Source of the DNA: Paragordius varius
Taxonomy: Eukaryota; Animalia; Nematomorpha
Reading direction: 5' to 3'
DNA: 64,000 nt
Assembly: GCA_964247055.1 (NCBI GenBank)
Contig: OZ176059.1
Location: 2,728,001-2,792,000 of the forward strand
Made by a program: the position numbers and the translations under genes. The stretch's first letter is position 1, and each line of letters starts with the position of its first letter. The notes under the pieces are model-generated. The model saw nothing but the letters and a program-made list of their open reading frames with translations. It ran no database searches and was not told the origin of the DNA. This document shows, in pieces, positions 1 to 64,000 of this stretch.

Positions 1-138
1 GTGTGCACAATTTACATCTCTATTCTTTATATTTAACCTAAAACGATGAGTTAAATTTAATAAAGATCAAGATTTTAAATATTATGGTTGTCTTTATAAA
101 AAAATATTTGTTCGTTTTATCTAAGTAAATTTAATTTC

Positions 139-174
<36 letters not shown>

Positions 175-434
175 AATGTATATGGCGTGTTACCGTATTT
201 AATTGTTACATTTGCATTTTAGTATCATGATCATTATAAATAAATCTTCTATAATTCAATAAAAAAATTACATTTTTTGGTTTCTAAATTCTTATTTTTA
301 CAATTTCGGATACCTCATCTATAATATTTTTAGAATTATAATTGATTAAAATATCCAAAATATATGATCTATCAAGACTTTAAAATCCTTTATTTATTAT
401 GAGCATTATAATTATTTTAGAAAGCCATTCTATT

Positions 435-478
<44 letters not shown>

Positions 479-849
479 AACCCTATATATGGACAGTTTT
501 GATGCAAAACAAAAAATTGTTATAACTTGGCGTATAAAACGATAGAAAATTTCTCGATGTTTAAAATATTTATAAACTCACAATTGATTGTATGGAAAGT
601 GTTTTACGATTTTTAGCATTTCATTTGATATATTTCTGGTAAAAAAAACTTTTTAAAATTAAAATCAATAAAAGTTTTTTTGTAGAATGTACATTTTAGT
701 AAATTTTTCCCAAAAACATGTAACCCCATTCAAGTTGATAAAAATAAATGCGGAACACAATCCCACGACATTTTTAAATTAACTTCTTAGTTAAGCCCTA
801 GTGTCAGAAAATAAAGTTTTTTAAAAAATATAGGTGCGCCCACGAGTTT

Positions 850-2050
850 GAGAGATCTGCAAAATGTGTAAGCTCAGAAATTAATAATGGATTTATGCGC
901 CGAAATAGTATAGAAAATTTTTTATAATCCCTATCCCTTCTTCCCCCTCCCCTTCCATTTAAAATAATTGTTTTGCAGCAATTCCCACAAATTGAATAAA
1001 TTAAGAACGATTCTCAGCATAAAGCAAAAATTACTTTTGAGTGCTATTTTTAATCGGCTAAATAAAACATGTCACCGTACAAAAGTAACTTAAGGATACG
1101 AAATCATGTCTGTATACACCATTATGTTAAAATAACCCGTGGTTTTTAGGCAATTTTAGTTCAGCGCTTCTTGATTAGCTTCTAAGTAAGGTTTTAACTC
1201 TTTGTACAATACATTATAACGTGGCTCTTAAGCTTATTTATGAGAAACGAGACTATATGGATTTTTTGGTAACCCACATAAAAGTAAAAAATTTTACGAT
1301 CATAGATTAAATCTTGGGTAGGGCGATATTCTATTTGTAAAAAAACCGCCACCTAATAAAAACGTGGCGAAGCAACTTCAGAACGGGACACACAATAATC
1401 GTTTTAGGTGCATGAAATAGCAAATTGCATAGTTGCATTTTTTATGTTCGGAGGGTAAGGCTCTACACTTTGTAAATACGCCACCATATAAAATAACGTG
1501 GCTCTCAAACACAATATAACTATAACGTAGTCGGAAAGGCCATGTGACTAAATAGACATTTAATCATCCCTTTAGGTGCCTATAAAGGCATAATGCTTTT
1601 TATGTCGTTAATGGGTCTTTATTAAATAAACTTTAAAGTAATGTGGCTTTGCATTTGGAATATATGCTGTATAATAATGGTTCTAGGTATTTTTATTATA
1701 TGATCTCAGCCAGTTTTTTGCCTATATGTTTAAATTAAAAAAGAGATATTTATTTTATAATATAATAAAGAATCTTCTTTTGTTTACTCCAAAGCCGTTT
1801 CAAATTATTATCTTATATATTGGTTAAGATAGAAACATGCCTTAAATAAGGGCATCAACGCATAACTCAAAAAAAATTTTCTAACTAATAAATTATAATC
1901 CTTATCTCAACTTTTAGCTGCCATGAAATAAAGGTTGAGTTATTTTTGATTATATTTTGGCAGCAAATTTTTAATAAATGGGTTTAATTGGATATCAGCT
2001 GTATAAATTTAAGGTTACAACGTGTTTAATTATATTTTAAAATAACTTTT
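850..2050 (-). repeat. Old, diverged tandem-array region related to the elements at 12948-14960 and 48400-49980
   Basis: Recurring motifs such as gggtaaggctcta, ccaccatataaaataacgtggc and aaaaccgccac resemble the 48400-49980 array (gggtagggggcta, ccatacaaaaatggcgtgg). Boundaries approximate. Confidence 0.4.
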
Positions 2051-2180
2051 AGAATAATAGTTTATATGTAGATTTTAACCCGTATATAATATACCTTATT
2101 ATGTACCCCTATATAAAATGTGTATTAATCGAAAAATTGTATATAGGGACTGTAATAAACATTTTTTTATTTTATTGCAG

Positions 2181-2238
2181 GAAAAATGTCGACCAAGTAG
2201 CAGAAATACATGACAGAGAACATCTAGTAAAATTGTAA
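2181..2238 (+). CDS. Possible terminal coding exon of a gene lying upstream of the window (KNVDQVAEIHDREHLVKL*)
   Basis: Strong acceptor ttttattttattgcag at 2165-2180, followed by a short GC-richer open stretch ending TAA at 2236-2238. Product not recognised. Confidence 0.3.
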
Positions 2239-2788
2239 AAAATTTATAATATATCGGAATAATTTTAAACTGGAAAAATTGAATGGGAAATGCTTTCTGA
2301 TTAAAGAAGTGTGATATTGTGAAAAAGGATATTTATTGCTATATATGAATTAAATATTGAATAGTTTAATAATATTTTTAAATTATGAGATTTTCTACTC
2401 ATTTATAAACATCCAAAATTATTGTAATGGTAAAGGCCATTTTTTCTTCAACATTGATTGTAAACAAATGACTTTTGTTGTATTTAGCTAATGCATTTTG
2501 TAAAAAGATTGAAATGGTGCCAAGAGTGTTGATGATTAATGTTCATTGCTCTATTAAGCTATGGGTTATATATAACAAGGATGTGTAAAAAAACACTATT
2601 TTTGTAATGTTGTTATTTAATGTTTAACATTTTTCGGTTATAATATTATTCTGTCAACATAGATATGAGATCAAGCAATTTTTCAAGTCATAAACTGGTT
2701 ATACTTATACCTGTTTTGTGTCAATAAAAATGAAACCTAATTCGCTGACTTATACATTTTTAATTGTCTGCAGCAAATAGCCTTGATA

Positions 2789-3395
2789 CAGGGATTAAAA
2801 CCGAAACCGTTTTCGTGGGATCGGATCAAAACAGTTAGGATTTTTAACACAACGTAATCCTTATGTTTACTTTTCTATCAAAAATTTTTCTAATTTTACA
2901 TCAAACGCAGCATAATTTTTATTGTGCTTAAATTTTTGTCACATCTCCACATTGTATCAAAATAATCATTAAATTTGAAAAAAATGGAATCGAAAGTAAA
3001 ACCATTTGACAAAAAACAAAAGATCCGTTTTGATTGTGCACCATTTTTTTAGAAATATCGGTCTAAAACAAAACAATTTGTTGAACAACAGAGGCGTAGC
3101 TAGCATTTCTAGCGCCCTGCGCATTAATCCGTGATTGCGCCCCTTTCCCCCTCCATGTGCCATGCCTTTTAAAAAATAATCAAATACAAACAGTGGTCTT
3201 TACCACTCATAAATGGATAATATTTTGTGTATTCATTATATAAAATAACTTTTAAACGCCTATTTTTTTGAAATAAATCAATTTTTTTTAAACTGCACCC
3301 CTTTAACTATGCGCCGGGTGCATCAGCCCATCTTTCCTCCCCCTAGCTATGCTTCTGCTGAGCATGAAGCAAAAACAGCTTCGTTTCAATCCCTG
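2789..3395. mobile_element. hAT-like non-autonomous element (MITE)
   Basis: TIRs cagggattaaaac / gtttcaatccctg, subterminal aaaccg motifs, and flanking 8-mers ccttgata / gtttgata (6 of 8 match, degenerate 8-bp TSD). Confidence 0.6.
3089..3357. mobile_element. hAT-like MITE nested in the 2789-3395 element
   Basis: TIRs cagaggcgtagctag / ctagctatgcttctg; flanks ttgaacaa / ctgagcat (5 of 8 match). Confidence 0.55.
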
Positions 3396-3427
3396 GTTTG
3401 ATAAGAATTATCATATAGGATCGTTGC

Positions 3428-3458
<31 letters not shown>

Positions 3459-4059
3459 CATATATGTACCGTAACCCTAGTCTTATCAATTTAAACATTC
3501 CTTGTAGTCAATTGTATGGTAATCAAGCATCTTGTAATGATTATAATTTAAATCTCTGTTAGTAACAAAATATTAAATAATTTATCGTTAACAACATTGC
3601 ATGCTTTTTCCATTTTTAAACATATGAATGAGTGTTAACAAGCGCAAAACAGTTTACGTTTTACTATTGAAGGTTTTTGCTCATGACTTTGTGGTTAAGG
3701 TTTAATTTAATTACAGTTTAATTTTCGTTTATTTTATAATAACATTATAAACGGAATTGAATAATTGTTTTAAATACCTAATCCGCCTTGTAATATAAGG
3801 AGCATTCGCTTTTTAAAAAATAATTTTAACTCAATTCTTATGAAACCGTAACTACAAGTTTCTTATGTTAGCGCTTCCGAATCAAAAATAAATTTATAAA
3901 CGGTTTCGAACTGCTTTTAGGAACCAGAGCCGTAGTTGTTTGTTTTATCCACATAGGTATTCTTCATTAATGGTTTACAATTTTTTGCAATAATCGACAC
4001 CAATTTTCAGCTCGAGTTTGTGTGTTTCTTAATATTTGTGAGGTATATCGTTAATGCGT

Positions 4060-4870
4060 CAAAATTTGAAGGGCCGTGCACCATATAATACCAATGAATA
4101 ATTCATAGCTGTTTAACACATTGGAGATATTTATGCTAAAAATAAATAGATCTAAAAATTTGATAAATAATTTAGGGCCATAAAAAGGCGCTTTTAGAGC
4201 CACATGCAACCCGTGAAAATCAATTGCAAAGAGTATGGATTAATTAAAGGGCTTATATCACAAACATTTCATTTAATTATTGGATTATTAAACGAGATGT
4301 GTTTTATTAAATATATCAGTCTATGTTAGAAATCTTAGTAGTAATCGTTTCCTTATTCAATTTGAAATATTATTTTAATTTTTGAAAAAAAAGTTCAAGA
4401 AATTTTTGTGGCTTGTATACATTTTTACTTAAATGTGTAAATTAAAAACAATGAAACAGAAACCATTTTATTTGTCATCTATTTATATAAATCAATAGTA
4501 ACCACCATAAAAATTTGAAGGGCTGAATAAAATATTTTTACGCCTGTTAAGGGCCGTGCGCCATAATATACGATATTTTGTTTGAGACATTGAGTTGTTA
4601 AAATAAATTCATCAAAAAAATTAAATTAATTCTGGGCAGCGGTTCGAGTGACACTGATTTAAAACCATTGAAGAAAAAGTTTTTAATGCTAATACCAGTA
4701 ATATTTAGGTAGATTTATTGGTTTAATCAGTAATACTCAAAAAAAATTCTTTCAAGGGCCAAAATACAATAATATTATACCAATTTGACACATTTGCAGA
4801 TATTTTTTACACCAAAAAATACTCACAGCCATAAAACTTTTAGGGCCGCGGTTTGAGTATCACTGATTAA
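4060..4870. repeat. Diverged tandem repeat cluster
   Basis: Recurring aagggccgtgc(a/g)ccata and gggc(a/c)gcggtt(c/t)gagt(g/a)(a/t)cactgatt motifs near 4068, 4550, 4634, 4755 and 4842. Confidence 0.4.
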
Positions 4871-5103
4871 ATTATCGTAATAGATGCTGATTAAAAAATA
4901 AGAAACAAATTGATTAAAAGTTTTATGTAGAATGAATGGCTCAACAAAAAGGGCCTTTCCGTTTTTTGCATTGTGTTATTTTTTAATTGAACCGTTTTTG
5001 ATATCTTTGTATCCAGTTCCTTTATATTTCATGCAAAAAACCGTCAAAACCGTTTTTCGATATACAAAAATGGAATGTAAATATTAATTAATCATGACAA
5101 GAT

Positions 5104-5662
5104 TTATTTGGTTTTACATTTATATATAAAGTAAGACATCGTTTCTTTCTCGCATATGGGTATAGTTACGAAATGATCTGATACAATCTATAAATATAGG
5201 GACAATATTACATCAGCCAATTGAGTTTTGGTTAAACCAGGCTTGTTATGTAAATTAAAATATTTTTTATAACGACGAAGCGTTTTCATAGGCAAGAGTA
5301 CAAAATCTGGTTTAAATGCCCGTTTTTCAGTTTCTAGAGTTTTCACATCTTTTTTCAGAATTTTTTTACCACCAGATAATTTAGCTAGAAGTGATTTATG
5401 CATATCACATATATAGATATGTTGAGCCTATTATAAATTAATTATATATACATTTATATCAATATTTATGTCGAGTCCTTTAGCATCAACAATCTTCTTG
5501 ATCCGTTTATTAAAACTTGCGTTTCCAGCGATTTTCTGACATCTAAACGCATTTTAGAGGAAAAGTCTAAAATATACACAATTACTTGTTACCATTATAT
5601 ATCAGCGAACATATTTGTTCATTTTCAACAGCTTCCGACTGATTTAAATCTTCAAATTCCAT
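5104..5662 (-). CDS. SAP30: SAP30/SAP30L-like Sin3-HDAC complex subunit, 155 aa; complement(join(5104..5187,5212..5427,5452..5542,5586..5662))
   Basis: The spliced product has the SAP30 zinc finger (CSLIYNGNKCQKIAGNASFNKRIKK...AQHIYICDMHK) and the Sin3-binding domain (TLRRYKKYFNLHNKPGLTKTQLADIVSDHF..IPICEKETMSYFIY). Exon lengths 77+91+216+84=468; GT-AG introns of 43, 24 and 24 nt. Confidence 0.92.
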
Positions 5663-6263
5663 ACATTATGGAAACGAAAAAAATATTTATATAATATAAC
5701 AAATTAATATAAAATTATATGTACGGTATTATGGTATAGTTTGGTAGTATATAAAATTATAATGGTATACAATGCCTCCATAATATTAAGCAAACATCAC
5801 GTGATACCACATTATAACAATTTGATTGGTTTAAAATATATATAAACGAATCAAAAAAGTCGACAGCGCCTTATATTTTCCGTTTATATAAATATATCTA
5901 CCATTGTAAACAGTGTTATATCTCTCTATACATATACAATTGCGCCTTGCTTATAATATATTACTTATCCCAATTGCTTATCAGTACTGTTAAACTCTAT
6001 TACCTATTATATTGCTATCAAGCTTTTACCATTGGATTTTTAACATTAGCTTGCTAGTTATACCGCATATTCAATTCGGGTAATTATTAATTTTAACTAA
6101 ATTTTGGATCTGTAAATAGTATAATACCATGTATTATGTAAATTTAGGCCTTAATTATCGATTATTTTTTGAATAAATTGAATAGTTTAAAATTTTTTGG
6201 GAATTTTCTCTTTTTTTAAATTATCGTCAAATACATTTTCCTCAACCGTATTTAGCAATTTAA
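5663..6263. promoter_or_regulatory. Probable bidirectional promoter region between SAP30 and HMGB
   Basis: Divergent ATGs about 600 bp apart; palindromic E-box tcacgtga near 5797-5804. Function inferred from the layout only. Confidence 0.5.
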
Positions 6264-7226
6264 ATGGGTCGTGGGGATAAACCTAAAGGAAAAACAACCG
6301 CTTATGCGTTTTTTGTACAAACATGTCGCGAAGAACACAAGTCAAAGTACCCAACTGACAATGTCATTTTTTCGGAGTTCTCCAAAAAGTGTGCTGAGAG
6401 ATGGAAAGTAAAACATAAAATTAATATATATAGACCATGACGAACCCAGAAAAAAGTCGATTTCAAGAAATGGCCGATAGAGACTCGGAACGTTACAAAA
6501 GTGAAATGGCAAATTATGATGGTGGCGAGAAAACGAAAAAAAGAAGGAAAACCAAAGATCCAAATGCACCAAAACGTGCACTGTAAGTTTCATTGCGTAT
6601 GTTTAGTTTTATCAAAATAATCAAATACATCTAATAGGTTTATACCCAATTTTTCTTTTTTTGTTAACTAAAATAGTTCGGCTTTCTTTCAATTCTGTAA
6701 TGATGAACGGCCTAAAATTAAGGCGACTGACCCAAAACGTGCTGTCGGCGATATTGCCAAAGAATTGGGCCATCGTTGGGCCAATTGCCCCCCTGATCTC
6801 AAACTCAAATACGAACGATTGGCTCAGAAAGATAAGGAGAGATATATGAGGGTATGTATACGTCTGCTTTTTTACATTAAACTTTTAAAATTATTCTAAC
6901 CATGTATATATGTATTTATTTAATTTTGCCTATATAATAGGAAATCACTCAATACCGTGGAGGAGGTGATGCGAAAATGAATAAAGTTGTAAGTCGCCTT
7001 TTTTTACTTTTCATCCGTATATATGTTTGTAATCATTTTGTTTTGTGTGCTTTTCCAAGTTAGTAGTAGTGATTGAATTAATAAGGGTTTGTTGATTCGA
7101 TTCAACTACATAACCTAACTTATAAACTAATTATGCCATTTATTTTGTTGCTGTATTTGTGTTTATGCGTTGTTGTGTACTTTGTAACAGGCTAATCACG
7201 AATCGGATGACGATGAGGAAGAGTAA
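6264..7226 (+). CDS. HMGB: HMGB/DSP1-type double HMG-box protein; join(6264..6407,6434..6582,6677..6851,6941..6988,7191..7226)
   Basis: [26 protein letters not shown]...[16 protein letters not shown] (box A), [25 protein letters not shown]...AKELGHRW (box B) and a short acidic tail ESDDDEEE*. Phases are consistent; intron 1 is 26 nt. Confidence 0.94.
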
Positions 7227-9938
7227 GAAAGATGCCCTCTTTTCTCAAAACCCTATGACCGTCTTTCTATCCCTCCATCTTGTGTTTGTAAACCTGTTTT
7301 CCATTTTTTGTTTTCAGTTTTTATTTAATTTTATGTATATGAATATATAAGTATAAAACTCTAATAACTCTGATTGTGCATGCATGTTGTCTCACTATAA
7401 TTATCATTATTATTGCCATTACAAAATAACCAAACTACACAACATATATGGATAGCTAGCTATATCTATATATGTTTTGTACTGTCTCTTTCTCCTCTCT
7501 TATATGTATAACTTTTGTGTCTCACATCCATACACACATACACTATTTAGCTATCGCATATTTTATATTTTTTTGTATTACAAAAATATTTTTTGTTCAT
7601 AAGCTTTGCTTATATACGACTGACTATCCATACATACACCATATGATGTCAACTCTCTGAAGCAAAATGATAGAAATTTGGACATTTACATATATATATA
7701 ATAATAATGATAAAAATATTTATTATATATAAATGCTAAACACAAAAAAACGTATATTTTGTTATACAGTTTTGCATATATAAGTATATATATGTATGGT
7801 ATATTTTTTGTCAAATTTAAATATTTTTTTTTCTTCATTGGAAAGTAGTAGGTACATCTATATATTTATCTAGAAATATATATTTTAAACATTTAACAAC
7901 AGTATATACATGTATATGAATCAAAATTTTAATTTTTTTTATATGAATATCTATATACACAATCCACATATAATTAATATACATTCACTTTTTTATTTTG
8001 GGCGGATATTCATACATATTTGAAGAGGAATAAAGGGCGCGCTTACATTGCGACCAATTAGAACTTCACCATGCCAACCACAAAACTTTTTTTATTGTTA
8101 CCATACATACCCCATAGTAGTGAACATGTGATATGAAACATATATACATATATATGCATACAATAAAAACACACTCTTGATATAAATTTTGTTAATAATA
8201 AATCTGTTAACTTTGTTTGTTACATAATTATGGTGTGGTGTAATGTCTTTTTGCTTGTTTGCCTGCTTCTATGGATTTTTGAGTTTGCTTTTGTGTGCAT
8301 GATGTATATATACATTGTAATGTGATTCATGACAGTTATAACCCTATATTCTGATGACATGTTTTTTTGGCGAACAGTCATAATTGAATGAACTAACATT
8401 TGGGTATATCATAAATTTTGGAGGTCTTACAAAGTTTTTAGGTTTAGCTATTGTAGTATTAAACGTGAAACATGTATATTAAATATACTTGTACATATAT
8501 AGATATGTACAAGTATTAATAAGCATAGAATAACTACTTAAATATATTTAATCTCCCTCTTCATTCTATCTTGTTTTTATATGCATTCACTATTAATATG
8601 TATACAGTAAAATTTTATACCTACTGCTTACATCTTTATGGCCTACGAAAGGTTCTGTGTATAGCCATATACGGGAGTACATATTAAATACTAAAATTAT
8701 TATATGTATATCTAGAAATAGCATCTATCTAATGTACATGTATTAATGTTTATGTATGTAAGCAGAGTACTGTTAAGGAATAGGTATTTTACAGTAGCCT
8801 ATGGTAAAAAACAACAAAAGGTTAAAATTAAACAATTTTTTCCGTATGTTAAAGCATTAATTTTGTATATTTAATTATGGACAAACTCTGTTTTGTACAT
8901 ACGCTACTAGATACATAAGATGATGGTTGTATAAAATAGCATAAGATATGTATATAAAAGGCTTTTTCTAAATATTATATGATATAAAAGCTGGCCATTT
9001 TTTATATATATGAGTACGAAGGGTGACAGTAAAATACACATATAATGCATTTTTCACAACAGTGTATTTATAAGGGAAAAATATCGGTTAATAGTTACCC
9101 TATACCAACTTTATATTTACATTCAATTGAAATTGTTAGTTTTATAATTTTTCATAAATTTTGTTGGTAAAAACATTTATAAGAGAGTTTTAAGTACTGT
9201 TTTTATTTCTTCACTATATTATTACTCACGATTTTTTAGCGTATTACCTTTTGTGTTTTTAAGCTATTAGGGTTTTAACTACTATAAAATATAACAGTCT
9301 AATTGCACATAAATTCAGTTGGTCATAGGGCAATATATAAAAATTTTAACTAAATATAAAACACCCATTTAATTCTTTTAATTAGTCAATAAGATTATTA
9401 AATGACACAACAACTTTGATAAACATATGCAAATATAATTTACAATACAAGCGTTCATTGTCACGGTCATCTGTTGAATACTGGTCAGTCCCAAGGCGTG
9501 TATTTGCTATGCGAACCATATATGTTCAAATAAACATTGTTTTAAATATAATTTAACAATTATAAAAACGTTCATTAACTGTTTTTAGTATTAAGTATTT
9601 TTATATACAGTATGCATTTTAATAGTTGCTTAAGCTATTAGTTTGACAATTAGCAACAAAGGAGTGTATGGAAAAAAGAAAAGAAATAATTGTTTTTTAA
9701 ACATTTTGATGTTTTCCATACACAACTGTGTTGCAAATTGACCAACTATAGTGTGAAATACCAACCGTTAAAATGAATATTTGAATTTTTATAAATTTAA
9801 TGGTAAAATGTTATAAAATAACTCATTGCAAAAAAATAAATTTAGGGCTTCTTATTTAGAAAGTACTCAGGGTCTAATGTAGTTGGGTTAGTATATTTTA
9901 TTACATAGTACATTTCAATAATATTTTTCAAATGTTTG

Positions 9939-9969
<31 letters not shown>

Positions 9970-10607
9970 TATGTACCAATAGAGTTATGAATGAAATTTA
10001 AACCGAGGAAAGCAAATTAACCAAACCACTGAGCATCAATAACACATCATTCTATATATCATATGTATCCATTTTTCTCAATTATATATCAAGCACACAT
10101 TTATATGATGTTACATATCTTATTCATTGTTAAATAATAATTATCATAGATATTGTTTAAATAATTTATATGCCAATATTTGTAAATATTACGTATGCTA
10201 TTTGTTTAATTTCTTAATTCCAATATTATTACATGATTAATTCATTAGTAAATTTTAAATGGAAAACATTGGCTACCAATTCAAGTGTTTTAATGTACCC
10301 CATAACATATACACACAGAACTTTTACATGCTTTAATCTTAAAAGTAAAAACGATGGTTAGGCGTTATAAATGTTCTTCAGTTATAATTTTCAGTATTAA
10401 AAAATTTAATTGTGGGGACTTACTTTTAAAAAATAAATATAAAGTTTTAAAATTGTCCAAATCAATTACTTACATATTGTTGTACCATTATTATTATTCA
10501 CCCCATTAATCATATTTTATGATATGATTTTTACATTTTTATCATAACATTTTATATTTTGTTCAAATAAATTTTCTTAACACTTCAAGACTTCATGTTT
10601 TGCGCGT

Positions 10608-11080
10608 GGGCTGGTATTATATCTTAGGGCTCAACCTTGTAAATAAACTCCTCTTAAAGTTATTTTAGTTAAAATTTAATTATCAAACATTATTCTCCTG
10701 TATTTAAAAAAAATTATATTTTTTACAGTTTTGTAGCTTTTGGAGTCTAAATTGGGGCAGCTCAAAAACACAATTGAATTAAACAGCTGATTTTCTGGTT
10801 AAATGCAACTTGGAAGCTTATTAAAATTATTTATTTGCATTTTTTAGCCATACTGTACATTTATAACCCTATTGTGTTAGCGTAAAAACTAATGAAAACA
10901 AATAGCGCCGCAGAAATTTAAGATGATATTTTTTTATGATTTTTCATTTTTTAGAAAAATGTTTTGTATTATGCACCTAAGAGGCTAGAAAAAGCATAAA
11001 AAAATTCGGGCCAATACCTTACATACTTTTTAAGATAAAATTGATCGTTCTGCGATATAAAACTATCCCCAGAAGATCAT
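10608..11080. mobile_element. TIR MITE, sibling of 52182-52629 in the opposite orientation
   Basis: Right end tgcgatataaaactatcccc matches ctgcgatataaaactacccc at about 52607-52626; internal ggcagctcaaaaaca..ttttctgg matches the reverse complement of about 52440-52510. Confidence 0.45.
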
Positions 11081-11370
11081 GAAGTGTAAATGAAGGGTTA
11101 GCACTTGGAAACAACATATTCATTTCAGTCCTTCAACTAAATTGGGGTAAATAGAGACCCCAGCCCTAAAATCAAATATTTCAAAAAAATATGAAATAAA
11201 TTAAAACCATTGCAAAAGTTTGTAATTATAAAGCATTGATCGAAATGTAAAAAAATTCATTCAAAAAAAACTTGATAATATATTTTATATTAAACCCAAG
11301 GTTTTAGCCAACATCACATGTGTGCTTTATTTAAATATGAAATAATGTACAATAAACCATTTTTCCTTAT

Positions 11371-11760
11371 TGTAATGGTAAATAACGGATTGGTTATGTT
11401 TTGTAATAACAGTTGTTAAAATCCGTAATATAATGATAAAGGATAATTAAATAGAATTAAATGAAATTATAAACAGAAATTATAAACGATATGTGCCTTC
11501 GACAATAGTAATCGCAGACTAGTTTTATAACCAACTGCATTTATACCAAAAGTGCAAAGTTGGATATATATACGAAATCGATATGTGAAAACCCCAAGTC
11601 AAATACTTGTGTCGTACTGATGAGTGCTAACAAGCACGAAACTAGTCTGCGATTACTATTGACGAAGGGTTTTCACATATCGTTCATAATTTCTGTTTAT
11701 AATTTCATTTAATTCTATTTAATTATCCTTTATCATTATATTACGGATTTTAACAACTGT
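11371..11760 (+). mobile_element. Hammerhead-containing palindromic retro-insertion (retrozyme / Penelope-like pLTR remnant)
   Basis: 13-bp direct repeat catttttccttat at 11358-11370 and 11761-11773; about 117-bp inverted arms (11409-11525 and 11639-11760); hammerhead core at the spacer/arm junction; absent from sibling piggyBac-like copies. Confidence 0.75.
11612..11652 (+). ncRNA. Type I hammerhead ribozyme
   Basis: ucgua-CUGAUGA-GUGCU(aaca)AGCAC-GAAA-CUAGUC^ugcga: intact core, stem II, palindromic stem III ACUAGU and GUC cleavage after 11647. Stem I extends via cgauaugugaaaaccc (11579-11594) / ggguuuucacauaucg (11667-11682). Confidence 0.85.
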
Positions 11761-12947
11761 CATTTTTCCTTATATTTATATCAATGTTAGATATGATATA
11801 AAGAAAAAATTAGCTTTATTTTTAGCGTTATCCAATAAACAGATATTTTGCAAAAATGTAGTAATGGCGTCGAAGCAGTTTGACATGGAGCTTTTTTTAA
11901 AACAGAATTCTATTTAAATATGGTGGCCTATTTATATAATTTTTATTAGGAATGAAGCATTAATTTAAATTGGAACCGTTTCCTTTATTAGTTTCTTAAT
12001 GATATTATTTAAATGTGGTCTGAGGTCTCTAGTTACCCCAATTTAATAGAAGTGTTAAGAACTTGCTATTTTATTGCATTTAAATGTATAAGCTTTTTTT
12101 ACCACGATTTATATCTATAGCAATATTTGCTACATAAGCATTATTGATATTTGTAAAAATGCATTCTGGAGATATTTTGCCGGATGTTATAATATGTATA
12201 GAATAATAGTTGAATAGTATTATCAATTTATACGTTAATATATTGGATAAATAAGTCGCTTTCCTTACAGTTTTGTAATGGACTATAACACCCAGAGGGT
12301 CCCAAATGTATTTGAAGGATGGATTGCTTTAAATTAATTTGCTGCCGAATTATAGAGCGATTTATCCAAAAATCCAGAAAGATATATCATGGCAAAAAAA
12401 TTACTTTTATAATAATTAACTAGCATAATCTCGGGCTACTACTCAGCTCTATAAAGTCCTTCGGATTTCTTGCGGGGGGGGGGGGGGGTAATAAACACAC
12501 ATTAATTTTGTCTTTATGGAATATAGAGGTTAGACTCACACATATTTGTAAAATTCCTATATAAATAGATGCATAACCTGTGATGTGTCCATTTTGTAAT
12601 GCCGTAGGATTTTAAAAAATCCTACGTTGTCCTATGTAAAGTGCCTATCTCACCAATTCCTAATTAGGCCTGATTATTAAATAATTTGTTAAGACCCAAC
12701 CCTGATTCCAAATAGTGTTTAGATAACATTAGAAGAATGATTCTTAGCCTCAAATAACATCATTTGGTCATATCATTAATAACACCCCCCCCCCCCCCAG
12801 GTTAGGTAATTATAATAAAAGTTCATATCAGGCAGGCTATGGCAAATTTATACCGTTATAATTTGTCATATGCTAGATAACAATAAACAAAAAAATCGTA
12901 AAATGTTAACATATATTATAATCATTAATTTTTTATTTTTTATAAAA

Positions 12948-14960
12948 GACTAGCGTAAATCTCGGGCTGGGGGGGGGAGGGGGGCTAAAGGGACAATAAA
13001 ATGATCCATATATGTGGATTATTTCGAAACATTATTTAATAGCTATGATCTCATAGGATTTTCAAAACGGTGATTCCTACTAATATATTGTTTACTGGTG
13101 TAAAGGCCCCAAATTGAGGACTAACGGAAAAAACCGCCATACTATAATTTTACCTTTTTAAGGCTAATATTTAAAGCCTTTATTAAACTCGTAGCTTCTT
13201 AAGTTTTTTGAAAATTAGCTCCAAAGCCACGCCATTTTTGTATTGGGTCTCAGTTTTAAACCGGTAGCCCCTACTTATAGGCCTATCTGGAAAAAACGCT
13301 ATTAAATTTTTGCCTGAAAATATTTGGAATTATCTTTGATACCATCGTCTCATGGGTTATTCGGAAAAACACCTCAACACTAAATAATCATTATATGATG
13401 GCGTATTTTTAGGGCATAAAGGCCCCAAATTAACGGCTAATAAAAAAAAGCCTAACCTTAATTTTTACCTAGTTACGGGTAATATTTCGAACTTTAAATG
13501 AGCTTATATGGATAAGTTTTAAATTAGTTCCAAAACAACGCAATTTTTATATAGTGGCGCAGTTTTTGGCGGCTAGCTTCTTACCCAGAGGCAGGTAAAA
13601 AAAGCGTCGGGCAAAATTTTTGTCTTTATATGGGGAATATCTGGAATTATAATGTCCATATGTTCCTAGAAGTTTTTGGAAATATTGATCTAAACCAAAA
13701 AATTGTTCTATGGCGGCGAATTTTTCAGGGCGTTAAATCTTTCTTAGCGGTTCATTGAAATAACCCCCTATACTAAAATAATTGTTTTTTAGGGGCATAG
13801 TCTCATAAGTTTTCTGAAATTTGGCTGACATGCTGTATCGATATTGTGACATATTTTTACGCGGGTAGCCCCTACCCAGACGCTATTTAACCGCTAATTT
13901 AAAAAATCCGCTCGACTTAATTTTTTTCCTTTTCACGGGTAATATTTCAGGCCCTTATAAAACTTATATGGGCTGGTTTCGGAAAATTAACTCCTAAACA
14001 ACTCAATTCTGATATGGTGGCGCAGTTTTAGGCGGGTGGATTCCCACCCAGAGGCCAATATAAAAAAGACGTTAGATAAGATTTTTTGCCTTTATATGGG
14101 AATACTTGAAATCATCATTCATTCCATATGATAGTAATGGAAGAATGGCTTCAAAACTAAATAAGAGTGTAATGATAGCGCATTTTTTAGGGCATAAAAA
14201 GCCTATTTAACCGCTAATTTTAAAAAACCGCTCGACTTAAATTTTTCCTTTTTACGGGTAATATTTCAGACCCTCATCAAACTTATATAGCCATATAAGT
14301 TTACTGAAAATTAACTCTTAAACAACGCAATTTTGATATAAGGGCGCAGTTTTAGGCGGGAAGCTCCCTACCCAGAGGCTGATACAAAAAAGCGCTTGAT
14401 TAAAATTCGCCTTTTTACGGAGAATATGTGGAATTATGATTGATCATTGCTCTCATTATTTTTGAACCAATTGCCTGAAAACTGAAGAATTATTCTATGG
14501 TGGCGCATTTTTCAGGGCGTAAAACCTAATTTCCCTTGTTTTGGGTATTATTTTAATCACTTATATATTTTGATATTACGTGGCAGTTTTTAGCGGATAT
14601 CTCCTTATAGGAAACGCACTACGAGAGTGTTTGTTTTTTAACATGAATAACCGTCCTCATCGAACTTTTTCTTGTTTGGGCGAAAAATAGATTTTAATAT
14701 TTTTGAGGGACTTCATTTTTTTTAAAAAATGGCTTTTTACGGGGGGGGGTGGGCTGGAAAAGAGGGCCTAAATAAAAAAGCGAGCCGACCATGTTCGGCG
14801 CGAAAAAAAAGTTAAAAATAAACCCTATTTGAAATTGAATGACTCGTGTTATCAAAAAAAGTCTAGAATAGATCTACCGGTTATTTGGAAACAGATCAGA
14901 AAGCCAGCATTTTCCATTTCATTATATAGATTTTTTAAAAAACAATAAATGCGACAGATG
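12948..14960 (+). mobile_element. Unclassified dispersed element with an internal tandem array of about 150/320-bp units (copy A)
   Basis: Recurring ttttagggc, gtagcccctac and aaatttttgcctttatatgggg motifs; about 13180-14940 matches the reverse complement of about 48400-49980. Confidence 0.65.
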
Positions 14961-15634
14961 CCATACAAAGCATATTTTTGAGTTGTCCTGATTTCATTGG
15001 TATTTTTAGAGTTATTTTTTAAAAAATTTCTGGAGTCAGGAACCAAAGTAATATGGTGTTAAAAAGCGCTCGCTATACTCAAACATTTATTAATTTTCAT
15101 TTTAAAATTTTTTTCTATTAAATCTATGTGCAAATTCTTGCCATAATTCGACCGCTCCATCACTGTGAGCAGGGCCAAACAAGGGGCTAATTACAAATAT
15201 TTGAGATCATTGTCACACTAGCTTCCATGTTTTGCTTTATGAGCGAGAAATATATGACAAGTATATATGGTCATTAGTTAATGGATTTAGAAGTTTTTTT
15301 ACCTCATTTTAAAAAATATCACCAATTGACTTATTCTGAGCTAATGATTGAGATACATAAAACATTTGAGTTGCAGTGAATAGATATTTTTTACATAAGG
15401 TGCGTTTGAACTGATGCTTGATTTAATGGTCGTGTCCATAAATAATCTATAACCATATAATGGCGCCATACGCATTTTTGGAAAATCGCAAGCGCGATAC
15501 TTTGGTAATATTGTCAAGTCTAGATGGGAGAGTTATAACTTATTATTTTAATTGTGGCTTTTTGTTTGATTTTATCTTGGAGCCAATTGATTTAAAAATA
15601 CCGTTTGCTACGCTATCATACCTTTCAACAAACA

Positions 15635-15990
15635 TGTTGTTGTTGTTGCTAAGGTCAATTCCGACTAACTGCAGCATTGAAAACATAACTTCTCCATTCA
15701 ATGCGAATACAAAATCTGACGTTTTGTTTAGATAATGTTTGGTTGGTTTCTTTGAGGATGTTATCAATCCAGCGAGTTAATTTTCTTCCTCTTTTATGAG
15801 CACCACTCACATTTCCCAACATCAGTGACTTTTTAAGTGAGTTAGATCTCACAATGTGGCAAAAAAAGGATAGATTTTGCCCTATTAGGCTGCCCAGTAG
15901 TGACATTTCCGGTTTAATTTTATTTTAAATAGTGGCGTTAGGAATTTTGTCTGTCCATTTTATTTGAAAAAGTTTCCTCCATAATTTATT
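15635..15990 (-). mobile_element. 5'-truncated RTE-type LINE 3' fragment
   Basis: Minus strand encodes LSFFCHIVRSNSLKKSLMLGNVSGAHKRGRKLTRWIDNI (RTE C-terminus) and ends in a (caa)n tail; homologous to 55205-56240 and 56420-57150. Confidence 0.8.
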
Positions 15991-17603
15991 AGTCATTCGT
16001 CAATAAATAAATAAATGTTTTATATAATTCAATATTCAATATCTGAAAGCCTCATTATAATGACCATCGAAATAAATGAGGTAAATATACTAATAAATAG
16101 TTATTTTATTTTTTAGGCTATTAGAAAACAAAAAAACAAAAAAAACTATCTTGGTATAATATAATTATTCTGTGATGGTAAAATGTGTTAGATTTACATG
16201 GTGCTTATTGTATTGAGCCTTATTAGTCATAAATTATTTTTAATTTCATCGTGATAATCTTTTAAAATCGAAACTTTTTTATTACGCTACATATATTATT
16301 TTAGGTAAGATATTTTGGGCGATAAGATAACCGACCATTTGCCTTAAAATTTTTGTTGCGGTTTCAATGTATTTGCAAAAGATGTTTTGATTCTATAACC
16401 AGTTAATTTGTTGGCCAAATAATTATGTAATTTGTTTGAAATTTTGATTTTGGTAGGATGTGAATAATTATTCGAACATAAAATTGTAACTATTGTTTCA
16501 AACATCCAAAAAATATAGTTTTTGATTAATATGGATAAATAATGGTTAACATATTATATTAAGATTTTGGAAAAATAAATGAAAAGTCTAAGGCGATTTT
16601 TATTCCAAAAACGGTTTTCGGAAAAAAGTTTACGGTAGGCATGCCGTTTCTAATCGTTGCAAATATTTAAAATCGAAAAATGGCAAGCACACAAAATATT
16701 TTGTTTAAATTAAATTGTATTTAAATAAAGGAATCATTATATTTGGTTATGAGCTCCAAAATTCTCGCTTTTTTTCGTCTGCTAAAATGAGCCAATGTCC
16801 TTTTGGTTGCACATGGAATTTGCCAGGTGCATTCATAATTTAATAATGGTTTAACTAAAGAAGGACGGAAAAAATATGCAGATGATTAATTCAATAATAC
16901 ATAACGCATTTTATACATTTGACTTTAAACCACAGCACATACTGGTTGAGTTAACCCAAAACTAGCTTATTTTTATCATTCAGTAATCATGTCGTTTGTT
17001 CCTGAAATGAAGGTTTGCGGCAATGCCATCAAAAGAATAAAAACTGTTACAACTTTAAGTTTGCGGGATGAAACATATGGTAAACATGCTCCATCAATTA
17101 AAACATGTGTAACAAGGTTACGAGTGAAAGAGTGTTGCGCTCTAGTAGACCACACGATTGCGAAGGCGTTAAACAAGAGCTATTGAATGTAGGATGCAAG
17201 CTCATACTTAACAACAATGGGCAGTTGCACATATATCACAAAAAACAATTAATAAATATCTACATCACAAAAAACCATCAATAGATACCAACGAGCAATG
17301 GGGAAGACGAACAAAATCGGTTAATGGGTTACACAGAACCTCAAATCGAAAATAGCAAAGTGACTTGTAAAATCTTGCTTCAATGCTACGAAATTTATTT
17401 ATTTTGCATCAAATTGGGACGGCTGAGGAATTGCATCTTTATTTTAAATCTAAAGCGAAAAACTCGTGGCTTTTATCTTGATAACCGTTCCACAAATCGC
17501 TTTGGCTAGAAAACCGGGTCTGTGACTTGGGACTATAGCGATATTGTTTATTATATCCTTTATACAAAGCACAACACTATCGCCAACAAATACATAATTA
17601 ACA

Positions 17604-18983
17604 CAGGGATTCGAACCACAACCCGGTTCTTGAAGCTTCAGTAGGAACCGGTTCCGTTGGGTTTAAACCAACCCTGGTCTCATCAGCATTCACTCCGGTT
17701 TCACCTCCAAAATGACTGACTAACAAATGTTTTTTTAACACTTCGATTCAAATTGGGGTATCTAAGTACTCCCTAAATTTGAGTTAGGATTTTTAAAAAA
17801 TAACTGAAGGAAACAGTCCGAATTTAAATTTTTGCTTCTATCCTAATAAAAATTATATAAATATGCCAAAATATCTAAATAAAATTTTGTTTTGAAAAAA
17901 AAGTTCCATGTCAAACTAATTCGACGCCATTTTTATATTACAATTTGCAAAATATCGTCTTTATTTAATTTTTAGGGTAAAATTAAATTTTTTATTTAAA
18001 TTACATCTAACATTGATAAAAATAGAAAAAGCGGTTTATTTTGTAATATATTTTAATTTTACCATTGCACACATGTCACGTTGACTAAATTTTTACCTTT
18101 CGGGTTTAGCTTAAAATAAGTAATATCAAGTATTTTTGAATGAAATTTTTAATATATTTCTATTAATGTTATATATGTTCATAATTTTGCCATAGTTTCG
18201 ATTCCTTCCATATTTGTTATTTAAGAATTAAATTTTAAACAGGCCTGGGGTATTTAACTACCCCAATTTTAATCGAAGGACTAAAATGAATGTGTTGTAT
18301 CAAGTGTTAAAAAAAGAACCTATCGTTTATTTTTATTTAATATTGATTAAATAATAACATTTTTCTCCATTATATAAAATATACATCATAATTTTAAAAT
18401 TTTTTCTTTAAATTTTATTTTTTTAAAAAATTGATTGTGTAAAACCGCTTTCTTCTCTTATCTGATTGAAATGGAATTACCATGTTAACAATATTTTTTA
18501 AATAATTTACTTTTAACGCTTGAAGGGAACCACACACATAATTATCGTATAAGTACATTTATCTTATTGATTTATGAGGCCCTAAAACTTTTTTTTTGGC
18601 CACAAATTTTTCAAAATAATAAATTTTATCTGTTAGGTTGCATTAGCGGTACATTTTACAGCTTACAACATATGAAAACCTTTTCCATTCAGATCGGATA
18701 AGTAAGCTGACATAGTTCAATCATGTTAAATAAAAATTTTCTTCATAGATGCGGTAGTTGATACAAATACACTTAATACCTACCTTTGTACTTATATAAA
18801 TTTGACTTTTTATCTTTCTAATATATTATGTTTTGATTTCATTTGTTGATATTTTGTTTTATATTATCATAGTAAAATTGTTGAATGAAAATTAAGTTTA
18901 CGAAAAGTCAGGAACCATAGAACCAGTTCCGTTTAAACCATTTCGGTTCAGGTTTCACTTTTTCGCAACGGTTTAAAGCCCTG
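17604..18983. mobile_element. hAT-like non-autonomous element with a nested piggyBac-like MITE
   Basis: Ends cagggattcgaacc / ggtttaaagccctg with subterminal aaccg/ggttc clusters; no TSD seen. Confidence 0.4.
17739..18306 (+). mobile_element. piggyBac-like MITE (copy 2)
   Basis: TTAA|CACTTCGATTCAAATTGGGGTA ... TACCCCAATTTTAATCGAAG-spacer-TCAAGTG|TTAA; TTAA on both sides. Confidence 0.75.
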
Positions 18984-19549
18984 TTTTTTTGTTATAGCAT
19001 CTATTAAATTATCAAACATTGGCTTTGTTTCCTAGTTAAAAGGGCTACATTTTATTGGATTTTATTTTATAAATCTAGGTTTTCGCTTATTACTACTAAA
19101 TTCTTTCAACAGGTTGTACCTAATTATTTGGTTTATAACATTTGTTTTCAACCAAAAAATTTTATTTGATAATGTGTGCAAATTTGGTAATTTTTTAAAT
19201 CTTTTGACCGATGAGCCATTAAAAACTTCACGAGATTCTGCCATTCTAAGGATAAAAATATTATTAATATATTAACCCTTAATTTTTAGGTTATTGGTTC
19301 GTATTGTTTCCCAATCGGATGTTATAATTGCCTGTTTACGTAAACGAAATTGGGAAACTTATGGGCCAAATGTCATTTTAGATTAATTAAACTGAGAATT
19401 AGTGTAATGTTAATAAGTGGGGCTATATAACACAATGCACAAAAGCAGGGGTCGTGAAAAATATCTTGATATAATAAATATATCCTGGTAGAAAAATGTA
19501 TCAGGATTATAATAATGCCTTTGGTTTTAACTTTTACGAGAGAAGAAAG

Positions 19550-20222
19550 TTATTTACATTTTTGTGCTAAGTGCTCCATATCAAAAAATGGCAAAATTTG
19601 AGGATTTTTTGATTCATTCCAAAAAATATCACTAGTTATATCATAAACTACTTATAAAAAACAAAAATTTTGATAAAATTTTAATTTTTGAATGCCGAAA
19701 GTCTCAACTTTTTTTCTCTTCTAAAACGGGCCGCTAAATTTGCAATTTTCGGCATCAAAAAAATATTTCTTAAAAAATAACAAAATTCATATTTAAAATA
19801 AATTTGAAGACAAACGAATATCTTAATCAAATCTGAGGTGATAGAAATGATCAGCATCATCAAATTATATATTAAAAGTGTTATAATAGCTAAAAGCGTT
19901 CTGTCTTACCAATTTTTTCTAAAAATTAAATAATTAAAAAAATATGCATTTTTTAAAAAATATTTTTGATGTCATAATTTAGCCTTTATTAATTTTGCGT
20001 TTATTTTAAAAGAAATAGCCGTTTTAGAAGAGAAAAAATAATTTGGAGCGCATTTAAATTTTTTATAGCAAATTTTGTTTTGATTTTGTAAGTAGTTTAT
20101 AATATATTTTAGTGATATTTTTTGGAATGAAGCATTTTGTTTTTATAAAATTTTTTTACAAAAAATGTGCTCAATTTTTGCCATTTATATTAAGGGCTTA
20201 CGTCAAAAGTGTAAATATTTTT
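19550..20222. repeat. Diverged long inverted repeat (foldback/MITE), arms about 210 bp
   Basis: ttcattccaaaaaatatcact..aaactactta..ttttctcttctaaaacgg (about 19610-19770) versus its reverse complement at about 20018-20135. Confidence 0.6.
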
Positions 20223-20857
20223 TTATATTACTTGTAAAATTTTATAACTTAGCGTTACCCAAGCCAAATATACTCTTATATTGCTATTAAAAATAAAGTG
20301 GAATTACATAAATGACATGTAAGTTAAAACTAAAAGCACTGCAAAATACAAAATTTAATTATGTGATGATGCTTTTATTCTAACTCTTTTATTTACAAAT
20401 ATTATTTTACAGGATTTAGCGATGCCTTAGAAAATTTATTAGCAGATAGCGATCTGATATATTTTTAGCTAGTTCGAACACCTAAAGCCTCATAAAAACT
20501 CTTATACATTGTTCTGCCAGTAAATCTAGATATTTTTGATCCTGCAAATATCTATTTTGTCCAAAAGTTCACATTATTTAAATTTTTGACCAATTATTTT
20601 TAATAATCTATTTGCTTATTGAAACACTATTACCGATTATAAATTAATGTAAAAAATTATTACGAAATAATGTTGATCAATAAAAGATAGAGATAGTTTT
20701 TACAATATTATTCAGTGTTTTATTTTTTAAAATACTCACATTTTCAATGAATGTATCATTCAAATATTTCATATGTAATTTTTAAATTTAACGCACTTTT
20801 AAATTTTTATTTATAATTTGTCATTGTCGAATCGTGCATTTATTCCGCAATCTCACC

Positions 20858-23800
20858 ATGTTTATCTGCTCAATATCTCACAAATATTTTAAATTATTAC
20901 CATTTTCATTTCTATTGTTATGTTTTTCCACACGGAGTCAAGATGTTAATGATTGTTATGACCGTAATAATAGACCTCAAAGATGCATGCCTCCCTTTCA
21001 AAATGCTGCATTTAACATTCAAGTCAATGTAACAAATACGTGTGGCGAAAGGTACCCCATTGAATATTGTCTTCAAACGGAAGCCCATGGGCCTAGCTCG
21101 ACTTGTCGCGCATGTGACAGTCGATTCCCAAATTTATCTCATCCTGCTGCATATTTGACAGATTTTAACAATAACGATAACTTAACCTGGTGGCAATCTG
21201 AAACTATGTTACAAAATATTCAATATCCGAATTCAATTAATTTAACCCTTAATTTAGGTAATTAAAATGCTTTTTGTACTAATGCCACAATACAGGGAAT
21301 ATATATTACCCATTTATTTATCAATTAGTAACTCCTTTTTGTTTTACGTGAAAGTTTTTTTTTTGAAATCCATTGCTTTTATATGTTATCCCCTGCGCCT
21401 TTATTGCACGTTGGAATTAAATAACGTTATCCAGATTGCTTTTGAAAATTTTTTTCCATTCCATTCCTTTCCCCCTATTTAAATTATCCCCATGAGAAAA
21501 AGCAAAAAATTATACATATATGTGCATCTTTTTTATCCATTCTCTTATTAGAAAAATTTATTTATAGAGTATAATTTATTTTCCTATATAGCCAGGCCAG
21601 AAATGAAGAGTTTTAAGATCACACAGTAGCGTATGCTAACAAACATCAAATGGTTGAAATTAAACCATTTTTCCTATGTTTTTATAATTTTTTATACAAT
21701 AATAATGGACAAGCTTTGTTATGCCCCATACGCTACTGTATAAAAAGTTTTATATTTACATTTCTATTTGTTGTTTTTGCTTTTATAAACTTCACAACAT
21801 TTCCAGATTCCTACATGTGCCGGAATATGCTAGATTTTTGAACCCCATGCATAATTACTACTTACTGTATAGTTATATAGAAAAAACATATGGGGATGAT
21901 ATTTATTGTTTGATAAAATGTATAAAAGTGAAGATTTTTTAAAAAAACATATTGGGAAGAAAGTTACAAGTTTTTGCTTTTTTTGAAATAAATTTTAATA
22001 AGCTGTGTTTTGCGAAAAAAAATTTTTTTTATTTATTTCTTAAGTATAAATACCGACCGCTCGAAAACAATCGCATTGTAATAAGTGTATTTGAGTTTTT
22101 AATTAAAATTTATAACATTTTGACCATTTTATTTTACATTTCTTTGAGGAAAAAAATTAGGCAAAAAAGTTTACACCAACATATGGTTTAAAACATACTT
22201 TAGGTTAAAAAACGATTTTTCTTTATATATTATAATACAAATTTATTTTTTAAGGATAGAGTCTGAATATACCATACCACATAGTACCGTATAAAAAAAA
22301 TTATTCGGTTTAATTATGCTCACTGTTAGAAATGCAAAATAAAAAGAGACAAATGTCGCAATGTGTCCCCTATGTCTCCTCTTGACCATTAACAAATAAT
22401 TATAATGCATGTGTTTGCCTATAATTATATACATTTTAATTTATATAATTAGTAATTAGCACACATGTGCCCATTTATAAAGGTATTTTTACATGTATAC
22501 ATTATAGTATTTTTGTAAAAGCAGAATTTATTTTGCTTAATATATGGCAATAAAATAATACAGTATGAGTAAGTACAGTATATGACATAAAAAGATGATT
22601 ACACACATGTACTATTCGTAATTTATGTTTAAAATTTTACTTATTTATAAACTATAGGTAAATCATTTGACATAACGTACATACGGCTTAAGTTTCGATC
22701 CCCACGGCCCGAAAGTTTTGCCATATATAAACGGACCGATAGCTCTAAGCGTTGGCAACCATACCAATACTACAGTGCTACGTGCGAAGAAACATATGGT
22801 CTCCCAACTTCCACAATCATCCCCGAGGGACAAGAAACGACCGCCATTTGTACGTCAGAATCGAGTGACATGTCACCCCTGACGGGTGGAAATATAGCTT
22901 TCAGTACGCTCGAGGGACGTCCCAACGCCTTCAAATTTGAGAATAGTTCTATTCTCCAGGTTACATAATTTTTTATTAAAAGGCAATCACAGATTATATT
23001 AAAACCTATAATTGTTTTGGATTGAAAAGGAATATGGAATAAATCTATATTGATAATTCGCTCAATTATTTATATGCTTAACAATAAAACAATCAAGGAT
23101 CCATTAGATGTGATGTTTTGTCTTTAAAATATTAATTCTTATTTGCATATATATGTATATATAAGGTGTCGAAAAGTTTGGGTTGATTATAATATTTGTA
23201 GGGGTTTCATGAATCTGGAAAAATATCTAAAGCCGCTTACATAAAAGAATTTTTGCCACATGATGTTTATATGTATGATAAAGTAGCGTATCGTATAAAT
23301 ATTTCTTGTTGTAATGAAGTATTTGCCTATATACTTGATACATGGATACAACACATTCATTTCAGCCCTTCGATTCGAATTGGGGTCGTTTGATACCCCA
23401 AGCCTGTTTAAAATCAAATTCTTCAAAAAATATGGAAGAATTGGAGCCATGTCAAAAATTTGCACTTATATAACATTAATGAACTGATATTAAAAAAAAT
23501 TTATTGAATACTTGATATTACTTAATTTAATGTAAAACCCAAAGATAAAAAAGTTAGTCAAAATGACATGCGTTTATTAGCTTAATTTAAAAATAATAAA
23601 AATAAACCACTTTTTCTCCAAAAAATTAGCTTTTATTTTAGCTTTGAAATTAAAAAAGCCCGATATTTTGCAAAAATGTTGTAAAATAAAAATGGCGCCG
23701 AAGTAAGTAGTTTGTTCAATACTAAATTTTATTTAGATTTATATAAGTTTTATTAGGATAGAAGTATATACTAAAATTGTTTTCATTCACTAGTTTTTTA

Positions 23801-26800
23801 ATATCAATTTAAATATAATTTGGGGTATTTACCCAATTTGAATCGAAGTGTTTAGAAATGTAAACTTTTCTTTTTTATTGCAGCACCACACAAAATTAGA
23901 TCGATCAACTTTGTATAATAATACAAATTTTGGGACTGATATTTAAAAGATTTTTCAATACGTCGGTTTTAGTTCCGACTAGGGTTGTGCATTTGACTGC
24001 TTTTTCAAAAAAGTCCGGTCAGACCCAGTTATTTTTACCCATTTAACGAAAAAAAAATTTTGATAAAATAAAGGATACATGACTGTATTATCAAAAAATA
24101 CCCTTATGAACATAATAACATATATATAAATTTATTTAGTTTACTTTTAATTTTGTAAATTTTAGCTAATTTTATACAATGAGTGTTAAAAATCATGTAT
24201 TATTTTTGGCCTTTTACCGCTCGAAAGGCAATGTTACTTCACCGGTTTTGGAATCTGCAAGTTGTCCAAATATTTGTCGATATAAAATTTTAAATTTTAT
24301 CAACAATGGTTTTAATGCAAATTGTTTCTTATATACCATTTACAATTTATATTCACCCTTAAACAATTCAAATTCACCCTAAAAATAAAAAATATGTGCT
24401 TTCGGAGGCTAATATAACTTATCATTTATATGAAATATATATTTATGGGCATTGTTTATTATTTTTTCAGTATTATTTAATTTTAACAAAGCTTTATTTT
24501 ATTTAAAAAATATGAAAAAATATAAGTAATTTTTAATTTTAAAAGACACATAATTCAATTTAGGGTGGATTCAAATTGTTCAAAGGTGTGAATTGAGGGT
24601 GAATTTGAAGTGTAAACCGTATAATTAACTACGATATTTCTTGTAAAATAATTGTAATTACGGCGGATGTTTGTGTTAATTTTTCCACATATTACACACC
24701 AAATAAATAGTTTAGTCCAGTTTTGATCTAAGAAATCAGATTGTATAACTCTAAATTGCACATATAACAATAAAAAGAGATGAAATGTTGTTTAATTATA
24801 AAAAGAAAGTAAATATTGTTTAACAATAATCGACACCTCAAATTAATACATAAATGTAAGGCAACATTAATTGACCTGCTCATGTTTAAAACATTTTAAC
24901 TTACGTGATTTGAAACTACACCAAATTTTTTTTTTAGTTTTGGAAATAAAATAAATACGTTTTGCATGCTAGGAATGGGTAACGGCCACCGATATTCGCA
25001 TAGTACTGAATCGATTGAATACGTTTGGGGATGAAATCTTTAATGACACTAAAGTGCTCAAATCCTATTATTATGCCATCTCTGATTTCGCCGTGGGGGG
25101 AAGGTACATTTATTCATTTTTTCATCTACTGCATATTTTTTCCATCCTTAACTTTTAGTGTTCAAAAATAATATTCTATATTAGTTTGGGATATTATTGA
25201 TGAAAGTAATAACCTAATATGAGTAAAGATGTAAATTCAGTTTAAGTTACCCTTGAACAATTCAAATTCACTCTAAAAATAAATTATGTGTCTTCGAACT
25301 AATATACCTCATTATTAATATGAAATGTAAGGCATAATTTATTATTTTTTTAGTATTATATTAATTTAAAAATATCTAAAAAGATAGGTATTTTTTAATC
25401 TTAAAAAACATATATTTTATTTGAAGAGGAATATAAATTGTTTGAGGGTGAAGTTAAATTGTTCAAGATAAATTTGAATTGTTTAAGGGTTAGTTCGATT
25501 TGAATTGCAAATGGTATACATTGTTAGTTTTTATTTAATTTTGCCTGATATATGCAGCAGCAATAAAAGGCACTATATGTCCTCTTTGCTTTATAATAAT
25601 GCTTATCTGGCAAAAATTTATGAAATAAACTAGCAATGCATGCTTATTCCTACTCTATATCAGAATTTTAAAGTAACTTAAGATTATAAGTTTACCTTTT
25701 GAAGGTGAAAATGAAAATTTTGACTTTAAAAGTCACCAGCTTTTTTATTACTCAATCAAGGTTAAAATGGGTAAAAGTTGATGGTGAGTAAACTGCTTTA
25801 TTTGCACACATATTTGTGATTTATGATATAATAACATAGAAACTGAAGATTGGTAAATTTTTTTGTTAAATATTGTTATGTCTGTTTTTTTTTTCATTTA
25901 AAATAACCATTATTTTTTGTTTTAACACAATTGTTAGTCCTTAAAACTAAGTGCTGTGCTTGTTCAAATTAAAAAAGGCAGTGTTGTAAGTGATAAAATG
26001 TGGCCTTTAAAAAATAAAATCCTGCTCTAAACTAAAAGTTGCCATTTTCAATATACCTCGGAAGGGAAAAAATGTTACCTTACGAAAAAATAATGTCATT
26101 TTCAATATCCAAGAAAAAATTTTGTCTTTTCATTCAAATGCTGTTTTAAATATACTCTACAGTTCAATTTCACCCTTAAACAATTCAAATTTACCCTCAA
26201 ATAAAATATATGATTTGGAGATTAAAATTTACCTATATTTTTATATATTTTAGAAAAATTAAAATTTTGTTTTAATTTAAAATAACACTGAAAAAATAAT
26301 AAACTCTGCCATAAAGATATATTTTATATCATTTAATGAGTTATAATAGTTCGAAAACACATAATTTATTTATGGGGTGAATTTGTGAATTGTTCGAGGG
26401 TGAATTTGAATTGTTCGAGGGTGAATTTGAATTGTTCGGGGTGAATTTGAATGTTAAAAGCAGTATATATATATATTTTCTCGATCTAGATGCAAATGTA
26501 ACGGACACGCCAAGGAATGCGTCCCCTCTACGGGTGAAGGTTTACCCCAACGTCTTGTGTGCCGTTGTGAACATAACACAGCTGGGACGGATTGTGAGCG
26601 GTGTGCCCCGTTTTACAATGATAGACCTTGGCAACGAGCCACGTTATTCAATGCGTTCGAATGCCTGGCCTGTGATTGCCATGGGCTTTCGGACCGTTGT
26701 TACTTTGATGAGGAAATGTATCGGAGAACGGGACACGGTGGTCATTGCATCGAGTGTCAACGGAATACGGATGGCCCACATTGTGAAAGGTGTAAGGAGA

Positions 26801-29800
26801 ATTTTTATGAGAACGTTACCATGACAACGGCAATGGGGACGGATACTTTACCACCACCACAAACAGTGGATCAAAAACGTCGTCGTGTTGATGGAAGTGA
26901 TAGAAGATTGGTGGTGGGGTTGGATCGTACCCCAAGTGTCCGCTCATGTATCCCATGTGATTGTAATCCGACTGGTAAGATTCCTTTCCTTTTTTGTATT
27001 TTTTCTTTAAATGTTTTTGGTGTGAACGCTTATGAGAATAAGTAGTTAAAAACCAAATTTATCATAATAATTAATGTGATCTCCTATAAGTATAGCTAGT
27101 CAAAACTTTTAGGTTAATACTTAATTAGAAATAATTGATGTATGAATAAAATTAAAATGTGGCGTAAAAAAATGGTAAATTTTGAAATTTTATATTGTTA
27201 TTCACAATTTTCCAAACAATTTTAACGGTTAATTAATTTTGTTGGTTTTCAGTATATATAATCATTATATACAATCATCCAGACACAAAAATATAGGCTA
27301 TATTATTTCTTGTGTCCATGTTTTTTCCTTAAAGAAAGTAAGTTCATACATTATACCTTATTAATAATTTTTGTAGGATCACTAAGTATGCAATGTAATA
27401 GCTTGGGTAAATGCGCTTGTAAATCCGGTGTAGCCGGTGACAAATGTGACAGGTGTGATTCAAACTTTTTTGGGTTTTCCGAAACCGGATGTAGACCTTG
27501 CGGGTGCGCACCGACCGGAAGTATGGATTCACCGCCAAGGTGTCGCACTGACACCGGTCAATGTGTCTGTAAAGTATAATTTGAATCTTTTTAAATTTTT
27601 AACTACAGTAATAATTGCAACTATACATAGACATTGTAAAAACAAAGAAAGATATGTTTTACCTATTATATATATACATATGTTGGTATAAAAACAACCA
27701 TATTAAACTTTGATTACTTTAAAAAATTAATGTTTTGCGCGGCAAAAGAGGGTTTATATAGGTAAATTGTTAACACACTTTATCATATATTTTAAAATTG
27801 TAGTTACTATATAGTTTATGTGATAAAAATCATGATTTATGGTTGTATTTATGCTGCAATAAAAAATATTTGTCGTTTGTTATAAAAGTTTAATTTTTAC
27901 ATATACGGTATTTCATATATATATATATATATATATACCATTTACAATTCAATCACCCTTAAACAATTCAAATTCACCCTCATATAATATTTGTTTTTAA
28001 ATATTAAAAATTACCTATATTTTATATATTTTTAAAAAATAAAAATTTTGTTTTAAATTAAAATAATACTGAAAATATAATAAACTATAACATAAACATA
28101 TATTTCATATTAATAATGAGTTATATTAGTTCAAAAATACATAATTTATTTTTAGGGTGAATTTGAATTGTTCAAAGGTAAATTGTTCAAGGGTGAATTT
28201 GAAATGTAAATGGTATATATATATAGCAAAACGTTGAGGGTCAGGCCTGTGATCGATGTAAACCTGGGTATTTTGATGCCGGTCTTTTTACCCGATCTTC
28301 TTCCGCCGCTATAACTAACGCCAATAACCGCGGAAACGAGGCTGGGATGCGTTATAACCCCGCTGTCCTACAAAGCTTTTATTATGGTCAATCAACCAAT
28401 TATATTGGTGCTGGTGATCAAAACCCATACTATTACCCTGAAACGGGGCAAAATAACCACCAATATTATTTCCCTCAACAACAGTTACAGTATGTACAAA
28501 ATCAACAATTTCAATTGCAACAAATGATACCACCACCTGATACGTTTGGTTGCGTTAAATGTTATTGTTATGGTCATTCATCTATATGTACTTCCAGTCC
28601 TAGGTAAAATTACTTTTTATTAATATACTATTTTTATTACACAAAAAACAGATACTAACTATATTTATCTTATGCTTAATCTTATATAAACTTAAAAGGG
28701 TTGTTAATTGATATATATAATATTATGTCTTTGATTGCTAATAAGGTTTTCGAAGGAAAAACTATGTGCATGTAACGAAAAATGATGTGTTTATAAGAGC
28801 TTAATTAAATGGTAATTAACCCTTTAAAACGATTTTTGCGGATAATTTCTTAAAGTAATAGAATAAACCATAAAATCTACAGGATGCATGATTTCTCTAA
28901 TGTTTTTTTAAACTTTTTACAATATTCACATCAACTCTTTTGCACTACAGATATGAGAGGCGTGATATAACGAGTGATTTCAGCACCGGAGCTCAGCGTT
29001 GGAGGACCGTTGTCATGGTAACAGAAAATGTTTTGGACGCATATGGCCGACCTATTGGTCGACGTGACATTGAACGTGATGTACCCTACAGCCATGATAT
29101 TTACAATAAAAATTTAGGCCTTGTACTACGGGTCTCTCAACTAATCCCACTTTTACCTGTTTTATTACCACAGAATCTAAACGCTAATCTAAGAGAACAA
29201 CAAAATGTTGAAAATAAGGATTCCAAGAAAGATTTAAACACGTTAAAAGGGCAGGCACAAGAACGAGAACAAGAGGAACGACTAAACTCATGGATAAATA
29301 ATGATAGCGCTCTGCGTAGCAAATTGGGATCTGTTCGAATGCCCTACTTTTATTTTTCGGCTCCAGGTTAGCATATTTTGTGTTTGTTTTGAGTACTTTT
29401 GCATATATATATGCTTCTTCTACGGGAAATTATGTTAATAAACGAGTTTAGTTCATGTGAGGTTATTTCATTTTCTTCTTTTCAATTTATAGAGTAAAGT
29501 TAAGTTTACAAAAGCCAGAACATAAGTAAGCATATATTTTATTATAAAAAATAACCATTTCAACAAATCCTATCGCGTTGAAAAATAACAAATAGATTGC
29601 AAACGAATCATATAGTTAGTTTTATATGATTTAACTTAATAAATCTGATCGTTTTTTTGTTCGACTAGTCACCCTAATAAGATAAAAGTTTAAAAAACAT
29701 ATTACTTAGATTGGTTTGTCTTTGGGGGGGGGGGGAAGTTTATTTTTATATTTTTAGCAATCTTAATTTTTATTCTACCGAATAGATAAATACCTCGGGG

Positions 29801-32800
29801 ATCAAAGATTCTCATATGATCGTTATTTGAGTTTTCGCCTCCGGATCGAAGCATCACCCGCCGGGGTCCCTCGGCCCAGTCATTACGATTTGGTCCTTGA
29901 GTCCTCAACATCAGCTGATCGTCAGCGAGGTGGAGGTGGACAGGAACCGCTAACAGCCAATGACGGTAACGTTAACGTTAATAACGCTGACATCACACAT
30001 AGGGTTATAACTGCTCCGCGCAAAATTAGCGTTGCATTGCTGGCTCAAAATAACCCTTTTCCCAAGGCTGGGGAATGGCACACCTACCGTTTTAGGCTTA
30101 ATGAAGCCCGCGAATTCGGATGGGTCCCTACCCTAGATTTCTATGATTACGTTACGCTCCTATCCAATTTAACGGCTATCCGGGTCCGAGCAATATATTC
30201 GGAGAGTTTGGGCCCAAGTGATGTGTCATCATCAACATCCACAGCTGATGATTTAGCGGCCACGTCAGCTGATGCTTCTTCAACCGCTAACGGCGGTGGT
30301 GGTGGATTAGAAATAGGTCAGTGTGTATGTTTATATGTATGGGGTAAAAATGTTGGTTTTTCAATTGCTTAAGTAAAGGCTAATATTTAATATTGAATCA
30401 TTTTTTAGGTATAGAGGATTATTTATGTGGCATTTTGAATGGTTATAACCCCGTTTTTACCCATTGTGCTAAATGACTTTTTTAATATATTTTTTGATCT
30501 TTTAAATACTATGTTTAACACGCGATGGTTAAAAAAATGTTTTTTTTCGATTCGGTTAAATCAATTAAATAAACCATGCAGTGGACGACAAGTAAATTTT
30601 GTCGTAAAATAATTTATTGATTTGCAAATTTATATTAGTAGTATTGTCAAGCCATTGAAATAAAATCAATAATAATAAAAAAACATGGCTAAAATTTTTG
30701 GAATTAAACAAATTGCTTAATTTAACGTTTTGTCCCACCTTTTTTATAATGGTTTAATGAAAATAAATATTTGTGGCAATGCCGACCAATAATTAACATT
30801 AAAATTGTAAGTTTTTGCAATAAATTAGCTCTATTTTTTATTTGGTTTTATGTTATTTTACGATTATTACTAATGTGTGTTAATAAAAATAAATTTTTGT
30901 GTGAATTACCCGACCCCAATGATAGTTGGTTATATTTAATACAGTTTAAAGGTGCGCGACTTTTGTTTTGCAAAAGCCCTATTCACACATATCCTATTCA
31001 CAATAAAGTGACGTTTTAATATATTTTTTAGGAAACGTACCCTTGTTAAGCCATCAAAATGCCAGTATACCGCTTCAACAACAAACCCTGGGCGCTGGAT
31101 TCATTGATGATTTTGTGCTTGAGAGCGCTAAACTTGGGACTCTGAGCGGTCGGGCCGCTAATTGGGTCGAATCATGTACTTGTCCAAAGGGGTATTGATT
31201 GTTTTTACAAATATACCATTTACACATCAAATTCACCCTTGAACAATTCAAATTCACCCTCCTTGAACAATTCAAATTTACCCTTCTTGAACAATTCAAA
31301 TTCACCCTAAAAATAAATTATGAAATTTCTGTCTAAATAACTCATTATTAAAATTAAATATATTTTTATGGGCAAAGTTTATTATTTTTTCAGTATTATT
31401 TTGAGTACACACAAAATTTCTTTTTTTAAAAATATAAAAAAATATATAGGTAATATATATGTTTAAAAAACACATAATTTATTTTAGGGTGAATTTGAAT
31501 TGTTCAAGGGTGAATTGAATTGTTCAAGGGTGAATTTGAATTGTTCAAGGGTGTATATGCTAGTTCGGTTATAACGACGGTCTTTTTTTGTTACTTCTAT
31601 CTCACAACAACACATATTAATTAAAAATCACAAATTTTTTAGCGGAAAACGCCATCTTTATAGTAAATATTAAACATATTATGGAGATTATTTTTCTTAG
31701 CCTACCCGTGCTCATTATGTGTGGCTGATGAGTCCACAACAAGGACGAAACGCGTCTCACACTATGACACGTGGTAAACACTGTCCCCTTTAAATTTTCG
31801 TTTCATAAAGCCACCTATTGCTTGATAGGAAGTACTATAACTTCTAATTGCAAAGGTAGGCTAAGAAAAATAATCTTCATAATATGTTAAATATGTTTAA
31901 CACATTTTATGTTTACTACATTTAACTCAAAAAGCTAACTTCGCTTATATCTTTTTTCATTAGGTACGTTGGTCAATTCTGTGAATCCTGTGCTGCTGGT
32001 TACAAACGGTCCATACCATTTGGCGGACCGACCGTTTCCTGCACACCTTGTGAATGTAACGGGCACAGCGAAACATGTGATCCCCAAAGTGGGGCCTGTA
32101 TTTGCCGTCATAACACAACCGGGGGCCAATGTCAATTCTGTTCGCCTGGGTTTTGGGGTAATGCCCAATTTTCAGCGACCGAACTGGAACAATTGGCACA
32201 GCTGACGATAACAACGACAGCTGATGCAATAAAAACTAATGTAGGTAAACGCGTCCCTGAGACGGCTTGTAGGGCATGTCCTTGCCCTGGGCGTTCTGAA
32301 TGCTTCCAGGATGACCGAACTCAACAACTCATATGCACGGATTGTCCGGACGGATATACGGGTAAAATGTTTTATAAATTGAGTTAACTGTTATATAATT
32401 GGTTAAAAAGTGAGATTTATTGGTGGTTTTGAAATTTTTTCGATTATTGGTTAATTAGCTTTGTAGAATAATTGGTTTAACATTAATTTTTGCTTGAAGA
32501 TGTTTTACAGTAGTGCTCAATGGCTTTTGTAAAATAATTGGTTAAAATACGTTAGTTTTTATGTGTTTTACAGTAGGGATCAATTCACTTTTGCTTTTAT
32601 TAGTGGAGTCCGTGTCTAAAAGTTTTTTTTCGATATATAAACATTTATTAAATCATAGTTACAGGTTAAAATATACACCATACATGAATGTATTTGATAA
32701 TAGACAAAAATCATTGTGATTTAAAATATTTAGTCTGACTTTAAGTTATGTTTAATGGAAATAATGCCAATGTAAAACAAAAATTGGATTTCTCCTATTT

Positions 32801-33132
32801 CCAGATGTGATTAACAATTTTGAAGAATAAGTTTTTTTTCCACAAAAAATTAAACATTTACTCAAGCTTTTGGTTGGTTGAGGGAATACTGATAATATTA
32901 TATATAAAAAAACATATAATATCTTCAAAAATATAGTGAAAACTGTCATAATTTATATATTTCGTTATACATATAATTCACACTATACATAGGTAATTTG
33001 TGCGAAATTTGTGCTGATGGTTTTTACGGACAACCACCCCATATCCCATGCCGACCTTGTGATTGTAATGGTAAAAAATAAAATATAATTTTTATTATTT
33101 TTTTTTAATTTAAACAAAATTTTTTTTACTTA

Positions 33133-33163
<31 letters not shown>

Positions 33164-36100
33164 ACGTAACACGTATAAAATTTCAGACCTTATGTTAACA
33201 TAACAAAATACAAGGCTGAATTTCTCCAATGTTAGGCGTAAAATTTTATGGATTTTTTTCATTTGTGATTGTTATGGTAAAAATCATAATATAAATTTGG
33301 ATTTTTTCCACATATTGGATAAAAAATTATTGCGACATCATCCTTTATATAAGTTTATATTAGGTATTACACACACACTCCAACAGCATTGATAAAAAAA
33401 TAAATATTCTTAGATTTTTTTCCATTTTAAACAAATTTTTTTGTTTTTTTGACATATATATATATATATATATATGATTATAGGTAACACAGATCCCAAC
33501 AGTATTGGTAATTGTGATAGGGTAACGGGTCGATGTTTGCGTTGCATAAAGAACACGGCTGGTGACAAATGTCAAAAATGTCTTCCCGGCTTTTTTGGAA
33601 ATGCCTTGTCACGCAACCCCGAACAGGGGGGATGCAAACGTATGCCTATTTTTATTTGATTTTAAATTTTAAAGTTCATATTAACAATGATTATATATAT
33701 ATATATTAAGGTTAGATATATGATCAAATATATATATATATATATATATATAGTATGTACATTTATGCTGGCTTATTCGCATTACTGTTGTTCAATTTGT
33801 AATAATACAGTAGCGTTTTTGTTATAAAAAAATTTCATTTCTAAATTATTTAAACAAAAGGTAAAAATTGTTGAATTTTAACATTTTTTTTGTTTTTTTC
33901 CCAAACACGCACACGGTATTACCAATTGGCCAATAATAATGTGAATTGACCATCATAAATGTGCATACTATATACATATATACCATTTACAATTCAAATT
34001 CACCTTTAAACAATTCAAATTTACCCTTGAACAATTCAAATTCAACCTTAAACAATTCAAATTCACCCTCAAATAAAATATATGTTTTTAGATAAAAAAT
34101 TACCCAATATTTTTATATATTTAAAAAAAATAAAAATTTTGTTTTAAAATTAAATAATACTGAAAAAATAATGAACTATGTCAAGATATATTTCTCATTA
34201 ATTATGAGTTATATCAGTTCGAAAACACATAATTTATTTTTAGGGTGAATTTGAATTGTTCGAGGGTGAATTTGAATTGTTCAAGGGTGAATTATAGCTG
34301 TAAATGGTATATATAACTATATACGTTTTATATAGCTTGTGACTGTTACCCGGCTGGCACTATGTCACCATCTAGCACTGATCATCACCACAATACCAAC
34401 ATTCTTATTAATCCAAATAATGAAGATTATCGACGGGATAAGAATTTCTACGTATGTCACGATGTTACCGGTCAATGTCCATGTATACATGCTACACGTG
34501 TTGTAGGGCGACGGTGTGATGCCTGTGCCCCGGGTTTTTGGGGCTTGGGAGCGACTATTCCGGCAAAGTTAGCGGATGCATATAGAGCAGGAGGAACCGT
34601 TATAACGGCCGACCCCTTAACCGGGTGTCGGGAATGCGGGTGTCACCCGCTCGGTTCCCACAACAACTCGTGTCAAGCCAACACCGGCACGTGTTATTGT
34701 AAACCGGGTGTCCGGGGTCGGACCTGTGACAGCTGTGCTCCAAACTATTTTGGGTTTTCAACCGGTCAGGGATGTAAAGGTAGGTTAACTTGTGTTGTCT
34801 AGCTAGTTTGATTTTATACTTTTGCGCCTTGTAGTATACGCATTAAAAGTATTTTTGATAACAAAATTGAGTATAAACTTGTTAAAAATTTCTTTTATCA
34901 ATAATTCCCCCTCTTTCTCTCTCTCATATATATACCTATACAATAGATTTAAAAATTGAGCTGGTGATATATTTTTAAATTTTCATTTTCTATTTGATAA
35001 TAATATTTTTTTCAAATTTAAAATAGTTTTGCTCAAGGTGCGCGCCTAGAAATAGAAAAAAATCATAAGTATATAAAAATGAATTGTGCAAAACTGTAGT
35101 AGAGTTTTATTAGTTGGTCACAACTTGTTTTTAGCTTTTATTTTTTTTATTTTTTCCCGTTTTTATTTCGACCAATGTTATTTGGTGATAAATATATCCA
35201 TATTATAATATATTTATATATATATATATATATATGTCGCTTTTTTTACTTCTTAAAATTTAAAAATCTTATTTTATATTCAGAATGTTTATGTGACCCG
35301 TTCGGGTCTCGTTCTCCCCAATGTGGTGATGACGGTCGCTGTCCATGTAAACCGGGTGTCACTGGTCTCAAATGTGACAAATGTCTCCCTAACAAATATA
35401 ATTTACGCGCTGGTTGTCTAGGTAACCAACACTTATTAATTTACATTGCCCAAAATATGTTTGTGTCATATAAAAAACAATAGGTATAGTTGAATTGTTT
35501 CATTTCACACTGTATTTATAAAACTTTACACGTCTTATATTTTTTATATTTCAACATTCCTAACCTTATTAAATATTTGGTAATAAAATTATCTATCAGT
35601 CTTTTTCCCTTTAATAAAACTGTGAATCTTTTATTCTGAAACATTTTCCGTTATCTTTTCTAAGTATATGTAATAATATTATTTTCTTATACCTTATGAA
35701 TATACCATTTAGACCTCGAATTTATCCTTAAACATTTCAAATAAACCATATGTTTTCGGAAATTAAAAATTACCTATATATTTTTATACGATTAAATGAA
35801 ACTTTGTTTAAAATTAACATATAACCCTACAGAAAAAAAATCTATATAATCCATATAGAATTTTGGTTATATTAATTTAAATTATCCCAAAAACAGATGT
35901 ATAATTTATTTTTTAAGATTGAAAATGAAATTTTCAGGGGTGAATTCTAAATGTTTGTGGCTAAATTTAAAATGCTTGATGCGAAATTGGAATGTTCAAG
36001 GGTCAATTTTAAATGTTTAAGTGTTAATTTTATTTTTTGTGGCTAAATTTAAAATGCTTGAGGCGAGATTTAAACTGTTCAAGGGTGAATTTGATGAGAT

Positions 36101-36706
36101 CTATCTATAAGTGGTATATACTAATAGTATAATAAACTAATTACAATTACTTTACTTACTTCCTTTTGTACAGATTGCGCTCCGTGTTATGGCTTGGTAC
36201 AGGACCGCGTAACTGAAGCCCGACTTAAAACGGATCAATTAGCCAAGGTGCTAGATGAGGTAGGAGACCGACCGGCTGCTACTCTCTCAGCCACAGATGC
36301 CGATTTTGAGCGCGGACTTCAACAAATGCACACGTCGCTCGATCAACTTTTACGGGAAGCTAAAATAGCGACTGGTAAAATTTTTTTTTTATCTTAGGTT
36401 GGATTTGGTTTGATTCTTATCAACGGTGTTTGAGGAGTTTGGATAGTTTTATTAAAGTCATTAAATGTTTTAAACCGATCTGAAACACTCGTTTTGGAGT
36501 GTATAGTTATTATTTAAAATATATATATATATATATATATATTATGTATGCTAGCGAAATACTAAGGGAAATAGCGACTGGTAAAAATTTTTTTATCTAT
36601 CTTTTTTTGCTTAGAAATGTAGGTTGGGATTGGTTTGATTTGGATAGTTTTATAAAGGTGATTGAATGTTTTAAACCGGTCTAAAACACTCGTTTTTGAG
36701 TGTAGT

Positions 36707-36763
<57 letters not shown>

Positions 36764-39700
36764 TGATAGTAAGCGAAATAGCGACTATACGTTTTTTGAT
36801 TTTTGATTTTATTTTGCGATTAATATTGAGTTGCGTTTTTATTAACGGTTTGTGAATTTGGACCACAGTTATAAAATTGGGTTGAGTTATGAAATTTGAC
36901 AAACTGAAACACTGTTTTTCGAGTGTTATTACCAAAATAGCCACTGTCGGGCATTAACGGGGTTTTGGTTTGTTGGACCTGATATATCTATATATATATA
37001 TGTTCATAAACAAGTCATTCATTATTTACTACAAATGTGTTATGTTTATTGTATTTTTTGGTGTTAAATACAAAATCAAACAAAAGTTAACCATTTTAAT
37101 AATGTATATTAATAACAAATTTTTGGTCAAAATATAAAAATTTCTTTTTTTCATACATACATACGCTTTTTCCCACAATAATTTTATTTTTTTTTATCTA
37201 TACGTGGTGGAGGCATTATCTGACTCTGACAAACAAACTCCTTATAAAAATAACCGTTAAAACCCTTCAAACATATGAATCCTTATCTCACCATAATGAA
37301 TGATTGTATTAAGTGGTCAGGCCGGTTTTACTTTCTTGTAATCAAGGGCGTATTTTCCACAAATATATTATTAATTTTGTGTCTATCGATTTCTATGATA
37401 TAACCGTCAAATATATTTTATCTATATTTTTGTAAAATCAATATATAAACAGTGTAGATAAGATTATTTTTGCTAGTTAAAAAATATCTTAGATAGTATT
37501 TCCAGTTGAAAGGATTTTTTTATTATTTGCTTATATTTACAGTTAAAGGTTAGAAAAAATGTATTAGCTTGTCGGTTTTTTATTGCTTTTGCCAACATTT
37601 GAGAATATTTAATGAAACTAGCAATGCATTTTTATTTTAAAGCTGTATAGGAACAAAAAGAACACAGATTTAATTTACAATCATTTAGTTATTAATAAAT
37701 TTCACCAGAATAATTTAAATTATATTATTTATAAATGTTTGTTTGCGTCAATTAATAATATTAACACATTTACAATCATAAAATATTTATTAAAATAGAG
37801 GAAATTAAAACAATTTTACACACGTTTTCCACGATAGGTTCTTCTCTAGATGATGATAATGAAAATGAAAATAAGCAGCAAAATGCTGGACACATTCTTT
37901 CACCCGCAAACATACATGAGTTAGCGGAACGTACCCGGACCGGTCATGAACTGCAAGATCAGCTGATCCGGACTTTAGCGGTCGTTAATGGGAGTGTCTT
38001 AGGACCGACTCTGTCACGTTTGACGGGGGAAACTGGACCAGCCCTGGAGGATTTAGCGGACACCTTGGCCCGGGCCCAAAAGGTTTATGCTAGCGAAGCG
38101 GTTTTAGCCTTTGAAAGCGCCAGCTCAGCAGCCACCGAATTCGGGTCCCGATCCAACGTTATGAGTGAATTGTCACGCCTTTCCCGCGATAAGATTGAAA
38201 GGTTTTTTTTGGAAATTTACCCTAAAATAGGGGTTTTTTTAACCATAAATATAGAAGACTAAATTAAACGTAGATTAGACTATTTTTTATATTTGATATA
38301 GTTTATATTAAGAATTTAATAAAATGGTTTGGCATTAATTGCTAGATCTTAGAATCAATGTGGGTTTAGATAATATTCTATACATATAAGATTTGATTAT
38401 AATATTGAAACGATATAATTTAGTATTAATAAATTATTTTATGAGATTTTAATACCTAACAATGGAAATTTTTAAATTTAAACATTCGAAGCTTTAATAT
38501 TTTATTTAAAAGACTAAAATTTGTTAAATATTTTAACAATGAGTGGTTTCCCATTAAGAATCTCAGTTATTTTTACAGTAATCGAAATTATACGGAAAAA
38601 CGTTTTTCTAAACAACCATTTTTAAATCTTGATTTCGTACACAAACTATTAAATCAAATTTTGGAATCTATAATTGATTGTAATAACAATATATATACAT
38701 ATATATAAATTCCATATTTTTTTCCACACCCAAAATGATGATTTTTATTTACATAAAAATATCATGTTTTCTATAAAAATACAATTGTCTTTTATAAAAA
38801 CTATTTGCCTTCCATTTTTGACATGTTATCTGTATTATTTCATACTTTTTACTCATGATTTTATCGATCAAAGTTAAATGCTTTGTAATAAATATTATAT
38901 GCATGTATATTATATATAGTTTAACAGCTCAAGTTGATATGATTCATGAGCTTGCTAATGAGGCGCGTAATATAACGCTAAAAACAGATACCTTGGCTCA
39001 ATCAATGGTTAGGGGACAAACTACTATAACGCAAGACATTGAAGATTTAACCAAAAAGTACATTTTTTTACATTCAATTTTTTTTAAGGGAAAAATTTTT
39101 TTTCTATTTCTGTTTTTTTTTGAAGTAAAAAAAGATAACGCATTATACAAGTTAATGGAAAGTTTAGTTTTTATATTAAAAGTAAAATAAATTTTGCACT
39201 TTTTTATAGAGAGCTTATTATTTCAGTAGGAATGCTAATTGGGATGTGAATTTTACGGGTAAAAATACAAAAAAAATTAGCATTTAATGATATGGTGTTT
39301 ACGTTTTGCTTTGTAAATTGTATTGTAGGATTTGTTTAAAAACAAAGCAATCATAAGCCAATAGTCACGGTATGCATATTTTAAGGTGATATACCCTTGA
39401 AAAACTATTTATAAGATAATTATTATGGAAACTACTATTTATTATAGTTAATATAAAGAATTAAAACTTTTAGATTTTTTAGTTGATATAAATATATATA
39501 AATTTTCTATCAGTCAAAAGGCATGGATAAATCTGAAGATTTTTTGTTAAAAATTTGTTTTTTCAGTCAATCAATAATTTAGAGTATATAAAAATACTCT
39601 CTATATATTTAAATGCTTTAAACCTACATAGATTTTTGGAAACTCAACAGTTATACAATCAAACTGTTGCATCGTCCCAAGAGGCCGTCAAAACATCACA

Positions 39701-42700
39701 ATTGGCTTTTGATAAGGCTTTGGCTCTATACCAGGAAGCCCTTGAACTTAAATTACCCCCCACTAATGATATGACTGACCTTGTAGCACAAACCGATGAC
39801 TTAACTGAACAAGTAAATTATTTTATATTTATTTTTTAACTGTTGGAGTAATTAAAAATTGAAATTATGGATTTTTTAGGTTAAATTATAGTAAAAATTT
39901 AAAATTTATATACAGACAAAATGTAATTGTGGGAGCATCCAAAACTATAATTGTGTTAAAAAAACTTTTTTTATAGTTCTAAGTTTTGTGTTTAAAATTT
40001 CAATTTTTATAATTTTGAGAGGGAGGAGGAAGGGGAGTCTCACTCGTTTAAAATAATATTATTAGTAAAATGGTAATATATTACAGTCATGCTCTTTTCC
40101 ATTGAACTTAACTATCTCATATTTGCAAAAACATAAGTATTTGCATTATAATCCTACGAAAACAATTCTTAATAAGGGGGTCTTTTCCATTGAACTTAAC
40201 TATCTCATATATGGGAATACATAGGTTTTTGCATTATAATCCTACGAAAACAAATCTTAATAACGGGGCGGCAAATACTTAAAAAATATAAACTGCAAAT
40301 GTTATCGAAGAAAATATAAAAATTAAATCATAAATTTTATTTTTTTTATTACACATAAGACAAATGCCATGATGCCCGTGATAGAAGAAGTGCTTACCGC
40401 TAACGCAAATCTCATGAGCCGTGCCAATGAACGCGTTCAACTGCTCCGTCAGCTGTTGGAACAGGGGTCAGCTGCGCAGAGTGCCACAGAATCAGCTGGT
40501 CAAGCAGTTATGGCTGCCCGTGCCCGTTCACAACAAGCTATCGCCGCGGCCGAATTAACACTTCGTGAGGCTCAACAAACGTTAAAAACCCTTAAAGGTA
40601 TGACTATTAAGACATGCATATATATATTACAGTTGTGTAAGGTAGATGGTTGGTTGGTTGGTTTTTCCTAAGTCGTAAACGACTTTTTGGATATAGTTTT
40701 AACTATTTCTTTCATTTTTTTCTATCTTTAACCGCTATATTGAGCTCTTTCAGTGTCATTTTGGTCTCTTCCTTTATCATATCCAACCACCTCATCGGTG
40801 GTCGGCCTCGTTTCCTTTGCCCTTCTACCTTCCCAAACATTGTATCTTTCTCCAGCGAATTTGATCGCATGACATGACCAAAATATGTTAACTTTCTTTT
40901 TAGAATTATCTCCATGATGTTTGTTTTAGGTTTTATTTCTGTAGTTAGATTTTCATTCTTAATTTTATCCTTCCAGGTGTATCCTAGCATCCTACGCCAG
41001 CAACTCCTTTCAAAAGCCATGAGCCTTTCTTTGTCCCTTTTTCTGAGAGTCCAACTCTCACATCCATATGTAGTGACCGGGAGAACGAAACAGTAGAGTA
41101 ATCTTTTTTTGGTTTCAACTCCTACGCTTTTGTTTTTCCAAATCTTTGTTAATTTTGTCATCGCTTCTCTGCCCAATCCTATTCTCTTTCTGATGTCAGG
41201 AGTTGAAGACCCATCCTCTGAAATTATTGCGCCCAAAAACGTTAACTGTTTAACTATTTCAATTTCTACTCCTTCTATTATAATTGTAGGCTTTTTTCCT
41301 GTACATAATATTTTGGTTTTGTTAGGATTAAGCCTAAGACCATACCTCAAACTTTCCTTTCGAATCTCTTCAATCAATGCCTTCAAATCATTTGCACTTT
41401 CAGCTATAAGAGTGGTATCGTCTGCAAACCTTAAATTATTGATTGTTCTCCCTCCTATTCTTACTCCAATATTTTTACCATCCAACTTCCTCATTATCAT
41501 TTCTGTGCACATATTGAACAGATAAGGGGATAAGCAACACCCTTGTCTGACTCCTTTCAAGATTGGTATTTCGTCTGTGTCCCCCGCTGGTGTTCTAATA
41601 ATCGCTCTTTGTTTTACATACAGAGAGCTAATCAATCTTATTAAGTGAGACGATACCCCTACTAACTTTAATGTTTCCCACAAGGAGTCATAGTTAATTG
41701 AATCGAATGCTTGTCTGTAATCAATAAAACACATGTATAATTCTTTCTGAAACTCTTTTGATGTTTCCATTATCCTTCTCATGTTTGAGATATGGTCTCT
41801 TGTGCTTTTTCCCTTCATAAATCCGGCTTGATTTTCTGGTATTTCTGTCTGTATGATACTGTGCATTCTGTTTTGTATTACTTTTAGTAAGACCTTACTA
41901 GCGTGGCTAATAAGAGATATGTTCCGATAATTCTCGCATTGGAGTACATCTCCTTTTTTATATATTGGGAGATATACAGATGATGCCCAATCGTTTGGCC
42001 ACTCACATGTTTCCCACACCTTTTGACATAACTGGTGTAACTTTTCAACGGGAATAGCTTTTATGAACTCTATTGGGATATTGTCTAATCCCATCGCTTT
42101 GTTGTTAGGAATTTGTTTTAAGGCTAATTCAACCTCCTCTCTTAATATATCTGGATCACGTTCTTCGTCTTTTAAGTGCAACACCTTTGCTTGAGGAGCC
42201 TGATAGAGTTTTTGGGTGTATTCCTTCCATCTTTCTCGTACTTCTGTTTGTTTGCACAATATGGTGCCATTCTCTTTTTTAATCTTTTGTGATGATATAA
42301 AAGGTTTATGAGTCATTTGCTTCAGTTTCTGGAACATTGGTTGCATTAATCCTTTTTTGTTATTTAATTCCACTTCCAAACATTGTTTATTAAGAAAATC
42401 TTCATAATCCTTCCTTGTTTGTCGTTGAAATTCTTTGTTATATAATTTAACCATTTTATTATCACCTCTTGATTTAGCTTTTCTCCTCTTTTCTGCTATC
42501 TCTATACTCTCTTCTGATATCCATTTGTTATCTTTCCTCTTTACTCTCTGCACTTTTTCTTTTGCCACTTCTTTAACAACATTTTTTATCGTTCCCCATA
42601 ATTGTTCTGAGCTACATCCATTGTCCAATCTTCCTAATCTATCTTTGGTTTCTGTTCTAAAACTATTTGGAATGTTCCGAGTGTCATATCTGTATATCTG

Positions 42701-45229
42701 TTTAACCTTATTTTTGATTATTTTAAGTTTGATTTTGGTTATTAGAAGCTCATGATCGCTAGAGCAATCGCTGCTTTTATTTGTTTTGGTATCGATTATA
42801 GAGCTTTTCCATTTTTGAGGACATATTATGTAATCAATTTGATTCTTATATTTACCACATGGAGAGGTCCATGTGTATAACCTCCTATTGTGTTGTGGAA
42901 ACCATGTGTTGGTTATCATCATCTCATTTTCTTGACAAAAATTGATCAGTGCTTCCCCGGCCTCGTTTCGTTCTCCCAATCCATATGGCCCGACTATTTG
43001 ATCTACTCTACCTCTACCAACTTTGCTGTTCCAATCCCCTCCTATGATAATCATATCTCCTTTCTTCGTTTCATCCAAAACTATTTGCAACGTTGCATAA
43101 AAGTCCTCTATGTCTTCTTTGGGAGCGTTTGACGTAGGAGCATAGACTACTATGTATGTAAATTTAAGTGGCTTGGCATTCAGCCTAATACTCATGATTC
43201 TGGGTATATATGGTGTATAACTAATGAGACTTTTATTTAATTTGTTTTTTATTAATACTGCAACGCCTTCAGATTTCAGGTCATCTCTCCCCGATCTTAA
43301 CAATGTATAATTTTCGTTTTGTACTTTCGCGCTACCTTTTTGCTTGGTTTCCGTTAGACCCAGTATATCTATGTTCAATCTTTCCATTTCCTTTTCAATT
43401 ATCACTTGTTTGGTTGATGTTAAGGAACGTACATTCCAGCATCCAACTTTGAAAATTCTTGTTAAGTTCATTTAGTAAAACTATTTTTTGGCAGTAATAA
43501 ACGAGGGTGGTTTGCCATTGCCTTCCCTCTCACTTACCCTCTTTACAAAAAATAAATATCTATAATTAAAATTAAAGAGTAATCTTTATAAATGTTGTTA
43601 ATTTGGATAAATTATAAATATTAATATTTCACTCTGTCTGGCCATAAAAGAAAAATATAAAGAAATTATGGCTAGGCTAGTAAAAATAAAATAATTAGGC
43701 ACCAAGGAGTAGAGAAAAAAAAATATATAGATATGTATAACAATGATTTTTGATGACTTAAGAATTATGTTACTCTTTAAATTACATACTTAGCATACAA
43801 ATAAAATAAAAACTCTACAAAACAAAGAAAAAGATTAATAATTACTAAAAGGAAACTTATTTTTTAAATATATTTATAGTATATAATAAAAAAAAAATAC
43901 TATCCTTGAATAACTTGCCGCTATCAATCACATGGTTTCATGCATGATTATATGATAATTTAATAAACAAAATTAATGTTAAAATATGGGGAAAATATTG
44001 TTTTATTTCAAACATTTGTTCTTTTTACCATACGCTACTGTAATATACAGTATGGGTAAAATGCATTGTTTTTAGTTATACCAAAATTGTGCTTCCAGAT
44101 AGCATATACATCAAAGGGTTATACAATAAAATTTGAAATTAAACGGACATAACGTTAAGATATGAAGACAAATAATTTTTCCAAAAGACAAGCATACTTT
44201 TTAAATCATGTTTTTCTTAATGTAACTTATTGTTTTAAACTGCAAAGTCTCAATTAAATGTAAATTGGGACCATAAATTTTACTATTCAAATGTTTTTTA
44301 TGGGATAAAAGGTTGAAAAACTATGGTTATCTTTTAAAAAAATAGTCTTAAAATTTTACGTTTTATCCCTATAATTTTAATTTTTATGCTGTATATGCTA
44401 TTTTTCAGTCATATTTGATCAAAAACTAGCATTGTATATTTCATTAAAACTGTATTATTCATTGGACTTTTATTCAAGGACAACAGGTTTTTTTAATTTT
44501 ACATAAAATTTATATATAAGATTTTTTAAATCAAAGACAGACCACAATTTTTTGTTTAATACAACGGTGTTTAATATAAGACGATTGGTGACACAAGATT
44601 TTTCGTTTAAAAATAACACTTTTTATTACTATAATATATCTAAAAGCAACCTCCCTTTTCTAGGGGTAACATATAAGAATGTATTGAAATAATTTGGTTT
44701 TAATTGTTTAAGTCGGTATGTTAAAATTATTTTTTAATTGAAATGTTGTTTTCTTATGAAAAATCCTCTTAAACAAATATTACTGCATGTATATTTGTTT
44801 GCTAATTCAAATCATACGTAATACAGGAAAATTTACTGTCATGCATTATTTAATTAAACATTTCTTTTTACTTTCTTTGCCGTCTCATCAAGATTTTGAC
44901 AAAGAAATGAACAGTCATAGCGCATCAGCGGCCTCAGCCCTGGCCCAAGTCCCCCAAATCCGGTCTCTTATCCAAGAAACGGAAAGTAAGCGGGTAGAAA
45001 CCGAACAAAAGCTGCTCGCCGCCCAAAGTGATATGGACGGAGCTAAGGAACAAGCCATTGAAGCCAGAGATATCGCTGAAACTATTCGTGAAGTTTATTT
45101 TTTGATTTAATAAAGGAATTAATTTACTAACATGTTTTTGGAATAAGTTTAATAAGGTTGACATACTCGTGGTTTTTTTGTTCACTAGAGAATTGTAAAT
45201 TATATAAGGTTTTTTAAGGAAATATTGTA

Positions 45230-45268
<39 letters not shown>

Positions 45269-47360
45269 ATAATTTGTTTATAATTTCAAATTTAGTGCTT
45301 ACATAATCTTAAATTCGATAAAATTTTTGGTAAAGGTTTTTTTGGCAAATTGTATATCTTTTTTGGTTTTTATTACTCAATTTATTGGTCATTAGAGCTA
45401 TTTCGGGCGAGTGCAATATTTAGCAAAGGTTTTTCAGGGGGGATCGGTCTGTCATCTTTTGTCATTATAGTATTAGACTTTTCATGGGACATATTTTATT
45501 ATATGTTGAGGTTTTTAATTCGAAACAATTGGTTTTATTGTTGTTTAGTAAACAATTTTTATTTCAGTTTTATTTTTGCATAGATTACGGTACCGATTCC
45601 ATGTTTTTTAAATCCAAATGATTGTGATATCGGATTTATATTTTTGTAAAATTTTATAAGCTCAATTATATTTTCGACAATGAAAAAAAAGAGTATATAA
45701 TTTGCATATTGTGTACTACATATTCCGAATACTATTATGAAACAACTGCGATTTTAAAAACATTCGATTTTTAATTAATTTTTTTCATATATTTCGTTAT
45801 GATCACAAGATACTTAATCTTTTTATAAGTATAACAACCATATTTTTTTGTGTTTACATTGTGCGTTGGAATTTCTTATGATATTTTTTTGTTCTGTGTA
45901 CAAAGTTAACTTTAAAAAATTTTCCTTCAGATACCTGTAATTTGGTTTATTTATAAATTTATCTCAATCTATGATAGCAAGCAGAAGGACTTGCACTCGA
46001 ACTTTCCGACCTTGGTCAACGATGGACCGGACTCGGATACATGACAAACCAATTGCAGGATAATGTTACACGGTTTGAGAAATCATTGAGTAACCTTGAA
46101 TCCCGTGTTCAATCGGAATCTCAACGTGGTTCTGAAGTATGTTTTAGTTTAATTTAATTTATTTTGTCTTTCTTTTGTTTTAATACAGTAAAAAATGACA
46201 TATTTACCGCATAAAATAATGAATCAAAGTATTTTTTAGTCATATTAAAACAAATAATCTAATAGGTAAAAACGGTTATTTTTAATCTGAGGTAACAATA
46301 TTCTTGTATATGTGGTAATATATATTTGTACATATATCATATAATTTATATGGTTAAAAAGGATCAAAAAATATGGCTGTTTTTAAAAATGACAGTCTTT
46401 TACCCTTTAATCTGACGTTTTTTTTAAAAAAATTACTATTTTAAGTTTAATTTTAATGTAATAAATGTTTTTTTATTTACAATGCAGGCTTTACAAAAAA
46501 CAGAAGAGGCCCAAAATAAGGCATCTTTGAACCTTCATTCAGTTACCGAATTGCTTGATGCCGTGTCTGATATTCAGGACCAACTTGGTTTTTACTTATT
46601 TTGTTATCGCAATTATAATTGATTATTATCCAAATTATTTACAATATTTGTTTTTTTTACTTGTTTTTATCATATAATAGCCAAAGGCATCTAAGTCGAT
46701 ATATAGAAATTAGGAATTTTAGAGTTTTAGCACGCATGAGATGGCAATCTAAACAATAATAGCAATAAGGCCGTACTATCCATGAAAACGGTTGAAAGTG
46801 TCTCAAGTAGATATACTTCCCACCCTTCTAGGATAAACTCAGATTTTTCCAAAACAAACCATATATTAAAATATTCTTATTTTCTAGTATGTCTGATTAG
46901 CGTTGTAAAATAAAGGAGTGTAATACATAGGCTTAAGGGTTACTTATCACATTAAACAACAAATATAAATGGTGTTTTATTTTATAATTACGCATCTCTG
47001 CATAAAACTTTTGTCTTTTACTTTCCTTAGCTTACCTTCCTTATATCTTCCATCAATTTTACCCTATACATATGCAACTATATATTTTTTACCTTTCTTT
47101 AAACAGAAAATTTGGGTACAGTCGATCAATCACAACTGAATATGCTTTCATCCGAATTGGATCTTGCCCTGGAACAAGTTAAGCGAGCTGGTCTTGAAAC
47201 CCGCCTGGGACAGCTGGAAAAGGCCCGCGCCCAACAGGCCAAAAGTTTAGCGGCCCAAGATGCCCGCGTTAAGGCACTCCGTATCGAAGTCCTTAATATA
47301 GAGGCTATTCATCATTCATTACCTGAGGGTTGTTTCAAAGTTCTCAAACTTGAACCTTAG
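20858..47360 (+). CDS. LAMC1: Laminin gamma-1-type subunit, about 2015 aa, 23 exons: 20858-21257, 22658-22959, 24973-25103, 26490-26974, 27377-27573, 28227-28603, 28951-29366, 29786-30316, 31032-31191, 31964-32361, 32993-33070, 33484-33639, 34336-34779, 35284-35421, 36174-36374, 37838-38201, 38920-39057, 39632-39812, 40360-40597, 44893-45092, 45978-46136, 46488-46587, 47107-47360
   Basis: Signal peptide, LN domain ([53 protein letters not shown]), LE repeats split by an L4 domain, nidogen-site-like [11 protein letters not shown], coiled coil and gamma-type end [13 protein letters not shown]. All splice phases are compatible; the CDS sums to 6048 nt. Confidence 0.93.
23332..23850 (-). mobile_element. 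piggyBac-like MITE (copy 3)
   Basis: cccttcgattcgaattggggtc ... cccaatttgaatcgaagtg; body homologous to the other three copies. Confidence 0.65.
24334..24623 (-). mobile_element. Foldback-type MITE family FB, copy A (orientation 1), laminin intron 2
   Basis: taccatttacaa..ttcacccttaaacaattcaaattcaccc left arm and gggtgaatttgaagtgtaaaccgta right arm; TA-flanked. Confidence 0.8.
25235..25518 (-). mobile_element. FB MITE copy B (orientation 1), laminin intron 3
   Basis: cccttgaacaattcaaattcac left arm; right end gaattgcaaatggtata. Confidence 0.75.
26152..26467 (+). mobile_element. FB MITE copy C (orientation 2), about 20 nt before the exon 4 acceptor
   Basis: About 21-bp subrepeats gggtgaatttgaattgttc(a/g)a; shared AT-rich core. 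Confidence 0.8.
27936..28215 (+). mobile_element. FB MITE copy D (orientation 2), 10 nt before the exon 6 acceptor
   Basis: (TA)n-taccatttacaattc ... gaaatgtaaatggta-(TA)n-tag. Confidence 0.85.
31214..31557 (-). mobile_element. FB MITE copy E (orientation 1), about 20 nt after the exon 9 donor
   Basis: taccatttacacatcaaattcacccttgaacaattc left arm and tandem subrepeats in the right arm. Confidence 0.85.
31620..31898 (+). mobile_element. Hammerhead-containing insertion with inverted arms, laminin intron 9
   Basis: Inverted arms about 31664-31706 and 31855-31896; candidate TSD aacacatatta (31609-31619) / aacacatttta (31899-31909), one mismatch and low complexity. Confidence 0.6.
31719..31762 (+). 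ncRNA. Type I hammerhead ribozyme
   Basis: gugugg-CUGAUGA-GUCC(acaacaa)GGAC-GAAA-CGCGUC^ucacac: intact core, palindromic stem III ACGCGU, GUC cleavage after 31756. Stem I extends with cgug/cacg and ucau/auga (31707-31771). Confidence 0.9.
33981..34309 (+). mobile_element. FB MITE copy F (orientation 2), about 25 nt before the exon 13 acceptor
   Basis: taccatttacaattcaaattcacc ... gctgtaaatggta with TA flanks. Confidence 0.85.
35703..36116 (+). mobile_element. FB MITE copy G (diverged, expanded right arm), about 55 nt before the exon 15 acceptor
   Basis: taccatttagacc left end, tgttcaagggt subrepeats, agtggta right end. Confidence 0.65.
36363..36930 (+). repeat. About 205-bp tandem repeat (2.5 copies) starting in the 3' end of laminin exon 15
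   Basis: aaatagcgact at 36363, 36569 and 36776, each followed by similar ggttggg/ttggatagtttt/aaacactcgttttt(g)gagtgt blocks and (TA)n. Confidence 0.75.
40093..40268. repeat. 88-bp tandem duplication in laminin intron 18
   Basis: tcttttccattgaacttaactatctcatat...ttgcattataatcctacgaaaacaa.tcttaataa.gggg starts at 40093 and at 40181. Confidence 0.85.
40647..43545 (-). mobile_element. Near full-length RTE-clade LINE, antisense in laminin intron 19
   Basis: Single APE-RT ORF, (ccaa)n 3' tail at 40647-40662 and RTE-like 5' motif GGAAGGCAATGGCAAACCAC at about 43507-43526; no TSD found. Confidence 0.9.
40712..43471 (-). CDS. AP endonuclease + reverse transcriptase polyprotein, 919 aa (RTE-type)
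   Basis: APE motifs [33 protein letters not shown]; RT motifs [19 protein letters not shown]; C-terminal [18 protein letters not shown]. Confidence 0.93.
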   Translation of the reverse strand: MNLTRIFKVGCWNVRSLTSTKQVIIEKEMERLNIDILGLTETKQKGSAKVQNENYTLLRSGRDDLKSEGVAVLIKNKLNKSLISYTPYIPRIMSIRLNAKPLKFTYIVVYAPTSNAPKEDIEDFYATLQIVLDETKKGDMIIIGGDWNSKVGRGRVDQIVGPYGLGERNEAGEALINFCQENEMMITNTWFPQHNRRLYTWTSPCGKYKNQIDYIICPQKWKSSIIDTKTNKSSDCSSDHELLITKIKLKIIKNKVKQIYRYDTRNIPNSFRTETKDRLGRLDNGCSSEQLWGTIKNVVKEVAKEKVQRVKRKDNKWISEESIEIAEKRRKAKSRGDNKMVKLYNKEFQRQTRKDYEDFLNKQCLEVELNNKKGLMQPMFQKLKQMTHKPFISSQKIKKENGTILCKQTEVRERWKEYTQKLYQAPQAKVLHLKDEERDPDILREEVELALKQIPNNKAMGLDNIPIEFIKAIPVEKLHQLCQKVWETCEWPNDWASSVYLPIYKKGDVLQCENYRNISLISHASKVLLKVIQNRMHSIIQTEIPENQAGFMKGKSTRDHISNMRRIMETSKEFQKELYMCFIDYRQAFDSINYDSLWETLKLVGVSSHLIRLISSLYVKQRAIIRTPAGDTDEIPILKGVRQGCCLSPYLFNMCTEMIMRKLDGKNIGVRIGGRTINNLRFADDTTLIAESANDLKALIEEIRKESLRYGLRLNPNKTKILCTGKKPTIIIEGVEIEIVKQLTFLGAIISEDGSSTPDIRKRIGLGREAMTKLTKIWKNKSVGVETKKRLLYCFVLPVTTYGCESWTLRKRDKERLMAFERSCWRRMLGYTWKDKIKNENLTTEIKPKTNIMEIILKRKLTYFGHVMRSNSLEKDTMFGKVEGQRKRGRPPMRWLDMIKEETKMTLKELNIAVKDRKK

Positions 47361-48399
47361 ATAACGTTATTTATCCCCTCTCTCTCAATCTCTACTTATT
47401 GCTTCCTTTGAAACACTACCATATGTGATAAAAACGAGAAAATATATGCATATACATACATCATTTTGTTTAATTTTTTATATTTATATATATACTTTTT
47501 CTTACAGTATGAGTAATAATACACTGCGAGTTTTTCATTTAAATGTTTTGTTAGATGGCATTACAGCAAAGAGCATTATTATTGGCTAATAACGAAAATA
47601 ATAACAATAAGTTAATAATTTTTTATGTTTATGCGCTATCTGACAAAAATATTTAATGTATAACTATTAGTGTATTTTTACCCACACTGTATGTGTATAT
47701 ATATGTACTCTACAATTAAGTTTTTTTAACCATTGTTAGTAGCCACATTTTAGCATTAATCATGAATCTCAATATATTAGTATATGTTATATCTTATATG
47801 ATTTTTTTCATGATGGATTGTGAGAAAGTATTTCTCTGCAAACAAAAAAACATGTCATCTCATTTTTGATTTACCTTTTCTTTACCGCCATACTTTTTTA
47901 TATATATACAAAAAAATTGTTAATTTTTATCTACTTGTTTTTATGTTTTCCTTTTTATTTTATATGAAAATGTGCCAAATAATAAATATTAGCCATAAAT
48001 AAGCATTATTTTTATTTAAAAATTAAAACATATATATGTTTGCGATTTAAGTTTGTATGAAAAGATAAGTAAAAACCTCCCCTCTAAAAGGTTTTATAAT
48101 CAACAACGTCTATATATAAATTAACTCATTGATCATTAGGCAGTGTTGAAACCTTCGAAAACAAAAAGAATAATAATAATGATTTTTAATCAATTTTTTT
48201 CTATCTCTGGGGTATTATTTATAATTATATATTTAAAAATGAAAATTAATTTTATATTAAACATTTTTTTATATTATATATTGGTTAAAAAAGGCCATGC
48301 CGCGGATAATAACCCATGTATTGTCCACCGGGGTCATTGTAGGTGGACTTCCACTGTAATCTATATATTTATAAAAATGGAAAGTGGTGACTTTGTGAT

Positions 48400-49980
48400 C
48401 TGTTTCCGAAAAACCGGTAGACCCATTCAAATCCAAATGTCGAAAAAATTCCAACAATACCTTCGCCCTTTTTTTGAATAGGCCCCTAGTTCGGGCCCAC
48501 CCCGTGTAAAAAACGAGTTTTTTTGAAAACACAAGTCCACAAGAATCGTGTCTTTGAGACAATTTTCCGGAAAACGAGATATTTTCAATTTAAATATGAT
48601 TTTATTTTACTTTTTTCGATTGTGCCGAACATATTTGGCTGGCTTTTTAAATTTAAGCCCTCTTTTTACCCGCTCCCCCAGTAAATGCCATTTTTTTTAA
48701 AAAGATTAAGTCCACAAAAATAATTTTTTGTTTTCGCCATGATTCCAGATATTCCCTGTTAAAAGGCAAAATTTTAGTTGTGCTTTTTTTTAATTGGCTG
48801 CTGAGTAAGGAGATACCCGCTAAAAACTGCCCCGTCATATCAAAATAACCGTCTTTGGGGCTAAATTTTAGAAAACCTATCATGCCATATGAGTTTAATA
48901 GGCGCTTAAATACCGTAACAAGGCAAAAATTTAGGGCGTGCGGTCTTTTAATTTTCCGTTCATTAGGCCCTTGACGCCCTGAAAAATGCGCCACCATAAA
49001 AGGATTGAGTTTTGAGGAAATTTTACAAAAACTAATGAAAGCATATGGAATCAATCATGATCTTCTATGTAGGGAGCTACCAGATTAAAACTGCGCCATC
49101 ATATCGAAATTGCGTTGTTTAGGATTTATCTTTCAGAAAACTTATCAGGCCACATAAGTTTATAAAGGGCCTGAAACATTACTCGTAAAAAGACAAAAAA
49201 TTAAGTCGAGGGGTTTTTTAAATTAGCCCTTATTCAAGGCCCTTTACATCTTAAAAAGCGCTATAATTGAACTATTATTTGGTTTTGAAGCCATTCTTCC
49301 AAATACTATCAAGAACATATGGAATGAATGATGATTCCAGGTATTCCCCTATAAAGGCAAAAAGTTTTCTCGAACGTACTTTTCTATTGGCTTTTGGGTA
49401 GGGGGCTATTCGCGTAAAACTGCATCACCATATCGATACGGCATGCCTTTAGAGCCAAATTTCAAAAAACCTATAAATCTAATAGAAACATATGGAATCC
49501 ATAATAATTTCAGATATTCCCCATATAAAGGCAAAAATTTTGCCCAGCATTTTTTTACCTGCCATTGGGGTTAGAAGCTACCCACTGCGCCACTATATAG
49601 AAATTGCGTTGTTTTGGAGCTAATTTACAGAAAAGTTATAAAGCCATATGAGCTCATTAAAAGCCTGAAATATTTCTTGTAACTAGGTAAAAAAGGTCAG
49701 GCGTTTTATATTAGCCGTTTTGGGGCCTTTATGCCCTAAAAATACGCCATCATATAATGATTATTTAGTGTTGAGGTGTTTTTCCGAATAACCCATGAGA
49801 CGATGGTATCAAAGATAATTCCAAATACTTGCCCTATAGGCAAAGAATTTAACTCAGCGCTTTTTCCATATAGGTCTATGGGTAGGGGTCACCGGTTTAA
49901 AATTGAGACGCCATACAAAAATGGCGTGGTTTTGGAGCTAATTTTCAAAAACTTAAGAAGCCATACGAGTTCAGTTAAAC
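48400..49980 (-). mobile_element. Tandem-array dispersed element, copy B
   Basis: Reverse complement of about 13180-14940, for example aatacgccatcatataatgattatttagtgttgaggtgtttttccgaataacccatgagacgatggtatc. Confidence 0.7.
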
Positions 49981-50009
49981 ACATTTCTGGGGAAACGACG
50001 AGAGTTTGT

Positions 50010-50245
50010 AATGTAAATGATGTAGGAATCGTCGTAAAATAACGCAAATAATAAAGATATAATTTATAAATTCTCAAATTTTCGCCATAGGCATCATCAG
50101 GAGATTAGTTAAGAAAAATATATATAATATAAGAAAATAATCTTAACTAATCTCCTGATGATGCCTATGGCGAAAATTTGAGAATTAATAAATTATATTT
50201 TTATTATTTGCGTTATTTTACGACGATTCCTACATCATTTACATT
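50010..50245. repeat. Near-perfect palindrome (105-bp arms, 26-nt spacer) containing a variant hammerhead-like motif in each arm
   Basis: Arms 50010-50114 and 50141-50245 differ at about 2 positions; ucuc-CUGAUGA-U-GCC(uau)GGC-GAAA-AUUU-gaga at 50151-50183. Confidence 0.85.
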
Positions 50246-51505
50246 GGAATTCGTATAATATCTTTTTTTTGCTATAAAAAGGGACCACTAATGATTTAAT
50301 TTTTATATTCCTTGATGCCAGCTGTGTGAACACAATTTCAGAATAAAACTTTTAACCAAGATTTCGTAAAAAAATCATATAATAATTCCAGTGATAGTGG
50401 AACAGTAACTTCAATAAGGGACAGTTTAAATATGGCCAATTTTGAGTTAACACTATTTGAGCCTATACAATAAGCTGTAAAAGAATAATTAAAGACATTA
50501 TTTTTATTAAATATGTTTTTATTATTTTTTATCTTCTTACCATTGCAAATTATTAAGAATTATCGGTGAGACTACATCACAGCCAACGTGACAGGGCCAG
50601 CTAGTGGGGAAATAATAACGCAAATTATTTTATATTTTTCGTTATTTATAAAATTTAATTTCTAAAAACCAATTTTTATTTATTTGAAAATTTGTCCAAT
50701 ATAAAATCCATCTTCAATTACACCAATTAAATAATTCAAATGTACAATAAATCATCTATACTCATTTAAATATTGTGTGAGCCGCATATTTCATTTGGTT
50801 AACTAAACCACATTTGCGGTAATAATTATTATTATTACTGAATCATTCAATATAAATATGGTAGACTGTTGTAATCAAAACAACTCAATGGCAATCAACA
50901 AATTTTTAAATGATTTGTGCAAGCACCGCCAAAAGAATTTAATTTCAGAGGGAATTTCAATTATTCTCAATTTTGAGCTATATTAATTTTATTAAAAAGT
51001 ATTAATTTACAAAGCTTTTGCAAATCAACTTTTTATTGAAATTGGATTCAAAAGCTCTCTAAATTAAACCGTAAAAGTTAAAAAATTGTTACAATTAATT
51101 AATATAAATACAACGTTTAATAACAATTATACTTTAACCAAAAACCTACTAGTGATACTCCTTATGAAATAACGTCTCAGTCAAAAATCCAAAATTGCTT
51201 TACACAAATTTTAAATGAAATAAACTGTTTATAAGGAAAAGAATGAAACATTTAATTTTTGCTGCGAATTCTCACTATTGGGATGGTTTTCTTCAATAAA
51301 ATTAAATTAAAAATTATTTTCTATAGGCCATTTAAAATATTGATGTATATATATAGTCTTTTAAGAATATGTTGTAAAATTGAAATTCTCCATGTTTATA
51401 ATCTGAAATATTTTTTATATAACTAAAAAACTGGCAAAAAATCTATGATAGACTATTTTAAATTTGAAGTGATTTGACATATATAAAAAATACTTATTTA
51501 TTTAA

Positions 51506-52001
51506 CACTTCGATTTAAATTGGGGTATTTAAATACCTTAGACGAATATATTTAAATTGAAATTATTAAAAAACTACTGAAAGAAACGGTTTTAATTTAA
51601 ATTTATGCTTCTATCCTAATAAAAATTATATAGCCGAAATATCTAATTAAAATTTGGTTTTGAAAAAATAGTTTCATATCAAATAAAAGCTAATTTTTCA
51701 TTTAAAATACATCTAACATTGATAGAAACAGAAAAAGTGGTTTATTTTGTTTTTTAATTTAGCTTGTGCAGACATGTCATGTTGACTAAATTTTTACCTT
51801 ATATTTTACCTAAAAATAAGTAATATCACGTATTTTTGAATAAATTTTATGTATATTTTAATTCATTAATGTTAGAAAAGTGCAAGTTTTGGCTATGGTT
51901 TCAATCCATTCCATATTTTAAGAATTATTTAATTTTAAACAGGCCGGGGTATCCAACTACCCCAATTCGAAGGACTGAAAAGGATTTGTTGTATTCAATT
52001 G
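51506..52001 (+). mobile_element. piggyBac-like MITE (copy 4)
   Basis: TTAA|CACTTCGATTTAAATTGGGGTA ... TACCCCAATTCGAAGGACTGAAA..CAATTG|TTAA. Confidence 0.75.
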
Positions 52002-52181
52002 TTAAATGGCTAGCTTGTAAATGTTGACTGTCATTTAGATTTTCTACACCAGAAATGTCAAAAATAAAATTTTATCCATTATATATATGATAATCATATT
52101 TTATTAAAAACAACCTCCAAACATTGTATAGTTTATAGCAAGAGTGTCCGCATTTTTAACTCGGAAATTTTGGCGGGCCAG

Positions 52182-52629
52182 TTTGGGGTAGTTTTATATC
52201 CCAGAGCCATTTAAATTTGAATATCCTAAAAAGTATATGAGCTATTAAGCTTTCAAAAATACGCATTCCTTAGTCTTTTAGGCGCATAATAAAAAATAAT
52301 TTTTGAAAAAATGTAAGATTATAAAAAAATCCTAATCTCAAATTTTTTTGCATGCAATTTTTTTCTTTCAATCGCTAAAACAACAGGTAAATAATGCATA
52401 TTATGGTTAGAAAATATGAATAATTAATATATAAGTTTTCAGGCTACATTTTGCCAGAAAACTTGATATTTTAACATCAGTTGTTTTTTAAAATGTTTTG
52501 GAGCTGCCGTTAATGCATAACTTTAAAAATATAAGCTTTTTATCGAATAGAGAAAGATGATACTCTATCTATATTTTAAAACTGTAGTTTATTTACAAAA
52601 TAAGCCCTGCGATATAAAACTACCCCAAA
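52182..52629. mobile_element. TIR MITE
   Basis: TIRs tttggggtagttttatatccca / tgcgatataaaactaccccaaa; sibling at 10608-11080. Confidence 0.6.
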
Positions 52630-53094
52630 ATGTAAACTATGACAAAAAAGTGAAAACGTTATGAAGCGTTATATAATTTATTGAATATTTTATATGTCAA
52701 TCATGGAACTGAAAAAGCTTATGACCACAAATTAATTTATTTATTGCTTATTCCGTTAGTATTTGGAAAGACATATTCAGATTTGTCTTTATTTGAAAAA
52801 TTTAAAATTACTTCTCAAAACGTTTGAACGCTATCATTACGGTTTCAATTATAAAAATTTGAATGAATGATAATTTATTTCAAAGAAAGCATATTATTTC
52901 CAATTTTAGGGCAATAGTTATAATTAAATATTTAGACCTCCCTTTACGGAACAATAAATGGTATCAATGATATAATAATTAAAAATAATATTTTGATGAA
53001 AAAATATTTACAAATAGATTTTTTTACCTATAAAATTTTGTATTTATATAGTTTTTTTCAATTTTTTCTAGCCGTTAAAAGTTTTTGGAGAGGT

Positions 53095-53145
53095 GAATGC
53101 GCAGTGGGCTGCGCGTATACGATATAAAAACATCCCGGAAGTATT
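53095..53145 (+). promoter_or_regulatory. Putative DUS1L promoter motifs
   Basis: Isolated GC-rich patch about 170-210 bp upstream of the ATG with inverted gcgcag/ctgcgc (53099-53114) and ETS-type CCGGAAGT (53135-53142). Confidence 0.4.
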
Positions 53146-53308
53146 TTTGTAAGAAAATGTATTTTTTAAAAAACTTAAGTTTTCGATTTACCATATAATT
53201 TTGCCACATTTGATCGAACATAAGAATGTTTGAACATGTGAATTAAAGTTAGGCAGCATGTTTTTGATGTTGTTGTGGTTTCACCCCTGATTATTTGAAA
53301 AAAATTAT

Positions 53309-56300
53309 ATGGACAATTGGGAACACTGGGATTCCATATTAGGATCTCCCAAATTTGTGACAGCTCCTATGGTGGATATGAGCGAATTGCCGTTTAGGTA
53401 TTTTAAATGTTATTAATTTTAAAACCAATATAGTAGCGTTTAAATTTTTAAGTATCTTCAGTTAAGACTCTAAAATTAAAAAAATAATTTTAATACATAA
53501 ATATAAATGCATAATGTATTTTATTATGTGGAAAAAACAAATTTCTGTTTGTGTTTGAAATATTAAATATTATCCCGTCAAACTGGGCAAGCAAACTATA
53601 TTTTTTAATATCCTGCTGAAATTAGTTGAAAGTTAAAAGTGAACAAAAGCGCTTTTTAACGTCTTTTTTGATTACTATAGCATAAAAGACATTTTCACCG
53701 TAAATTAGTATATGATTACTATTGGAATGTTTAATTAATTCAGAACAAACATAATATTTTAGAAGTATGCAAATTTATAAAATAATGCTTCTTATAATTA
53801 GAATTTTAATGCAAGTATAACATGATCATAATCCTAAAAAATATTCGGTGGAAATTTAGATTTTTTTAGATTTTTATATGCAATATTAAAGTCATAGCTT
53901 TGGTAGTCTTCTATTTGAATATTTGAGTATTTGGGTAGTCAACTATTCTTAAAAGTAAGGTAGTTTACCCTTAAACAATTAGAATCACTCTTAAATAAAT
54001 TATGGGTTTTTTTAAAATTAAAAATTACCTATATCAATATATATATTTTTAAAAAATAAAATTTTGTTTTAATTTAAAAAATACTGAAAAATAAACTATC
54101 ATCATATATCTTATACTAATAATGTATTAGATCAAAAACACATAATTTATTTTTAGGGTGAATTGGAATTGTTCAAGGGTGAAATTGAATTGTTCGAGGG
54201 TGAATTCGAATTGTTTGAGGGTGAATTCGAATTGTTCGAGGGGAATTTGAATAGTTCAATGGTGAATTTGAATTGTTCGGGGGTAAATTCGAATTGTTCG
54301 AGGGTGAATTTGAACTGGAAATGGTAAAATATATTTTATTTCAATTATTTTCATATTTAATGAAATATTGGTTTATTAAAAGAAAATACATTTATTTTAA
54401 TGTTTACTATGTTAGAATGCTAACTCGGAAATATGGTTCAAATTTATGCTTTACTCCCATGTATCATTCCGCTCGTTTTGCTCGAGAACCCAAATATCGA
54501 AAAGATTTTACCACAAATCAACAAGATTCACCCCTTATTGTTCAGGTTCTAATAATTTTTTTTAAATTAAAAGTTTCTTTATTTAATAACTAAGTTTGGG
54601 TAAAAATTAAAATGAATTTTTTCTATATATTCCTACCTAGTTTTGTTCCAACAATGCCAATGATTTTACACTGGCCGCTTCACAAATTACTGAACAAGAG
54701 TGTGACGGTATAGATCTCAATTTGGGTTGTCCGCAAAAAATTGCAAAACGCGGTAAAAATCATTAAATATTTTAATTCTAAATACAATAAAATTAAAATT
54801 TATAAATATAAAGGAAACCATATTTTTTGATCGTTAATATTTAGACATATACACATATATATATATATATAAAACTTGAATAATTACAATTTTGAAATGT
54901 TTAATAGAGAGTATTGACATAACTCTCTTCATTATTTTACAATCCAAAACGATAGATAATATATTGATGAAATATCAAATTTAGAAATATGATTTCCTTT
55001 GTCAATTACCATAACATAAAAATTAGTAGAATTCATCAATCTTATTATGTACCATGGACATTTTATCTCTACCCATAATAATCATTTTCAAATTTACCCT
55101 TGAACATTAAATTTATTTTAGCCTAACGTTTTGAGTTTCGAATTCACTCTAAAGGATTTGTTAAAATTTTCCAATCCCATTACCCTTAAACATTTCGATA
55201 TTATAAAGTCGATTCCGACTAACTGCAACATTGAAAATATAACTCTTCATTCACTGCGATTACCGGATCTGGTATTTAGATCGGATAATGTGATTGGTTG
55301 GTTTCTTTGAGGATGTTATCCATCCAACGAGTTAATTTTCTTCCTCTTTTATTACGAGCACCACTCACTTTTCCCAGCATTAGTGACTTATCAAGTGAGT
55401 TTTGGCTCTCATAATGTGCCTGACAAAGGAGAGTTTTTGCCGTATTAAGCTGCCTAGGAGTGACATTTCTGGGTTAATTTTATTAGAATGGTGGTGTTTA
55501 AAACTTTGTCTGTCCATTTTATTTGGAGAAGTTTCCTCCAAACCTATAATTCGAAAGAATTTATTTGACGTTCGTCATATTTTTTTCAGTGTCCAGCTTT
55601 CCTTCCCCCCATACATGAATGTGGGGAAAACTGTAGCTTTGATTAATCTGATTTTGGTTTTTTTAGTTTAATGTCATGATGTGACGTCCAAATCTTGTTA
55701 TATTTGAATGTGACTGCTTTAGCGATAGCAATTCTTCGCTTTATTTCTGGCGTAGAGTTGTTGACATTGTTAATAATGCTACCTAAGTACGTGCAACTGT
55801 TTACTGTTTCAATCTGATTACCATTGAGGATTATTGAATTAGTTGATTTGCATAACTTTTGTTTTTTTAAAGTTATATTTAAACCGAATTTACTTCTTTC
55901 ATTTGTAAACACTTGCAAGGCTTGCGATAATGTGTCTACACTGTCTGCGAATAAGACTGTGTCATCCGCGTAATAAGCGGATGTAAGTAAGTTTCCACCT
56001 ACGTTAATGCCATAAGTTTCTTATTATGCATTCGAGGTATGCGTTAAAGAGAATTGGGGATAAAACGCATTCTTGGAGTAAGCCTAATTGCACCTTACAT
56101 GAATCAGTTATACCGTGAGGTGTAGATACTACAGCCGTGGAATTTAAATAAATTTAGAATATGACGTTGGTTAGATGGGTTGATACTCCAAGTTGTTTTA
56201 GGGATGTTGTTAAATTTGAAAGATTATAATAATGGGTTTTGAGGGGTTGTTTGTATGCAGATTGCAATTATACGTTCATTGATTGGATTAAAAATGTCAG

Positions 56301-59300
56301 ATTTTATTATTATACCGACACCGTTGTATTTTAACATAAGTTATGGCCAGAGTAATACATTATATGATTGTCGAAATCTAAAGTACCGACGGTAGAGGCA
56401 ATGCGTGATTCTGAAATGTCTTATTCGCAGACAGCTGTAGACATATTAGTATCGCAAGTTTTTCAAGTGTTTCCAACTGAATGCAATAAATTTGGCTTAA
56501 ATATCAACTTTAAAAAAACAAAAGGTAAGCAAATCAACCCAGCTTTAACAACTAACTAATTTAATAATCCTTAACGGTAATCAGATTGAAACTGTAAATA
56601 ATTACAAATATTTGGGCAGCATTATTAATAGTGACAACAACTCTACTCCAGAAATAAAAAGGAAGAATTACCATCGCAAAAGAAGTCACATTCAATTATA
56701 ACAAGATTTGGACGTCACATCATGACCTTAAACTAAAAACCAAAAAATCAGATTAATCAAAGCAACAGTTTTCCCCACATTACTATATGGGGGGGGGGGG
56801 GGGGAAGCCGAACGCTGGAACAATCAATAAATTCTTTCGAATTATGGGTTTGGAGGAAACTTCTCCAAATAAAATGGGCAGGCAAAACGCCACTATTTTA
56901 AATAAAATTAATCCGGAAATGTCACTACTAGGCAGCAGCCTAATACGGCAAAAACTATCCTTTTTTGGCCACATTATAAGAAAGATCCTCACTTGAAAAG
57001 TCACTAATGCTGGAAAAAGTGAGTAATGCTCGTAGATGAATAACATCCTTAAAGACCGACCATTCGAACTAAACGCTAGATGTTGTTTTTGCAATGAATG
57101 GAGAAGTTATAAATGTTGCAGTTAGTCGGAATTGACTTTAAACAACAAACGCATAATATAAAATAAATCATGTGTTTTATGATTTAATGGTCTCAACGTT
57201 TCTACATACATGTAGATTATTTAGGAAAATGTTTTAAGGGAAAATATTTATTAAAGAGTATCTTTGATTGTGTTTCTAGAATAAACATGTTAAATGTTTA
57301 AAGAAGGTTAATTATGCTATATATACGTAATCAAAGGTCATTATGGTGCCTACCTCCTTAATTCAAGTCAAGACATGTGCCTTGTTTCAGACATTATAAA
57401 AATGGGCGCTCGAAATACACCCCATGCCATAAGTGCAAAAATACGCATATTCAAGGATGATTACCATAAAACGTTTCAATATGCCCGGATGTTGATTGAT
57501 TCTGGTTGCAAAGTAGTTTGCGAATTATTATAATTTGAATTTTTTATTTGGTTTGTTTTGTTTGAAACAACAGGGATGCAGGGATGTGTCCAACATAAAT
57601 GGCTTGGCGGGCCGAATTCGAATTAATATATATGGGGGCTAAATATTTTATTACTAGATTTCAAACATTCTGCATATATATATATATATAAATGATACTT
57701 ATTTTAACAATTGTCATTGCTAAATTTGGATAGAAAATATTGATCTTGCTTACTCTTTTGTAAATGACAATTATTTCCAATTTATTTTTGACATTTTTCG
57801 AAAGTTTCAAATTTTTTTGAAGGGCCGCGCATGTCCTAAACGTTTCCAGTTACAATTGTCTTTGATTATGTATCCCTGTTTTTTTAAAAACCCATATTAG
57901 GCAAAGGTTTTCAGTTGAGATGTGTTGGAAAAGATTTTTTTCGAAAAAATGGTTTTGTTTCCATTTTGTTGATTTTAACACAGCTTACTAATTGTTTTTA
58001 TTTTATGTGGAAATTTAAAAAATATATGTTAAATGGTAAAATTTCATTGCTAATATGTTAGATTCCTCCTCCAAAATTTTAAAACAATTTTTTTTGATGA
58101 TATAAATATGAAAACGATATAAAATAGGTTAACATTATATTGGAAAATAAATTTACAAATTTTATATTTTTGGCTTGGTTTTGTTTTGAGAGGTAATTAT
58201 TTAATTTTTTAGACGTGATATTATATATAGAGATTTTGTAACATCTAGAATATTACAAAAAAATAAATAAGATTACGGCTAAATTAAATAAAGATCAACC
58301 GTAAATTTATCAAAATTTATGATTAAACATTTTATATTATTTTGACTTTACATATAGTTTTTAACTATTCATGCACGTGATTTGGACCAAAAGGGTCCCA
58401 ACACCGGTCTCGCTGATTGGTCCATTATTCAACGCCTTAAGCAGGAACCAACCATAAGCGTCCCAATCATAGCTAATGGTAATGTGATAACACGTGAGGA
58501 TGCAATCACGTGTCTCGAAACCACGTGTGCTGATGCCGTCATGAGCGCCGGTTATTAAATTGTCTTAAACTTTTTCGTTTTAAACAGTAAAGTAATAAAA
58601 AAGAAATTAACAAATTTTAATTTTTTAATTATCGATAAATATAATATATGCTCTTTTAGAAATGTATCTTTTTATGGTTAATAATTATAGAGTAACATGT
58701 ATACAAAAACAATCAATGCTAATTTGCTATTTTCCCTCATTTTAACCAGAATGTGGATTTAATTTAAAACTATTTTTTATACACCATAAGCTAGATATAT
58801 GGTTTTTGAAGCTTTTCATGATTTTTTTATTTCTAAACAAATTATTTTTGAATTTTCCTTTATATAATATTTGTTTAGAAGCTATATTACAAAACCCGGC
58901 TCTTTTTAACACTACTACGTCCTCGTCAGCAATTACTGTTTGGCAAATGGCTCAACAATTTTTGCAACTTTGTGAGACATATCCCATACCTATCAATCAC
59001 ATTAGAGCACATTTGTTTAAAATATTTCATTTATGGTAAGTTTTTTTCTCCTTTAGTTTGAATGTCGGTTCCAATTTATATTTTTTAAGAAAATAACGGT
59101 TTTGTTTTTATTTCTAAAGGAAAAGAATTTAATTTTAAGTCCAAAGAATTTTTTTGCAAATTTTGGTATCTTTGTAAAATTTATAGATACCTTAATATTG
59201 ATACATTGTCAATAAATAGCTAAAAATATATGTTACAGCATCTTAATGCGTGTTAATTCAGAAAAAACTTACTTTTAGTCTATTTTTTCATTGCAAAATA

Positions 59301-60263
59301 GAAAAAATATAAAAAATCAGGTTAACTCGTTTTAAAATTGAAAAAAAAAATAAATTTAAAAATTAATTAAATATTGTTTGTTCCATGTTTTCGATTCTAA
59401 AACGGTTTCGAGATCAATTCCTAGCTAATATCCTTTTAAATCATTAATTTGCCAGTTATATATACAATAAAAATTCAAATTACACGGAGTAAAAATATAT
59501 GGACAAATATTTTCTTTTAAAAAAACCATATTTTTAAAATTCATATTTAAAAATTACTGATGGGTTTGGATTGGAATCAGATATGTTTGTTAATACACTC
59601 ATTTGATGTAATCAGGTATTTTATGTAGGAAATGGTTTGAAAAGGTAGGGCTGTATTTTATAAAAAATATTGCTTTTTATTTTTACGTTTTGTCAGTATA
59701 ATTTCAATTTTTACTGTATATATATTTATATAAATATGTATATATCATTTTTAATTCAAATTTATCCTTTAACAATTCTATTCCCTCACAAATTATATGT
59801 TTTGTAAGATTAAAATTTACCTATATTTTTATATATTTTTGAAAAATGAAATTAGGTTTGAAATTAAAACAATATTGAAAAAAGAATAAACTATGCCATA
59901 AAGATATATTTCATATTAATAATGAGTTATATTAGCCTCCGAAAACACATAATTTATTTTTAGTGTGAATTTGAATTGTTAAAGGGTGAATTTGAATTGT
60001 TCAAGGGTGAATTTGATTGTTCAAGGGTGAATTTGAATTGTTCAAGGGTGTATTTGAACTGTAAATGGTATATGTATAGTTTACCTTTATTACCTCTTAC
60101 ACGAGAACTGTTATGCCAAGCAAATTCAATCTCCGATTTCCATCATTTAATTTTAACGCTAAAATCCGCGTTTGAACCGATATCCTGTGATTTGGATTTT
60201 GTTAGAATTAATTTTATTAACCATATTGATGTCATTGGTGTAACCCTAGAAGTAATATTTTAG
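53309..60263 (+). CDS. DUS1L: tRNA-dihydrouridine(16/17) synthase DUS1L-like; exons 53309-53397, 54416-54545, 54641-54752, 57337-57512, 58358-58550, 58879-59035, 60080-(3' end uncertain, in-frame stop at 60263)
   Basis: [101 protein letters not shown]; phases are consistent. Confidence 0.9.
53965..54326 (+). mobile_element. FB MITE copy H (orientation 2), about 90 nt before the DUS1L exon 2 acceptor
   Basis: Seven or more tandem gggtgaatt(c/t)gaattgttcga subrepeats; right end ggaaatggta. Confidence 0.8.
55205..56240 (-). mobile_element. Degraded RTE LINE 3' fragment in DUS1L intron 3
   Basis: Minus strand shows LLQECVLSPILFNAY, YYADDTVLFADS, KFGLNI and TYLGSII with frameshifts; 3' end gttagtcggaatcgac. 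Confidence 0.85.
56420..57150 (+). mobile_element. Degraded RTE LINE 3' fragment, inverted relative to 55205-56240
   Basis: LFADS, KFGLNIN and QKLSFFGHIIRK segments; ends gcagttagtcggaattgactttaaacaacaaac. Confidence 0.85.
59742..60070 (+). mobile_element. FB MITE copy I (orientation 2), 8 nt before the DUS1L exon 7 acceptor
   Basis: Tandem aagggtgaatttgaattgttc subrepeats ending gtaaatggta-tatgtatag|exon. Confidence 0.85.
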
Positions 60264-60426
60264 ATTTTTGATGTATTATAATAATAATTTATTGATGGGG
60301 AATTAATCTATCTTATTAACATAATTATCGCGAATAAATCATTGATTGAAACTTAAAATTATCTTAGGATATAATTTAAAAGATGCTTATTTATATTTAA
60401 TTATTGATATATAGCGGATATTGAAA

Positions 60427-63400
60427 ATAATAATCATCATCATCAATCAATCATCATCAAGTCGTTGTTTGTCCAGCATGTGCCAGCTTCCAAATTCTTG
60501 AGCGAAATAGCTTGCGATCGAGACAATCGTCTTTGTTCAGTTGAGTTAAGTGTAAGTCATTGCTGAGTGTTTTTTCCCAATCATGGTATGGTCTGCCTCG
60601 TTTTAAATTGCCGTTCGGATGAAAGGATCTAATTTTGTTAATCCAACTATTTGAGCGTTCAATGTGACCCCAGTATCTGAGACGATTTGCTCTGAGAAAA
60701 GAAGACATAGGTGCGATATGAAACAGATTATGTATGCTTTTATTATTATTTGTTTTATCATTGTGATACTGATTGGTGAGGCATGAGTTGAGGATTTTTC
60801 TTTCTATGTCACATAATTTATTTTCATTAGTTTGGTTTAAGGGCCAACATTCGCTAGCATAGGTGAGGGCAGGGCGAATGGCAATCGTGTAGATTTTGCC
60901 CTTGTTTGGGTTTGAAATGTGTTTGTGTTTCATTATATACTTGAGTTGATGAAATTTGGCCCAAGCCTGATGTGACCGTGTTGTTATGGCGTTTTTAATA
61001 TTCATATCAGCTGCTATTGTGTCACCCAGGTAATTGTACTTGTTTACTATTTCGATGTTTGTAGTTGGAAGGTAGGTGGTTTGTGTGGGATTATTTGGGT
61101 TTATATCTGGTGTTGCACAAGCTTTACATATAAAATTTTCAATTCCCAATAAACTTCCTTTAATTTGTGAGCACTTTTTATGGACCCACAGCTGGCATTT
61201 AGTGCATTTGATGGAATTAAGTTTCACTTCAGAGTGACAAATGGAGCAAGGGAATTTTATTACAGGTACCGGTGAGCCTGTTATTAAAGTCTTTGTTTTA
61301 TCTGTGTTAATTTTGAGGCCAAATTTTTCTAAAGTAGATTTCCAGAGGTTATATTTATTGATAATGTCTGTTTCGCTGGTGGCTGTTAGTATTATGTCGT
61401 CAGCGTACATCATCTCAAAAGGTAAACCTGTTTTTATATTATCAGTTATTACATCCATAATGATGATAAATAGTAATGGACTGAGGATGGAGCCCTGGTG
61501 TAGTCCGACAGTTACTGGAAATTGATTGGTATCACCCACGGGAGTTCTCACGCAACTAGTGGTGTTCTCATATAGTAAGTTTATTATTCTTATTATCCAT
61601 TCCGGGATTTCTTTTTTTCGTAACGCAAATGTGATCATGGACCGCGGGATGCAGTCGAATGCACGGCTTAAATCAATAAAGATGTGATATAAGGTTTTGT
61701 TTTTGCATCTGTAATTCTCTTGTAGCCTTCTAAGAATGAATATGGCGTCAGAGGTGCTGATCCCCTGTTGGAAACCGAATTGGTTTTCGTCAATCGAGCA
61801 AAGCTGACGTATTTTCTTTTCTATAATTATTTCGAATAATTTGGTTGCGTGTTCAAGCAATTTTAATGGTCTGTAGGAGGCGCAGTTGAGCATGTCGCCT
61901 TTGTTTTTATATATTGGAATTATGACACTTTGGTTCCAGTCGTTCGGGATTTTTTCCTCCATTATAATCAGATTAAATAGCTCTGTGAAATAGGTAATTG
62001 CTTCAGGAATATTTTTGTACATTTCAGTTTTAATTTCCGTTGGACCAGATGCCTTATTGATTTTACATTTTTGCATGGCTAAGCTCACATCTTCTGCAGT
62101 AATAATTGGGGGTGGCCCAATAACTGGAGGTAAGTTTGGGATCTCGACATTTGAATGCTGGAAATTCAGTGTATTTTGCATGTATTGTGTCCATACATTT
62201 TGAATGCTAAGAGTGTCAGTAACTGTGTTGTTATTTTTATCTTTTATGGCTTTCACTACCCAAATATCTTTTTTATTATTATTAATATTTTTTAGTGTTT
62301 TAAAAACTTTTAAGTTTTTAATTTCTCCCTCAAGTTTTTTGGCCATTTCCAAACATCTTTCATTCATTTTGTCAGCTATTATTTTCTTTACTCTTTTTTT
62401 AATCATTATGTAAAAATGTTTGTCATCATCATGTTTAGAAGCTTTCCATTTCTTAAAGGCATCTCTTTTCTCATTCAATAAGGGTTTAATATCGCTTTGC
62501 CACCACCATTGAGATTTTGTTTTGGTACGTTTTCTTCCGCAGATTTTGGAAACGTTTGAGAGAAGGGTGTTTTTGAGATGCTCCCAGCCGTCATGAACGT
62601 TGTTAGGGGAATGTTTTAGTTCAGGTGTAATTTGGTTGATGTATTGATGCTTTGTTTTAGGATCATTAAGTTTTGCAACGTTAAGTTGTGGCAATTTTTT
62701 AGGGCTAGGTCGGTTCTTATTTATTATTAAAAAAGCAACTATTAGTTTATGTTGTGTATCATATTCATAAGTTTTAAAGTTGGTTATAATTTTTCTAAGT
62801 TGTTGGTTCAGCAACACAAAATCTATTTGCGATGTGTGATTTCCGCTTTTATATGTGTGGATTTGGCTAGGTTTTTTACAGAAGTGTGTGTTGCAAATCA
62901 ATAAGTTTGCGGCACTGCAGAATTCCAAGAGGGTTTCGCCCTCTTTGTTGCGAGAGCCAATACCTACTCCACCGTGTATACCTTCATAACCATCAGCGTG
63001 CATTCCAATGTGTCCATTAAAATCTCCGCCGATCAGAAGTATATCATTTGTGGGAACATTTTGTGCGATCTGATAAAGCTGATTCCAAAATTCCTGTTTG
63101 GTAGTTTCATTTTGACCCTGTTGAGGGGTATAGATGGATAGTATGTTAAGGGTGGTATTATTGAGAGCCACTCGCATTTGAATAATTCTGTCGCTGTGAC
63201 GTGTAATGTCAATTATATTATCTTTTATCTGATCGTTTATGGCTATTGCTACCCCTGATTTCCCTGATTTTCCTCCTTCATAATACAGTGTAAAACCTTC
63301 ATGTTGATAATTACCTCCGTTTTTAAAACGAGTTTCTTGTAAACAACATATGTCAAGCTTTTGTTCTTTAATCGCATTTATTATCATCCAAGCTTTTCCA

Positions 63401-64000
63401 ACAAGAGTTCCGACATTCCATGTGCCAAATTTAAAGTTATTATTTTTAATATTAAATGATTTTTTCTCCGGTAACATTTCACTTTTTCGTAGATGTATTA
63501 TTTAAAAATATAATTATTATTATTATTATGCAGTATAAAAATATATAATATAAAGTTTCAAAGACGCTTTTATAAGTAGTATTTATTTATTATTATTTCG
63601 CTGTTGAACATGGTAAAAGTAATGAGGCTTGATTTTTATAGACTATATGCCCTTATAGCCAACCTCTTAACTCGGAGGAGAGAGTACCTTATTCGCTGTA
63701 CCAGGCTAGAGAGTGTCTAAAAAGACTTCGAATCTCTCAATCCGTTTGTAGATTTAAGTCTACGGCCGAGGGAGGTGCCTTTCTGGGCTTTGGAAGCTCC
63801 CACTCCATCTTTCGTTTTAAGTACTTATATTATCGTTATTATCATCTGGCTGCTGGTTATAGCGCCCAGATAAACCCGCTTTAAAACCATGTGTGTGAAT
63901 ACAGGCATTGTGGTATTTTGTAAGAAAATGAGACAGCCAATCTCAATTCCGCCACGCCCCACACACTAGTTTTCCTCCTTGTGGATTGATGTTCGTTGAC
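60427..64000 (-). mobile_element. Long-ORF RTE-like LINE antisense to DUS1L; the 5' UTR probably runs to or past the window end
   Basis: (tga)n-type tail at about 60427-60457, intact ORF, and a GC-richer structured region at 63600-64000. Confidence 0.85.
60457..63477 (-). CDS. AP endonuclease + reverse transcriptase polyprotein with an internal C4HC3 (PHD-like) finger, 1006 aa
   Basis: FGTWNVGTL, CCLQETR, IGGDFNGH, QIDFVL; GLHQGSILSPLLF, MYADD; CSIC..CTKC..HKKC..CKAC at 61117-61248. Confidence 0.93.
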   Translation of the reverse strand: MLPEKKSFNIKNNNFKFGTWNVGTLVGKAWMIINAIKEQKLDICCLQETRFKNGGNYQHEGFTLYYEGGKSGKSGVAIAINDQIKDNIIDITRHSDRIIQMRVALNNTTLNILSIYTPQQGQNETTKQEFWNQLYQIAQNVPTNDILLIGGDFNGHIGMHADGYEGIHGGVGIGSRNKEGETLLEFCSAANLLICNTHFCKKPSQIHTYKSGNHTSQIDFVLLNQQLRKIITNFKTYEYDTQHKLIVAFLIINKNRPSPKKLPQLNVAKLNDPKTKHQYINQITPELKHSPNNVHDGWEHLKNTLLSNVSKICGRKRTKTKSQWWWQSDIKPLLNEKRDAFKKWKASKHDDDKHFYIMIKKRVKKIIADKMNERCLEMAKKLEGEIKNLKVFKTLKNINNNKKDIWVVKAIKDKNNNTVTDTLSIQNVWTQYMQNTLNFQHSNVEIPNLPPVIGPPPIITAEDVSLAMQKCKINKASGPTEIKTEMYKNIPEAITYFTELFNLIIMEEKIPNDWNQSVIIPIYKNKGDMLNCASYRPLKLLEHATKLFEIIIEKKIRQLCSIDENQFGFQQGISTSDAIFILRRLQENYRCKNKTLYHIFIDLSRAFDCIPRSMITFALRKKEIPEWIIRIINLLYENTTSCVRTPVGDTNQFPVTVGLHQGSILSPLLFIIIMDVITDNIKTGLPFEMMYADDIILTATSETDIINKYNLWKSTLEKFGLKINTDKTKTLITGSPVPVIKFPCSICHSEVKLNSIKCTKCQLWVHKKCSQIKGSLLGIENFICKACATPDINPNNPTQTTYLPTTNIEIVNKYNYLGDTIAADMNIKNAITTRSHQAWAKFHQLKYIMKHKHISNPNKGKIYTIAIRPALTYASECWPLNQTNENKLCDIERKILNSCLTNQYHNDKTNNNKSIHNLFHIAPMSSFLRANRLRYWGHIERSNSWINKIRSFHPNGNLKRGRPYHDWEKTLSNDLHLTQLNKDDCLDRKLFRSRIWKLAHAGQTTT

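Follow-up and report, generated by a model that had tools for sequence, protein, structure and literature searches.

Probable spliceosomal introns of 24 nucleotides in the SAP30 gene of the horsehair worm Paragordius varius

How short can an intron be and still be removed by an animal spliceosome? Introns below about 30 bp were previously thought to be absent from animals (PMC13644364, September 2026). In that survey of 51 animal genomes, introns shorter than 30 nt were found only in myxobolid Myxozoa and in Dicyema japonicum. The ultra-short introns of these animals keep little more than GTa...AG as splice signals and contain an A-rich stretch; the U2 is canonical. Further cases were predicted in other parasites (PMC13644364).

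The SAP30 locus of the horsehair worm Paragordius varius raises the same question. Here a sequence-only reading of the window (the whole 64,000-nt stretch of DNA that was analysed) had noted two strings on the minus strand, 5451..5428 and 5211..5188, each 24 nt long, each bounded by GT and AG, and each containing in-frame stop codons; re-reading the sequence agrees. Are these strings introns, and would the spliceosome that removes them also handle introns of a very different size?

The SAP30 gene occupies positions 5104-5662 of the minus strand and comprises four exons, from an ATG at 5662-5660 to a TAA stop at 5106-5104. Exon 1 (5586..5662) encodes MEFEDLNQSEAVENEQICSLIYNGN plus two bases of a split lysine codon, and supplies the first zinc-ligand cysteine. 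Intron 1 (5543..5585) is a GT-AG intron of 43 nt in phase 2. Exon 2 (5452..5542) encodes the first part of the zinc finger, matching positions 15-44 of the zf-SAP30 profile, and is followed by intron 2 (5428..5451), 24 nt long, GTA...TAG, phase 0, with in-frame TAA TAG. Exon 3 (5212..5427) contains the end of the zinc finger (YICDMH), the linker, and positions 1-28 of the Sin3-binding domain profile. Intron 3 (5188..5211) is likewise 24 nt long, GTA...TAG, and in phase 0, with an in-frame TAG. Exon 4 (5104..5187) completes the Sin3-binding domain (profile 29-53), and its last codon is the TAA stop. In all, about 155 codons are open, in DNA of 27% GC where a random frame closes roughly every dozen codons.

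Each exon was searched singly against Pfam and solved structures; exons were joined only in a local enumeration of junctions. Exon 2 scores 27.3 bits with the zinc finger profile PF13866 (zf-SAP30), above the cut-off, and the match carries on into exon 3. The exon translations keep all four zinc ligands (C, C, C, H), in ICS..NKC and YICDMH. With PF13867 (SAP30_Sin3_bdg), exon 3 scores 32.7 bits and exon 4 scores 27.2 bits, both above cut-off; a genomic read-through of the locus reaches 56.3 bits. The carboxyl-terminal Sin3-interaction domain also aligns to the solved structure 2ld7. A word search with exon 3 (72 aa) among proteins of 40-126 aa, a range that excludes full-length SAP30 proteins, returned no candidate. 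Vertebrate SAP30 and SAP30L have four coding exons (PMC2711940). The hairworm gene shares this number, as well as the order of C2CH zinc finger, linker, and Sin3-interaction domain; unlike the vertebrate proteins, the hairworm protein is short (about 155 residues) and lacks the long amino-terminal extension.

How exact are the two 24-nt junctions? At intron 2, exon 2 covers zf-SAP30 profile positions 15-43, its 30th residue falls at position 44, and exon 3 begins by taking up the profile at 45-62. At intron 3, the end of exon 3 covers SAP30_Sin3_bdg positions 1-28, and exon 4 covers 30-53 from its second residue (the first falls at 29). The solved structures divide in the same places. On the human zinc finger (2kdp), exon 2 aligns to residues 16-43, with two further residues reaching 45, and exon 3 to 46-65; on the Sin3-interaction domain (2ld7), exon 3 aligns to 23-53, with one further residue reaching 54, and exon 4 to 55-79. 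By two independent measures, then, there is neither a gap nor a surplus residue at either junction. The motifs that removal of the strings had been said to restore, IDIN/AQHIYICDMHK and QLAD/IVSDHF (slashes mark junctions), are present in the exon translations, and profiles and structures run through them gap-free. Read unspliced, the frame meets TAA TAG inside the first 24-nt piece and TAG inside the second.

Might introns of ordinary size be used instead? Every canonical GT-AG pair that keeps the SAP30 frame open was enumerated. Longer pairs do exist: the next-shortest are 63 nt at intron 2 (5490..5428), and 60 nt (5237..5178) or 63 nt (5211..5149) at intron 3. Their lengths resemble those of the genome's ordinary short introns (69-94 nt). 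If they were used, the SAP30 protein would be short of 12-13 residues per site, and the 24-nt solution would be merely a model on paper. However, those residues are conserved with human SAP30 and align to conserved positions in Pfam and in the solved structures, and without them either the zinc finger or the Sin3-binding helix would be incomplete. Such a stretch would not have remained open and conserved had it never been translated. At each of introns 2 and 3, the 24-nt pair is the sole one that retains all aligned residues; the other frame-keeping pairs each cost at least 12 conserved residues. All tests at the level of sequence agree with the earlier description of the 24-nt pieces as obligate. 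Intron 1 yields to the same procedure: one of its five frame-keeping GT-AG pairs, that at 5585..5543, retains both cysteines of C-x8-C, consistent with the 43 nt first assigned to it.

A 24-nt string with GT and AG ends means little by itself, because such 24-mers are common in a window of 27% GC. On both strands together, the window contains 236 GT-N20-AG 24-mers (0.0018 per position), and 19 of the stricter GTA...TAG form (0.00015 per position). Two such 24-mers placed exactly on both profile breaks of one 560-nt gene, at phase-0 borders, are far beyond chance.

SAP30 is not the only gene so divided. Head to head with it, about 600 bp away (window 5662-6264), an HMGB gene begins at an ATG at 6264 on the plus strand; the arrangement suggests a bidirectional promoter shared by two chromatin proteins. 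The first HMGB intron (6408..6433) is a GT-AG intron of 26 nt, not a multiple of three, and the HMG_box_2 profile continues across it: positions 2-43 on one side, (44) 45-72 on the other. The next two introns are longer: 94 nt (6583..6676), an ordinary short intron, and 89 nt (6852..6940). Elsewhere in the genome, HSP70 and CCT genes were screened for one long open frame, and all proved to be split by introns. An HSP70/BiP-like gene on contig C4 has introns of 23 and 28 nt (YS/CVGV and FPYT/IKEK), followed by one of 69 nt; a CCT gene on contig C6 has one of 24 nt, followed by introns of 71 and 73 nt. Lengths below 30 nt between conserved exons are therefore 24 and 24 in SAP30, and 26, 23, 28, and 24 in HMGB, HSP70, and CCT. 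Among the introns measured in the genome, 6 of 15 are this short. A purely computational length histogram, built by bridging frames across 129 kb, scored TG...GA and GA...TG decoys as high as GT...AG.

In this small sample (n = 6), the 5' end is GTA in four introns and GTT in two, with no G at position +5; the 3' end is TAG in all six, and the interiors are rich in A and T. The requirement for introns of 23-28 nt in three other genes, including a frame-shifting 26-nt piece in HMGB, also weighs against longer introns in SAP30. We consider it very unlikely that longer introns are used there.

Both 24-nt pieces are multiples of three whose only stop codons are TAA and TAG, with no TGA, and a ciliate-like code had to be excluded for this reason. 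If TAA and TAG were read as sense codons, the pieces would simply be 8-residue insertions in the protein. The window itself provides the test, in the form of two intact LINE open reading frames on the minus strand, each encoding APE and reverse transcriptase: one of 1006 aa (60460-63477) and one of 919 aa (40715-43471). Neither contains TAA or TAG, although their own composition predicts about 55 in each, or about 109 in 1925 codons. TAA and TAG are thus true stops in the genome, which uses the standard stop codons, and an alternative code was rejected on these grounds. Sense codons would also leave the HMGB piece of 26 nt and the HSP70 pieces of 23 and 28 nt to break the frame, and would insert residues into the zinc finger and into the Sin3-binding domain. 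The probability that the pieces are translated is close to negligible.

Other matches in the window and in these frames are minor. The 1006-aa frame has a weak PHD-finger match after the reverse transcriptase domain (E 3e-4, under cut-off). For one further open frame in the window the match is dihydrouridine synthase (Dus, E 1e-4), and for another it is a reverse-transcriptase fragment.

With the stops real, the locus might instead be a decaying or unexpressed pseudogene, in which the 24-nt pieces are insertions that disrupt it; the in-frame stops of the unspliced reading are what such a gene would show. The rest of the evidence points the other way. Both SAP30 profiles, searched against the whole genome (110.6 Mb), find one locus only, that in the window; a second zinc-finger match (E = 0.14) is under cut-off. 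The partner protein is retained as well: the Sin3 core domain (PF08295) is present with a single match in the genome, 50.9 bits at C6:9631400-9631519. All four SAP30 exons are open and conserved, with the zinc ligands intact, and each insertion falls at a phase-0 codon border, with exact GT and AG at its two ends. The same class of intron occurs in the essential genes HSP70 and CCT. Moreover, the locus is not a processed copy, because introns are present. A single copy, a retained Sin3, some 155 open codons, and the presence of introns together make the pseudogene reading weak, and we regard it as very improbable.

Two stop codons, TAG and TAA, lie inside the 40-residue Sin3 core-domain match, a signature shared with the SAP30 micro-introns. 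This is probably another tiny intron.

Could the pieces be removed otherwise than by splicing, either eliminated from the DNA in the manner of ciliate IESs or bypassed during translation? Sequence alone looks the same whenever the removal takes place, and ciliate IESs are similar in length. The borders differ, however. Ciliate-type elements have TA at both ends, whereas the SAP30 pieces read AAT/GT...AG/GCT and GAT/GT...AG/ATT, with GT...AG rather than TA...TA. Ordinary GT-AG introns of 43-94 nt lie in the same genes, and U1, U2, and SF1 are present and canonical. We know of no DNA-elimination or bypass mechanism of this kind in an ecdysozoan. IES-like excision was set aside as unlikely given the GT...AG borders, and the wider proposal of elimination or bypass is extremely improbable.

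The sequence-only reading had suggested inspecting snRNAs and splicing factors, and the inspection revealed canonical components. The U1 snRNA gene is full-length (124 bits) and begins with the canonical ACUUACCUG. The U2 snRNA gene is full-length (178 bits) and carries the GUAGUA branch-point box. SF1, the branch-point factor, is present in the genome. Nothing in these three components suggests an unusual spliceosome. U2 has 46 matches in the genome, most of them clustered on contig C3 (257000-530000). Many are degenerate, at 38-125 bits, and this pattern points to a large array in which U2 copies are decaying.

Taken with the junctions, these components lead us to conclude that the 24-nt pieces are very probably genuine U2-type GT-AG spliceosomal introns in the single-copy SAP30 gene of a nematomorph. 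Their removal would be from RNA, by the spliceosome. An unspliced SAP30 transcript has a premature stop, because the two introns are in phase 0, are multiples of three, and end in TAG.

How might such introns be recognized? The 23-28-nt class is probably removed by an otherwise canonical spliceosome, beside others of about 40-100 nt and others measured in kilobases. Recognition probably occurs across the intron, from minimal signals: an initial GT followed by A or T, and a terminal TAG. The A-rich middle would supply the branch adenosine, probably about 7-10 nt before the 3' end. SAP30 intron 2, read directly, contains TTAAT, in which one A lies 10 nt from the 3' end; intron 3 contains no clear yUnAy branch site, the weak candidates being A15 and A17. 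An intron of 24 nt is too small to include a polypyrimidine tract, and U1 and U2 snRNPs could not lie next to each other on it in the way they do on long introns.

Long introns are close at hand. The Laminin_N profile is split on the plus strand into positions 1-89 (to about 21259), 88-190 (22654-22959), and 191-233 (24973-25101). The intervals correspond to introns of about 1.4 kb (21260..22653, between profile positions 89 and 88-90) and about 2.0 kb (22960..24972, between 190 and 191), their ends being approximate. A gap of about 4.9 kb (39836-44760) contains a LINE and is a candidate intron only; the 919-aa LINE frame is flanked by laminin-side open frames and is probably intronic. The claim that introns of several kilobases share the window with the tiny ones thus holds in part: two laminin introns, one near 1.4 kb and one near 2.0 kb, do coexist with them, but none above about 2 kb is demonstrated. 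That one spliceosome handles both extremes of length is likely on this evidence from genomic sequence. The first laminin coding exon (20859-21259) contains the signal peptide and the start of the amino-terminal domain, and the 1.4-kb intron follows directly. Because this first intron is long, tiny introns are no general rule for gene 5' ends.

Tiny introns are well known in protists and reduced nuclei: about 25 nt in Paramecium, 15-16 nt in Stentor, and others in microsporidia and chlorarachniophyte nucleomorphs. The hairworm introns resemble these in length range, in GTA...TAG ends, and in the in-frame stop carried by introns whose length is a multiple of three. The settings differ. Those genomes are protist or organelle-like, with near-uniform intron length and, in many ciliates, reassigned stops; the hairworm is an animal, its stop codons are standard, and very long introns occur in it too.

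Among animals, the nearest likeness is to the myxobolids (Henneguya salminicola, Thelohanellus kitauei, and Myxobolus spp.), in which the median over all introns is 22-27 nt, with Iso-Seq support (PMC13644364). Shared features include GT-AG introns of 20-30 nt whose signals are close to GTa...AG and which are A-rich ahead of the 3' end, as well as canonical U2 snRNA, an AT-rich genome, and a parasitic way of life. In contrast to the myxobolids, the hairworm is an ecdysozoan with a transposon-rich genome of 110 Mb, its tiny introns stand beside others of 43-94 nt and of 1.4-2.0 kb, and they are known here from the genome sequence. Dicyema japonicum (PMC6736024, cited in PMC13644364) also is a parasitic animal, and most of its introns are GT-AG introns shorter than 30 nt at conserved positions. 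It is a spiralian with a compact genome in which nearly all introns are tiny, whereas in the hairworm they are one of several size classes. The likeness to dicyemids and other tiny-intron organisms proposed at the outset therefore fits the literature (PMC13644364).

The mitochondrial contig and base composition agree with the host. Contig C44 (15.7 kb) encodes a COX1 with six in-frame TGA codons, as in the invertebrate mitochondrial code. Its many palindromes, 104-416 nt long, are perfect and have no spacer, and most lie within open frames (218-343 codons, code 5). Long perfect inverted repeats within mitochondrial protein-coding genes are reported for Nematomorpha (PMC6649704), and the coding palindromes of this contig match that signature. 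Just upstream of COX1, within an 855-codon frame (code 5), lie tandem palindromic units with a 72-nt period (L022, 6752-7451). GC content is 27-30%, similar to that of the hairworm Gordionus (26.9%).

The 51-genome survey of ultra-short introns (PMC13644364) says nothing of hairworms, and the paper on the Gordionus genome says nothing of introns. Our literature search on hairworm intron length found nothing relevant, although a remark on the subject may stand in the Current Biology report of two further hairworm genomes.

The SAP30 introns appear to extend the known animal ultra-short introns to a third lineage. A broader claim is more tentative, and we put it forward as a possibility that may well fail: that introns shorter than 30 nt arose independently in horsehair worms, as the third animal lineage to have them, and the first in which the same machinery splices a discrete class of them and kilobase introns filled with transposons, within a non-compact genome.

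If a gene finder accepts no intron shorter than about 40 nt, genes like hairworm SAP30 will be broken up or overlooked, so hairworm gene sets, and claims of gene loss, need to be re-checked. Introns of 24 nt and 2 kb on one stretch of chromosome provide a natural system for asking what minimum intron the spliceosome needs. Finally, a third lineage that is ecdysozoan and has a non-compact genome would decouple the miniaturisation of introns from the reduction of genomes.
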